DNA of 63,034 nucleotides, counting the filler, from Diploschistes diacapsis (Eukaryota), in NCBI GenBank assembly GCA_023645945.1. It is 11 parts of 11 records of this genome, joined end to end, with 100 filler letters (N's around TTAATTAATTAA, not from the genome) between each part and the next. Parts side by side here need not be neighbours in the genome. Positions count along the whole stretch, not along the records: positions 29,966 to 33,566 come from JALAIB010001882.1; 10 more parts are not named here. One strand, written 5' to 3'. Shown in pieces: positions 1 to 63,034 of this stretch. The first letter of the stretch is position 1, and each line of letters opens with the position of its first letter. Made by a program: the position numbers and the translations under genes. The notes beneath the pieces are model-generated. The model saw only the letters and a list, made by a program, of their open reading frames with translations. It was not told the origin of the DNA and did no database searches.

Positions 1-1006
1 CCATTACCCCAAGCCCATGCCCATGGGCCCTTCTCCAAAACGAAACCCATCCCCCCTCTATACACCCAAGTCAGGCACCCAACTACCCTCATTGGACCGG
101 TTTAATCAAGTCGGCAAGGCCACACCCCGAGACCATACCCCCACGGCGCTGCAGGACAAGCATTGTCGTCGCATATATATATACGCGGGGTGAAGCATGC
201 ATGGCCCGAAACCGCAGCGGGCAGCGGCAGCGGCTGTGAAGGATATGAGGCTGGGAATACGAATTCCATGGCTAGCTTTTATGGATGAGGGAGGGGGGTT
301 GGGAGAGCGATTGGGAAGTGGAAGGCTAAAAGGGGTGAGGGAGAAGGGAGAAGGGAGAAGAGATTAGGTTGGGAGGAGGAAGAAAGGAGGGCGAGGACTA
401 CGAGGAGCGTGCGACTGATGTCTGAACTATTGATTGATTGATGGATGAATGGGTGGATGGGTGGGTGGGATTCTGTGCAACGTACTGAGGTGAGGTTGTG
501 TGATGTGGTTTCTACGGTCTGCCTGCAAAAATGGTTTTATCATAATCTGGACAGGGAGCGGCATGTTGATTAAGAAAGAAGGAAGAAGCTAACTCGGGAA
601 GGAGGATGGTTTGCGGTTGGAGAAGTAGCGGTGGTGTTGTGCCTGGCTGGATGGAATCGACATGGGTTGTGGCTGATGCGGTTACGATTAAGCTGCTGTG
701 TGTGTATGCGTGAACTTGAAGAGGAAGTGCCATGATACGGGCTACCTTTGAAAAACGTGTAATAATCACAGCAAGCGCGTATAGCTCTAGCGCCCGTCTA
801 CTACGCGATACCCTAACCTGTTCGCTTCGCTTCGGTCGTGTCTTCAAACATGGCTCGGACATCGTCCGCCGCTTTCTTCAGCTGTTCCTTCGAGTCTGTC
901 GCCCTGTGCTCTCCGTGTCCCCAGATTGAGAAGATGGCGCTACGGAATCTAGGTCAGTTTCGTTTGTACATACAGCTAGGAGAGAGGAAAGCCATGGTCC
1001 CTTGAC

Positions 1007-1520
1007 TTACCGATCGTAGTGACGGTAACATGCAAGCTGAAGGATTGAATTCACGCCATGCTTGGGCGAGCACTTGTGCAAGCGCCAAAAGCTGCTACCA
1101 CGGCCTGAGATCCTGGGGGCGTTAAAAGTGAACTTGAGCATATGATCCAGCATCCAGTTCTGAATAAAGTTAATCCTGCTGTCTAGTATAGCATCTGTGG
1201 AAACCGAGAGCTCCTGAAATCCAGTTCCTATGGAGCTAAGGTCCACTTTGGAGAGGGCCATGAGGCTTAGAAACCTCCTCGCGAGCGGCGGGAGCGATGA
1301 AATCTCGTAAAGGTGTCATGGTCAAGCCCTCAAGCCGAGTGTGTTCAATCACGGATGCCGCCGATGTGCGTACCAACGGTCTAACCCCTTATCGCTAAAG
1401 TGGAAGGCATGATCCTTTGGCGAAGCATCGTCCAAACAAATCACAGACGTTGCCGCTTCAATGACTTCTATATTAACCTTATTTTCGGCATGGATCGAAG
1501 TCAGGCACTGGTGATACTAA
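1007..1520 (-). pseudogene. Choline/carnitine acyltransferase-family gene fragment, frameshifted and 5'-truncated
   Basis: Manual minus-strand translation gives ENKVNIEVIEAATSVICLDDASP..HFSDKGLDRWY, then (other frame) SAASVIEHTRLEG, then GVNSILQLACYRHY. These match the ICLDD / NRWxDK / EHxxxDG / QLAxxR landmarks of carnitine acyltransferases. Boundaries approximate. Confidence 0.65.
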
Positions 1521-2299
1521 TATAAGCCAGTATATAGCATGTCAGAACTGCTAATGCTATGCTTAGTTTTGCCCACTCGTCACCTCTATCTGCCGTCAAG
1601 ACGCTTATATTAAGTCAAAGGCAGCAACTGCCTGAAGCCGAAAGTGCGTCATGTCTGGATATTCTAATGGGAGCTCGTGGAATCTTCTCGGTCTAATGCG
1701 CAAGGTGAATAGAGAGGTTCAGCAACCCTGTAAATGCACCGCGTAAGTCTTATTGTAGTTAGCTCGTATCTCGGCGCCGAGCGCTGCTTACCGCTTTAAG
1801 AAGTATCTCCGAAAATGTACGCAGCGTCCGCCTATAAAACCGCAGACGTCGCCTACGCTGCGTAAGTCTTAATGTAGATAAGCGTTAAAGAAAGCTTTAT
1901 AACCTTCTATCGACGCATCCGTAGCGTAAATAAAGAAATAAAATAAAAATTTAAATAAATTTTTATTTTAAGTTTCTAAAATGATCTATCCGGCGCTTCT
2001 AAAGGTCGCCGGCGACGTGTCTACCTTTATAGAACGTAAAGGATAGACAACGACGCCTGTTCTTACGTTTTTAGACCCTTAATTTTACGATCTAAATAAT
2101 AATGAACGTTGATATTAAATGCGATAACGTTTATTACTATTTCCGTATCCTTATGCGTTTTTTTTTTTTTTTTTTCTTCTAGCGCCTCGAGCGTTTTTTT
2201 TAATATCCCTTCCTTTTTCTTTATTAAATTAGAAGTCGATGCAATGCCCTTTCTATCGAGACCGCCGAGGAGGGGGCTTAAAAATATTCGCGAAAAGAT

Positions 2300-3050
2300 A
2301 ACGCTGATACGTCTCTATCTGGAAAACGTATTAATATATCGAACCTAAAATAAAAAAAAAAATTTTGGGCTTATATTAGGGTGGAATTGCAGGATAAAAT
2401 AAATCTATAATTTTTTTATCTTAACGCTAGATAAATTATAAGTATTATAATTAAAAATCGATAAAAAAAGCTCGCTAGCGAGTAGACAGACGATAATAAA
2501 ACGGATACGAATTTTACGTCGACGCTCGACGAGTGGTTAGATATTTTAAAAGAAGAAAAAAGAAATTAGCAAATAAAATAAAGCGAAACGACAAAAAGAA
2601 AAAAAAAGATTCACGATATTCGGGATCTTTAGCGTCGAATAATGCGCCGTATAAGCGAACGTAGCGCGAGTCTCGATTTCGAGAAATCGAGCGACCGAGA
2701 GAGAGGCGAAGGAAAGAACGACGGCGAAAACGACGGCGAGGGCAACGGCGACGGCGACGGCGAGGGCGAGGGCGCTACCGGGAGCAGTAACCGGCGCAGC
2801 GAGAGTAGTAACCGGGGACGGAACAGAAGTAAACCTAAAAATAAGTCAGCGCGTAAGTAAAGAAAAAAAAAAGGAAACCGTGATATCCGCCATTATAAAG
2901 ATAGCGGATGCTTTCGTCGAAGGCGATAAACTACTTTATTAACAGCGCGGCGAGTAGACGATAAAGGAATTTTAAGTTCTACGTAAACAAATATAGGAGG
3001 AAAGGGAGGCGCGAAAGGCGTAAACGTAATAAACGAATGCGGTTTTAAAT
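2300..3050 (+). pseudogene. Probable second (accessory, DNA-binding) ORF of the Harbinger element, degraded
   Basis: Plus-strand remnant KTDTNFTSTLDEWLDILKEEK (~2500-2560) is followed by charged low-complexity sequence and converges on the transposase, as expected for two-ORF Harbingers. Boundaries approximate. Confidence 0.45.
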
Positions 3051-3109
3051 GATTTAAAATTAATGTTAGCGAACGTTATTAAAAAAGATTAGATTAGATT
3101 TATTTATAT

Positions 3110-4400
3110 AGATTTAAATAGATCTATATATTCCTTTATAGAAGGAGGATTTATCCCGTACGTCCTCGAAGTGCCATTGTTACGTAAATAATGTATTAAA
3201 TTTATTAAAAAGATCGCGATCGCATAATATACGATTACGGGAGTAAGCTTTATCGAATAATTAGTTATTAAAAATAGAAAAGAAGTAAAACTTATTAATT
3301 TTAAACTTCTTATAATGCGTAAGAAAGCGTTAGTAACGTAACACGTCCCCGAAAGCGTGTTCCACGTAAATCCGATTTTTCGACATTCTTTTATTATAAC
3401 GACGTTTAGTTAAAGAGAGTTGTCCGCGCGGCGGCGTTTTTAGCGCGTTTATAATCCCGTAAACGTCGCTGTACGCGGCGTTTTTATAGATGTAAAGGCG
3501 GTCTTTTATATCTCGATCTTTTTAAAGCTGTAGTTTGTTAATATAAACTTTATTGAAAAAGATTACGAGCCTTATATAACTCGCTTTTAATTTTAAAAGC
3601 CTGTTAAGTAGATTAATCTTTTTTGGGTTTAGATTAGGGCCCAACGAGACTCACGATTAGGCCATCTGGCGTTATAATATCTTAATATTTAAAACAATAC
3701 TGCTTTTTATATCTAAAATATTAACGTCTCTGGTTCTAAACGGGCCGATAAAGCGGCCGTAACGTCCCGTTTATCTAGTTTTAGATTAATCTTCTTTTTT
3801 TAGTTTTCTCGAGGGCATCTGTATACGCGATTAAACGATCCAACGTATAGAATCAGGGGTTCTATTTTAGAAGCGGGCCGAAGACGTTGTAAAGAATTTT
3901 TACCGTATCCGAAAACACGGTAGAAAGTTAGGCCCGATTCCGCTCGAAGACGAGGGATAGGCGATGGAAGGGCGCGGGGGAAACGAGTCGAAAATAAAGG
4001 AGATAGAACTTCTCCTCTAGCGAAACGACGTGGCGGAAACGGAGGGAAATCGAAAGGGATCTTAGCAGTAAAGGGATTAGGCGGCGGATCTCCGGTTTCG
4101 TAAATTTAGAAATAAGTTAATAAATAATTCGTAGAGGGAGGGGATTTATCTAAAATAGGTCTTGATATTAAACGCAGTTTACATGTCCTCGTCGTCAAGA
4201 TCGAAGTTGATGGAAGGATAAAAGAAGAAAAAAAAAACAACGCGGCGAGAAACCTCGCGTTTTGTTTTTAAATATAATAAAAGAATAAAAATAATAAAGG
4301 CCCTACGGCGTCTTAAAACAAGCCTCTAAAAACGTGAAATAGCCATATTTTAAATCTTTTTGATTATATTTAAAAGGGATGAAATTACTAGGAGCATTGC
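3110..4400 (-). pseudogene. Harbinger DDE transposase (DDE_Tnp_4-like), multiple stops
   Basis: YKKQYCFKY*DIITPDGLIVSLVGP (~3640-3715), LYIYKNAAY (degenerate YGDxAY) and YNKRMSKNRIYVEHAFG (~3350-3400). Boundaries approximate. Confidence 0.85.
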
Positions 4401-4514
4401 ATTTTAATATATTTCTTAATTTAGATTAGTTTATTGCCAAGGCTTTAAAAAATGCGTTAATTATATCTGGACTTACGTAGCGAGCGCATTGCAGGGTTAC
4501 TGAACCTCTCTAAT

Positions 4515-6414
4515 AGCCCTATCCTTGAGAACTTGACGTCAAGCTTAAAGAGATAAAGGGAGAAAAGCCGGAAAAACTATTTACCGACACGTTAATAAAC
4601 TCATCCCGAAGCATCATATACTCAACTTCCTAGTCGAGCGCTTCTTTGAAAGAAGTTAAATGGATCAATGGCATTGTTCATTCGACTACGTTCCTGACCA
4701 GGTATGAGCAATTGTGGGAAGTATTACCATCATTCAATCTGGAAGATGTGGAATTCGCTCTTTCGTTACTCCAAATCGCCGCCTACAGCGCTCAGTTTCT
4801 ACTTTGTTCCACGTATACTGCAGATACCATATGTGGCATGCCAATTAGTGCCATTCGCAAACATTGTCATACTCTAGCAAACAGAGTTATCAGCCCTGTT
4901 CGATGCAGTGGGCAGATTGCAGTCTTTCGTGACCGTTCAGTACTATTGTTTTCGAGCGAATTACGAGTTAAACGAAGGCTATATCAAGCGCGCGTGGCGA
5001 TTTATCGGAAGTGCTATCCGAGTAGCGGTCGACCTGGGGATGCACTCGGAAGCCCCAATATTAAACGAGATATCGACTGTTGCGCGGCCGAACGGCCTCG
5101 GAATTGAACTGAGGAGAAAGGCGTATTGGGATCTCTATACCTGGGATCGGTAAGAGCCTTCCATGTTCCTGGTAAATACTGATGTATGAGACTAATTTTG
5201 TGGCCTCATTCACCACTGGCACTGGTTTATTGTCTTAGATCGTCAATCATACTTCCAGAATGGACATTGTACCGTCTCCTATCCTCAGATGCGGCTGGAT
5301 CTCAGTATAGAAGACCAAGATTCTCCTGACCTATTCATGGAGCGTATTCTGTAGGCCAAACTTGCCACCATATGGCAATCCTTCCTATATCGCTTAAACG
5401 ATGATCCCACCATCTTTAAACCGGTCCACATGGAAGAGCAACAAGATAGACTCTATAAGGAGTTGGTATTTCAACTACCGCCATATATTCGCCTTAAGAA
5501 TCCTGAAATAAAGTGGGATGAAAAGTGCCGAGACTTGTTCCGCAAAAGACATATGCTACGTATGTCTATATTTGCACTACGGTGTCTAATGTCAAGCCGC
5601 TTCTCGGTCTGATGCTGGAGAATTTTTACTCCCTGTCAGTCTATGAACGCAATTTCGTTCAGTACCCTAGGTACTTCTTATACGTGTTACAATATCGCTT
5701 CTGGAAAATACAGCATGCCTATACAGCAATATGAATGCCAGTCAAACCAAGTTTTTCCTGTCAGTTTCTACACCTTTGAGCCAACAATGGTGTTGATCCT
5801 AAATGTCTTTAACTACAAGCTGTTCGAACTGGATGGGCACTGCATCATATCACAAGGACAAGTAGAGCAAATTTTGCTTATCAACACGCCGCTGTATAGA
5901 AGCTATCACGCAAGCCATGTACGGACTCGAAAGTCTTCGAGAAGCTAGTCGGATAACCGACATTGGCATGCGCAAACTAAATAAAGTTATGGCTTTATTT
6001 GAAGAACTCAAAGCAGGCAGATCAAGCCAGGGCAAGAGTTCCAAGTGTGATCTTACTTACACTGACCTCCTCGATAACGCTTGGGATCACTGCAAAACAC
6101 CAGCTCTAAATACTGATGGAACTTCAGACGAACCGGATCTGTGGCTGCAGTCACCTGCAAAAAGTAAGGGCAACAGCAGTTTGTTAGATTAACTCTCCTA
6201 CGATATGTCTCCAGAAAAAGTTCAAGATTGGCGATTTGTTCACCCTTTCATGAGTCAAACAACCCCTTTTGTGCAGGATGATCTGGTTTTTCTGTCGAAT
6301 TCAACAACCAATATCTTTGATATGTCCCGAGTAAGCCCTTTTCTGGCTACGCCATATGCCGCCACATGTCTGCTACAGGAAGATAATAGTGCATTATTGG
6401 TCCAGGATCATTAG
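4515..6414 (+). pseudogene. Fungal-specific (Zn2Cys6-class) transcription factor, middle homology region, frameshifted
   Basis: LIPKHHILNFLVERFF / EVKWINGIVHSTTFLTRYEQLW, AWRFIGSAIRVAVDLGMH, ELRRKAYWDLYTWD and ERIL*AKL lie in different frames with an internal stop. No Zn cluster is seen. A possible upstream remnant (GYSNGSSWNLLGLMRK, 1651-1704) sits on the other side of the transposon. Confidence 0.8.
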
Positions 6415-6952
6415 TTCGCAAAGTTTATCAGATTTGAAAAACATCCGTATGTCTTTGTTCATAATTGTTTCTGCTCAGTACTAGTTCGAAGGTTCCGTTA
6501 GCTGGATGCTCTGGTTAATCAGACCATGTTCCGACACTATGTGGCTTTGCTTGCATACCAATATTGTAATCTACGTTAATAATCGTCTTGTGTTTCATCC
6601 ACATACCATCTATTTGGGGGGAGATTCTTACGTCAAGCCTGAAAGCCGATAGTTTTAGGGTTTGCTATTCCTTAAAGAATAGACGGTCTCGCAGGTGACT
6701 ATCTCGAATTTATCCGTTTCCTAGAAGAAGGAAACTAATGTCTATAAAGCCTAAAGTTAAACGTTTGTTACTTACAGTACTTGTTGCACCGAAGCTTGTG
6801 GCTACTCGAGGTCCAGCATTTCAAGAAGTACTCTGTTCATCATTAGTTCGAAGGCGAAGGGGATCAAAGGTTCTGACAAGATTTTGAGCTTCATTGGTGA
6901 TGGACCATTTATTCCGTGGATGTCTTTTCAGCTGACAACCTATCGCCGTACA

Positions 6953-9900
6953 ATGTCTAAAGGAAGTCAACCTGGCCAAAAAGGGCACGTTCTTGACAGA
7001 GAGCCAAGTCTGGCGCAATATCCTGAACCTATGGCAATTGTTGGAATGGTTAATCTCAAGCCCTTGCCATTTTTAAATTCCGCCCTATAAGACTATTGGT
7101 ACATCGACTTCAATCTTAAGTAACCGGATCGGTTTTGTGTTCAACCTACAAGGCCCGAGGCAAAGTTCTCAATCTCGACTGGACTTGGTCTTCCCCAGTC
7201 AAGAGCTATCTAAGATTCTAATATTACTAAAGCTTAACCGTCGATACTGATTGCTCATCTTCATTTTATGCGCTTCACTTTGCCGTTAATGCTATCAGAA
7301 ATAGAGATTGTCTCTTCCACGCTTAGCGCTTTGTCACCAGCACCCACATGCCCTACATTTGATATCTCTGCCGATCGTTATGCACGTGGTGAAGGTTTTT
7401 GGGACCCTTCTCATCAAGCCTGTATCAAGGCAATACAGAAGCAAAATCCGATCCGCGCGCTTGTGCGCGAGATCTCCATTAATGCGTAAGCGAAAAGGTT
7501 TCTATCACCAAACACCTTACAACGCTTACATTCCTAAGGAATGGGAGAGATAGTGACATCACTCACCCATATTCTGATGCCCAAGTTGCCGTTATTAAGC
7601 AGCCTTTGAGGATGCGGGTGGTATAGATCCAGATCTTACAAGTTATATCGAATGCTGCGGAACTAGGACACCTGTTGGCGATCCGCTTGAGATTGCGGCC
7701 ATCGGTAGGTCCTTCTCTTCTGGGAGAAAGGACGAAAGGCTGCTTGTAGGATTGTACGTCAATCTCTCGTGCAGTATAATATTAATTGACGCGCTAGCTC
7801 GGCAGATCAAGATAAATCTAGGCCATACAGAGTCATCGAGCGGCATAGCAGGCGTTATGAAAGTGGTCCTCGCTCTCGAGCATGGTATGATATCGGCAAC
7901 CATCAGGGGTTCGCCAACTCAATCCAAAAGGTAAGTACATGCGGATCAAATGCTTGGCAATATTAACTGGATTAAGTCAACTTCGACGCGGCTCGTGTAC
8001 GGGATGTAAGGGACCTGAGTCACTGGCCTGATAAGTCCATTCGTCATGCCTGTATCAACTCTTTCGGCTTCGGTGGAGCTAATGCACATTGCATCCTGGG
8101 TGATTACTGGACATTTGCGTCCCGTCTTGCCTCAAAAAACTGCTATGGCCGCGACATTTACAGGACTGAACTACTGGCTAACCCAAGGCACAGTTCGGAC
8201 GGTCCGAAAAGAATACGATCTCGAGAATAAAAGTTCTGATGCAGACTCAGGCATGAGAAATGATCACAGTCAGAGTATCAAACACACAGTTTTGGCTCTA
8301 AACCTAGCACTATGCCGCCTGAGCAAACACTAATGTTACGAAGTCATTGTGATATTACAAAGCGCCGTTTTAGTACCGCTAGGCTGCATAACCAAAAGAC
8401 AACAATACTGGATTGTGCTAGTATTGAACTAAACTTATATATATATATATATATATACGCGAGACTACATCATACTGGAGAGTCCAAACTTGGGGCAAAA
8501 GCTAAAACACGTCGGCTCATGTTGCTTCCATTAATGCTGCTGATGATTACTCATTAGAGCAGAATATTCAGAGACTCTTCGGCAGTCTTGGCAACCTCTA
8601 TTTATCTGATATTGCATATGCCTTGTCTGCAGGACGGTCAAGATTCTTCAAGCGCAAGTTTATTGTAACAAGCTCAGAGAACCCTAAGATAAAGCCTTCT
8701 TCTAGCGTGATAACTCAGGGTGAAGGTTTGAACTCTAGGAAAGATCTATTGGTTTAGTCTTCACCGGCAATTTTCCTCTATTCAGGCTGCAGTGACTTAA
8801 GAATATTGTTCTACAGCAGACGGCAGATCAGAGAGCCCAGTGGTCTGGGATGGCCATACAGCTTTTTGCCGAGTTTGCAATTTTTCGACAGAGTATCCGT
8901 TACTTGGACCGAGTTCTGGAAAGCTATTTATCCCTCTACCCTGGTCAATCGAAGCTCTGTACCTCCTGGAATCAAACACTTGGGTGCTCAAGATTTATAA
9001 TTTCTGCATTGTTCGACCACAAACAATTTGGTCGACGAAACACACTACTTCTAAACGCTTTGCACAGCCCTGCAAATTGCGCTGTTTGATCTGCTGTGGT
9101 CTTTGATATTACAATCACTCATCACAGTAGGCCATTCCTCAAGTAATACTGCAAGCTCATCAACATGCAATCTGCTGACGGTTCATAGATGAAATTGGGG
9201 CCGTCTATGCTCCTGGGTTACACACTGCTGAAGAAGCAATAGTTTTGCTTATCTTCGCGGTTTTGTTGTGTTCGAGATCAGCTTAGAAGGTTTTATGCTT
9301 GCCGTTGGACTTGGTCCTGTTGATGTTCTCCTATCTCTCGAAAAGCTTGCATCTGAACTTACTGTTGCTGCTATTAACTCTTCACAGAGCATGACTCTAT
9401 CAGGGGATAGAGAAGCCGTGGATCAACTGTATCAGATACTCTTACGAAACAAGATCTTTGCGAGGACCCTCAAACTGGAGGGGAGCTTACTACTCATGAC
9501 ATATGACTGCCTGTGGCAACCGTTATAAAGAGCTGTGTCAAAATTGTCCGAACGAAATTCCTGAAGACATTTCTCTAGAGCAGACTCCTCCAAACGCGGT
9601 CTCTTGGCGATCTTCTGTGAACCCTGATGATCTACCCCAGAGAATGCGGCCAGACTCCATGTATTGGAGGGAACCCTCGAGTACCCGGTTCTCTTTTCCC
9701 AAGCAATCGGAAATATGCTAGAAGCCGGCCAAGTAGATCTGTTAATAGAAATTGGCCCGCATTCTGCTTTGCAAGGTCCATTCAAGCAGATAATCTCGAA
9801 ACATCTGTTCGAAGAGAAGGCGCCAGCTTCCGAATACTTTCCTCGTTGCAGCGGAGTATAAACTCCTTGTAAGCTATGTTGCTCCTGTGTGGGCAGCTTT

Positions 9901-12900
9901 TGCTTTGAAATGCGCCCGTTGACTTAGTTGTTGTGAAAGCTTTAGACTAATTTTACAAATAATCAAGTACACCTGATACACGTTGACATATGTCAAATCT
10001 TCCTCCATATCAATTTAGTTACGGACCTGTCGTCTACCACGAGAACCGATACAACAGCGAACTAAGACATGGGAGTTTTTGGATCTCTTCAACCGGGCAA
10101 GTCCCAACTTGAAGCCTTTTTGGCGCGACTTGCCCCGACCCAAGGACGTTCTACGGCTTAAAGACCATAAGATTTGTTTAAAAATCCCGACGCTTTGTGG
10201 ATCTAACATGTGAACTCCCTAGCTCCTGCCGTCAGTCATGTTCTGGCTGCGGGCTATATCTGCATGGCCGTGGAAGCTGTTTCTCAGATAGAAGCCGAGT
10301 CTCTAGATTCTACTTCTTTCCTAGGCTATGCATAATGCAATGTCCGGATCATCTCTACACTTCAAATCCCTAAGGACGACAATGGGATTGAAATGATGTT
10401 GGATTTAACTTCACATCCTAGCAAAGACCCTAGCGCCTCTTCAAGTGGTTTGAATTCATCGCGAGGTCTGTTCTTCCTGGAATAAAATGTTGGATGGAGA
10501 ACTGTTTGGGGCAGATCAGTCTTGAATCTAGTGCCACAGGTAATTCTAATATCAAGTCAATACGTTTTGTACTGACAGCTTCCAGATATAGAAGACCGTC
10601 AGGTTCATTGAACTCGAATTGCAGCAAACAACGGCCGGGCTCTGGTATAAAAAGTTCACTGATCGAGGCTTGCTCTATGGGGAATCCTTCCGTGGGCTTT
10701 CAGGTATTAGGGCATATCACCGTAGATCGGAAGCAGCGTCATGTGTCAGACTGTCTTCACCTGCATATTTTGACTCCCTTCAGTCGAGTTATGTGCTACG
10801 CGGATATACTATTGACTCCATCTCCTGGCTTGGTGTAATTGCTCGCCATTCCTGGATTGGCAGAAGCTTTCGTGATGCTTATGTTCCGGTCGAAATCGAA
10901 ACTCTGTCGATATGGGCTACGGAAGCAAAGGGACAAGTTTCGATCCCAGGACAAGCTTTTGTCTGCGATGAGCTACAGGGATTTGTGAGGTGCATATGTA
11001 GATACGGAGCTTTTCACATCCTTGGTAAGCTTTTGGTGACTGTCGAAATCATCCGAGGTGTTATTTTATGATGGAATACGGAACAAACACGAAGATTCTG
11101 AGTATTCTCACGATCCCTATTTTCGATTGTTAGACCCGATATTAACGTTCTTAGCAATGGAAGGCTAGAAGTATGTCTGCTTCTCGCTTAGCGATTCATA
11201 CAGTGGCCGACAGTTTCAGGAACGCAAAACGCTTATCAGCTTTCACAATCGTTTATTTTTTGATATACAACAATCGGTACCACGCGAACATATCCCGTCG
11301 AACTTACAAAGATTCCTGGAGTAGATTGACCGGTGTATAGCAATGGCGCAAAACGGGAATTCTCGAACACGGCTAAGAAGCTCTGTCAATCCCTCGGGAA
11401 GAACAGTCTAAAGTCATTAATCAGCTATATTCGGAGCTCTCTATGATCGAAGATACTAAGCTAGTCGAACAACTGTATGGCCACACTTTGAAAATTCTTA
11501 TGAACAAGCTAAGCCCATTGCAGATTGCGCTCAAAGATGGGTTACCAACAAATCTGTATAAGAATAGGATCTTTTCGAATGGGTTTTACCCAGTTTCGCG
11601 AGACAATTGACCCCATAGGACACAAACTGCCGCAGATGTCAATCCAAGAGATTGGTGGCGGCACAGGCGGCGCCACCAGGTCTACACTGGAAGTACTAAG
11701 TGGACAGCCGCCGTTCCGCTGGTACCTAGATTACCGATATTGGTACATCCTTCTTCGCCGCTGTTGAAGCCAAGTTTTCTCGATATAATGATATCTCATA
11801 TGAGAGACTCGATATTGAGCTCGAGCCACTACAACAGGGTCTCCAGTCATAGTACGACCTTATGATTTCCTCGCAGTTCCTTCATGCTACCAAAAGCATA
11901 GTGGGTACTTTGAAGAACGTTCGTACTCTGTGTAATTATGGAGGAAAGCTGATAATAATGGAATGCACGAAAACAACAGATTTTGTCACCCTTACCTTTG
12001 GACTATTTCCTTGCTATTGGAATGGAGTTCAGAGGGCCGAGTAGATGGACCCTTCCTCACTCAGTCTCAATGGAACAATGCTTTTTAAACACACTGGATT
12101 TCCAGGCATTGATATAGCCCTAAATCACCATGTCGAACCGTGTTGCTTAGTGACCACTATCTGTACGACCGCGGTTGAACTTTCGTTATCTCTTGGGATA
12201 ATCTTGTTATTCTCGACCTACCATAGGCTTAGTGTTTTTTTCTTGCCACCAAAGATTCTTGCCCTTGTCAAGCAAAAACTGGAAAATAGCAACTTCCACC
12301 CAATAGTGATGGGCTTTTCTATAGCTTCGGAGACCAAAGATTCAAGACTAATATCACTCTGGACATTGATCGCTTGCAAATACTTGAGCTCTCCAAAGTT
12401 GACTTTGAACGGTTCAAGAAGCTTGTTCTTCATGCTAAGTCGGTTCTTTGGATGTCGAATGGCGGTCTATCTAAAAGCTTCCCGGCCCAGTGCGGCACTT
12501 ATGAAGGGTTTCATCACAAGCATTGCTACAGAGAACCTAAGGACGAAAGTGGCTGCATTAGACCTTGAACCAATGTTTGACGACTTATCAGTAGATATCG
12601 TAACAATGATCGTTCAGCAGGAGCATGTTCTATAGCAGGTGTCCGTTTATAAACGCCAGGAGGATAACCATGTCATTATTAGAGATGGGTATCCTCCGAT
12701 AGGTCGAATAACCCTGACCAAGTTCTAAATCATCGCTTCAATTTCCAGGAGGATCTTAATCAGGAGACATATATGGTCCCATCAAGCGAATTGGGTCCAG
12801 TCAAGCTGGCTTTTCATCAGCCACTTTTACTGGATTCGCTGTATTTTAAACCCGAGATAAATCTCGTTTTATCTTTAAGCGACGACGATGTTGAATTCAG

Positions 12901-14611
12901 GTAATGGAGGCGGGTCTTACGAATCATGTCAGTACATTCGTTCGCTTCCGCCATACAGTAGTAACTTATAGGAATGTCTTTACTACACGATACAATAGCA
13001 ATTACTTAAGCGTCGAGAGCCTGGGGCCTCGCGTCAGGTGGTCTTGGCTCTGGCAACTTCGTTCGCGTACGAGCCGATTTACTCCATAAAACGAATACAG
13101 CACACAGCTTTGCAGAGGTGGTGTCCTTACCCATCTTGTATGTAACAGCCGTCTACGCACTGGTCCACCTTGGTCGATTGCAGCAAGGAGAATCTGTCCT
13201 GATACAGTCCGCGTTAGGAAGCCTAGCTATGGGAGCGATGGAAGTTGCACGCCACATTGGGGCGGATATTCACGACACTAATGGTACAGCGGCAAAGGCT
13301 CAAATACTGATCAAGGGATCTGGAATCCAGAACATCGTGTGTTCCAAACAAACGAGAGCTCCACGCCAAACAAGATCGTCCGAGCGACAAAGCAGATGGG
13401 TTGATGTGATCTTGAGTTCCGTCGCTGGAGATCAGATCCAAAGAGATCTGGAGATGTATTGTACCCCCAGGACGCTTCATAGACGAAACGCCACTTTCAC
13501 GTCCATTTGAGATCGGGTTGCTTTTCAATCAACGACCTAAGCTTGGGGCGAGGTAAGGCCAGCAACCATGGATACCCATTGACCTCGAAATTTTACAGCG
13601 CGATATCACGATCAAGAATGAGGTAAAAAGAATTATTAAACTAGCTTCACGTTCCTATTCTATCAGGGTGCTAATAGACTCAGCCGTGATATTGGACGTA
13701 TGGCAGCCTACACTTCTGGTCAACTATTAACAGAATCTACAGGATGTTTCTTTCGAGCCTATGTCGTACGAGCAGTTTCAGCGTGACTTGGGCCCGAAGG
13801 TACAAGGTAATATGAATCTTCATGAGGCGACACTGGGAATATCCCTGGACTTTTTCATCACAATGAGCTCCATCGTCACCCCCGTAGGGACCGCTACGCA
13901 AACCACCTACTCCGCAGCTTCTAGCTTTCAAGATCATTTCACCCAGTGGCCGGTAAGTCAAGGCTACCACGCTCAGTCGTTTGCTTTCAGTATTATCTTA
14001 GGCATCGGCACGGCCGCAGCTCGATCAGACGTTTTGCGGGCAATGAATAAAAATGGGCTGTAAGAGACGAGCGAGAGCGAGTTCTTGAAGCTACTTGAAG
14101 CCTGCTTCGTTCCTAGTTTTTCTGAGCAAGGCGTTATTAACAAGGCCTTGTCAGAAATCTACCTTTGCGTCAGGCTTGAGCCCACTAGACTTGCTGCTGT
14201 TCACCAAAAAGCTACGTCTGGCTCGCACTACCAGTGGACCGCAGACCTTCGGCACCGCATCACCATGCAAGCCATTTACGACCTCTGGAGGAGAAAAGCG
14301 CAAACAACCCAAAGCGAGCAAATGCCAGCAGAGCCATAGGGCTCGATTTCGAATCCCGAGAAACTCCCATCAACGATACTTGAAATGCTCATCGAAACAC
14401 TTTCCAAGTTGCTCTTCATTGCAGCTTCGGAGATCGATCCCGATCGAACCATCGGCTACTATGGCATGGACAGCATGATTGCAGCAGAACTGCGAAGCTG
14501 GCTGCGGAAAAACCCACTCTGGATATTTCATTCCTCGAGCTCTCAAGCCCGCAGTTGAAGATTAGTGATCTTATGGAGAAAGCAAAAAGAATTTTAATAG
14601 AACGAGCATGA
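6953..14611 (+). pseudogene. Highly reducing iterative type I polyketide synthase (KS-AT-DH-CMeT-ER-KR-ACP), heavily degraded
   Basis: Motifs in order: EPMAIVGM, LSNRIGFVFNLQGP, DTDCSSS (canonical DTACSSS), TFDISADRYARGEG, GTRTPVGDPLE, KINLGHTESSSG, INSFGFGGANAH, AT GHSS (~9130) and IEIGPHSALQGP, MT EIGGGTGGAT, ER GESVLIQSALG, KR PKVQGNMNLHEA..LDFFITMSS..TYSAA, ACP YGMDSMIAAELRSWL. Many frameshifts, stops and deletions. Confidence 0.93.
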
Positions 14612-15029
14612 TATTGGTGATTGGGCGCTCTTCTGGGTGTTATTTAAGACCAAAGCATTATCGTATAACGATAGAAGTTCGCAACCTTGAAGTAGTAGAG
14701 GTGTCAGAGTCGCTGCCGGATGTTCCCAAGGACGTGCAGCATGGTGGTTGCTGGAGGATGGTTTGGTAGCATGATTACAGCATCACATCGATTCACAACC
14801 CAGGATTTGTGCAACATCTTGAACTATCTGACTTGACAGACAACCCTCGGGCATTTAGGAGTTCTGTAGGTAGCCAGGGAGTAGTTTCCGTCAGCCTCGA
14901 AGAGATGCCCCAAGGCTAGGACTCTAGTTGTAGATGTAGTACCATCATCCTTAGCAAATGAATCTCAAACTCCAGCACACTGAAATTGAAAAGACTCGGA
15001 ATGTTCGAGAGCCCACTCTGCTAGCCTTG

Positions 15030-16030
15030 GGCCAGTTCTGCTCGTGGGCTTGTACGATGGGCTTTTTTAAACATATCTCGCTCTCTCCGACCTACCAAAC
15101 CATGAAGTCCTGCACTTGAAAATGCTCCTAGAGCTTTAGCTTCCAGCGCCCTATTCCGCATCGTCAGCGACAAGTCCGCATTTTTCAGCAATGGATTCAG
15201 ATTGGTTCAGGAGCTTACGAGAAGGTAAGTACACTGCCTTTACACAGCCAACAGCTAATGAGACTAGTATAACTAAAGCACCCAGATAAGATATTCCTGA
15301 CCCCCGACAAGGAAGTCTATATTGCCTCCGGAATACCTTGACAAGCTTGAAGAGCCAGCCTACCAATGTGGCAAGTTTAACACATGCCGTGGTCGATGTA
15401 AAGGTGTTTGGGCTTGAGCATCGGCATCGAAGCCCTGCTCAACTTCACAGTATTTCTTGGCTCGTACACAAACCTATGTACAGATCTGTATAGCAGTGAC
15501 GCCCAATGGAACATCCTTCATGGTCGACTTGGTCTCCTCACATGGTGAAGAATGTTAATATGCATTTCAACAAGAGCTTCCACAAACCTCTGGCCTGCAC
15601 CCAACTTCCCCCTTTCGCGAGATACATGCTCTGCCCTACGAGAACTAATTTTCATTAGACTGGTCGACGGCCATTACGCTCTATCCAACAATGCAGCGCA
15701 TCATTGCCCGCATGATCGCTAGGGTCCTTCTTTTACCGTGACGAGACCCAGCCAAGAAGCTCGGTCGGCCTTGTCCACCTACGTCTTCCTCGGCGTCAGC
15801 TATCTCAACCCTTTCTCAAGTTTTTTCCGGCCCATTGCTGCACGGTTCATTCCCTACATCCGTCGCATGTATCAGCACCAGCGGACGGCGCAGCGATTAC
15901 TGGGACCCGAGCTCGTTCGAAGATGGTAGATTATGGGCGCAACAATTGGAAAGGATCTTCTCGTATCACAGCAGACGAACTTTCCTGACGATTTTACTCC
16001 CAATGCCTTATCCATGATCCTGTCGAGCGG
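15030..16030 (+). pseudogene. Cytochrome P450 N-terminal fragment (secondary-metabolism, ent-kaurene-oxidase-like class)
   Basis: ILPPEYL/LKSQPTNVASLTHAV, TAITLYPTMQRIIARMIARVL and FFRPIAARFIPYIRRMYQHQRTAQRLLGP resemble this fungal P450 class. No heme-binding motif is found, so it is truncated. Boundaries approximate. Confidence 0.65.
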
Positions 16031-16701
16031 AACATGAGCGCCAGGCGACTTGCCGAACCGCAACTTACTACTCTTGCTTCGCGTCGATAGACGGTACGTA
16101 CAAACCATCCGATAAATGCCATCTTTTGACCTTGCAGCAATTTTGGAAGGATTAACGTTGAGAAACGAGATTGGTGTTTGTGTTCCGTGATAGCAGCCAG
16201 GGGGAAAAAAAGTGCTCGTAATTTGGTCGATCAACTCGGGGCCAACATTAATCTTTTTCACATCCCCACAACTAGTTTCCTTCAAGCGCAAAAAAGCTGC
16301 TGCTCGCCCCCCTTTTTCGGTGAGCGACGCAGCTCAGCATCAAGCAATGCATAAGAAGCCTTTTACTAACTTTATAGAAAAACTTCATGGCAAGTTTTCT
16401 TGGGAATTCACGGGGGGAGTCAACATGTCCCAGTAGGGTTTTAAAGAATCCTCGATTAGCCGGTGGCCCCCGATGATTGTACGGACTCAAACAAGAGATG
16501 GTATGGGACTGCAGCACTGCAGAAGAGCACAGCACGACGGGCTCAAGATCCTCAGAGACCTATCTATAGAAGCACGCTTCTCCCAACTGTCGCCTCAGGG
16601 GAGAGAAATGGGGGTATCTTCGAAATGCCAGAGCTCATTCAACCACCAACCCCTGCCGCTGAACGATGATTCAAAACTACCAGAAACGCTATGGACACAT
16701 G

Positions 16702-18830
16702 TCACGCCATCCCGACCCTGACCTCGGTCGGCATCTTCTCGTGCGACGCGAATCCCGGCGCGAGCCTGTTCTCGGCCCGTGGCCCAATGGCGTCCTCGTT
16801 CGCCATCCCCATGGCTCGGCGATCGGGCGATTTAAGGGCCCGAGGCGCTGATTCGGATGTCGTTAGATACGGCGGACCTTTGTCCAACGGGCTGCTTTGC
16901 ATCTGGACTTGCTCGTGGATAATGCGGTCCGCTAAATGCTCTTCCGGCCTGAAGGACGCAAAACCTGATTCTCGTTCGGTATGCAGAGGCGGACGGGATG
17001 GTGTCTCGCCGAATTGCTCCGGTGGGATGCGTGAATAGGATCTTGGATTGGAAGTTGCGATTTCTGAACTTGGAAGCGCAGGAATAGTAGATGCAGAGCC
17101 GTTGGGCAAAGCCGGTTCTGCGGGGTTGTTCTGAACTGCTGGTGTGAATGGGCTGCCTGGTCGCGCCGAGTTCCAATGCTGAGGGCCATTGTGGTTGTGC
17201 GGGTGTTGAGGGTGTTGGGCATTTGCCCATGGATTGGATTTGCTGAATTGCCTCTCCGCTGCGGAGGATTGACGGAGATATTGGGAAATTGTAGATGAGA
17301 CGTGGGATTGCTGAGGCTGAAGAGAGATCTGCGTGCATCAGCTTTTATTTCTTACTACGATGTTGTGAGCACGTACACCCATCTTCCGGAGATCTTCGTC
17401 CATTTCGCTCTGACTCGCTCCTGTAACTTCCGGCGCAGCTGGAAAACCGACCCATTTCGCCATACCGGAGAGAATGGAAACTTCCATGTTGTACGCATTC
17501 TGCTGCGCCACTAGATCATGTCGTTTGGCGGCTGTCAGCGAATTCCTGTCGACAGCACTTTCGTCAAGAGCTCTGCGACCGCGTTGTATCTGATACCATT
17601 CTTGATTGGCACGCTCCAGGGAGTTATCCCGGACCTCGCGCACAGACTGCATGTATTGACTGTGATAATACGTGCGCTCCGCGACACTCTTGTTCTGCAA
17701 AGCTTTTACTTTGAAGCTGAATGCCGTTCTTGCCGAGGAAACTCGTTCCTTGCGCTGTGCTTCAATAGCGGCAACCACCAACAAGTAGTCTGGGTGAGCA
17801 ATGGTCTGTGACTCGAGACTCGCAAGTTCTTCGTCAAGCTGTCGAGTCCGTTCATCAAAGAGCCTGGCGGCCAGTCAGCCAATTGGCAACAAGCGGTAAT
17901 GGGAGAAACGTACCTGTCCCGGAGCAGAGCAAAATCATTTTCAATCTTGCCCAGGATATCTAGCGCGGTTCTCTTCCTGATAACTTGGTGGAAGTTAGCT
18001 TGATATCTGCTTAAGGGTGAATTGATGGAGAGCTTACGCTCTTCTTCATTTCGAGCGCTCGTGTCAGCCTCCACACCAGCATCCTCCATGTCGACATCTT
18101 CATCGTTGCTCTCCACAGCATCTTCCTGTTCCGCTTGGTTCTTCAGATGCTGACGGGGTGAGTCTCCGCTATGTTCTTCGAATAGCTCACCACTGCCCAC
18201 GATTTGCCGACCGTTGGCGGATGTGATGACAAACTCCGCGGAGCCCTGGACCTTCTCCGCAGCATCGTCTCCGACTTGGTTGACAAGCAGCTGCATGGCA
18301 GCCCGCTTTAGAGATTCGTTTGTGGTTTCGTCATCTCCCCTCTTTCTCTTGCGACTGGAGTTGCTGGTGGCTGTTTCTCCTTCACTCCCTTCCCCTGCAG
18401 ACTCATCAAGCGAAGAGATTGGAGATGTCGGATACAATGGGTCGGAATGTGGACCGTCCCTTGAATCGGCATTAAGACCCGCTTTCGCCTCATCGCCGGC
18501 CATAGTATTTTGCTTCCTAATAAGCGGCAAGGTGTCATTAGAGACCAGGTTCGCTGCGCTTAACAGGACTTGCTTGCGTTGTCTTAGTTTATCTGGCGAT
18601 TCCTCCAGCCGCTCAGTCTCTGCTTCCGTGTCCTCCTCTTCTGAGATTTGGGAAGATCTGTCCGGCACAGCGTCTGTTCCTTCGGTCGCAAGACGGTCCT
18701 CGATGTCGCTAAGACTACTTGAGCGGTCATCATGCTCGGCAAGGGGTCTATGTTGCGGATCGGGCAGAGGAGACTGGTTTTGGGCGGCTTCCGCCAGTAA
18801 CTGCATGCTTGGCTCTGGCGCATCGTCCAT
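16702..18830 (-). CDS. DEP1: Sds3-like Rpd3L histone deacetylase complex subunit Dep1 (spliced, about 3 introns)
   Basis: Acidic N-terminus with SSSLSDIED and DTEAETERLEESP. Sds3-like core ALDILGKIENDFALLRD..LFDER..HSQYMQSVREVRD..QNAYNMEVSILSGMAKWVGFPAAP. The last exon continues in the frame of ORF 16702-17109. Confidence 0.85.
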
Positions 18831-19718
18831 TGTAGTTGTCGAAAGACCAAAGACGTGGGTTGGCCTATGCAGCAGAAACAGGCTGATTAGCTAAGAACTT
18901 AGATGAGAGCATAACAGCAGCTGTGCTACGATCAAAAATGGTAAATGAGGGAGCCCAAGCCACTTTGAAATGCAACACCGCTCAAGCTGCAAGCTGTGTC
19001 TCCTTGTGCAGAAGTTGACAATAGATATCCAGAGCAAACAGCTCAACGTATAGGTAGAGAGATGTGGCTTTCGAAGACTTCCAGCTTGGAAACCTGAGCA
19101 GGACGTAATATGGATACAGAGTGAAAGCCACTGACCTCGACCTGCCACTAATGATGACTTACCGTAGCTTACACGGAACTTACCCCCTCTTCCAACTCGC
19201 CGCAAGTCCCCGATCGCCAATATTGATATATCGAGCCAATTTGGAAGATACAACGAGACGCGGGGGCAGTGGAAGGGAGCGTTGAGTGTAGGGCGCAAGT
19301 GTGGTGTACTAGGTAGCTGAGAGCGTGATTCGAAGGCGTCCCGCTGTGTAGCTAGAGCTCTGGTGGCTTCTTGACAGAAAACAAGCTGATGTATGATTTT
19401 AGTGCTTCACATTGTCCGGAAGAATGCTGCATGCAAGAAGCAACAGTGTAATTGACAAATGAGGACAGTGACTCTCAAAGCGCACCATGATTCTGATCAA
19501 GACTGCGCCAAGCTCCACCTTCGGTCATTTCATCTATGTAAGTCATGGAAGAACATCTATTCCGTGTAGATCCATATGGACGATAAGCGAAACTGCAGCT
19601 CACTATCTCCGAAACCTGAGCCCTACTTTTCTTTTCCATCATTTTATCATATCCGATAGAGCCCATAAAGTAAGGCCTTCAATACTTTAAAATCCGGAAG
19701 CACTGAAAACGGTCTATA

Positions 19719-21422
19719 ATGGCTAGGAATAACAATGGAAAGGTACCAATGGTGAGAAAAACAGCCAAAATACCAAAGTTTGGTGGAGTGTCGACGACGG
19801 CCCTGGATCCACATCTTGCAGAGTTATTTAGTTCAAGCGTATGTACGAAGTGGATATGGGTTGAATAACGAGTTCTCAGCTGAGTCAATCTATAGGTAGG
19901 GCGAGCGAACGTCAGCAAGGATATTCTTCCTATTGTCCCGGAAGAAGCAGCGGATAAGGGGGGTTCTATCAGACATGACGAAGATGGGAAGATAGTCGAG
20001 GAATCCGAGCTGATACCTGACGAGATTTCGTCGTCTAGACCAAAAAACTTTCATCCCAGTCTGGAGTTAGCTAACCAGAAACGCAAAAGAAAGCGTGCCA
20101 CTGCCGACAATGATGACCTTGAAGAGAAGTATCTTAAGCGACTAGCTGCGGAAGACACCCTGGAAGGTCCCGCAAAAATGTTACTAGAAACTCATTTGAA
20201 ACGAAATCTCTCGGTTGAGTCCCAAGGCACTCGGGCGGACGACGACCAGAACCATAACGAGAAGGAGCAAGACAGCGATCAAGAAAGCCATTCCATTCCT
20301 GTGCATGAATCTCTCGTTCAGACTCAGCTTGATGATCCTGTTGAGAAAGCTTCCAGAACTGTGTTCCTAGGCAACGTTTCTACTGCTGCTATAAAGTCTA
20401 AAGGGTCGAGACGAGTCCTGATGAATCACCTAACCTCTTTCTTCTCGGAGCTCCCGAAAGAGCAGAAGCATAGTATCGTATCATTCAGGTTTCGCTCTAC
20501 AGCATTTGCAGATGCATCCCTGCCGAAAAAGGCTGCCTTTGCCAAAGGGAAGCTACTAGAAGCGACTACGCCAAGCACAAATGCCTATGCTGTTTATAGT
20601 ACATCATTGGCGGCGAGGGAGGCAATCAAGAGATTGAATGCATCGGTTGTTCTAGAAAGACATCTTCGTGTGGATGGGGTCGCTCATCCGTCCAAGGTAG
20701 ATCACCGGCGATGTGTTTTCGTTGGCAATCTTGGATTCGTGGATGATGAGAGCAACATCAGAGCTATCGAACAGGAAGAGGGCCGTGCTCAGCCACAGAA
20801 GAAGAAGAAAGCCCCGGCGGATGTGGAAGAGGGCCTTTGGCGGCAATTCGAAACTGCAGGCGCTGTAGAGAGCGTCCGCGTGGTACGGGACAAGACGACT
20901 CGTGTTGGCAAGGGTGTTGCATATGTTCAGTTCAAGGTAAGTCGCCGTTGGAGTTTACTATCTACCTCTGTACTAACACAATTGTAGAACCCAAATTCTG
21001 TCGAGAAAGCACTTTTATTCAATGATCAGAAATACCCACCATTGCTACCTCGAAAGCTTCGAGTGGCTCGAGCCAAGAGCATCACCAAGACCGCTTCCAA
21101 TCTATCCAAAGAAAAGGTCCTCAAGAACCCTACCTCAAAAGGAGTATACAGAGCGAAGCCTTCATCTGAGGTTCAGTCTCTTGCCGGACGAGCAGGGAAG
21201 CTCTTTGGCCGTGCTGGTGCAAACCAATTTCTCAAGCATGCCAAAGATGGAGAAGCCGGCAAGCCCAGGCAACCCAAGGGATCTTTCAAGGGACCAGAAC
21301 AGATTGTCTTCGAAGGACGGCGTGCGAAAGAAGGCAATGTGCCGTTCAAGGTTGGGAAGGCGAAGAAAGGGACAAAGAGAACAAAGCGCAGCACAGCATT
21401 TCGCTCGCGCATGCGGAAGTAG
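19719..21422 (+). CDS. NOP12: Nucleolar protein 12 (two RRM domains), spliced
   Basis: ATG at 19719 gives LDPHLAELFSSS then an intron. Motifs RTVFLGNV, RFRSTAF..LPKKAAF, TNAYAVY, HLRVDGVAHP, RCVFVGNLGF, VRVVRDKTTRVGKGVAYVQF, PRKLRVARA, IVFEGRRA. Confidence 0.92.
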
Positions 21423-21948
21423 TAGTCTCTATCAGGCAGTTAAATTTGTTCTGTTCGTACCAAGGAATAGTTGTGCTTTCTAATCCTTGGAAAACTCCAC
21501 GGTACTGGAAGCTATCGCATCTGATATAGAGTTCAATTTCATCACCGTACTTGAGCGGATCAATTCATTCATGGCGGGTTGGGGCAGCGATCATTCACCC
21601 TGCAACAGCGGTTCTTTCGTAAGGATTCAACGATGATGAAAGATCATGCAGCCGATCAAGGTGGCTTTTGACGAGAACTTGAGATCGTGACAAGGGATTG
21701 GTCATTTTGCGCCCGGCACTGCGCAGCAGTCAGCAGTCAGCAGTTAGCAGTCAGCCTTAGCGCAGCGTGCCCCGGACCACTCCCCACCACCAGTGTGCAT
21801 CACGTAGAATTCCACTCCATCGATATTTCATATTTCATCGTTCAACTCAATCTCGACCGGGGATATTGTTTTCTCAAACAACCATAACATATCTCCTCCC
21901 ATGTAGAAGCGACAGTCTCTTGAGCCCCTTCCGCTCCTGTAAAGCGCC

Positions 21949-23450
21949 ATGAATCCCCACGCTGCGGCGCTGGGGAACCAGACTGAAGGCATTAATGGAG
22001 GCTCAGGCCAGCAAACATACCACCATGGCACGATCACTCGTACGTCAGGTGCAATTGCGAGGCCAGTATCAGATGGTGAGTTTGTGTCTGCTCCTCAGCC
22101 ATCTTTGCTCGACTCTTCACGGCTTCCCTTCCCAATTCACAATAACACACTCTTATATCCGTCTTATCGCTCTCCCCCACAATGGATCTATTGTACTCAT
22201 TCGCTGCATACACAGAATCCTGGATGGAAGTCTCCTCGAGACCCTCTTCATCTTCCCTTTCCTCCGCCGCGACCGACGAGGTTGTCACCACTGGTCTTCG
22301 AGTCGCGCAAGACTCACGACGGCGTCAAAGGCGACTACATCAAACGTCGGGTGCACGACGTCAACTATCGGGTCAGACCGTTGCCGACAACGAGATCAGC
22401 CAAGAAGAGTACGACGAGAGCGACAGCGACTCGGATCGAGTCATGACTAGTTCGAATGAGGACCTACAGACAGGGTTCGCCGGAACGGGGCAGTTCGAAG
22501 GCCGTCCTACAATCTCGAGATCACCACATTCTCACGCGGCATCTCTCGAATCCGCCGAGGGTGACGATGATGACGACGAAATTGCTACTGCGCTTGGTGT
22601 AGTAGATCCGACGCCATTCACTCCGCAGCCCCATGCCTTTTCACATCCCCCATCCACCCGCATCACCCAGCGATCGACTCCGTCTCAAGACTTGTATTTT
22701 CCACCTACATCCACCTCGCCCAGTGCCGCCTCTCGGCAGACTCGGACTAATCCTTCCACTATCTCTTCACCATCTGTCACATCTCGCGCACACGTGCGCA
22801 CACGATCACACACACCATATAACATCATCGCACCAAATCACACGGTTTCGGTTGATCATGATGCCGCACTCAGAGCGAGCCTATCAACACTCCTCTCCTG
22901 TGCGGCAGCTGCCCGCGGTCTCCCAAAAAGAGACAGCAACTTGGCATCAACTGCTGCGTCCAATCGACCTGGTCCTCTCCAAAGGACAAGGCAGTCGAGT
23001 CGAGTCGAGCCTGGGTCTTTGCGGATAGTACCCGAGTCTGCGCTAACCAAAGTGGTGGAAACCCCTCCCACGCTGCCAAGACGGCCATCGCCTCACTCAA
23101 CAGACTCGTCGGGCTCGCCGGATCCTGGACCCGCAAAACGCAGGGCCAAGTCGCCCAGCCGGGACAAGAGGAAGAAGCAGCGCTCAAGCATGTACACGGC
23201 GAATGACGATTTGATTTTAGGCATTAGTCCCACGCTCACGACGTGGGTCGTTGGGGCAGGCGTTCTTGTTTTACTTTCTGCCATTTCCTTTTCTGCGGGC
23301 TATGCTTTGGGCAAAGAGGTCGGCAGAGTTGATGCAATGGGGACTGGCGCCGGTCTGGGTTGCGCCAGCGAGGCCGATGGCGTTATCACGCGGGGACTTG
23401 GGAGAAGCCGAGGGTGGAGATGGGGCAATGCCAGCGGAGTCAGGGCTTGA
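21949..23450 (+). CDS. Uncharacterised fungal protein, largely disordered, with C-terminal transmembrane helix
   Basis: Exon 1 (21949-22075) and intron 22076-22215 (GTGAGT..CAG) join in frame to give SDESWMEVSSRPSSSSLSS. Internal DHDAALRASLSTLLSCAAAARGLPK. TM segment WVVGAGVLVLLSAISFSAGYALG. Confidence 0.8.
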
Positions 23451-24732
23451 GTATGGACGTTCTTAGCTATGGAAAGGGACTTGGTAGATGACTGAAACAC
23501 ACGGGGCTATATGCCCGAACGAGAGGCGTTTTCTTCAGACCGAGGCGCTTGGAAACGACCTATGGCATACGTACCCCCTCTTGCGGGTGGCTACTTGCTT
23601 TTTTCGATCCGATTCGGTAATGAGCGTGTGCAATCTGGAAACTTTTAGGTTGTCGGTCACAGAATGATGATACTCCACGACACAATTGCAAAATATTACT
23701 ATCTGGCAGATTGTGGAGACACGAAAAGGGAACAGGCCCTCCTGGCATACTCTGCTCCTCTGGAGCTAGACTCTGGATAGATCTGACAAAGAGACAAGCA
23801 ATGATATCGAGAAATACGAAAACGGAACATCTCCAAGACATCATCCCTTAAAATTACTTGGTAGTCCCTTGCTTTCAGCACTTGCCAGACCACTATCGCA
23901 GGACCCGAGGCGGCGGGTTTCGGGTGACAGCTGTCACCGTATGTATTACATGTCTTGGGGCGTTTTGTACGACTCTTAGGCGTGTGCTTGTTGCTGTTGT
24001 TGTAGTATTAACCTTCACTGTGCAAGCTAAAGTAATAGCCCAGGGGCTATACTTGGACTGTTGTCTATCTAGATCAAAGTGAAAGAGGCCGCCAAATAAG
24101 CTAGATACACCCGGGGCCAAGCATCATCTCTACCACCCCCTGACATGAGCTCAATCTCAATCAGTGTCCTCTTCACCTATATTGCGCTTTCGACTTCTAT
24201 CCTCTGCCTTTGCTGATACAGATGTTGATATCTTCATTCCCTTTTATGCCCTCAGCTCGGGCATAATCTCGAGCCTCAGCGTAACATCGCAATTGGATAA
24301 AAGCCACCCAAGCTCCACGTGTGACCTTATCAGGCAAGGTCTCCGCCGAAACAATACATTCTTTTAGCCGCTCAAACGGTAACAGTACAATCAGCCTTCA
24401 ATCTTGCCCACCCAATCCCTGTCAACGACTTTCTCCTCATTTTCGGATTACAGCATCCTTTAGAACTGTCTCGGCGAGGCTTCTGACCAAGGTTGGATCG
24501 GGGTTGGAACGGGTTGGGGAACAAAGGCAAGCTGGCTCCTCCATCAACGGCCTCAATCGTTTCGAGCGCCGAACTGGGCATCTCCAACTATCGGCGTCGA
24601 TCCTCGAGCATAAAGGCGCCTCCCCCCCTCATCTTCGATCGCCCCAATAAGTCGAGAGAGCAGGGGGCCACGTCCGGCCTCAAAGGTCGCGGCTCCGGCT
24701 TGCTTGAGACCATACCTGGAACTCCCGACGGA

Positions 24733-26158
24733 ATGTCGCTCTCCCGGTCGCCTTCTCCCCGTGCCGGCGGTGGCTTCTCGAGTCCCGGTCTGACGAGCGA
24801 TTTCAATTCGATGGGTGGGCGATCCTCACCGAGAAAAACGTATCCAGACCTCTATACGAACGCCGGTGCGGCCAGTGGTAGTGGGAATGTAACGTGGGCC
24901 AGCGCAAAAGCGAAGAGCGATGAGGTGAATGGATACCCATCGTTCTCGACGCAGAAGACCGGCTTCTTCAGCAGACACGCACGTAAAATATCGAGCAGCT
25001 TACCGAGGTTCAATATTGGCGGAAGACGAGATTTTTCGGAGAGGGAAAAGCTTGGCCGCGGCCGGTCGTATCCCAACAGCGGAAGCAAGCTTGAAAGATT
25101 GAAAACATTTCTTGGGAACGTCATGAGACGTATGAAGTTACGGCTGCTGATTGTATTACTACTGCTCGTGTCTGTTATTCTGTTCAAGGTCACTCGTGAG
25201 TCCAGAGGCCCCTGTTTCCCTTGCGCTTCCCCATGCTGATTCGTATTCCAGCATTGCAGACCGTCTATCGGAGGACGCCCTGGCTGGGGGGAGGGAAGAA
25301 GTATGTTATAGTGCTGGCAGCTAATATCGGAGGTGGTGTGATGGATTGGAAAGGCCCCCGAGAATGGGCCATCGAGCGAGACAGCGTCAAAAACAAGCGC
25401 AGGTACGCAAAGAAGTGGGGCTACGACCTCGAGATCGTCGACATGAGCACCAAGAAACGCTATGCCCACGAATGGCGTGAGAGCTGGGAGAAGGTGGACA
25501 CGATGCGAAACTGCATGCGCAAGTATCCCAAAGCCGAGTGGTATACTCACCCCCCCTCCGCTTCCCAGAAGCACCAGCTGACCTTTCTGTTAGGTTCTGG
25601 TGGCTCGACCTCAACACCTTCATAATGGAGCCCTCCATCTCCCTGCAGCACCAAGTCTTCGACTCCCTCCCTGCCACCATCTACCGCGACATCAATGACT
25701 ACAACCCCCTCAACGTCACGCACCCGCCCGTGGGCGCCCACCTTGATCCCATCGCCCTCTCCCCCACCGGCGACAACCAAACCTCCTCCATCGACCTAAT
25801 CGTCCCTCAAGACTGCGCCGGCTTCAACCTGGGCTCCTTCTTCCTCCGCCGCTCCGCCTGGACAGACCGCCTGCTGGACATCTGGTGGGACCCGGTCCTC
25901 TACGAGCAAAAGCACATGGACTGGGAGCACAAGGAGCAGGACGCGCTCGAGCACCTGTATGCGGCGCACCCGTGGATCCGCAGCCACACGGCCTTCATCC
26001 AGCAGCGGCGCATCAACAGCTTCCCCAAGGGCGCGTGCGGCGGCAGCGGTAACTCGGAGGCGGGAGAGAACGACGGGTACCCGGACGAACGGTTCCATTA
26101 TAGCGAGGCGGACAGAGACTTTGTGGTGAACATGGCGGGGTGCGAGTGGGGGCGGGAC
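24733..26158 (+). CDS. MNN10: Glycosyltransferase family 34 (MNN10/GMA12-like alpha-1,6-mannosyltransferase subunit), 3' end cut by contig edge
   Basis: MSLSRSPSPRAGGGFSSPGL start, type II TM helix, KKRYAHEWRESWEKVD, FWWLDLNTFIMEP, QDCAGFNLGSFF, WEHKEQDALE, DFVVNMAGCEWGRD. Two introns. Confidence 0.88.
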
Positions 26159-26258
26159 NNNNNNNNNNNNNNNNNNNNNNNNNNNNNNNNNNNNNNNNNN
26201 NNTTAATTAATTAANNNNNNNNNNNNNNNNNNNNNNNNNNNNNNNNNNNNNNNNNNNN
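26159..26258. other. Artificial contig linker (N44-TTAATTAATTAA-N44); identical linkers at 29866, 33567, 37261, 40952, 44642, 48332, 52020, 55702 and 59374
   Basis: Ten identical 100-nt blocks whose central 12-mer places stop codons in all six frames. Confidence 0.98.
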
Positions 26259-26309
26259 AGTGAAAGGAGGGCAGGGTGAGAGAATGGGGATGGGGAAGGA
26301 GGGCGCTTA

Positions 26310-26906
26310 CGGAGGAGCCATGCGCTGGCCGTTAAAGACGAGCTTGCCAAGCTCGAAGCCGACTTTGGAGTAGTAGATTATTGGTGGTATGGCGGCTGCA
26401 AGGTGGTGTCAGTAAGGCTTCTAATGATATGATGGTCAAGTCCAGATATATCTAGCAAATTTGTAGGGACTGCAAGACCATGCATATCTAGCTATGAGGT
26501 AGGCAGTGGAAGCCGATATAGTGCAAAGCGCTGCGTCAGGTATTGGCTTCGAGCATATCCCCCGTAGCCATGGCCAACAAGGTAATTGCGATCACCATCA
26601 CTCACATTCAACAGCCCCAACCATCCTTCCAATTGGGCCTCCCAACCCTCTCACGGCGGTCACCACGCGGTTGCCCGCGTTTGATACGCCAGCCATCGCA
26701 GGTCCACCAGAGGACTTGACCTTCGTCAGCCCCTCTGAGGCTTTCGACTGTATGTTGCTAGCCGTCTCTTTTGTCTTGGCCGCAGCTTGCGAGGCCCCCT
26801 CACTCGCCTTCTCCGTCGTCGAGGCCCATCGGAAACGGGTTCTTCGCGCGAGGATGTTGCGGTTGGTTTGACGTAGCAGCGTCCGAGACGCTATCGAGAC
26901 AGACAT
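26310..26906 (-). CDS. ATP20: Mitochondrial ATP synthase subunit g, 5' part (3' exons lost at contig edge)
   Basis: Arg/Ser-rich presequence, ASTTEKASE..SKASEGLTKVKSS..GGPIGRMVGAVE, intron, then IPPIIYYSKVGFELGKLVFNGQRMAPP (26310-26395) followed by a GTAAG donor. Confidence 0.88.
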
Positions 26907-27373
26907 TGCGAGCTTGGAGATACCTGCGAACTCCCTCTAGTCGTAGAGATGTGGATGGGGATGTGAAGCGTGGAAAGAAGTGATGATGGTGGTCTTCGTT
27001 AAGCTCTACGGAGGTTGAGGAAATTTACGGAGCGGGCGCTGTTGATTGGCTGAAGCTCTCCTTTCATCGCTCAGCCCTACGAGTCATGCCCGATCGCTCT
27101 ATTAATGGCAGACTGCAATGTGGCGTATGCGACAGCACAAGACACCATCTTCAGCTGCTTTAGGATCCTGCGTATGCACTCTAATAGCCATGTTTGACTT
27201 TGGATATCATTTGTCTAGGTCCTTCTCGTCTACTGTAGACGCAAAGGGCGTTAGATTTCGTTACCGCATCGCTTGAATTGCCAGCATTGCTGGTGGACAA
27301 TGAGTGCTGCATGCTTTCAGAGCTTGATTGATTTCTCTAGGTTTGTGGACTGGTTCTGGGAACATATAGCACG

Positions 27374-29865
27374 ATGCCAGGTAGGTTTACGTTTATTATA
27401 AAGCTTCATTATCATTCATTCTCCTGTGCTAAGTATTCCCAGCCTTTAGAGTATCATTGGCTGCAACCGCAAGGAGTCGACTCGATCGTCTTCGAGGACA
27501 TCTGCCACCACCCAACTTCATCGTTCTCCACTATGCCTACTTCATCGGCACTTGCCTCATCGCAGCCATCGTATTCTGGGGCGCATCGACTCCTGCGCGG
27601 AGCATCAGCTTCACGGACTCACTCTTCCTCGCCGTTTCCGCAATGACCGAAGCCGGTCTTAACACCGTCAACCTATCTCAGTTGAACACCTTCCAACAAT
27701 TTATCCTCTTCCTCATGATTATGCTCGGATCTAGCGTGCTAGTGTCCTCGGCTACCGTGATAGTCCGCAAGCGCGCATTCGAAAAAAGATTTACGAATAT
27801 AGTGGAGGACCAACGGGAGAAGAGATTGGCGCGCAGCGGGACCGGCGGCCTGTCGTTCGTGCGGAGCTTCGCAAGGTGGCAGCAGGCGACCCAGCCAAGA
27901 GACGAACCTAGTGTCGACGGAGTAGTCAGGAGGGGCAAGGCTCTCCAAGGATCGGGCCAGATAGCGCAAGTTCTCTCGCCATCTTACAATCCCGGAGACC
28001 ATCCTCGACCCGAGGTGGAGCGGGAAGGCGATTCTCCAGCGGCCATGGTAAAAGACGAGGAGGATGTAGATCAATTCTCCGGATCACGTCCATCCGCCGA
28101 ACATATGAACGGTGACATTGGAGGGGCTTCAGTACGTTTGCGTGGCGGCAACGGCCATCAAGGCAGTGGCGGAAGCCCCGTCAGTCCACGGCCCTTCACC
28201 ATCCGATTCGCCGAGAATGAGTCGCTGGCGCGCAGACGGCATTCGCGAGTACTGTCCATGTCGGGAGTCGGTGCGCGGCCTGATCTCCGCAACCACCCCA
28301 AAGACGCTCAAGAGCAAGACAACGGTCTGCAATCGGCCCGTCCGATCGCTGATGCGGGAGACCACCGCCGGGGTACGGCAAAACACTACTTGACTGGAGG
28401 CTTCATTGGGCGTAATTCTCAATTCTATTCTCTGTCGCCCGCCGAAAGAGAAAGGCTAGGAGGAGTGGAATACCGTGCACTCGAATTATTAGAAGTGATC
28501 GTCCCTTTGTATTTTGTCACGTGGCAACTTCTTGGTTGCATTGGATGTGCAGCTTGGGTAGCAATGAATGCAGCAGAAACTGCACTGCAGAACGGGCTGA
28601 ATCCATGGTGCATACTGCAACACCCTTCCTAATGCAAGCGGTTGATTGTCTACAGGTGGGTTGGAGCCTTCAACGCCGTCTCTGCGTTCAACAACTCGGG
28701 CATGAGTCTGCTCGATGCAAACATGGTAGGAAATATCAACCCTAACCTCCTGGCTATGCTGAACGGTTTCTCAAGGTTGCTTTTCAAACTTCCTACTACA
28801 TGCTCATTACAATGGGCCTTATGATTCTCGCCGGAAACACATGGTAACAAAACTTCCAAAGCATACCGGAGCGTTTCTTACTATCGCAGTTACCCAATCT
28901 TCCTCCGCCTGATAATCTGGACCCTCTGGCGCATTCTGCCTGATAACGAACACTTTCACGAAACCCGGGTCGCCGTGCGCTTCCTCCTCGACCATCCGCG
29001 CCGCTGCTACACCACCCTCTTCCCTTCGTACCATACATGGTTCCTCGTTGGCGCCGTCATTGCACTCAATGGCATCGACTGGTTCGCGTTCGAAGTGTTG
29101 AACATTGGCAACGTCTATACCGCGACCCTCCCCACCAACACGCGGGTCATCGACGGTCTGTTCCAAGCGCTCGCCGTACGCTCTGGGGGATTCTATGTTG
29201 TTCCCATTGCCAACCTGGCTATCGGGCTGCAGGTACTGTATGTGCTGATGATGTACATCTCCGTCTACCCCATTACGATCTCCATGCGGCATTCCAACGT
29301 CTACGAGGAACGGTCCCTGGGCATCTACGCCGATGAATCAGATAGCGCGCAGCCTTCGGATCAGCCCGATCCTTCAAGCCTGCACCAACCAACTACCCCA
29401 GCAACCGTCGCGGAGGAAACGAAAACCGTCGTCGGCACGCTGAAAAGACATCTCACCAACCAGACGCTCTACAAGGAAACCGGCTCTCCCTCCCGCTCCT
29501 ACTTCATCCGCCAACAACTCCGCTCGCAGCTCGCGCACGACCTGTGGTGGATCTGCCTCGCCGTCCTCTTCATCACCATTGTCGAAGGCTCCTCCTTCGC
29601 CGCGGACCCGGTCTCCTACTCGGTCTTCAACATCGTCTTTGAGGTAGTATCGGCGTACGGCACCGTGGGGATATCGGTGGGTCTGCCGAACGTGGCGTAC
29701 TCGTTCTGTGGAGGCTGGCACGTGCTGAGCAAGTTGATTCTGTGTGCGGTCATGTTGCGGGGGAGGCACAGGGGGTTGCCGGTCGCGATTGACAGGGCGG
29801 TGTTGTTGCCCGGGGAGCATTTGGCGAGGGCGGAGGAGGAGGATGCCAGGTTGAGGGGGGAGAAG
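27374..29865 (+). CDS. Trk-family (TrkH-like) potassium/cation transporter, spliced, extreme 3' end cut
   Basis: NFIVLHYAYFI, SFTDSLFLAVSAMTEAGLNTVNL, IGRNSQFYSL..ERLGGVEYRAL, SAFNNSGMSLLD, LDHPRRCYT, FQALAVRSGGF, FEVVSAYGTVGISVG, RGRHRGLPVAIDRAVLLP. Confidence 0.93.
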
Positions 29866-30155
29866 NNNNNNNNNNNNNNNNNNNNNNNNNNNNNNNNNNN
29901 NNNNNNNNNTTAATTAATTAANNNNNNNNNNNNNNNNNNNNNNNNNNNNNNNNNNNNNNNNNNNNATAAACGCTCTTAAAGTTCTTTATAAAGCTTTAAA
30001 TTTCCGATTTGGCACATTGCTGGGGAAGATGTTTGGGTACAAAGTTGATCGATTTTGGTGAGATATGGGGGGGACCTAACTACTTTTGGCACCTGACTGT
30101 ATATAGCGAAACCACACCTGCACTATACCATGTGCTACGTACTGCGTACGATGTA

Positions 30156-30916
30156 TCAAAGACCTTCGCTGCCTGATACCATCCCATACTTCCTCCCTAC
30201 GGTGGTAAGCAGTCTGGCATAAGTCACCTCTGTCTCACTGCTCGATTCGACCTAATTCTGTCAGAAGGTTTCCGGTACACGGGAGATGTGTTTGCAAACC
30301 ACTTCTAATGTTCCTGCCACTTGATAAAAGTGTAGAATATCTGGATTCTCCCTCTCGAATTCCTCGAATCGCTTTGCAAACATCTTTTCGTCATCAAGAA
30401 GTCTACCTGGTAACTTGCGGCTTAAGTAACGCTGCCGAGCCTTCTCTTGGGGGCATTGGAAGAAGATGACAAGAGTAGGAGTCCCAACCTGCAGCATCTT
30501 AGGCTGCTGAGCTGAGTTGACTTGGAGAGGATCGAACCTGCTCTTGAAACTCGATCCCTTGCGCCAACTGTCTGGGAAATCCGTCAATCAGAAAGTGGTG
30601 ATGGCCTTTCTCCTTCTCCTCCTCTACTTTTTTGGACAATATCGGTAGTATGACTGGCGTGGGCAACAAATTTCCTTCCCGTAAATAGTCCTGTATGATT
30701 GCTTGATCGTCGAACCTCGAACTCTGGCTCAATTCTCTCATGTAGTCACCAACAGAGAGGTGGAAAAATCCATAGTCCTGTGAAAGCTTGTGGCAGATTG
30801 TTCCTTTCCCTGACCCAGGCGCCCCTACCGCTTCGTTAAGGCCAGCTCCCTTAGCATTGTCATCAGCACCTACCAAGAACAAACACAATGGAGGATGCAC
30901 TACTTGAACTAGCCAT
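30156..30916 (-). CDS. UMP-CMP kinase / adenylate-kinase-family nucleoside monophosphate kinase (divergent paralogue), 4 exons, 204 aa
   Basis: Exons 30916-30874, 30824-30538, 30488-30300 and 30251-30156, with three 48-49-nt GT..AG introns, splice in frame. Motifs IVFVLGAPGSGKGT (P-loop), FFHLSVGDYMR, FLIDGFPR, and a short LID region GRLLDDEKMFAKRF. Confidence 0.92.
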
Positions 30917-31237
30917 CTCAGTTTGTCAAATGATCATCGCAATTTGTCGCTAGCAACCCCAGGAAGAAGCGTCGAGCAGTTTGGCACATGAATACTGTAA
31001 ACGAGCGGGGAATTTTGTTCAATGCATTAACCCCTCGTTTGCTTTTTGGGCATGCATGCCTCGTTTCTTAACGGGAAGCTGTGGCAGATTGCTCGCATAC
31101 GACCTTCATTGTTCACTGTGGCAAGCTTCTACCTTCTAGAGACTCTGTATAGGTGCGGCCGGCGCTATCCTATCCTTATTCAACTTCTTTGCCCAGACGT
31201 TCTTAAGCCAGCAAACTGGGTTCAGCCTGCAATCAAT

Positions 31238-32248
31238 ATGGTCCTTGCACATTATCTGGCAGGAACGGCAGCAGTTTTGATTACTCTAGTAATTGCGATT
31301 GGCCTCGTGTTGACAAGTCGATGCCTTCTTCGTCGGGCTTCTGCTAGGCCCAGGTCGAATATTCCTGTATCGGTCAACTATCATTTCACACGCCAATGTA
31401 ACAAAACCTGTGGATTCTGCTTCCACACCGCAACGACCTCGTTTAAGCTACCAGCAGCCAGTGCAAAACGTGGCCTGGCTTTGCTTAAAGCTGCCGGTAT
31501 GAGGAAGATCAACTTTGCGGGCGGCGAACCCTTCCTCTACAAGCCGCTTCTGGGAACCCTAGTCGCCTTTTGCAAAGACCAACTAGGCCTCGAGTCTGTC
31601 TCAATCGTCACAAATGGCAGCCTTGTCGATGAAAGATTTTTGAGGCAGCATGGCAAACACATCGACATCTTAGCCGTTTCTTGTGATTCCTTCAACGAGC
31701 AGACAAACATCGACATCGGAAGAGGCAGTGGAGACCAGATCAAGAAATTGTTTCAGGTAGCAGAGTGGTGTAAGGAGTTCGGAATCAAGTTCAAACTCAA
31801 CACAGTCGTATGTCGCCTTAACCACGCGGAAGATATGAATGGGATCATTGAGCAGCTTCGACCATTTCGGTGGAAATGCTTTCAAGTTCTCCTCGTCGCT
31901 GGAGAGAACGACTCGGACAAGACCCTTCGGAATGTCCGCAAATTCCAGATTACAGATGATGAATACCGAGGATTCTGTCTACGGCACCAGCACCAGCCGT
32001 GTTTTGTTCCGGAACCGAACAATCTCATGGCAAAATCTTATCTGATTCTAGATGAATATATGCGATTCTTGGATAGGGATGGACGGAGGCCTTCCTCGTC
32101 GGTATTAGAGGTTGGTGTGTCCGCAGCGCTCGCCCAAGTCTACTGGGACCAGGACAGTTTTATAGAAAGAGGCGGTATCTATGACTGGAGCAAAGTCCCG
32201 GTCAGCACTGCATGTGCAACCAACGACGACAAGAGATTGCAATGGTGA
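31238..32248 (+). CDS. RSAD2: Viperin (RSAD2-like radical SAM antiviral ddhNTP synthase), intronless, 336 aa
   Basis: ATG at 31238 starts a hydrophobic N-terminal helix. SVNYHFTRQCNKTCGFCFHTA (CxxxCxxC at 31397-31420), KINFAGGEPFL, SIVTNGSL, DILAVSCDSF, FKLNTVV, RWKCFQVL, EPNNLMAKSYLILDEYMRFLD, RGGIYDW and a terminal Trp (LQW). Confidence 0.96.
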   Translation: MVLAHYLAGTAAVLITLVIAIGLVLTSRCLLRRASARPRSNIPVSVNYHFTRQCNKTCGFCFHTATTSFKLPAASAKRGLALLKAAGMRKINFAGGEPFLYKPLLGTLVAFCKDQLGLESVSIVTNGSLVDERFLRQHGKHIDILAVSCDSFNEQTNIDIGRGSGDQIKKLFQVAEWCKEFGIKFKLNTVVCRLNHAEDMNGIIEQLRPFRWKCFQVLLVAGENDSDKTLRNVRKFQITDDEYRGFCLRHQHQPCFVPEPNNLMAKSYLILDEYMRFLDRDGRRPSSSVLEVGVSAALAQVYWDQDSFIERGGIYDWSKVPVSTACATNDDKRLQW

Positions 32249-33666
32249 GATTGTACGATCGTTATGGGAATGATTCTGTTACACTGTACACGGAGATGGA
32301 GTTCGGAAGGATTAGGAACCGGGTGAAAAACAATCGAGCTCAAGGAGGATGCAGTCACGATAAGAACATAGTATGAATACCAAGCTATGAGTTACTCGTG
32401 GCTCGCATAGAAGAAGTTCTTTTCCATATCGAGTTGACTATATATGTACTGGTACGCAGTCGGTATCGACACATGGGGCTCGGACCTATCTGCCATCATT
32501 CCCGCCGTTCTGCATACAGCCAGCATGAAAGATTTTCAGCTGCTGCACTTTGCCCAGGCCTCCTTCCGTTGTTTATTTTCCATGCTTCAACTGGCGGCGA
32601 CCTTATGTTCAGGGGTTTTTGTATTTTTGATGAGACGAATGTCGTTCTTGGACGATGACGATTTGGCGCCATAGCCTCGAACTATGCATTCTGTTCCATC
32701 TGCGGCTTTAAAAGCATTTCGATAACAAACATCTCTCCTCGCTTCCAGAACCGAGACACGCGCAAGGCCAGCTTTCAGCATCTTGTAGAGTTGCCGATTT
32801 GCATCCTCGTCGGACACACGCGTCGTGTCATTCGACTCAGGAGTGTGTTAACTGTAGAGGTGGAGTGGGGCTACGTATCCCATACGAATACCTTCTCACT
32901 CCAAGTTATCTTACAGTCCATCCACCCGAAGGACAATAACAAGTGCGCGTATAGAGTTTCTAGGTGCCACGAAGAATTTCACATGGTGTGAAGTATTTAA
33001 CAGTGTAAGAATGGGAGGATCGAACAGGGAACACACCAGATGGGCGGAAGACGGGATCTTCTCTCATGCCATCAAGACTCGATATTTACCGATTGCTCTG
33101 TGCGTCTGCATGCAGTCCCCGGCATCAGTATGTACCATAGGCTAGCAACTGACCATATGCAATCCAGCTAGTCAAGCAGGTTAACTATGGGCCCCTTGAA
33201 TCCAAGCGATACTTCGCCCCCCTAATAACGTCTTTCACCACAAAACGGGTTACACCACAAAGCGGGTTACTCATTAATATCTTGTGTCTGGTGACACATG
33301 ATGTCACCCTCCAAGTTCCTAAGCGAAGTAAAAATTTTTAAATGAATTAAACTTAAAAACTGGGTAAGTTTATTGGGGGGTGCACCCCCAAGCCCCTGCC
33401 TTTTTTTATTATTGGGGATTGCATCCCCAAACACCTGCTTCATAATTGAAGCTTAAAAAATTCGCTAAATTATTACCCGTTACACCCCCAAATTCCTGCT
33501 TTTTAAATTTATTATTTTAAAGTTTAAAAATAATAAATATGAAAAATATTTGGCAACGTAATAGATNNNNNNNNNNNNNNNNNNNNNNNNNNNNNNNNNN
33601 NNNNNNNNNNTTAATTAATTAANNNNNNNNNNNNNNNNNNNNNNNNNNNNNNNNNNNNNNNNNNNN

Positions 33667-34221
33667 ACCCTGCTCCCCCCGATCCCAAACCTCCAACCCC
33701 CCCAAACACACCAAATCCGTAATCCGCAATAGCGTAAGCAGCCTCTGACTCAAACTCTGCGCCTGCGTACTCGGCGCCTGGCCCGGCAAAAACGCCGGGC
33801 TGCAACCCGTCGAGAGCTCGATATTCGGCACCAGAAGGCTCAGGTCGCCAATGATGTCCCCGTCCCTCCTGCTTCTTTCAGCTTCACCGTGGTTGCTGTT
33901 GTTGTTATAGAGTTTTGAGGATGCAAGCGAGACGTCGCTGGCTTTCAGGATCTCGCCCCGCACGCCACATACGACCGCCGTGTCGCCGAGCCGGACGACG
34001 GCGGAGCCGTGCGCGTGGGTTAGCGAGTTGGTATGTAGGGTTGGCGGGCGCGATTCGATGGGTGTGCGGCCCGAGGGGCGGGAGTTGGGGAGGTGTGCGG
34101 CGAGGAAGGAGGATGGGAGGAGCTTGGCGTAGGTTTTGGGGGGAAGGGAGAGGGATGGGGAGGAGGAGGAGGAGAAGGGCTGCGCTGTGGTTGTGGAAGG
34201 GGGGGCTGCTTGGAGTGTCAT
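33667..34221 (-). CDS. RRP43: Exosome complex RNase PH-like subunit Rrp43, 5' part
   Basis: YAKLLPSSFLAAHL..RPSGR..LHTNSLTHAHGSAVVRLGDTAVVCGVRGEIL..LLVPNIELSTGCSPAFLPGQAPSTQAQSLSQRL. Truncated at the contig edge. Confidence 0.85.
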
Positions 34222-35033
34222 GGTTGTTTGTGGTTTTGCTTTTAGGTCTAGGTAGTTTTCTGGCACGTCAGGCGAGGTGGGTTATTGGCGTTGTTCCCAA
34301 ACACACTGAGCGTTGCTACAAAGGTGGCACAAGAGAGAACATTGTTATAATTGCGGAAACTTGCAAGCTACGGGCGCCCAAGTCGAGCTTCATGCTTGGC
34401 AGAGCCCTTATCGATAAGCCCTACGCTTGGTTGACTTGTAGTCGCGGAATTTTCCGCCATGAAATATTTTTCTGTCCTCGTGAAAAAATGAAATGTACCT
34501 TCTATACAATGACATGCCTGTGCTTCTCGGCAAAAGGGCAATTGCTACTATTCCGATGAATAAATTCATCCTCGACGCTATCTTATGCGAATAGCCACTC
34601 ATTCTTGACCTTGGGGCAGCTTCAACGAAACGGACTTTCGCTTCGAAGCTTCTTCGAACAATTGGGTTGATGGAATCTGTCGCCATCGATGACTGATGGC
34701 GGGAACGAGTTATCAGCACATAGTTTGAAGCTACATGTGCCTTAGGGTTTTGATGTTTCATGATACACAAACTCCATCAGATCCAAAGAAACCCGGAGCA
34801 GATCGTACTTCGCGCTCTTTATGGGGCTTCTACACCGTATGGGAAGAAAAGCATTCTTCCGCCCGCATTCCGTCAGCAACCGGCATTATTTGAATTGTTT
34901 ATTAAGCAGCTTAACGTAATGCATGGGACAATAGGTGGGTTTTCGTCCGATCACACTTCTGACATGGCTATTCTTCTTTTTCTTTGCTTTGCATAGGAAT
35001 GTACATTATGTTATTCGCCCACATTGCTGTTCA

Positions 35034-36656
35034 ATGTCTCCTAAAGGAAACCTAGTGAAAAATATTGATGTGGTCATTATTGGCAATGGTCCGTCGGCTC
35101 TGCTTCTCTCATATATACTGCATGGCAACTACCCCTTCTACGATACCTTGGTTAATCACCATCCTGACCGCATTCTTGACTCGAAAATAAAGAGCAATCT
35201 ATTGGAAGCCGTTGACGATCTCCACGATCTGACCGCGCATTTCCCGAGCGCGAGATTCTCTTATTCTTCTGCGGCTCTGCCGATAAATGTTTTGCTGGAT
35301 ACCCTTTTGCGTCCGCTGGACGATACGGAACCTGGGAAGTACAAGTCGTGTGTAAAGTGGGAAAAGGGAGCAAACAGGAGCGTGCCGCATTTGTTATTAG
35401 GCTCCACCCTTCCAGGAGGGCAATGGGCGAGCAACCCTGTCAAGGCAAGCTGGGACATTGGTGCCCTGAGCTACCTAGACCAGCTTTCACTTCCAGGATA
35501 CTCCTTGCGTGAGCATCTGAGCGCTCGATATGATGCTACTGAGTCAGATTTTGTAAGACCAACCAAAGCAGAGGTTGCGGATTACCTAGCGGCCTACCCT
35601 ACGAAAGTGGGCATCGAGGATGCAATCTTTTCGCCGACTGTAGTCTCAGATATTGTCAGAACAAAAGATGGATTCTACATTGAATCACACTCCATAGCTT
35701 GCAAGCAGCTTGTTCTTGCCTCGGGTCTCTTCGCTAACCTTCTTCCCGCGAGGCCGCAGTTACAGCCTTTGTTGCAACTTCCGGAAAACGATTCATTCGA
35801 GCCGCCTCTGTTGGTTGTCGGATCGGGGTTTTCAGCGGCCGACATCCTCATTACCAATCTGCCAAAACGGAAAGTGATTCACGTCTTTAAATGGGATCCC
35901 GAGACTCGACCATCACCTTTACGAGCGTGTCACAAGCAGGCGTATCCAGAATATGCGAGAGTATACAGGCAGATGAAGCTCGCTGCCTCCTTGAAGATCG
36001 AAGAATCGGAGAATATGGCAGCTTTGGCTAGACAAAAGTCGAATACTCTCAAGAACACTAAGGCAGACCCAAATTATGAGGGGTTTCCTAATACCTATAT
36101 CGCACAAGCTAATGCGCTGAACGGTGTTGGCGCTGTTGAGCTATGTCTTCCCAACGGGGAGCTCACCAAGCGAGCCGTGTCAAATTTGGAATACGTGATA
36201 GGCAGACGAGGCTCGCTGTCGTATCTCGATTCTCATCTTTTGGAGGAAGTGGTAGGCACACAATTGTCAGCTGAAGAAGCCGAGAGGATATCTGGTAGGA
36301 CGCTAAGAAGTAAAGTCGAGGAAGATCTTGAGGTTGCACCAGGTGTTCTTGTTATTGGCAGTTTGACAGGTGACTCTCTGATACGGCATGCATACGGAAG
36401 CTGCGTGTACGCTGCGAGGAAGATCTTGTCTGCCTATGAAGTTGGTACTGCGGATAGCAGGGGCTCCATTAAATATCAGGAGACCAGCGAGCAGTGCAAC
36501 GGCAGCATTCCCGATGGCTTACTGCATAATCACACAATCAAAGACAATAAAGACGAGGCTGAAATGTTGCGGAAAGATATTGAGACGGAGACAGCTGAGC
36601 CCAATAGACGCAGAAAGCGTGACCAACGGAAAGCTGGTGGTTGTGTTGTCATCTAG
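35034..36656 (+). CDS. FAD/NAD(P)-dependent oxidoreductase, OSGIN/OKL38-like, with C-terminal CaaX (CVVI)
   Basis: Long uninterrupted ORF. DVVIIGNGPSALLLSYILHG, PINVLLDTLLRP, PGGQW, LSLPGY, VADYLAAYP, LVLASG, LVVGSGFSAAD, IGSLTGDSLIRHAYG. ATG at 35034 chosen. Confidence 0.82.
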   Translation: MSPKGNLVKNIDVVIIGNGPSALLLSYILHGNYPFYDTLVNHHPDRILDSKIKSNLLEAVDDLHDLTAHFPSARFSYSSAALPINVLLDTLLRPLDDTEPGKYKSCVKWEKGANRSVPHLLLGSTLPGGQWASNPVKASWDIGALSYLDQLSLPGYSLREHLSARYDATESDFVRPTKAEVADYLAAYPTKVGIEDAIFSPTVVSDIVRTKDGFYIESHSIACKQLVLASGLFANLLPARPQLQPLLQLPENDSFEPPLLVVGSGFSAADILITNLPKRKVIHVFKWDPETRPSPLRACHKQAYPEYARVYRQMKLAASLKIEESENMAALARQKSNTLKNTKADPNYEGFPNTYIAQANALNGVGAVELCLPNGELTKRAVSNLEYVIGRRGSLSYLDSHLLEEVVGTQLSAEEAERISGRTLRSKVEEDLEVAPGVLVIGSLTGDSLIRHAYGSCVYAARKILSAYEVGTADSRGSIKYQETSEQCNGSIPDGLLHNHTIKDNKDEAEMLRKDIETETAEPNRRRKRDQRKAGGCVVI

Positions 36657-37574
36657 AGTTTCGCGGTGGGTTGCAGCTGGGTATTCGAGGCATGAGAATC
36701 ACTGAGCACTGTACAAATGGGTAAGGTTTAGAATGATCGGGGTTCTATATTCGACGTGGGAAACAATGCCATCAATTCTGCTAGTATATGATAACACCTT
36801 TACTAGTTAGCGTCCTCAAGATTTTCAGAACAACAATCTGGAAGCGGTTTCCTTAATCATCTTTCCTCCCGTCCATAAATCACCTTCTGAAAAGGCAAGC
36901 AATTGACTATTTCGAATCCTTTGATAATCGAAAGGGGAGCTTTGCGAGTTGTTCCACCCCGGAAGCTCCTTGCTGTAAACGTTGACTTCCTTCTGTGTGG
37001 CTCCGAGTTACTAAGGTGTTATGGCACCGACGTTGTGGCGGTAGCACCTAGAACACCGAGGGCAGAATGCCAAGGTTTCACAGCCTTCCTAGAAGCTAGA
37101 AACATCCTGATTCTTTCAGAGCTGAGACCTGACCGGTGCTCCTGATCGGTATTCCCAACATCGCGTAGTCCATGGTAAACCTCACACAAAACCCTTACCA
37201 CCCCCTCCCTCTCCCTCGACTAAATCCCCTTCCATACCCTCCGTCAGGTAACCTCTCCCCNNNNNNNNNNNNNNNNNNNNNNNNNNNNNNNNNNNNNNNN
37301 NNNNTTAATTAATTAANNNNNNNNNNNNNNNNNNNNNNNNNNNNNNNNNNNNNNNNNNNNGACGTATTTGGGGGGATGGCCCCACTCCAAGACTTGGGCT
37401 GCGTACCTTTTTTGGAGGGGGTGGGGTTCGTTGTGGTAGCTTTGTTTGAAGTTGGGAGGCTTGGTGGGCTATAAGAAAGTTTTTTGGAGATGCACCGATG
37501 CAAGCAGAGCGAGAATATTGGATGCTGGGCTCGCGAGTCTGGTCTCGGAGATGTGGTTTCAGGCTGAGTGGTCC

Positions 37575-38350
37575 TCTGTTTTGATAAAGCCAAATGTTCG
37601 GTTTTAGGGAGGTCTTTATGACTTTTGTGGTTGAGTGATGCCGACTGGATATCCTCGCGCCGAGTGGTTGGTTCCGCTGTATAGATAAAACCAGAAGTTT
37701 CTATCCAGGGGAGACCCTATGACTTTCGCCGCTGGGCGGTGATGATTTGTTGTTCTCGAAGCCAAGCGATTTACGCTGTAGAGGTATGGCCAAAAGGTTC
37801 GATCAATGTGGATCTTTAATGATTTTTGCTCTGAGTGATGCCGGCAAGGTCTATCCGGGTCAAGATGGGTGTGCCCCTGTCGAAATGAGTCTTATAGACG
37901 ATGCCAAAAGGTTCGATCCAATAGATATCCATAGGGGAAACTGCTGCTACTGGTTGATATCGACGGAAGTTTTCTCAGGTAAAATACACGTGCTGATGCT
38001 GAGATAGGTCTTACAAACAAGGCTAGAAGGCTCAATCCAAGGGAGATCCTTAGGGACTGTTGTTGCTACTTCGTGCTGCCTTGCTATTAACGAGCAAGTT
38101 GTTCGTGATGATGCAGAAGTAAGTCTTATAGACAAGCCGAAAGGTTCGATCCGAAGGAGATCCTTAATGACGAGGCTGGCAATTGATGGCGACGTTTCCC
38201 TTCGAGCTAAGGTACTAGTACTGGTGCTAAGACGAGCCTTGGACAAGATCAAAAGATTCAATCCGGGGGAGATCCTTAATGACTTGTGCTGATAAGAGGT
38301 GTCGGGTTCTGTGTACCGTACTGGCGAGATTCGATCCTAATGGAGAGTCG
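37575..38350 (-). repeat. Spaced repeat array A: about 7-8 degenerate ~45-nt cores at ~100-118-nt period
   Basis: Minus-strand core resembles TAAGGATCTCCYYYGGATYGAACCTTTYGGCTTGTCTATAAGAC. Clearest copies at ~37886-37933, 38005-38053, 38120-38166 and 38235-38280. Weaker copies at ~37577-37625, 37676-37724, 37778-37818 and 38315-38350. Confidence 0.75.
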
Positions 38351-39610
38351 CGTCGGTTGGAGGTATGTTTTAGCGAGGAGAATTCCGAGAACCTCGACCA
38401 AATTTGGGAGTTTCTCAGATACTGGTGCGCGCGAAGACCATACTCTGCCCAACAAGATGTTGAGCGCTAAGTGCGGTGAAGAAGAGCACGTGATATAGAC
38501 TGTAGTAGCAGAGGGTTGGAAATAATGCCGGAAGCTTAACCTCAGACGTCTTTCCAAGAGATTGCGGAGTTACTGCTGATAGTTCAGGCTTATATAAGAG
38601 CAGCTCAGGAGATAAGTCGGTCGGAGTAGATGAGGTTCAGCTGTGGTGCCCAAGACCTGAATTGCTGCGGAAGTTTCTAGCGTGGAGGAGATGCAATTTC
38701 CGATTTCGTTCTTGAAGATATCGATCCTAGTGGAGATATCTTCATCGGAGACGAAGTTAGGATAAGGTTCTGGATGATCGATGCTAGTGCAGATCTACCG
38801 GAGCTGATGTGAGAAGCAAATCCTGGGATGCTAGGTTTCCAGATCCGGAAAAGGGGTTCGGTGTTTATCGGTCGAGCGAAGCTGGCTGATTGATTGGTTG
38901 ATAGGCGTGTCAGCTATGATGAAGAAAAGCCTCTAGTGCAAGGATCAAGGAATGAACGTAAGTGAGACAAGTTTCTGATAAATGATGAGAAATCGATGCC
39001 ATGGTTGCCGATGAGGATGGCCTGGGAAAATATTGACAACGGGTGCTATTCTGTTTGTATTCTCACGGAGGTTGCGGTTGAGCGTTGCAAAAGACCAGCT
39101 TCCAAAGTACTTGCATCGCAGTCAGTCGAACGTTGTCCGCTCTATTGTTCGCCACGCGCTGTGCTCCATCATTTCACCCATTTGAGAGGCTATCTTGATT
39201 GCAGAGGAGGCAGTCGAAGTCGAGAGCAGTCAGTAAGGGATCAGACTTCCGCTGTATATTACCGGACATGATTCAAATAAAATATGCTGGTCTGATGCAA
39301 AGGGCAGGGGATGACCGGGAGGATGTCGAGTCCGAAGGTGCGTAAATAACCGAAGTAAATTACACGGAAAAACCATCTTCTTTCAAATCCGACTTCAACT
39401 TCATCGATGCTGCGCAAACTGGCCATCATTCTCATTCTCATTCTCGTGACAATCCGACTGAACATGGTTCATCTGAGTACTGCCCTGGGAAGTGTGTACT
39501 TTCCGGAATCCGCCAACTTCGCCGTCTTCGTTCATGGCAGTCCTTAATATGTTGCGTCATCGCTGTTGCCTTCTGTTTACTGCATCGCCTTTCAAATGCT
39601 CAAGCATAAC

Positions 39611-40446
39611 GAGATACTCCACCTCGAACAGCGCCCCTCTGCTGGGTGGTAAAGCTCGCTAGTCTTGACTTATGCTTGCGCCAGCTGCCCATACCTGAGG
39701 AGATACTCCACTCCTAGCAGTGCCCCTCTGCTGAAGTGGTAAAGCTCGACGAGGTTCCAGTCGCCAGTCTTCATCAACCTAACGAGGTACTCTACCTCTA
39801 GCAGTGCCCCTCTGCTGAGATAGTAAAACTCGTTAGGTTCCAATGGTTAGTGGCCTTTCAGACGATCCGAACCAACAAGGTATTCCACCTCAAACAGCAC
39901 CCCTCCGCTGAAGCGGTAAAGCTTGTTAGTATTCGGTCGCTGGCCGCCCGTTAGTTGCGCAAACTTGATGAGATACTCCATCCTTGGCAGTCCCCTCTGC
40001 AGGATGGTGAAGCTCGTCGAGTTTGTTGTCGCCGCTAGGCGCCTCTTTGTCGTTGCTAGCGAGGTACTCCTTCTCAAACAGTGCCGCTCTGCTGAAATGG
40101 TAAAGCTCGTTAGGTCGACTGTAGCCGCTGGCTGCCGCTGATGACTATCCCCGATGAGGTATTCCACTTCGAACAGCACCACCCTGCTGAAATGGTAAAG
40201 CTCGTCGTGTTTCGATCGCTCGCTGCCTTCCCGTTGCTCATGCCTAACGAGGTAGTCCACTTTCGCAGTAGCCCTCTACGGAAGTGGTAAAGCCCGTTAG
40301 GCAAGGCCGGATATGGACTGGACGAGTGGCTTGAATCAGTGGCAGCTCTTCTTCTCCGATGACAGCCCTAGTGTGTAACTGTGTCAATTGAAGGCGAGGT
40401 ACTCCACTTCTAGCAGCACCCCTACTACTAGAAATGGTAAAGCTCA
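39611..40446 (-). repeat. Spaced repeat array B: nine ~49-nt cores with unique ~35-46-nt spacers (one ~98-nt)
   Basis: Plus-strand core resembles GAGGTACTCCACYTCNARCAGYRCCCCTCTGCTGAARTGGTAAAGCTCG, starting at 39611, 39700, 39784, 39877, 39970, 40061, 40156, 40249 and 40396. The minus strand reads ELYHFSRGALxEVEYL. Confidence 0.92.
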
Positions 40447-41051
40447 CCAACAATCATACAAACGGGTATCAATACAGAAGCCGCGATTAGCGAATCCACC
40501 ATTTGGCCGATGTGATCCATGCCCAAATACTGGCCATGGCATCTGCGATCGAGGCAAAGGTTCCAGCAACTCTCTGCCTGCGCACCGTGCATCTGGCGCA
40601 GCGACAACGGTTCCCAGTTTCGAAAGAGGCGCCTTCAGGGTCGCAACCTCCTTCAAAATGCCTTGACCCATCACGTCCTGCATTTCTGGGTCCGCGTGAC
40701 TGGCGTTGCACGTCTTGTCTGGGAGTCCGGTTGCCCCTGTTTGCTTGAGAGATGCGGGTGGCTAGAGCGATGCGAATGGCTAGCGGGAGGGCGTTGTCGT
40801 TCGCTGATTCAATCTCGGCCGGTAGGCGGACCCTCGTGGCACTGGGGAGACTGTACTCAGCCGGAGTGTGAGGCGCTTTGCGCTTTCCCAACACCGAGGT
40901 GGTTTTGAATAGCGACCGCGAGGGAGTTGGTGGAGGCGGAGGGGGAGGGGGNNNNNNNNNNNNNNNNNNNNNNNNNNNNNNNNNNNNNNNNNNNNTTAAT
41001 TAATTAANNNNNNNNNNNNNNNNNNNNNNNNNNNNNNNNNNNNNNNNNNNN

Positions 41052-43760
41052 ATATAAATATATACCCTATTATATAGCGATAATAGAACCTTTAGAAAAA
41101 CGTAAAGCGATATTTAACTAAAAGCTTAAGACCGTTTCTTAGAAGTTTACGAAAGGAGTAAATAGATTTAAAAGAAAGAGCTACGCCGAGAAAAAATTGT
41201 TGTAAGAATTAATAAAGAGAAAGCTTTTGATCTTCACGTAACTACGAGATGTTTTCGCTAAAAGTACGATACTTGTTTATTTAAATAGACGCCGTAAATT
41301 CTACGGAGACGTTAATATTAATAAAGTTTTCGAAATTGGTTATATACTCTATTACGTGAAAATAGATATAAAGTTCGATTCCTACGGTTATCCAATATAC
41401 GATTCGATAGAATTAATTCTCTTCTTATTTCGCAAGCTAAACGACGTAAAAAAGAAATACTGATTAACGGAGCTAGAAATAATTAAACTGGTTTAATTTC
41501 TTAAAAAAGTCCGATATTTGGTCGAATTTAACGAAGATATATCTAGTATCTTTTTTACAGATCATGCCGCCACGATCGGGATAAATAAGTAAGTTTCCCT
41601 TAATACGGTTAGTATAAAGAAGCTTAACTTACGTCTAATCCGGGTATCTAAGTATATTCAAAGGTTTGATATAGTCGTTAAATATATCTCTAGGAAGAAG
41701 AACTTGGTTCTTAATATATTATCACGATTAATATCTAGAGAATTCCGGATAGAAATTAGCGAAAATATACTAAATGTTTTCTAAAGTTTCATCGAGATAA
41801 TCGCTTACCCAATTACGGTTGTCTAGATGGCGTAAGAACTAAAAAACATGCTTTTAACTGGATATTAAGAATCTAGATAGTAAAAAGTCTTGATCAAAGT
41901 TAGAAAGAACGACACTTTGGGAGAGAACGCTGTGAAGCTGCCGTATAAGATGATTAACGATATCCTGTATTTTAACGATTTTGCCGTGGGATACCGTTTT
42001 TATGTATTCTGTTCGTTCGAAGCAAGGTTCTTTAAGCAGGTTCACGATGATAATAAGTATTTGAAATATGCTCGATCATATTAAAGATTAACAGAATAAT
42101 ATTATATTTGGGATTTATTGAAGAAGTTTCGAGAATACATAAGGTTTTATTTAGCGTATTAGGTTAATAGGACACCTAAATATAAGCTATATGGATTTCT
42201 ATAACCGATTCCGGCGCCGGCTAGGCCATTCCATATCATTATTATCGATTTTATACTGACGTTGTTAATTACGAAGGATAGATACGATATAATATTATTA
42301 ATTACAAACAAATTCACGAAGGTTATTTTTTTAATAATAGGTAAGAAAGTATGGTCTGCCGGAAGGTGGGCAATAGCTCTAGTCCATTGACTGAGACTCG
42401 TGAATTGGGGTTTATCTCGAGTTTTGATTTCGGATAGGGATCCAAAGTTTCTGTCGGACCTTTAGAAAGCAATCCTGAAGGAATTGTAGATAACAGGCTT
42501 TACCTCGACTGCCTATTACTTACAAACGGATGGATCTTCGGAACGAATAAATTAGATAATCGAGATAACGCTTCGCTATTATATTAATTAATTATTAGAT
42601 AAACGAAACTGGATATTAGAATTAACGAGAATTTAATTTATAATCAACAACTCGACAAACTTCAACATAACTAGGTTGTCTCTTTTAGAAATACTTTACG
42701 GCTTTCGTTTACGCGAATTACTTAATTTAATAGTTTTAAAACCAGAAATAGACCCTTCGGAATTAAAGCAATCAACTGACAATTTACCAGACGCACAACC
42801 TGCAACAGATGTAGCTAACTTCTCTATAATAAACCTTACTGCCGTTAAGGTTGAAGCATTCGTTACGACACGGAACAAAGCTGTTCAACGGGCATAATTA
42901 TATACAAGAATGCCGGGTATAAAGATTAGAATATTTTAAAAAGTAAAAAATGAACACACACCAGTAACGATTATTGAGAGAGAAACCGGGACATTTATAA
43001 AGGATACTAATGCCCGAAGAGAAAGATACGTAATAACCGCGCCAACCGCGCTTTTTATTATTATATCTAAAAGACAAGCATTAAAAACTACGAATGCACG
43101 TCGAGACGAAGCTTACGATGTTAGAGCGATTGTATTATTTTAAGATGTTATATTGCGAGAAATACGACGTAAACGTAATATAATCGCCGAGTTAGTACGA
43201 TTAAAGTTAGAAATAACGGACGCGAAGGATGTATTAATAATAATAGAAATTATTATAAAAAAAACGTACGATCGAAGATATAAAGTTTGTTTTATACGCG
43301 AAAAAGATTTCGCGATATTACGATTATATAAAAGATATAAAATACTCGTGACCTTAAATAAGAAGCTTTCGCTATAGTTTACTAATCCGTTCAAAATTTT
43401 TGAACGAGTAGGTAAACTCGTTTATAAATTAGAACTACCATAATATTATAAAATACACGATGTGATTAATATAGCATATTTAGAACCTATTTTAGATCCG
43501 GTTAACGATCCTTATCATCGCCGACCCCTGCTTTTACCGCCTATTACTATCGATTTAAAAAAAGGATATTACGAGATGTATAAATTGCTGACAAAAAAAA
43601 AGATAAAGAGAAATAAAAGATAAAAAATAGAGTATTTAATACGCTAAACGGGTTACGATGTTAACGAAGATATATAGATATCGTCGAAAGAATTATTACG
43701 ACATATCAAGAACCTTGTCGTCGAGTATGAGCGATCACATGAAGATCTTATAAAGGTTAG
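41052..43760 (+). mobile_element. Ty3/Gypsy (chromovirus-like) retrotransposon pol relic: RNase H, integrase, chromodomain; RIP-degraded
   Basis: ELEIIKLV..FTDHAATIG..KLNLRLIRVSKYIQRF (RNase H). RPFHIIIIDFILTL, ISDRDPKFLSDL, QTDGSSER (integrase). YKIHDVINIAYLEP and EYLIR*TGY (chromodomain). Many TAA/TAG stops. Confidence 0.9.
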
Positions 43761-43863
43761 ATAGGATTAGGAATAAGTTACAAACAGGAATGACGAGAAT
43801 TACTAAGATTTTTAATCTTTTAAAAGAGTTAAAGTTATAATGTTATTTAAGGGCTTTTAATAA

Positions 43864-44110
43864 TGTTATGATCTCTATCTATATAAGGTATACACGAGTA
43901 GGATCAAGGTGGGTTTGGTTTCTGTTAGAAGAGGAGTGTGGTAGGAAAAGAAGATAAAATAATTATAGGTCTTAGATTATTTCTAGAAAGAAGGCTTTTT
44001 AAGTGATAAAAATAACGAATATAAATTGATCCCGAGTAATCGTTAAAGATATTTATGAAAGTAAACACGTCTTTTTTTACGAAGGTAAAATCGTGTTTAT
44101 ATATAATTAG
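43864..44110 (+). repeat. LTR-like interspersed repeat, copy 1 (others at 59132-59373 and 60437-60704)
   Basis: All three begin TGTTATGATCTCTATCTATAYAAGGTATACACRAGTAG and share the following AAGGTGGGTTTGG, staying alignable for ~200 nt or more. Confidence 0.8.
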
Positions 44111-46571
44111 CTCGCTCGCCGTTTATCGTAAATTTAACGAACGATATTCTCGAGATTCGTCGTTTATAAGAGTAAACGCGATCGTCGAGCGGTGGCGAAA
44201 GCCTGCTCGCCGTTTATAAAAATGAACGCGAGTAATAAACGTATTACGTGATCTTTGGTCCCGTAATTGATTTATATATAAAACTAGGACGTATTAAGTT
44301 TGATATTTGGATCGTAATATTATCTTTTTTTTTTAATATTATCGGCCCGATGATTCATCGAACGGTTTAACATAAGTATTAAATAAAAAAGAATCTTAAA
44401 TCGTGAGATAACGATGTTTTTTCTAATTTTTCGCAATCGGTCCGTCGAACGAATCTAACTTTCCCGTTTTATTACCCGTTATAAAATTCTTATTATTTCT
44501 TTCTATAAATACTGCTTTTTTAACGATAAGTTCTGTTTTATTATATCGTCTGGTTTTAAAGTTCTAAAGTGTTCGGAATATACGCGCCGTGATCGTCCTT
44601 ACGTGGAAATGTCATGAGCTCGCCTAAAGCGGACATAAGATNNNNNNNNNNNNNNNNNNNNNNNNNNNNNNNNNNNNNNNNNNNNTTAATTAATTAANNN
44701 NNNNNNNNNNNNNNNNNNNNNNNNNNNNNNNNNNNNNNNNNGAAGGGTGGCTGGGTGGGGGCAATGCAACAAGTATATAGCGAAAAACAAAAAAAACTTC
44801 TTGTCTTGCTCCGAACCCGAACTCGAGCTGTCTCGCCTGAATTACAAAGCTTGATCATGTAAGGTAAAAGAAAGACCTCGACCAAAAAGCTCATCTATTC
44901 AAACTAGACTTGGTTTCGAAGCAGACGGCGCTCTGAACCACTGGACACTTAGGGCTTTGATTATCTTTCACCTCAAAAATTTCCCTCTCGCTTCCTTGTA
45001 AGACACCGGCGCGTTGAGAGCCGCCACCAATGGACCTAGTCGGGATATTGTAAGTAGCAGTGTTGACGGTATATATACACGGGACATGTCAGATCTCTGC
45101 AATATATACCATTTCTCTTCCCACGTGGGTAAATTATGGTCATCGGAAGGATAAGCATGTTCCAAGGTTGCTGTTCGTATCTTGTAGGAGTCGTAGAAAG
45201 GCGAGGCCATTTGAGGAGGTACACAAGAGAGAACATGATTGAGCAGTACACGATCTGCACCTGAGAATGAAAAGGATGGGCTGCTGCCCTGGAATCAAAA
45301 TGTAGAAAGATACTCTGCTGTAAGGGGCTCGAGACATATCGGAGAGTATCCAAGCCACTGGGACAATATATTCATGCACAACCCTCCTGAGGCACACAGC
45401 TCCTGGCCTAGTTATCTCTGTAGGATTCAGCGAACTGCTGTTCCTAGCAGATCCGGCTATGAGCAGCCCTTGCACAGGTTGACTGGGTAGTCGTGCACGT
45501 ATATCTGCAGGCTTCAGTACGTGGAGCGGATATGCGTTACAGCGATAACGATAAAGTACATGGGCGTGGTCTTCCAATAGCCTTAATACGTAGGAGCTTG
45601 GGGGTCTGGATATCATTTCCTTGCTTGCCTCACAAACTGCAGCTCGGCCCAAACAAATCTTCCTGGGAAGCTCGACCAGCTTGTAAGTTGCAACAGCAAT
45701 GAACCCCAGCTGTGAGTTGAGCAGTAACCGAAGTCCCAAATCTCAAAAGAATCAGACGTACCGTTCTCAGGAAGCTCCTAGCGCACGGTCTTCCCAGGCT
45801 TCAATTGCGAGCTCTCCCCATGGTCCGGCAAGCTTGGGCGCTAGTCTTGCGTAACGAGCATTGCTCTATTCCATTCACAGAGACTTTGGAAGATGCTAGG
45901 CAAGAAATGGTCCTGTAGTCTACGTGTACACACGGCATTGATCGCAGTAGCGCAAGATGTCAAGGTTCCTTAGCGCCAGGGGTAAGAGGTATGTCAAATT
46001 CGGGGCGCACCAAGAGTTAGACGCCACTGTTTTCATCCTTTAAAGCGGAGGTCCATCACCGCCTCCTCTTTCGCGGGTTTCGAAACAATACCGAATCTTG
46101 TAAGAGAAGGCCTCGGAAATGGACTTGAGACACTAGTTGCCTTAGAAATGGACTCGAGGCGCCAGTTGATCCTCCCTTGTAACGCAATTACAGGTTATCA
46201 GAGACCCAGATAAAGGCGATCTGAGCGGCATCAGCATCTTATCGATATGCTCAGACGTAACGGCGACTATGACTTTTGAGAAGTTTATGCAAACGTAGAG
46301 CTTCTAAGGAGTCCTGGGAATAGACTAGGATACTCGGACGAGTATTTGATGGAAGCTTCGGCCCCTCTTTGGATGGGATTTCCCAAGTAGAGCTTCATCT
46401 CAAGAGCTTTTCTCGTTCTCTACTCCGCCGCATTGATTGCGTCCGTTGCCTTCCGTCTCTCCTTCAAGCTCTTTTTTGTGGACCGTGGTGGCTGTCTAGC
46501 TCTTCTGAGAACATCCAGCCGTTCATTCCTTTCTTTACATCCAATAGCTATTGAACAGGACGACCAGCAAG

Positions 46572-47132
46572 ATGAAGCTCGTTGTCGCTCTCACAGCATT
46601 AGTTGGCCTCACGATGGCGACTCCACTGCCTTTCGCCGCTCACGGCCAACAGCAAGGCGAAGTTCAGCCTCCAGCGCCAGGCCACCACGGCCAAGGTCAA
46701 CAGGGTGCGGGACCTCCAGCTCCCCCCGCAACCACAGGCTCGGCCACTGCATCTGCCGGAGCCTCAAATCCTGCCACCACAAGCTCTGGGAGTACATCGG
46801 GCCCAGTCAACGCTGCTCTCGTTCCTCAATTCGGCGTCACCGCAGGCCAAGATAGGGCGGGAGGCGACTGCGCCGGCATCAACGGCGTGCGCATTCCCTG
46901 CACCTGCCCGCCAGACAAAAGCGCATTCATCGCCAAGCTCAACCAATTCGTGCAAGCAGGCAATGCCTTTGGCACGGCAACGCCTTTCCCGGAGGATAAC
47001 TCGAAGCAGTCACAGATTACGCGTATTCAGACATCGATCGTAACACTCCAGAATTTTGACGGAAAGCCAGGCAAAGGATGCCCAGCTGCGTCAACGACAT
47101 TCCTTGCGCAAAAGAGCGCGTTGCAAGGGTAA
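46572..47132 (+). CDS. Small secreted protein (186 aa, 4 Cys), uncharacterised fungal family
   Basis: Signal peptide MKLVVALTALVGLTMATP, a Gln/Pro/Ser/Thr linker, then GDCAGINGVRIPCTCPPD..FPEDNS..TLQNFDGKPGKGCPAASTT. Intronless with coding-like composition. Confidence 0.85.
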   Translation: MKLVVALTALVGLTMATPLPFAAHGQQQGEVQPPAPGHHGQGQQGAGPPAPPATTGSATASAGASNPATTSSGSTSGPVNAALVPQFGVTAGQDRAGGDCAGINGVRIPCTCPPDKSAFIAKLNQFVQAGNAFGTATPFPEDNSKQSQITRIQTSIVTLQNFDGKPGKGCPAASTTFLAQKSALQG

Positions 47133-48431
47133 CAGGGGAGAGTGTGCGGGACATGTGCGAGGCGAGGTCGAAGGACGATTAGACCTAGAGGAACAATAGC
47201 GATCTGATGCATCTGTGGGTTCCAGAGCGTCGCGGATGATGACTGAGCAATAAATTCAAATATTGAAGAAGGCAATGCAAATGACTCCTAAAGAAAGCCC
47301 ATGGGGTCGACAGAATGCACAACACGTGCTTGACGCGAAAACATTGTGCTTGTAACTCAATTGCTCCCCCAAGGATCAGAGGATGCAAGCTTCAGCATTG
47401 TTGCACCAGTACATTGCAGGATGGGGATTCTCTGGCAGTATTTCATTTACGTACCTCCTCGTGTGCCCTCCAAAGGCTCTCAGCGAACACCTCTATTGCA
47501 TTCTCAAACACGGTGAAACTATAGTAAACAGCGTATCCCCCTTTATTGCCGAGCGGTTGCAGGACGAAAACAGAGGAAGGATTTCTGTTACGTAAGCGGC
47601 AGCTCGACTGCGTAAGAGGAGATAGCGGAGATGGTCTCGGTCCGGGTATATGCTAAGGCAGCAGCATAGGCCTGCAGTATCCCTCAAATATCTTAAGTCG
47701 TTATTAATTTCGAAAAGACCCAGCTTTTTCGCTGCTTGGTCCAGGACCTGAGAGTTTTGGACTTATTCTTTGACAAAGTTTGCTGGGTTGAGTCATTATG
47801 GGTATTCGAAAGGTCAATTCGGAGATGTCTGTGGGATAGTGTAGAGTTCAGCTTCGAAAAACTGCTAGTGCATCAACGGGGCGCCAGAGCTAGTCGTGCG
47901 GCAAGCTGCAAGTCGGCGCCAACTGGGTCTTTTGATAGGATTGATTGGACAGCTATGGTGGTGCTGAATTACATCATTTATTTTGCCAACCTGCTAACCA
48001 AGTCGAATCCCTTGTCGATGCCGAGTGCCGAGTGCCGAATGCCGAGTGCCGGCCGCTGCGCCGAAAATAGCTGAACTAGCCGCTTTAGGATTAGGCAAGA
48101 CCGCCAAGCCTGAGTAAGGAAAGGTCCGCCCCAGCGGTCCATTTCGAGAATAAGGTCTTACTTTACCCCTGCCTAAGTACCCCGCACAGGCTTCTTCCTC
48201 TGGGAAAGCCAAGGGCGACTTGGGATTCCTCAAAGCAATCCAGCTCAATCTCTCTATCCAGCCACCCCCCTTCACAATGACAGATGACGACCGCCCAAGG
48301 TTCCACCCCAACGACCCCTCCCTCCTAACCCNNNNNNNNNNNNNNNNNNNNNNNNNNNNNNNNNNNNNNNNNNNNTTAATTAATTAANNNNNNNNNNNNN
48401 NNNNNNNNNNNNNNNNNNNNNNNNNNNNNNN

Positions 48432-49700
48432 AGCCTAATCGATATTTTATATATATTTAAGTATATATCTCCGTATATTAGGCAAAGCTTTTTTTCCATT
48501 ATAAATATATTTAGGGCCCTTAATTCTAAAATCGTTAAAAAAGGGCTGAACTATATAAAAAAGACCGATAAAGATAGCTATTATTATTCGAATAAACTAT
48601 CCGACCGAATTAATACCTCCCTATAATAAAATAATATTCTTTAATAAATCTAAAAAAGTAACGAAAGCCGTAAAATTACGAAACCTTTCATAAAAGATAC
48701 ACTAATCGTATCCTAAAAACATGTCTATTAAAAAACCCACGGCCTATGTTACGAAAGATTCTACAAAATCATCCGTACTAAGGGATAAATTAACGTCCCG
48801 ACGAATTACTTTATTAATATATATCGCCGCATTCACCATTTTATACTTCCCAGGATCAGTCTTGGCCATTAAAAACTATAAATTTCGATACGATCCTTAA
48901 CAGTATTCTAATACTCCAACATCTATCCTTTCTTAAAACATCTTAATTACCACCGACTCCAAAGCTTTTAGAATGCGAAAAAACTCTATTTACCAAACTT
49001 CGTAATCGATAATATCTATTTCCTAAAACGGCGCAACCTCTAGACGTATGCGTCCCATATGAAAGAAATCCTAGGCTAAAGCTGCTTCCCGATTTAACAA
49101 TACTTTTAATAATAATACTCTTTCTTCCTTAATAAATTACTTACCTATATTTAAAACCTATTTCCGTTCTTCCGTAAAACGTTCCCTTCTAAATATTTAT
49201 AAAAACTTTAGGATAATAAAACTAAAATATTCGTCGTCCAATGCTATTCCTGCGGCTAAAATCATTCTTTATAACTCCGCTTTTTTCTATACAGACGAGC
49301 CTTCCAACGCAGTACTAATATTTAGGTTAAATTTATCGCTAAAACGTATCTTCTAATCCATCTTTTTATATATTATATTAATAAAATATTTCGAAACATC
49401 GTATTTAACATTAAACTTTCTCGATATACGAAAGGAATAAAGAATTTATCCCTATAATAATTCTAATTAAAAGATATATAAACTTTTATAATAAATCTTA
49501 TCAAACTTTTACTATATTTTTTCTATAATAACAGTAAAATATAGACCCTTAAAATCCTTTGATAATAAAGATTACCTATCTTCCAATTTCAAACCTGATA
49601 AATAAAAACTATAAGAACAAAATAAATAAAAAACTTCTACCGTTAACTTCCGTACTCCGGGATATGAGAAAAAAGGATCTTCCCCGGTTAGGATCCTTAC
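48432..49700 (-). mobile_element. Ty3/Gypsy reverse transcriptase relic, RIP-degraded
   Basis: Minus strand reads LLNREAALA*DFFHMGRIRLEVAP, KYKMVNAAIYINKVIRRDVNL..DDFVESF..LIDMF*GYD*..RNFTAF, a degenerate fungal Gypsy RT (D.FSGYDQ..SRD.TAF). Boundaries approximate. Confidence 0.8.
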
Positions 49701-50949
49701 GATTCGTTTTCCTGGTTATGGACCTTGATTCTAGATTATTTACTATTCGAGATATCGGACAACTTCTTAATCCGCTTATTAAACCCGTATGTTTCAACGA
49801 AAACGGTTTATCTTCTTAATACTAAATCTATGATCGTGATCCTAATAGATCCATCTTTTCTATAACTAGCCTATATAATAACTATAAACATATAAAGGGT
49901 TCCTAAAATAAACGATTTATTAGTGTGGTAGTCGCTGAGCTGGCTGGTGGATTGCTTGGGATTGTTGCTGGGGCAGGTAGTGCCGACCTCGCTGCCGAGG
50001 CATCATCTATGACGATAATGCTTGGCATCTACTGTATATAAGTAGATTTTGCTCTAGATTAGTTACAAATGGATATTCACTTCTTTCACTAAGTTTCTTT
50101 GCTAAAATGGTAGCAACGATCAATTGTTTGATCCTTTTGTCCTAGTATTAGTTAGTATTAGTAGAGCTTGGTTTTCTATCTAGTCCAATAGATTGGACCA
50201 GAGCTTGCTTCTAAAGCTCGGACTTTGGAAAATTTGTTTTTTTTATTATTCCCAGCCTTTTACTGTTTTTTGTTGTGAAAATTTTGTTCCTTTCCCTTTA
50301 GATGATTAGGTAATAATTAAATAGTATCGGGATCTGGTGTTTGAACATCTCGTTTATTTTTTTAGTTAGCTGTCTGATTTTGCTGTTTTATGTCGGAATA
50401 ATTAACGGTTTTAATTAGACTTCCTAAATTAAACTGATAGTAGAACTATTACGGTAGATTTACGACTGAGCTTAAATATCTAAATAGAATCGATTTGGAA
50501 AGTAGCTTTCCCTCGGTTTTATGAGATTTAGAATTGCCTATGTTATCTTTAGATAGAGAAGATAGCCCCGATATAATAATTAAGAAAGTAATAAGATTTC
50601 GATTTTATTTAGAAAATAGAAATAAAGTTTTAGATTTATAATTTTACGACGAGGCCGTATGTTGGGTTTTAAAGAATTACGAAAAGCTGTTAAATATCGA
50701 AGAATTAAGACGAGAATTTAAAGAGAAATATATCTTAAAACGGTAACGGCAGATTAGATCTAATATCTAGCTTAAATTTTCTTCGGTTCATCCAACATTC
50801 CAATCATTTTCATTAAAATGGATTGCGGATCCGACGCTTGTGTCGATAGAACTCAGAACGTTTGTAAGAGACTACAAAAGTGAGATATTAGACGAATTCC
50901 TGCCTAGAATTAGGCCTAGTTTTGGACATAAATAACAGTTATCGTAATC

Positions 50950-52019
50950 GGGAAGTACACCTAACGAGCCGGTAAATACCCAATTTTCTTAAATAATAAA
51001 GCTATCAAATCTCGCGAGAGAAAAATTAATTAAAGCAATTTTAACAGAATTATCGATACCGGTTAAAGCAGCTTCTAAAATATTTGAACCGGAAAGAAGT
51101 TCAATTTTCTCGATTGTTTAAAAAAACGAGATATCTTAAATAATAAAGTTTTTATTTATTAGACTAAAATAGAAATTAAATCATAAACGAGATAAACGCG
51201 ACAGAAGTTTAGATCGTAATCGCAATCAAGATACACGACGTTAACGAGAAGCATCTTTATCCTTTCTAATAGAGAATTTGGTAATCAATTTTAACAAACG
51301 ACAATTTAATACCAGAACGGTAGGTTACTTCGATCCAAATTAGAATATCCCCGCGATAAAAATTAAAAATAAATACAATATCTATCACGACCCTTACGCC
51401 TTTAGAGAAAAAGTTAGAACAAAGCTGGCAACGGAGTCGAATAAGTTCCTAGCTCAAAACCTTAATGCCTGCCTGCTAGGCGCCGCTAATAGATGGTATA
51501 TAGAAGAGTTGGATAAAGTCATAAGGATCGGGTTCCGCGATACCGACGTCGATACCTAATATAACAAATTAGAGGTTAGATTTCAAACTATCGTCCGGTC
51601 GCGCACTAGTTTCGCTGGAAAATCTACGATTTAAAATTACAGACATACGAAATGGTAAAGACCCGCTTAATTTCCTATCTAAATTCAAGTATTTAACGAT
51701 ACATGCGGGTATTATATCAGATAAGCGCTCGTAAGCGCTTATAACTTATTAACATCTAAATAATCAATTACGTCGAGATATACGGATATCGAAAAATAAT
51801 AAATTAAAATAAATTAATTTCTTTAACGTTATACGAGATATCAAAGAAGTTTGATCTAATATTTAGGATCTTTAATCTTATAGAAGTCGAGACGCGTAAT
51901 AATTATCTCGTCGTTAACTTCTATAATCGTTATAGAATCCGAACTAATAACGGGGACCGCTTTACCGACCTTCGATACAGTTATATATAAATTAATATAA
52001 CAGATTTAATCAGAAAATG
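50950..52019 (+). mobile_element. Retrotransposon gag-like relic
   Basis: VGYFDPN..IYHDPYAFREKV..QNLNACLLGAANRWYIEEL resembles fungal Gypsy gag. AT-rich with stops. Confidence 0.6.
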
Positions 52020-52119
52020 NNNNNNNNNNNNNNNNNNNNNNNNNNNNNNNNNNNNNNNNNNNNTTAATTAATTAANNNNNNNNNNNNNNNNNNNNNNNNN
52101 NNNNNNNNNNNNNNNNNNN

Positions 52120-52693
52120 ATATTAATACGGACATTATACTTCCGTAAATCCATAAACACGGATACTATAATTAAAATTTTTAAAACATTAATATTAATA
52201 CGGATATTATATTTCCGTAAATTCACGAACACGGACACCGTAATTAAAAAATTGAAAACACGGATATTAATACGGATATTATATTTCCGTAAATCCATTA
52301 ACACGGACACTATATTATAATAAAAACACGAAAACATTTTTTTTTAATATTTTTAAAATTATCACGCTTATTTCTTACGTTTTTATTTTTAAAAAAGTTT
52401 TTTTAAAATACGGACACGGACACGAACATTATATTATAATAAATACACGGACATGGACACCGCAATTAAAAATTTTAAAACACGGATATTAATACGAACA
52501 TTATATTTCCGTGAATTCACGGACACGGACACCGCAACTAAAAAATCTAAAACACGGATATTAACACGGATATTATATTTCCATAAATCCACGAACACGG
52601 ACACCGTAGCAAAAAATCTAAAACACTGACACTAATACTATGGTATCCGTGTTACTGACACCGGCAGTATCAGTGTCAGTGACGGCCAGCCTA
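52120..52693 (+). repeat. Tandem ACACGGACAC-containing subterminal repeats ending in TIR ACGGCCAGCCTA (one end of an hAT-like non-autonomous element)
   Basis: Degenerate ~30-37-nt units built around ACACGGAYAY. Terminal 12-mer at 52682-52693 is identical to 58849-58860. Confidence 0.7.
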
Positions 52694-53558
52694 ATTCATT
52701 TATTACACGAGTTAGTTCATTATACCAATTAATTTATTACACGGGTCAATCCATATTACACGAGTCAGTTCATTACGGTCAGTCCATTACACGAGTCAAC
52801 ATTTTATATTGTTTCGCTTAATACAGCCTTCTCTGCCTCGAATATCCTAATACCCTTGATCGATACCTCTTGTCTATCCAGTAGAAATCGAGATCATAAC
52901 ATTAGGTCTGATTATTTTAAGGCATTTTTAAAAGCATACCAGAACGCTGCCAGGCAGTAATCGATACAATTAATATATATACAACATATTAGGGAGTACT
53001 TTGTGGAGCACCCCTACTTATGTGGCGTCGACTACCGCAATGCTAACCTTTATTATTGGGGGTACTTCGTACATCCGTACCCCCATTAGCTATCTTTTAG
53101 TTGATCGAAAACTTGATAAGAAGCATTTTCAGCCCAAGTTGAAGACGCTATGAATCTTGCCGCTACCGAAATACTTGCATGAGTTACCGATACTAGAGTA
53201 TTATCTGCATGGGTAGACTCAGAACAGCAGCCAAAGAAAAAACCCTTGCTGCTTTAGGCCTCACGTCTGTGTTTAACACGACAAGTATGCGGCAGGCAAA
53301 AAGTGGTGGGACCCAATAGCTGAATCATCAGCGACCACTGCTTAAGCTGCATTGTAGCATTGAGGTAGGACATGAGTCGAATAACTCGATCTACTTGTTG
53401 ATGGCTTCCTATTGAACCCCACAAAGCTAGGACATCCAGGAGCAGTAAGCGAAAACTCACAAGAAGTAGTCGATACTAGTCTTTGAAATATCCAACTCTT
53501 GCTTGGTTTCAGTTCTCGAAGCTCGATCCGAGCACTATCCGATACTTAGACCTCTGCA

Positions 53559-55079
53559 ATGGCTCAGTCTTCCATCACCGATCGAAAGTTGAAAGTTGCC
53601 ATTTCCGGCGGTGGGCTCGCGGGCGCCACCCTTGCCAATGCGCTCGTTATGCACTCGCATATTGACGTCCAAATCTACGAATCAGCCCCTGAGTTCTCCG
53701 AGCGCGGTGCCTCTGTTGGTTTAGCTATCAACGCCCAAAATGCCCTCGGTCAAATCATCCCCGACGCTTCCGCACTCTTGGAGCGCGCCGGCGCTGTTCC
53801 AAACCACTCAGCTCGCTTCATGGTCGTAAGGTTATTCCTAATTTTTCCCCCTCTATACATCCCGCCGCAGATACTAACAGTTCCATGCTCTAGGGATCGG
53901 GCCCCAAGGCTGGCACCTTTGTCATGGATGTGGCGGCTGAGAATCCCGTAAAAGCCGTATCCCGCGCCTCGTTACTACTTGAGCTCCTCGCCCCTCTTCC
54001 CTCCTCAAGCCTTCACGCCAACAAAAAGCTTCTCTCCATCGCCCACAATGCGGACAACAACTCCGATGGCGCTGTCGAGCTCCACTTTGAGGATGGCACC
54101 ACCGTTCACGCAGACGCTCTCATCGGCGCAGACGGTATCTTCAGCATGGTGCGACGGCACGTACTCGGAGCTGAAGATCCGGCCGCACAGCCGGTCGCAG
54201 CGGGTTGGTGGGACTGTCGCGTGTTGGTGCCACTGGAAACGGCCAAGGAAAAGCTGGGAGAGCAGTGGTTCGGTGAACCGCGCCAATACGACTGGATCGG
54301 CACAGACAGCTTCATACTGCACGACATACTCAACAGCGGCGAGTCCGTGCAGTGCGTTGCCTGCTGCGTCGACAAGGAGACTTCGCCGGATCGTAAACGG
54401 CCACTGACGCGCGATATGCTCGAAAGCTCATTTAGGGAATGGCCTAGGAAGGGCAGCGTGGCGTGGAACATGATCGAGGTGGGTGCGGCAGATTTTGTTT
54501 GCATCCTTCTCATCTTCTTTTCATTCAACGTTATGAGCTCGTTTCTTCTTCGTCAATGAATTTCCAACGTGGTGTGCTCCACTCTCTCCATTTTCCTCTT
54601 TCCGTCTCCTCTAAAAGCACGCTAACCTTCTTCTCTACCCAAACCTGCAGCTCCTCCTCGAGCAAGACTCCCCTACAGGCTACGCCCAATGGGAGCACCG
54701 TGACGCCTCTACCTACGCGCGAGGCCCCGTCTGCATCATCGGCGACGCCGCCCACGCCATCACGCCGTGGCAGGGCTCCGGTGCGGCCCTGGCGATTGAG
54801 GATGCAATGGTGCTCGGCACGCTCCTCGGCGCCGTACGCAAGCCAAGCGAGCTCGAGTCAGCGCTCGCCGCCTACGACGCCGTGCGCCGGGCCCGCACGC
54901 AGCGCGTTGCCGAGAGCAGCCGCATCACGGGCAAGCTCATGACGGGGCAGCTGGTCAGCGTGGAGGACCCCGAGGGCTTGCGCGAGGCGCTCGAGGAAAG
55001 GTGGCGGTTTATTCATGAGTTCGATCTGGAGGAACATAGGCAGAAGGCACTGGAGACGCTACAGACGCGTTTAGGTTGA
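53559..55079 (+). CDS. FAD-dependent monooxygenase (salicylate hydroxylase-like), two introns
   Basis: KVAISGGGLAG, IYESAPEFSERGA, ADALIGADGIFSMVR and CIIGDAAHAITPWQGSGAALAIEDA (54730-54806) give all three group A flavoprotein monooxygenase motifs. Confidence 0.92.
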
Positions 55080-55226
55080 TATGGTTAGGGATACAGTGGG
55101 ATGACATTGCAGATGGGACAGCAGAAAGTCATGGTCGTTTTTATTTTCGAATAACACCGCCGTAAAGATCATGCGCTACTAAGCCACAACTAACCCATCT
55201 CTCCCACATACAAAACATGCGCCGGC

Positions 55227-55670
55227 TCACTTATCCCTCCTATCCACCGACGACTCAAACTCCTTCTGCACGAAAATCTTCCCCTCCGGCAATTCCGGAT
55301 GCGCCTCCAGATCGGCCATCGCATGGGCCTCGACGCCCATGGACGGGTCCTGTCCCAGCCCCTCTCTCATATCCCGATCGGTATCCTCCGGCGACGAGGA
55401 CGTCTTGACGATCTGCGCCTGCGACGATGACGATGACGCGCCGTCGTCCCGCAAGGCGGGCGCGCCTCCCCTCGGGACGGTAGCGCCCCGCGAGCGCCCC
55501 GCGGAGCGGCGCGAGGAGCCCAGCGAGTTGAGCGAGAGGGCACTGCGGATGCTGTTGATGACCGAGGCCAGCTGGCGCGTGCCGAAGAGGAAGTTCAGCG
55601 TCGGCAGGCAGGCGACGATGATGGCGACGCCGGCTTCGAGGATGGACCAGAAGAGGAAGTGGCTTACTAG
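55227..55670 (-). CDS. Last exon of a PTH11-like (fungal rhodopsin-domain) integral membrane protein
   Basis: LFWSILEAGVAIIVACLPTL (TM7 signature) followed by a Ser-rich tail. The rest is lost at the contig edge. Confidence 0.8.
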   Translation of the reverse strand, partial: LVSHFLFWSILEAGVAIIVACLPTLNFLFGTRQLASVINSIRSALSLNSLGSSRRSAGRSRGATVPRGGAPALRDDGASSSSSQAQIVKTSSSPEDTDRDMREGLGQDPSMGVEAHAMADLEAHPELPEGKIFVQKEFESSVDRRDK

Positions 55671-55801
55671 CACTAATGGGTGAGGGGAGACGTTAGTGTT
55701 GNNNNNNNNNNNNNNNNNNNNNNNNNNNNNNNNNNNNNNNNNNNNTTAATTAATTAANNNNNNNNNNNNNNNNNNNNNNNNNNNNNNNNNNNNNNNNNNN
55801 N

Positions 55802-58301
55802 ATATATTATCGAAACGTATTACCTTAAGTTGTCTATTATTTTAAAGCTTTACGTTCACCTTCCAGTGCTGCATGATACGAACGGCTTCTTTTCGGGTTC
55901 TACATAGGATAGTCCAGGTCTTACGCGAGTAGTTATCTACGATTTCCATAAAGTATTAATTGTTCTTAATGGACTTTAGAAATAAACCGTAGATATCAAT
56001 ATTTACTAGATCCAGTAAACTATGCTTATACTTAGCGAATGTATGGTTTATCTGTTACCTAACTTTGGTCAGCTAGTATATCTCATAGATATATAATATA
56101 ACTCGGATCGGATTAATAAGCGTTATTATTTCATAAAGATACTAAAGCCTTTTAAGTCCTATGTAAGCAATACGTGCATATTATAATTAATAACTGATTT
56201 TGTTTAATTAAACTTTTAAGTTTAGTTTAGATTTAGTTATTTTTGTTAGATACGTTTTTGTAATATATGCATATTCTTTTTTAATAATTTTGTTTATATA
56301 ATAGATTCTATTCTTTTTTTTGTACGTAAGAATGATCCGTCTTTCGTTATTATATAAATATAAGTTATTTTGATTAAAACTTCTTAGTAGGTTTACTTTA
56401 TATAACTTTTATTTCGATATAAGGTTCGCTTTTAACCCTAAAACATACATAACATATCCTAAATATAAAATATTACTGCCATATTTCACCCTAACCTTCC
56501 TAACGTAATCTAAATAAAGTATTCCTTCCCCGACTTTAATTCGTCGTCTTTAAATAAGAATCAATTTTTTAAACAGATGCAACTAGTTAGTCATATATGA
56601 TAAAACGCTAATATTACTAATCCATTTAATAAAAATAATCTTACTTTTAGTAATAACATCCATTATCGTATTACCAACTTTATCATCATATTTTAATTAA
56701 AGTTCAGATTCGGGTTCAGATTCAGTCGAATTATCCTTATCTTCGAAAGAGATATCTTGCTCCGCATCATAACCACGATATTTATAAATAAACTTTCAGA
56801 ATTCTTGAGCGAAAGAACATTTCGATACGCGATAATCGTCTCCATAAAAAAAATAATTGTCTGATTCAGGTTTAAATGAACGTGTCCTGCTTTGGCGGTT
56901 CGTCATAGACTTATTATTACGCGTCATTGACTAGTGTTTCGCTTGTCGTTAAAACGTTTATTATTATCGTAACGCCTATCGTTAGAATATGCAACAACCT
57001 CAATCTTTAAGCTCGCCTGCTTGTCGGATAGCTTATTCAGCCACTTATTATAATCCACGTTCTTTAAATCGACTCCTTCGATCTAAACGTCAATACCGTC
57101 AGTCAACGTGCTATAAGATAATAAAAGATTAGCCAGTAATTATTAAAAGATTAATCTAACACTGAACTTTTAATTCAGTTTAATAACATTGATTTTCTTT
57201 TAAATGCGAATTAGGTGTGCTTAAATATCCATAATTAATTAATCGTTCGAGAGTTTATACGTGATAAACTCGAGTCGTAATTATCGACATTCGCTTTTAA
57301 TAACCTTTTCGTACTTAACCTTAAAAGATATCCATTTGACGTAAGAAATATCGAGGTCCTCAATACGTTCGTAATCGACGTCGTTTATACAGAAATATAT
57401 TTAATAATTAATCTTGGCCTAATACTTTCGCCATTAATTCCTAATATATAAAAATTCAAATATTAAACTGAACTAACTGTTCGATGCTAGAATATCGGTA
57501 TTATAACTAGGCGGTACTTCGTACAACAACACGTCGTCTATTCCTTCGCTTTAAAGATAATTCTTAATTAATATAAATCATTTTTATGATTTTCCTTGCT
57601 CAGTACTGAAGCTACTCTTTTCTTACTTATAATATCTTTCATAATTATAGTTTTCATAAATAAAAAAGATTGGTATAATAAATGAATCGTAATTGATAAA
57701 TCGTTAATAAATAAAATAAAGAAGTATAAGTTTTCTATTAAAGAAGTAAAGGTAATCGAATAAGTTCAGCGAGTTTAGTTAAACTTCGATACTTATCCAG
57801 AATGGTCGAATAAGTGTAGTAATAAAACTCTACTAGATTTCGATGATTATTGAGGAAAAGGGTTTTCGGGTGTTAACTAAGTAAACCTAAACTCAGGTCC
57901 TGAACTTTGACTTGGTTCAATCAATTTAGTTTTCTTAGAGCAACGTAGTCGGTACCCGCGTTTTATTGATAAGTAATTTAACTTCTATTTTGGATCTAAT
58001 CACCCTAAAATGTTATAATCTAGATCTTAAGCTTTTAAAATCTCTTCAATTTAACCTATAATAGGTAACGTAATTGGATCCCGCAATCATAACGATAACA
58101 CCTATCCAGAAACATTACTTTCAATACATAAACGCGACGGGATAATAAACTAACCCGAACTCATAACCTTTTAAACAACGCATATATTAAAATCTAGATA
58201 TCTAGAAATCTAACTAAAAAAAATAATCTACATACAAACTCTTATACCAATAGGATCCACTAAACCCTATAAACTTACACTACTCCCGATTAGGATTAAC
58301 A
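55802..58301 (-). mobile_element. Ty1/Copia retrotransposon relic (5' LTR, PBS, gag, protease, start of integrase), RIP-degraded
   Basis: LTR-like segment ~58172-58301 starts TG on the minus strand. PBS-like GGTTATGAGTTC at 58157-58168. WISNISVLSYMT (degenerate protease), LYARIAYIG (GAG-pre-integrase), LDLVNIDIYG..YFMEIVDNYSRKTW..KVIRFDN (rve). Confidence 0.85.
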
Positions 58302-58384
58302 GGAACCCCAGTAGGTTCAACCGAACTGAACCTGAACCTGAGGTTCAGCTGAACTTCCCAGCCATGCATTCTGCCTGCCTGCTC

Positions 58385-58860
58385 AACACGTGTTTTAAAA
58401 TTTTTAACCGTAATATCCGTGTCCGTGCTTTTATTATAATATAATGTCCGTGAAAGTGTCCGTGTTTTAAAATTTTTAATCGTAGTATCCGTATTAATAG
58501 ATTTATTACAGTGTCCGTATATTCATCGAAACACTTTTAAATAATATTTATTTTTTAATATTTCTAGAATTATCACGTTTATTTTTTACGCTTTTATTTT
58601 TTTATTACGGTGAATTTATTATAATATAATATCCGTGGCAGTGTCGTGTTTTAAAAATTTTAGCGGTAATGTCCGTGGAAGTATTCGTGTTTTAAATTTT
58701 TTAGCCGTAATGTCCGTGTCCGTGCTTTTACTATAATGTAGTGTCCGTGGAAGTGTCCGTGTTTTAAAATTTTAGCGGTAGTGTCCGTGGCAGTGTCGTG
58801 TTTTAAAAATTTTCTCGGTAGTGTCCGTGGAAGTGTCCGTGGCACGAAACGGCCAGCCTA
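58385..58860 (-). repeat. Opposite end of the ACACGGACAC tandem-repeat hAT-like element
   Basis: GTGTCCGTG(T/G) units (reverse complement of the 52120 array) run up to ACGGCCAGCCTA at 58849-58860. Confidence 0.7.
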
Positions 58861-59131
58861 CGTATAAGGTACGATACGGATAAGATTAACGAAAGTCGTA
58901 ACTTCGTGTAGGTTCTGAAGCTTCTTGGGTCCCATATAGACCATACGTGCGTGTTATAGCTAATAACTGTTTTTATTAAATTAAAGTTTTAGATTTAATT
59001 TAGGTTCAGGTTTAGCTATTAAATACGCAATTATTTTATACGTATATTCTTCTTTTACAACCTTGCTCGAGTAATAGATTCCATTCTTTTTCTTATATAT
59101 AAGAATAATCCGACCGTTTTCGTCGTATAGA

Positions 59132-59373
59132 TGTTATGATCTCTATCTATACAAGGTATACACGAGTAGGATCAAGGTGGGTTTGGTCTCTGTTAGAAAA
59201 GGAATATGGCAGGAGAAGAAGATAGAACAGTCATAAGTCTTAGACTGTCTCTAGAAAGAAGGCTCTCTAATAATAAAAATAACGAATATAAATTAATCTC
59301 GAGCAATAATTAAAGATATTTATAAAAATAAACATGTTTTAAATTCATAAAGGCCATAACGACGTTCTTATAT
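59132..59373 (+). repeat. LTR-like repeat copy 2, abutting a second Copia fragment (58861-59131)
   Basis: Matches the copies at 43864 and 60437. The preceding 59080-59131 resembles 56305-56355 of the Copia relic. Confidence 0.75.
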
Positions 59374-60436
59374 NNNNNNNNNNNNNNNNNNNNNNNNNNN
59401 NNNNNNNNNNNNNNNNNTTAATTAATTAANNNNNNNNNNNNNNNNNNNNNNNNNNNNNNNNNNNNNNNNNNNNTTATTATTAAAATCGTTAAATCTTTCG
59501 TTCGTTTTATTAATTCGTCTTCTTTACGATTACCACGTAGATACGAACTAATTTTATTAATTTAATTAATTCATCTTTAATTCGTTAATAAATTTCCTTT
59601 ATTCGTTTTTACGATTTCAAATTCATCACATTCTCGATAACTATATTTTAGTTAACCGATTCTTTCGTTAGGTTTTTAAATAAGAATCTTCTTCGTAAGT
59701 TAATATTATCACGGGGGTTTAACTGGACTCGTCCCGGTATTAATTTTTCGCTAATATTAAATCTTTCGAAAGTTTTTGGTATTAGTAACTATTATAACGC
59801 GGGATACCTTATGAATTATTTTTTAACTAATAATTCATTTATTGAATCGTATTTTTCAACCGATGGCATCTCGATTAATTCTTCAAAAAACGGAGATATT
59901 ATCGATTCTCTTCTTCTCTTTTAATCCTTTTTACCAACGAAAGCCATTATTTATAATAAACCGGCGAATAATATTTTCGAATTCCGGTTATTATAAATTC
60001 ATTCGAATACTTGATTCGATTGATGTTTTAAACTCTCGTCACGAGTATAAAAATAAAATGAGCTTTTCGAATATAAAACGCCAGCGCAGGAATGGAATAT
60101 TACACTACCGAAAACTAGACCTGATCCGGAAGGATTACGTGTAACTAGGCATCTGCAGGTAAAAGGTCTCGATTCGAAAAGCTAGAAAGGAAACTATCTA
60201 GATGGGAGGGTGGTAGGAATAAATAGTGTGTGGGTGCCAGCCCTACGGGGTTCGGGTTCTACCCGCCTACACAGCCACCCCCTAACGTCCTTGGCACGGT
60301 TGGTACCCGTCATGTGACCCTGCCGTCACGTGACCCCGGTGGCCCGGCACACCTGGGCTGATCTGTCTCACGAAGTTTATATTTATCTAATCGTCGAAAT
60401 ATTTTTTTAATTTTTTATCGATAATCCTCGAATATT

Positions 60437-60704
60437 TGTTATGATCTCTATCTATACAAGGTATACACAAGTAGAGTCAAGGTGGGTTTGGTCTCTGTTA
60501 GAAGAGGAGTGCAAGCAGGAGAAGGTAGAATAGTTATAGATCTTAAACTATTTCTGGAAAGAAGGCTCTCTAAGGATAAAAATAACGAATATAAATTGAT
60601 CCCGAATAATAATTAAGAATATCTATAAAAATAAACACGTTTTAAATTTATAAAAATTATAACGACGTTCTTATATAATTTAGAATAATAATTAATTATT
60701 AACA
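60437..60704 (+). repeat. LTR-like repeat copy 3 (TG...CA, ~268 nt, probable solo LTR)
   Basis: Starts TGTTATGATC and ends TTATTAACA. No clean TSD seen. Confidence 0.7.
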
Positions 60705-60753
60705 ATAGAACTATCGTAATAAAATTATTATCGATAAATATTTATCCCGATAG

Positions 60754-63034
60754 TGTAAACATAAAAGTAGGCCGTAGACTTGGTGGGGGTGGTCCCCACA
60801 GGGCAGCTCCATTTAAGGAGGCTTGCTAGGTAGCTTTAGACAATCAATGCATCCTATACCTTACAAATGTCTTATCTAGGTATGCTATTGATTACGAGAT
60901 TACACTATATTCACTTACGACTATTTTCCTATTACAGCAAAAGAAGTCTCCCTAGACAGCGCGTTTTGTATTTATAATAAAAACTAATCTGAGGACTTGT
61001 TTAAGGACCCTTCTACATCTTGCGAAAGGTAAGGAGAAGGTTATAATCTAAAAGCTCCAGATATAATAAAAAGACATTATTTATAAGAATATAAAAAGAA
61101 AAAGGAAAGAGACATTTAATTATCCCTAAATGGCCTACCAGTATTGGAAGGATAAAAGAATAAAATTTAGTTAAGATATATTCAGAAGGTTAGGCTGCGG
61201 ATAGATAGAATATTAAAAAAGAATTAGAAGTTAAAGATTATCGATATTAAAAACGATAAACATTATTGGCTCGAGTTACTCGATACCGGACGGAAATTAA
61301 ATAAATTGATCAGGATTACGCGAATATAAATACGAGAGAAATGAGATCGAATACGAATAAACATCTTAAACAGGATAATACGAATACGAACGGTAAAGAA
61401 CAGAAATCGAATACGAGTTTTAAGAAAGAACAGTAAAAAATAAATAAACAAAAGAATCAATATTATCGGAACGAGAAAACCAGAAAACAAAAAAAAGAAA
61501 AAAAAAGAGAAGAACAACAAAAGAATAAGACGGATATAAAGAACAAGGAAAGAAAGTTTGGTATATTATTAAAGCCAGGGGCTTTACAGTAAAAAGAATA
61601 AGAGAAAGTATAATATTATGATTCTAAAAAGGAATCAAAAGAATATAAAAAGAAGATAATAAAACAGCGTAAAGGATTAAATAAGGAATATCGTTCCTCT
61701 TCTTCTTTGAATTATTTATAGATTAACCCGGAAAACTATTCACGGATTATCGCGTCTTTCTTTCTCTCGTAATTAACTTACAATTCCCTTCAAGCATTAA
61801 TAATATTAGGGACCCCTAGAGTGTTCTACTCGATCACGATCAATATAAAAGCGATATATCGTGATTCTAAATCTAAAATCTTATTAGAAACAGACAGTTA
61901 GCCCGATACTATACTTTCGAAAAAAAGCGAGCAATTAAGAACGTTTATACAAGAAAAATCGCTATTACCGAATGGACCGTCTACGGATGCAAGGTCAGAG
62001 TTACTTCTAATACATACGGCCTAGAATGTTTTGATACCGACGACGAGCATAAGTATTCTTTCTTACTAGCATCCCGTTCCTAAATTAGGTATTACGGGAA
62101 CTCCTTTCTTTACTAATAAGGATATGTCAAAATTTATTACCCAATAAGAAAGATTCTGTCGGAAATACTTTATAACGATAAAGGATTTCTTTGTCCGCCT
62201 GCTTAACTACAGTAAAGAATCTATTAATATATTAATTAAAACGTCTCCTAAATTTACTAAGCGCGACTGGGCTACTTTAAAGAAGGCTTTACTTCGGGAT
62301 TATGCTTACCTTGACACTCGACAGTAGATGAACACCAAAACCTATCTAATAAAATTAATTACGAAATATCGCAATAGTCAAGAAAGACTCTAAAGCTTTT
62401 GTTCTAGATTTGAAACTATGACCAGAAACCTCTTTAGGCAGGATATCCTTTCCGGACGAAAGGTAGTTACTATCCTTATCTATAACTTATCGGAGAAAGA
62501 AGCTTAGAAACTGCTGTATAAGCATCCGGTTTTAAAACATAATTTTAATTCCTATAACTTTAAAACGATCATTAAGTATGTACGAGGATGATATAATGGA
62601 GATCTCAGCTTCCGTATCTTTCGATCTTAAAAAAATACTGGATTTATATAAGATATTCTTGATAGGTAACATAACTCGAAAAGATATACGCTTCTAAAAG
62701 ATAAGAAGAGTAAAGTCGACAGTATGGAACCTATAAATAATTCAAGGGACATCTTTAAAGATCTTATGAACAAGTTTATAAAAAAGAATGAAGACATGTT
62801 TGAAAAGAAGAGGGAAGGAATGATAAGAGATTTTAAAAACATGGTTTTAAGCGCGTAAATCAATCATATGCCCGTTATTAACGGTCTATATCGTCCCTTT
62901 ATTCCTAACGCGTCTTATTTAGCTCCTATTAAGTTCTATCAGTTTCAAGCAACTCGTCCTCCTCTAACTTAACTTAATCAAAATAGATAACCTTAGGATA
63001 CTATGTTTAATCGAGGTCCTACAATTTGTTACTT
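60754..63034 (+). mobile_element. LTR (~60754-61017, TG...CA) plus gag-like region of a Gypsy-type retrotransposon, RIP-degraded
   Basis: TGTAAACA..TTCTACA segment, then GITGTPFFTNKDMSKFITQ*ERFC..RLLNYS..KRDWATLKKALLRDYAYLDTRQ (~62090-62330), resembling a fungal retroelement gag. Confidence 0.65.

Follow-up and report, generated by a model that had tools for sequence, protein, structure and literature searches.

The window, a 63,034-nucleotide stretch of DNA, consists of short contigs chained by N44 + TTAATTAATTAA + N44 linkers. A viperin gene and a nucleotide kinase gene lie wholly within one of these contigs (29966..33566; 3601 bp), the limits of which are given by the assembly linkers (N-run and linker positions). 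The host is a lichen-forming ascomycete, Lecanoromycete-like. The kinase gene (30156-30916, minus strand) and the viperin gene (31238-32248, plus strand) point away from each other, with 321 bp between their start codons. The initial annotation had described this arrangement, including the four exons of the kinase, and it is confirmed by the open reading frames, profile searches, and gene model. The gene pair is compact, occupying about 2.1 kb including the spacer. The spacer itself (30917..31237) is presumed to act as a bidirectional promoter. A k-mer count over 16 kinase-viperin spacers gave no convincing enrichment of a motif; the commonest 7-mer occurs in 8 of the 16 (shuffle maximum, 7) and the commonest 8-mer in 5 (shuffle maximum, 5). 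An identical 3137-bp contig covering positions 30076-33212 occurs in run X1, and contig depth in that run marks both contig ends as high-copy repeats. At the left end (29970..30100), the summed contig depth runs into the thousands, compared with 72.5 across the unique part; the repeat at the right end (33210..33450) is AT-rich. None of the nine open reading frames in the rest of the contig DNA has a Pfam family, and tblastx and blastn comparisons of the contig flanks with 73 viperin loci returned no conserved flank, apart from two weak, short matches. A C>T-rich variant of the locus is found in run X2. Its 15 listed C>T sites comprise 7 CpT, 5 CpA, and 3 CpC, with no clear CpA signature of the kind expected were RIP its source, and a search for RIP-like dinucleotide bias in the window copy found none.

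The viperin, a predicted radical-SAM ddhNTP synthase, is encoded by a single exon running from the ATG at 31238 to the TGA at 32248 (336 aa). The protein matches Radical_SAM (PF04055) at 2e-16 and scores above one curated NCBIfam cut-off (NF038283, 243 bits versus 180) and below a second (TIGR04278, 380 bits versus 450). Its closest solved relatives are structures of the Trichoderma virens viperin (6b4c and 7n7i), which match residues 40-336 at an E value of 2e-137, and mouse viperin (5vsl) matches at 4e-99. The T. virens protein P0069 is 69% identical to the window viperin. The cluster motif CNKTCGFC (residues 54-61; 31397..31420, plus strand), with Cys54, Cys58, and Cys61, aligns with that of 6b4c, and the C-terminal Trp of the T. 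virens enzyme is also present. The window viperin shares with the T. virens viperin (6B4C, 7N7I) the CxxxCxxC motif, the FLDR Arg, and the C-terminal Trp; it differs in its N-terminal 39 and last ~15 residues. Within that N-terminal segment, a hydrophobic stretch read off the translation at approximately residues 7-25 (31256..31312, plus strand) is likely a membrane anchor. Passages of Shomar et al. (2023, bioRxiv 10.1101/2023.09.13.557418) describe fungal viperins with transmembrane tails at the N terminus.

The residue that governs nucleotide choice can be located by alignment to the FLDR motif of 7n7i. Arg280 of the window viperin (32075..32077, plus strand) is the equivalent of T. virens Arg257, an assignment for which the residue numbering was inferred to be offset by 22 from the chain index. 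According to passages of Shomar et al. (2023), Arg257 lies in the beta-8-loop and is the uracil-selecting residue, and the T. virens viperin and one Aspergillus viperin yield mainly ddhUTP in E. coli. Among the relatives listed, 104 of 120 have "DR" at the pocket position. As judged from this alignment, the window viperin has a UTP-type pocket residue.

The divergent neighbor is a viperin-linked CMPK1/URA6-like NMP kinase of 204 aa encoded on the minus strand, with its ATG at 30916. In the predicted gene model, three introns of 49, 49, and 48 bp, with GT..AG ends, separate four exons, and the 615-nt coding sequence is in frame. Exon 1 (30874..30916) extends from Met1 to the first base of codon 15. 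Exon 2 (30538..30824) encodes the P-loop GAPGSGKGT, the NMP-binding segment HLSVGDYMR, and LIDGFPR; exon 3 (30300..30488) encodes the LID segment RYLSRKLPGRLLDDE...KRF and covers TIGR01359 profile positions 107-162. Exon 4 (30156..30251) ends, just before the stop, in the C-terminal VESSSETEVTY motif common to linked kinases. Alignment of the spliced model with spliced NCBI gene models of relatives extends over the full length, and the motifs VFVLGAPGSGKGT, HLSVGD, and LIDGFPR are all found in the model. Exon 2 alone matches ADK (PF00406) at 2e-23, and among solved structures it is most similar to yeast uridylate kinase (1uky, 2e-20). When the exons were scanned separately with TIGR01359 (cut-off, 207.6 bits), exon 2 scored 87 bits and exon 3 scored 31 bits. 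A word-indexed search with exon 2 returned only three proteins, all of them intron-read-through gene calls, and an exhaustive search of representatives was dominated by proteins with multiple adenylate kinase domains, such that single-domain matches alone were useful. PF02223 (Thymidylate_kin) gave no match to exons 2 and 3 at E<=0.01, and a CMPK2-type identity was rejected on that ground. The PF00406 match and the lack of a PF02223 match uphold the earlier assignment of the partner as CMPK1/URA6-type rather than thymidylate-kinase/CMPK2-type.

How often an ADK-family kinase is the divergent neighbor of viperin was determined across metagenome loci. In the window, the kinase is the immediate neighbor of viperin, inside the three-gene limit that defines fungal viperin-associated CMPK1-type kinases. 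Of the 39 loci with at least 1000 bp upstream of viperin, 17 have a kinase upstream in divergent orientation. Restricting the count to fungal-type loci, defined by a viperin with an identity of 53% or more over a minimum of 150 aa, raises the proportion to 15 of 17 with at least 1 kb upstream. Among 73 loci, there are 19 kinase matches, and every one lies upstream on the opposite strand. The pair also carries consecutive locus tags in Polytolypa hystricis (AJ80_08404/08405) and Trapelia coarctata (MMC30_005229/005230). Aspergillus sclerotioniger has the pair too, and fungi that are only distantly related have kept the linkage. This arrangement is far beyond chance. The two fungal-type loci that have no upstream kinase are L012, in which a 2OG-Fe(II) oxygenase takes its place, and L037. 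The kinase also accompanies viperins with a Lys pocket (L013, L014, and L038, with FLNK in L030/L031). Passages of Shomar et al. (2023) connect CMPK1-type linkage with the preference of fungal viperins for UTP; because the kinase accompanies Lys-pocket viperins too, the link is not strict. At L028, a locus with a CTP-pocket viperin, the upstream match is to PF02223. Pseudogenised copies also exist (L047, L048, L049, L050, and L072).

The relationship of the linked kinases to housekeeping URA6 was examined by profile score, identity, and phylogeny. Against the TIGR01359 cut-off of 207.6 bits, the scores are 125, 121, and 82 bits for full-length linked relatives and 240 and 227 bits for the canonical fungal URA6 proteins P0266 and P0260. 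Identity of the window kinase to canonical fungal uridylate kinases is 31-34%, compared with 37-48% to linked kinases. In the kinase tree, one branch (UFBoot 96 / SH-aLRT 81) parts 16 viperin-linked kinases, the window kinase among them, from 17 canonical UMP-CMP kinases, with the caveat that the long branches of the linked kinases could group artificially. Linkage state changes a single time in 98% of 200 bootstrap trees. Within the linked clade, the window kinase clusters with L001 and a protein from Toensbergia (95/89). Since Aspergillus and Onygenales have members in both clades, the linked and canonical kinases are paralogous. The separation of the viperin-linked clade from uridylate kinases therefore fits independent recruitment of the kinase, as had been proposed. 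On these comparisons, the linked kinase is classed as CMPK1/URA6-like but not as canonical URA6. Score, motifs, and tree position tell a linked kinase from a housekeeping URA6.

These data suggest, with a probability that we put at roughly 0.75, that the locus is a fungal viperin with a dedicated CMPK1-like kinase, in which the viperin makes ddhUTP and the kinase feeds the pyrimidine pool. The viperin is predicted to be a membrane-anchored radical-SAM enzyme whose substrate is most likely UTP, perhaps with some CTP, and whose product would be the chain terminator 3'-deoxy-3',4'-didehydro-UTP. Its neighbor appears to be a dedicated paralogue of the UMP-CMP kinases that evolves fast, has kept all of its phosphotransfer residues, and most likely phosphorylates UMP and CMP to the diphosphate. 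If the two genes are expressed together from the 321-bp spacer that they share, the pyrimidine triphosphate pool that viperin uses would rise. By analogy, this pool-feeding role would be that of CMPK2 beside vertebrate RSAD2, and the fungus would presumably use the pair against viruses.

An alternative, which we regard as considerably less likely, is that the linked kinases form a dedicated, rapidly evolving clade whose job has changed. Such a kinase could re-phosphorylate ddhUMP or ddhUDP and so recycle the terminator, or could channel UMP to ddhUTP at the membrane where viperin is anchored, and its divergence would reflect an arms race with antagonists encoded by mycoviruses. The rate of change is consistent with this proposal. 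Median identity is 38% among eight Pezizomycotina linked kinases versus 54% among seven canonical enzymes that range from chytrids to ascomycetes, and the terminal branches of the linked kinases are long in the tree. Between the window and L001, the kinases are 47% identical and the viperins 69%. Changes that run through the whole clade relative to canonical enzymes include GKGTQ to GKGT(I/L), HLSAGD to HLSVGD, IVP to LLP, and a remodelled LID loop. Because the linked clade differs beside the P-loop (at the P-loop Gln), in the NMP site, and in the LID loop, specificity may have shifted. However, the catalytic residues are all conserved with canonical enzymes in the alignment (the P-loop Lys, the GDxxR Arg, the DGFPR Arg, the three LID Arg residues, and the Asp-Asp), so that, by default, the enzyme would be expected to act as an ordinary UMP/CMP kinase. 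Relaxed constraint on a duplicate could explain the fast evolution equally well. Were the kinase's job indeed changed, the locus would encode a self-contained two-enzyme antiviral pathway, not a viperin with a borrowed housekeeping activity.

It is improbable that the pair is non-antiviral, making a ddh-nucleoside antimetabolite against competing lichen microbes or controlling transcription or translation in the fungus itself during stress. Among the papers listed by a full-text search of one literature library for viperin and mycovirus, none tests the action of a fungal viperin on a mycovirus, and the pseudogenised copies noted above, as well as the patchy distribution of viperin in fungi described in passages of Shomar et al. 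(2023), would suit such a use. However, according to those passages, antiviral chain termination is the sole established role of the family from bacteria to humans (Shomar et al., 2023). The contig also has no transporter or tailoring gene, and the likely N-terminal membrane anchor is as in the vertebrate antiviral form. Least probable is that the kinase is the housekeeping URA6, beside viperin by chance in this lineage: yeast URA6 is its best solved match and two canonical URA6 queries found this kinase as their sole match in the 63-kb window, but that identity was rejected on the TIGR01359 score (its relatives being far under the cut-off), the closer identity to linked kinases, and the tree, with Aspergillus and Onygenales in each of two separate clades, and the linkage is kept across distant fungi.

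The preferred assignment, a viperin with a dedicated CMPK1-like kinase feeding its pyrimidine pool, places the locus close to several known systems. Compared with the housekeeping UMP-CMP kinases (yeast URA6 and human CMPK1; TIGR01359), the window kinase shares the fold, the P-loop, and the catalytic residues of the NMP-binding and LID regions, whereas its identity of 31-34%, the scores of its relatives below 207.6 bits, and its separate clade set it apart. The vertebrate RSAD2-CMPK2 pair is likewise divergently arranged. There, an antiviral viperin has as its neighbor a pyrimidine NMP kinase that supplies it, as is predicted for the fungal pair. The vertebrate viperin pocket has Cys/Lys and is CTP-selective, whereas the window pocket residue is Arg. 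CMPK2 is thymidylate-kinase-like in the account given in passages of Shomar et al. (2023), in contrast to the ADK/CMPK1-like window kinase. Prokaryotic viperins (pVips) likewise link a ddhNTP synthase genetically to a nucleotide kinase, and the window viperin is above the NF038283 cut-off. However, pVip loci, as described in the same source, are operons or islands with mostly promiscuous Asn pockets and with kinases that are CMPK2-related or unclassified (Shomar et al., 2023).

Although the initial annotation had implied that the fungal pairing was novel, passages of Shomar et al. (2023) already describe the NMP kinases linked to fungal viperins as CMPK1-type, of distinct origin, and convergent with CMPK2. 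The locus is an ordinary member of this known module of fungal viperin and CMPK1-like kinase, in print since 2023. It shares with the module, as those passages present it, the UTP-type pocket of the viperin, the adjacent CMPK1-like kinase of ADK fold, and the N-terminal hydrophobic tail; it differs in nothing of kind and is one more case, taken from a lichen metagenome. The locus is useful for confirming the module and as experimental material. With it, a lichen-forming fungus joins the known examples of a module in which viperin is genetically tied to a nucleotide kinase and for which fungi recruited a CMPK1-type enzyme where animals use CMPK2. Three observations may go beyond the passages of Shomar et al. 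(2023) drawn on here, and may stand in the supplementary tables of that work: the conserved head-to-head orientation of the pair, the grouping of the linked kinases in one fast-evolving clade below the family cut-off, and the occurrence of the kinase with Lys-pocket viperins.

The viperin-kinase pair is contained wholly within one 3601-bp contig (29966-33566), and an identical 3137-bp contig, corresponding to 30076-33212, occurs in a public run labeled "lichen metagenome". In the window, each contig is connected to the next by 44 N, the stop linker TTAATTAATTAA, and another 44 N (26159-26258, 29866-29965, 33567-33666, and seven further sites), with pieces of ~3.6 kb each beyond the first 26 kb; features on separate pieces are therefore without physical linkage. 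The contig bearing the pair is so short because high-copy repeats, recognized by summed contig depth, occupy both of its ends (29970-30100 and 33210-33450). In two runs from different studies, this depth reaches thousands at the contig ends versus 72.5 in the unique part, and many loose ends are found at the repeat-bearing ends. On the preceding contig, an open frame of at least 347 aa (28825-29865, plus strand) reaches into the linker.

The viperin gene is a single open frame on the plus strand, from an ATG at 31238 to a TGA at 32248, encoding 336 aa. The protein matches Radical_SAM in Pfam and scores 243 bits on the NCBIfam viperin model NF038283, above the cut-off of 180, and 380 bits on TIGR04278, under the cut-off of 450. 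The top solved-structure matches are Trichoderma virens viperin (6b4c and 7n7i; E 2e-137 over residues 40-336), with mouse viperin next. CNKTCGFC forms the cluster motif, and hydrophobic residues ~7-25 are read as a putative membrane anchor. The nearest database protein is 92% identical, and named relatives with 62-71% identity come from Onygenales and lichen-forming Lecanoromycetes, e.g., Xylographa. The C-terminal residue is Trp, within a terminal Leu-Gln-Trp (32240-32248). A preprint abstract gives the C-terminal signal for the cytosolic Fe-S assembly machinery as [LIM]-[DES]-[WF]; the middle Gln falls outside this pattern, whereas T. virens viperin has Leu-Glu-Trp. Another relative, P0085 from Alternaria panax (405 aa), is a viperin gene model whose C-terminal extension of ~90 residues is annotated PF13521 (AAA_28) and represents either a fusion or a neighboring gene merged into the model.

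The kinase gene model runs from a start codon at 30916 to 30156 on the minus strand and yields a 615-nt in-frame coding sequence (204 aa) from four exons with predicted splicing (30916-30874, 30824-30538, 30488-30300, and 30251-30156). The three predicted introns are GT..AG, of 49, 49, and 48 bp, and the spliced protein aligns at full length, all three exon junctions included, with spliced NCBI models of its relatives. Exon 2 by itself matches Pfam ADK (2e-23) and yeast uridylate kinase 1uky (2e-20), and exons 2 and 3 cover successive stretches of the UMP-CMP kinase family model TIGR01359. These two exons matched no thymidylate-kinase domain in Pfam (E<=0.01). These data confirm the initial annotation of a viperin paired with an ADK-family kinase in one contig and its view that the kinase resembles URA6/CMPK1 rather than CMPK2. 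In the alignment, the catalytic P-loop Lys, GDxxR Arg, DGFPR Arg, LID arginines, and Asp-Asp pair are retained. Viperin-linked kinases show systematic changes adjoining the P-loop and in both the NMP site and the LID, which leave room for a shifted specificity.

The initial annotation called for a survey of ADK-family divergent neighbors at other viperins. Searching 73 metagenome loci encoding viperin relatives with the window kinase and five of its relatives revealed an ADK-type kinase in 19, always on the opposite strand and upstream of the viperin (19/19). A kinase is present in 17 of the 39 loci having at least 1000 bp upstream. Among fungal-type loci with this much upstream sequence, defined by a viperin identity of 53% or more across 150 aa or more, the fraction is 15/17; this count includes several near-duplicates (L002/L004, L010/L011, and L030/L031). 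The two exceptions have a 2OG-Fe(II) oxygenase (L012) or a dynamin-like gene (L037) upstream. The remaining 20 kinase-less loci among the 39 encode viperins that are either animal-like with several exons or more distant, or belong to a pseudogene group. Consecutive locus tags for kinase and viperin are found in Polytolypa hystricis (AJ80_08404 and AJ80_08405, respectively), and the two genes of Trapelia coarctata are likewise MMC30_005229 and MMC30_005230. In contrast to the ADK-type partner of fungal loci, thymidylate-kinase-like and CYTH-domain genes (3426-4397 and 4889-6007, minus strand) lie upstream of a distant viperin with a Cys-type pocket (FLDC...KK) in L028. In L022, a gene for an RNase_T (DEDDh) exonuclease (131-1168, plus strand; PF00929, 2.5e-17) lies directly upstream, on the same strand, of a 52% identical viperin (1675-2547); it is reminiscent of ISG20-type antiviral exonucleases.

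A viperin-linked kinase clade was recovered by maximum likelihood in a 55-row tree. One branch parts 16 linked from 17 canonical UMP-CMP kinases (ultrafast bootstrap 96, SH-aLRT 81), with long branches among the linked kinases whose attraction could inflate the unity of that group; a single label change suffices for 98% of the 200 bootstrap trees. Of the 16 linked rows, one comes from the window, 12 come from metagenome loci, and three are named proteins: those from Polytolypa and Trapelia are linked by consecutive locus tags, and that from Aspergillus sclerotioniger is counted on indirect grounds only. Aspergillus and Onygenales proteins occur on both sides of the dividing branch, and linked and canonical kinases are therefore paralogous. 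The window kinase groups with its counterpart in L001 and with a protein from Toensbergia, a lichen fungus (95/89). It is 37-48% identical to linked kinases versus 31-34% to canonical uridylate kinases. Median mutual identity is 38% among linked kinases, all from Pezizomycotina, versus 54% among canonical ones from far wider taxa. On TIGR01359 (cut-off 207.6), full-length linked kinases from Polytolypa, Toensbergia, and Trapelia score 125, 121, and 82 bits, versus 240 for a canonical fungal URA6-like protein (Orbilia/Drechslerella) and 227 for another eukaryotic one. P0281 from Elasticomyces elasticus, named "bifunctional uridylate/adenylate kinase" at its source, sits in the linked rather than the canonical clade, so automatic names fail to separate the groups. 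P0267 from Blastomyces percursus (402 aa), a "5'-deoxynucleotidase" in UniRef, combines an HD-domain protein with a UMP-CMP kinase domain (181 bits on TIGR01359), an odd pairing of nucleotidase and kinase in one chain.

The initial interpretation is supported in its structural and evolutionary aspects, and the system itself is already known. The preprint of Shomar et al. ([quoted passage not shown], bioRxiv 10.1101/2023.09.13.557418) already contains the inference of a kinase recruited independently beside fungal viperins: it describes the NMP kinases linked to fungal viperins as CMPK1-type, of separate origin, and convergent with CMPK2. In fungi and metazoans, it reports, 70% of viperin genes have a nucleotide kinase within three genes, the adjacent kinases being mostly CMPK2-related. 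It further states that T. virens viperin and an Aspergillus viperin yield mainly ddhUTP and that Arg257 of the former selects uracil. The beta-8 loop of the window viperin reads FLDR, its Arg aligning with chain position 279 of 7n7i, which would be Arg257 provided that the construct has a 22-residue tag. "DR" occupies this position in 104 of the 120 relatives listed. Lys replaces Arg in kinase-linked viperins of more distant lineages (FLDK in L013, L014, and L038; FLNK in L030/L031), so a CMPK1-type partner also occurs outside the Arg (UTP) pocket class. Both this and the systematic changes in the linked kinases slightly complicate the published link to UTP.

Alongside the observed gene identities, conserved linkage, separate kinase clade, and pocket residue, we infer the products, co-regulation, and antiviral use of the pair. 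The anchored viperin would convert UTP into ddhUTP, and the neighboring kinase, expressed from the same spacer, would raise UDP and hence UTP supply, a role analogous to that of CMPK2 beside RSAD2. None of the papers retrieved in a literature search on viperin and mycovirus addressed the action of a fungal viperin on a mycovirus, and those retrieved on viperin and Trichoderma virens held nothing further on the kinase.

Decayed viperins are found in five related metagenome contigs (L047, L048, L049, L050, and L072; e.g., L049:6001-6818), with frame breaks, stops, an internal deletion, and replacement of the first cluster Cys. Upstream sequence exceeds 1 kb in four of them, all without an upstream kinase, but spans only 92 bp in L048. 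Run X2 contains a near-identical copy of 31130-32650 (5 differences in 741 bases) and a second, ~86% identical copy, possibly a diverged relative or a duplicate mutated in a RIP-like manner. Of 316 changes across the whole of X2, the great majority are C>T (189) or G>A (97), and the 15 C>T sites listed are of mixed context (7 CpT, 5 CpA, and 3 CpC).
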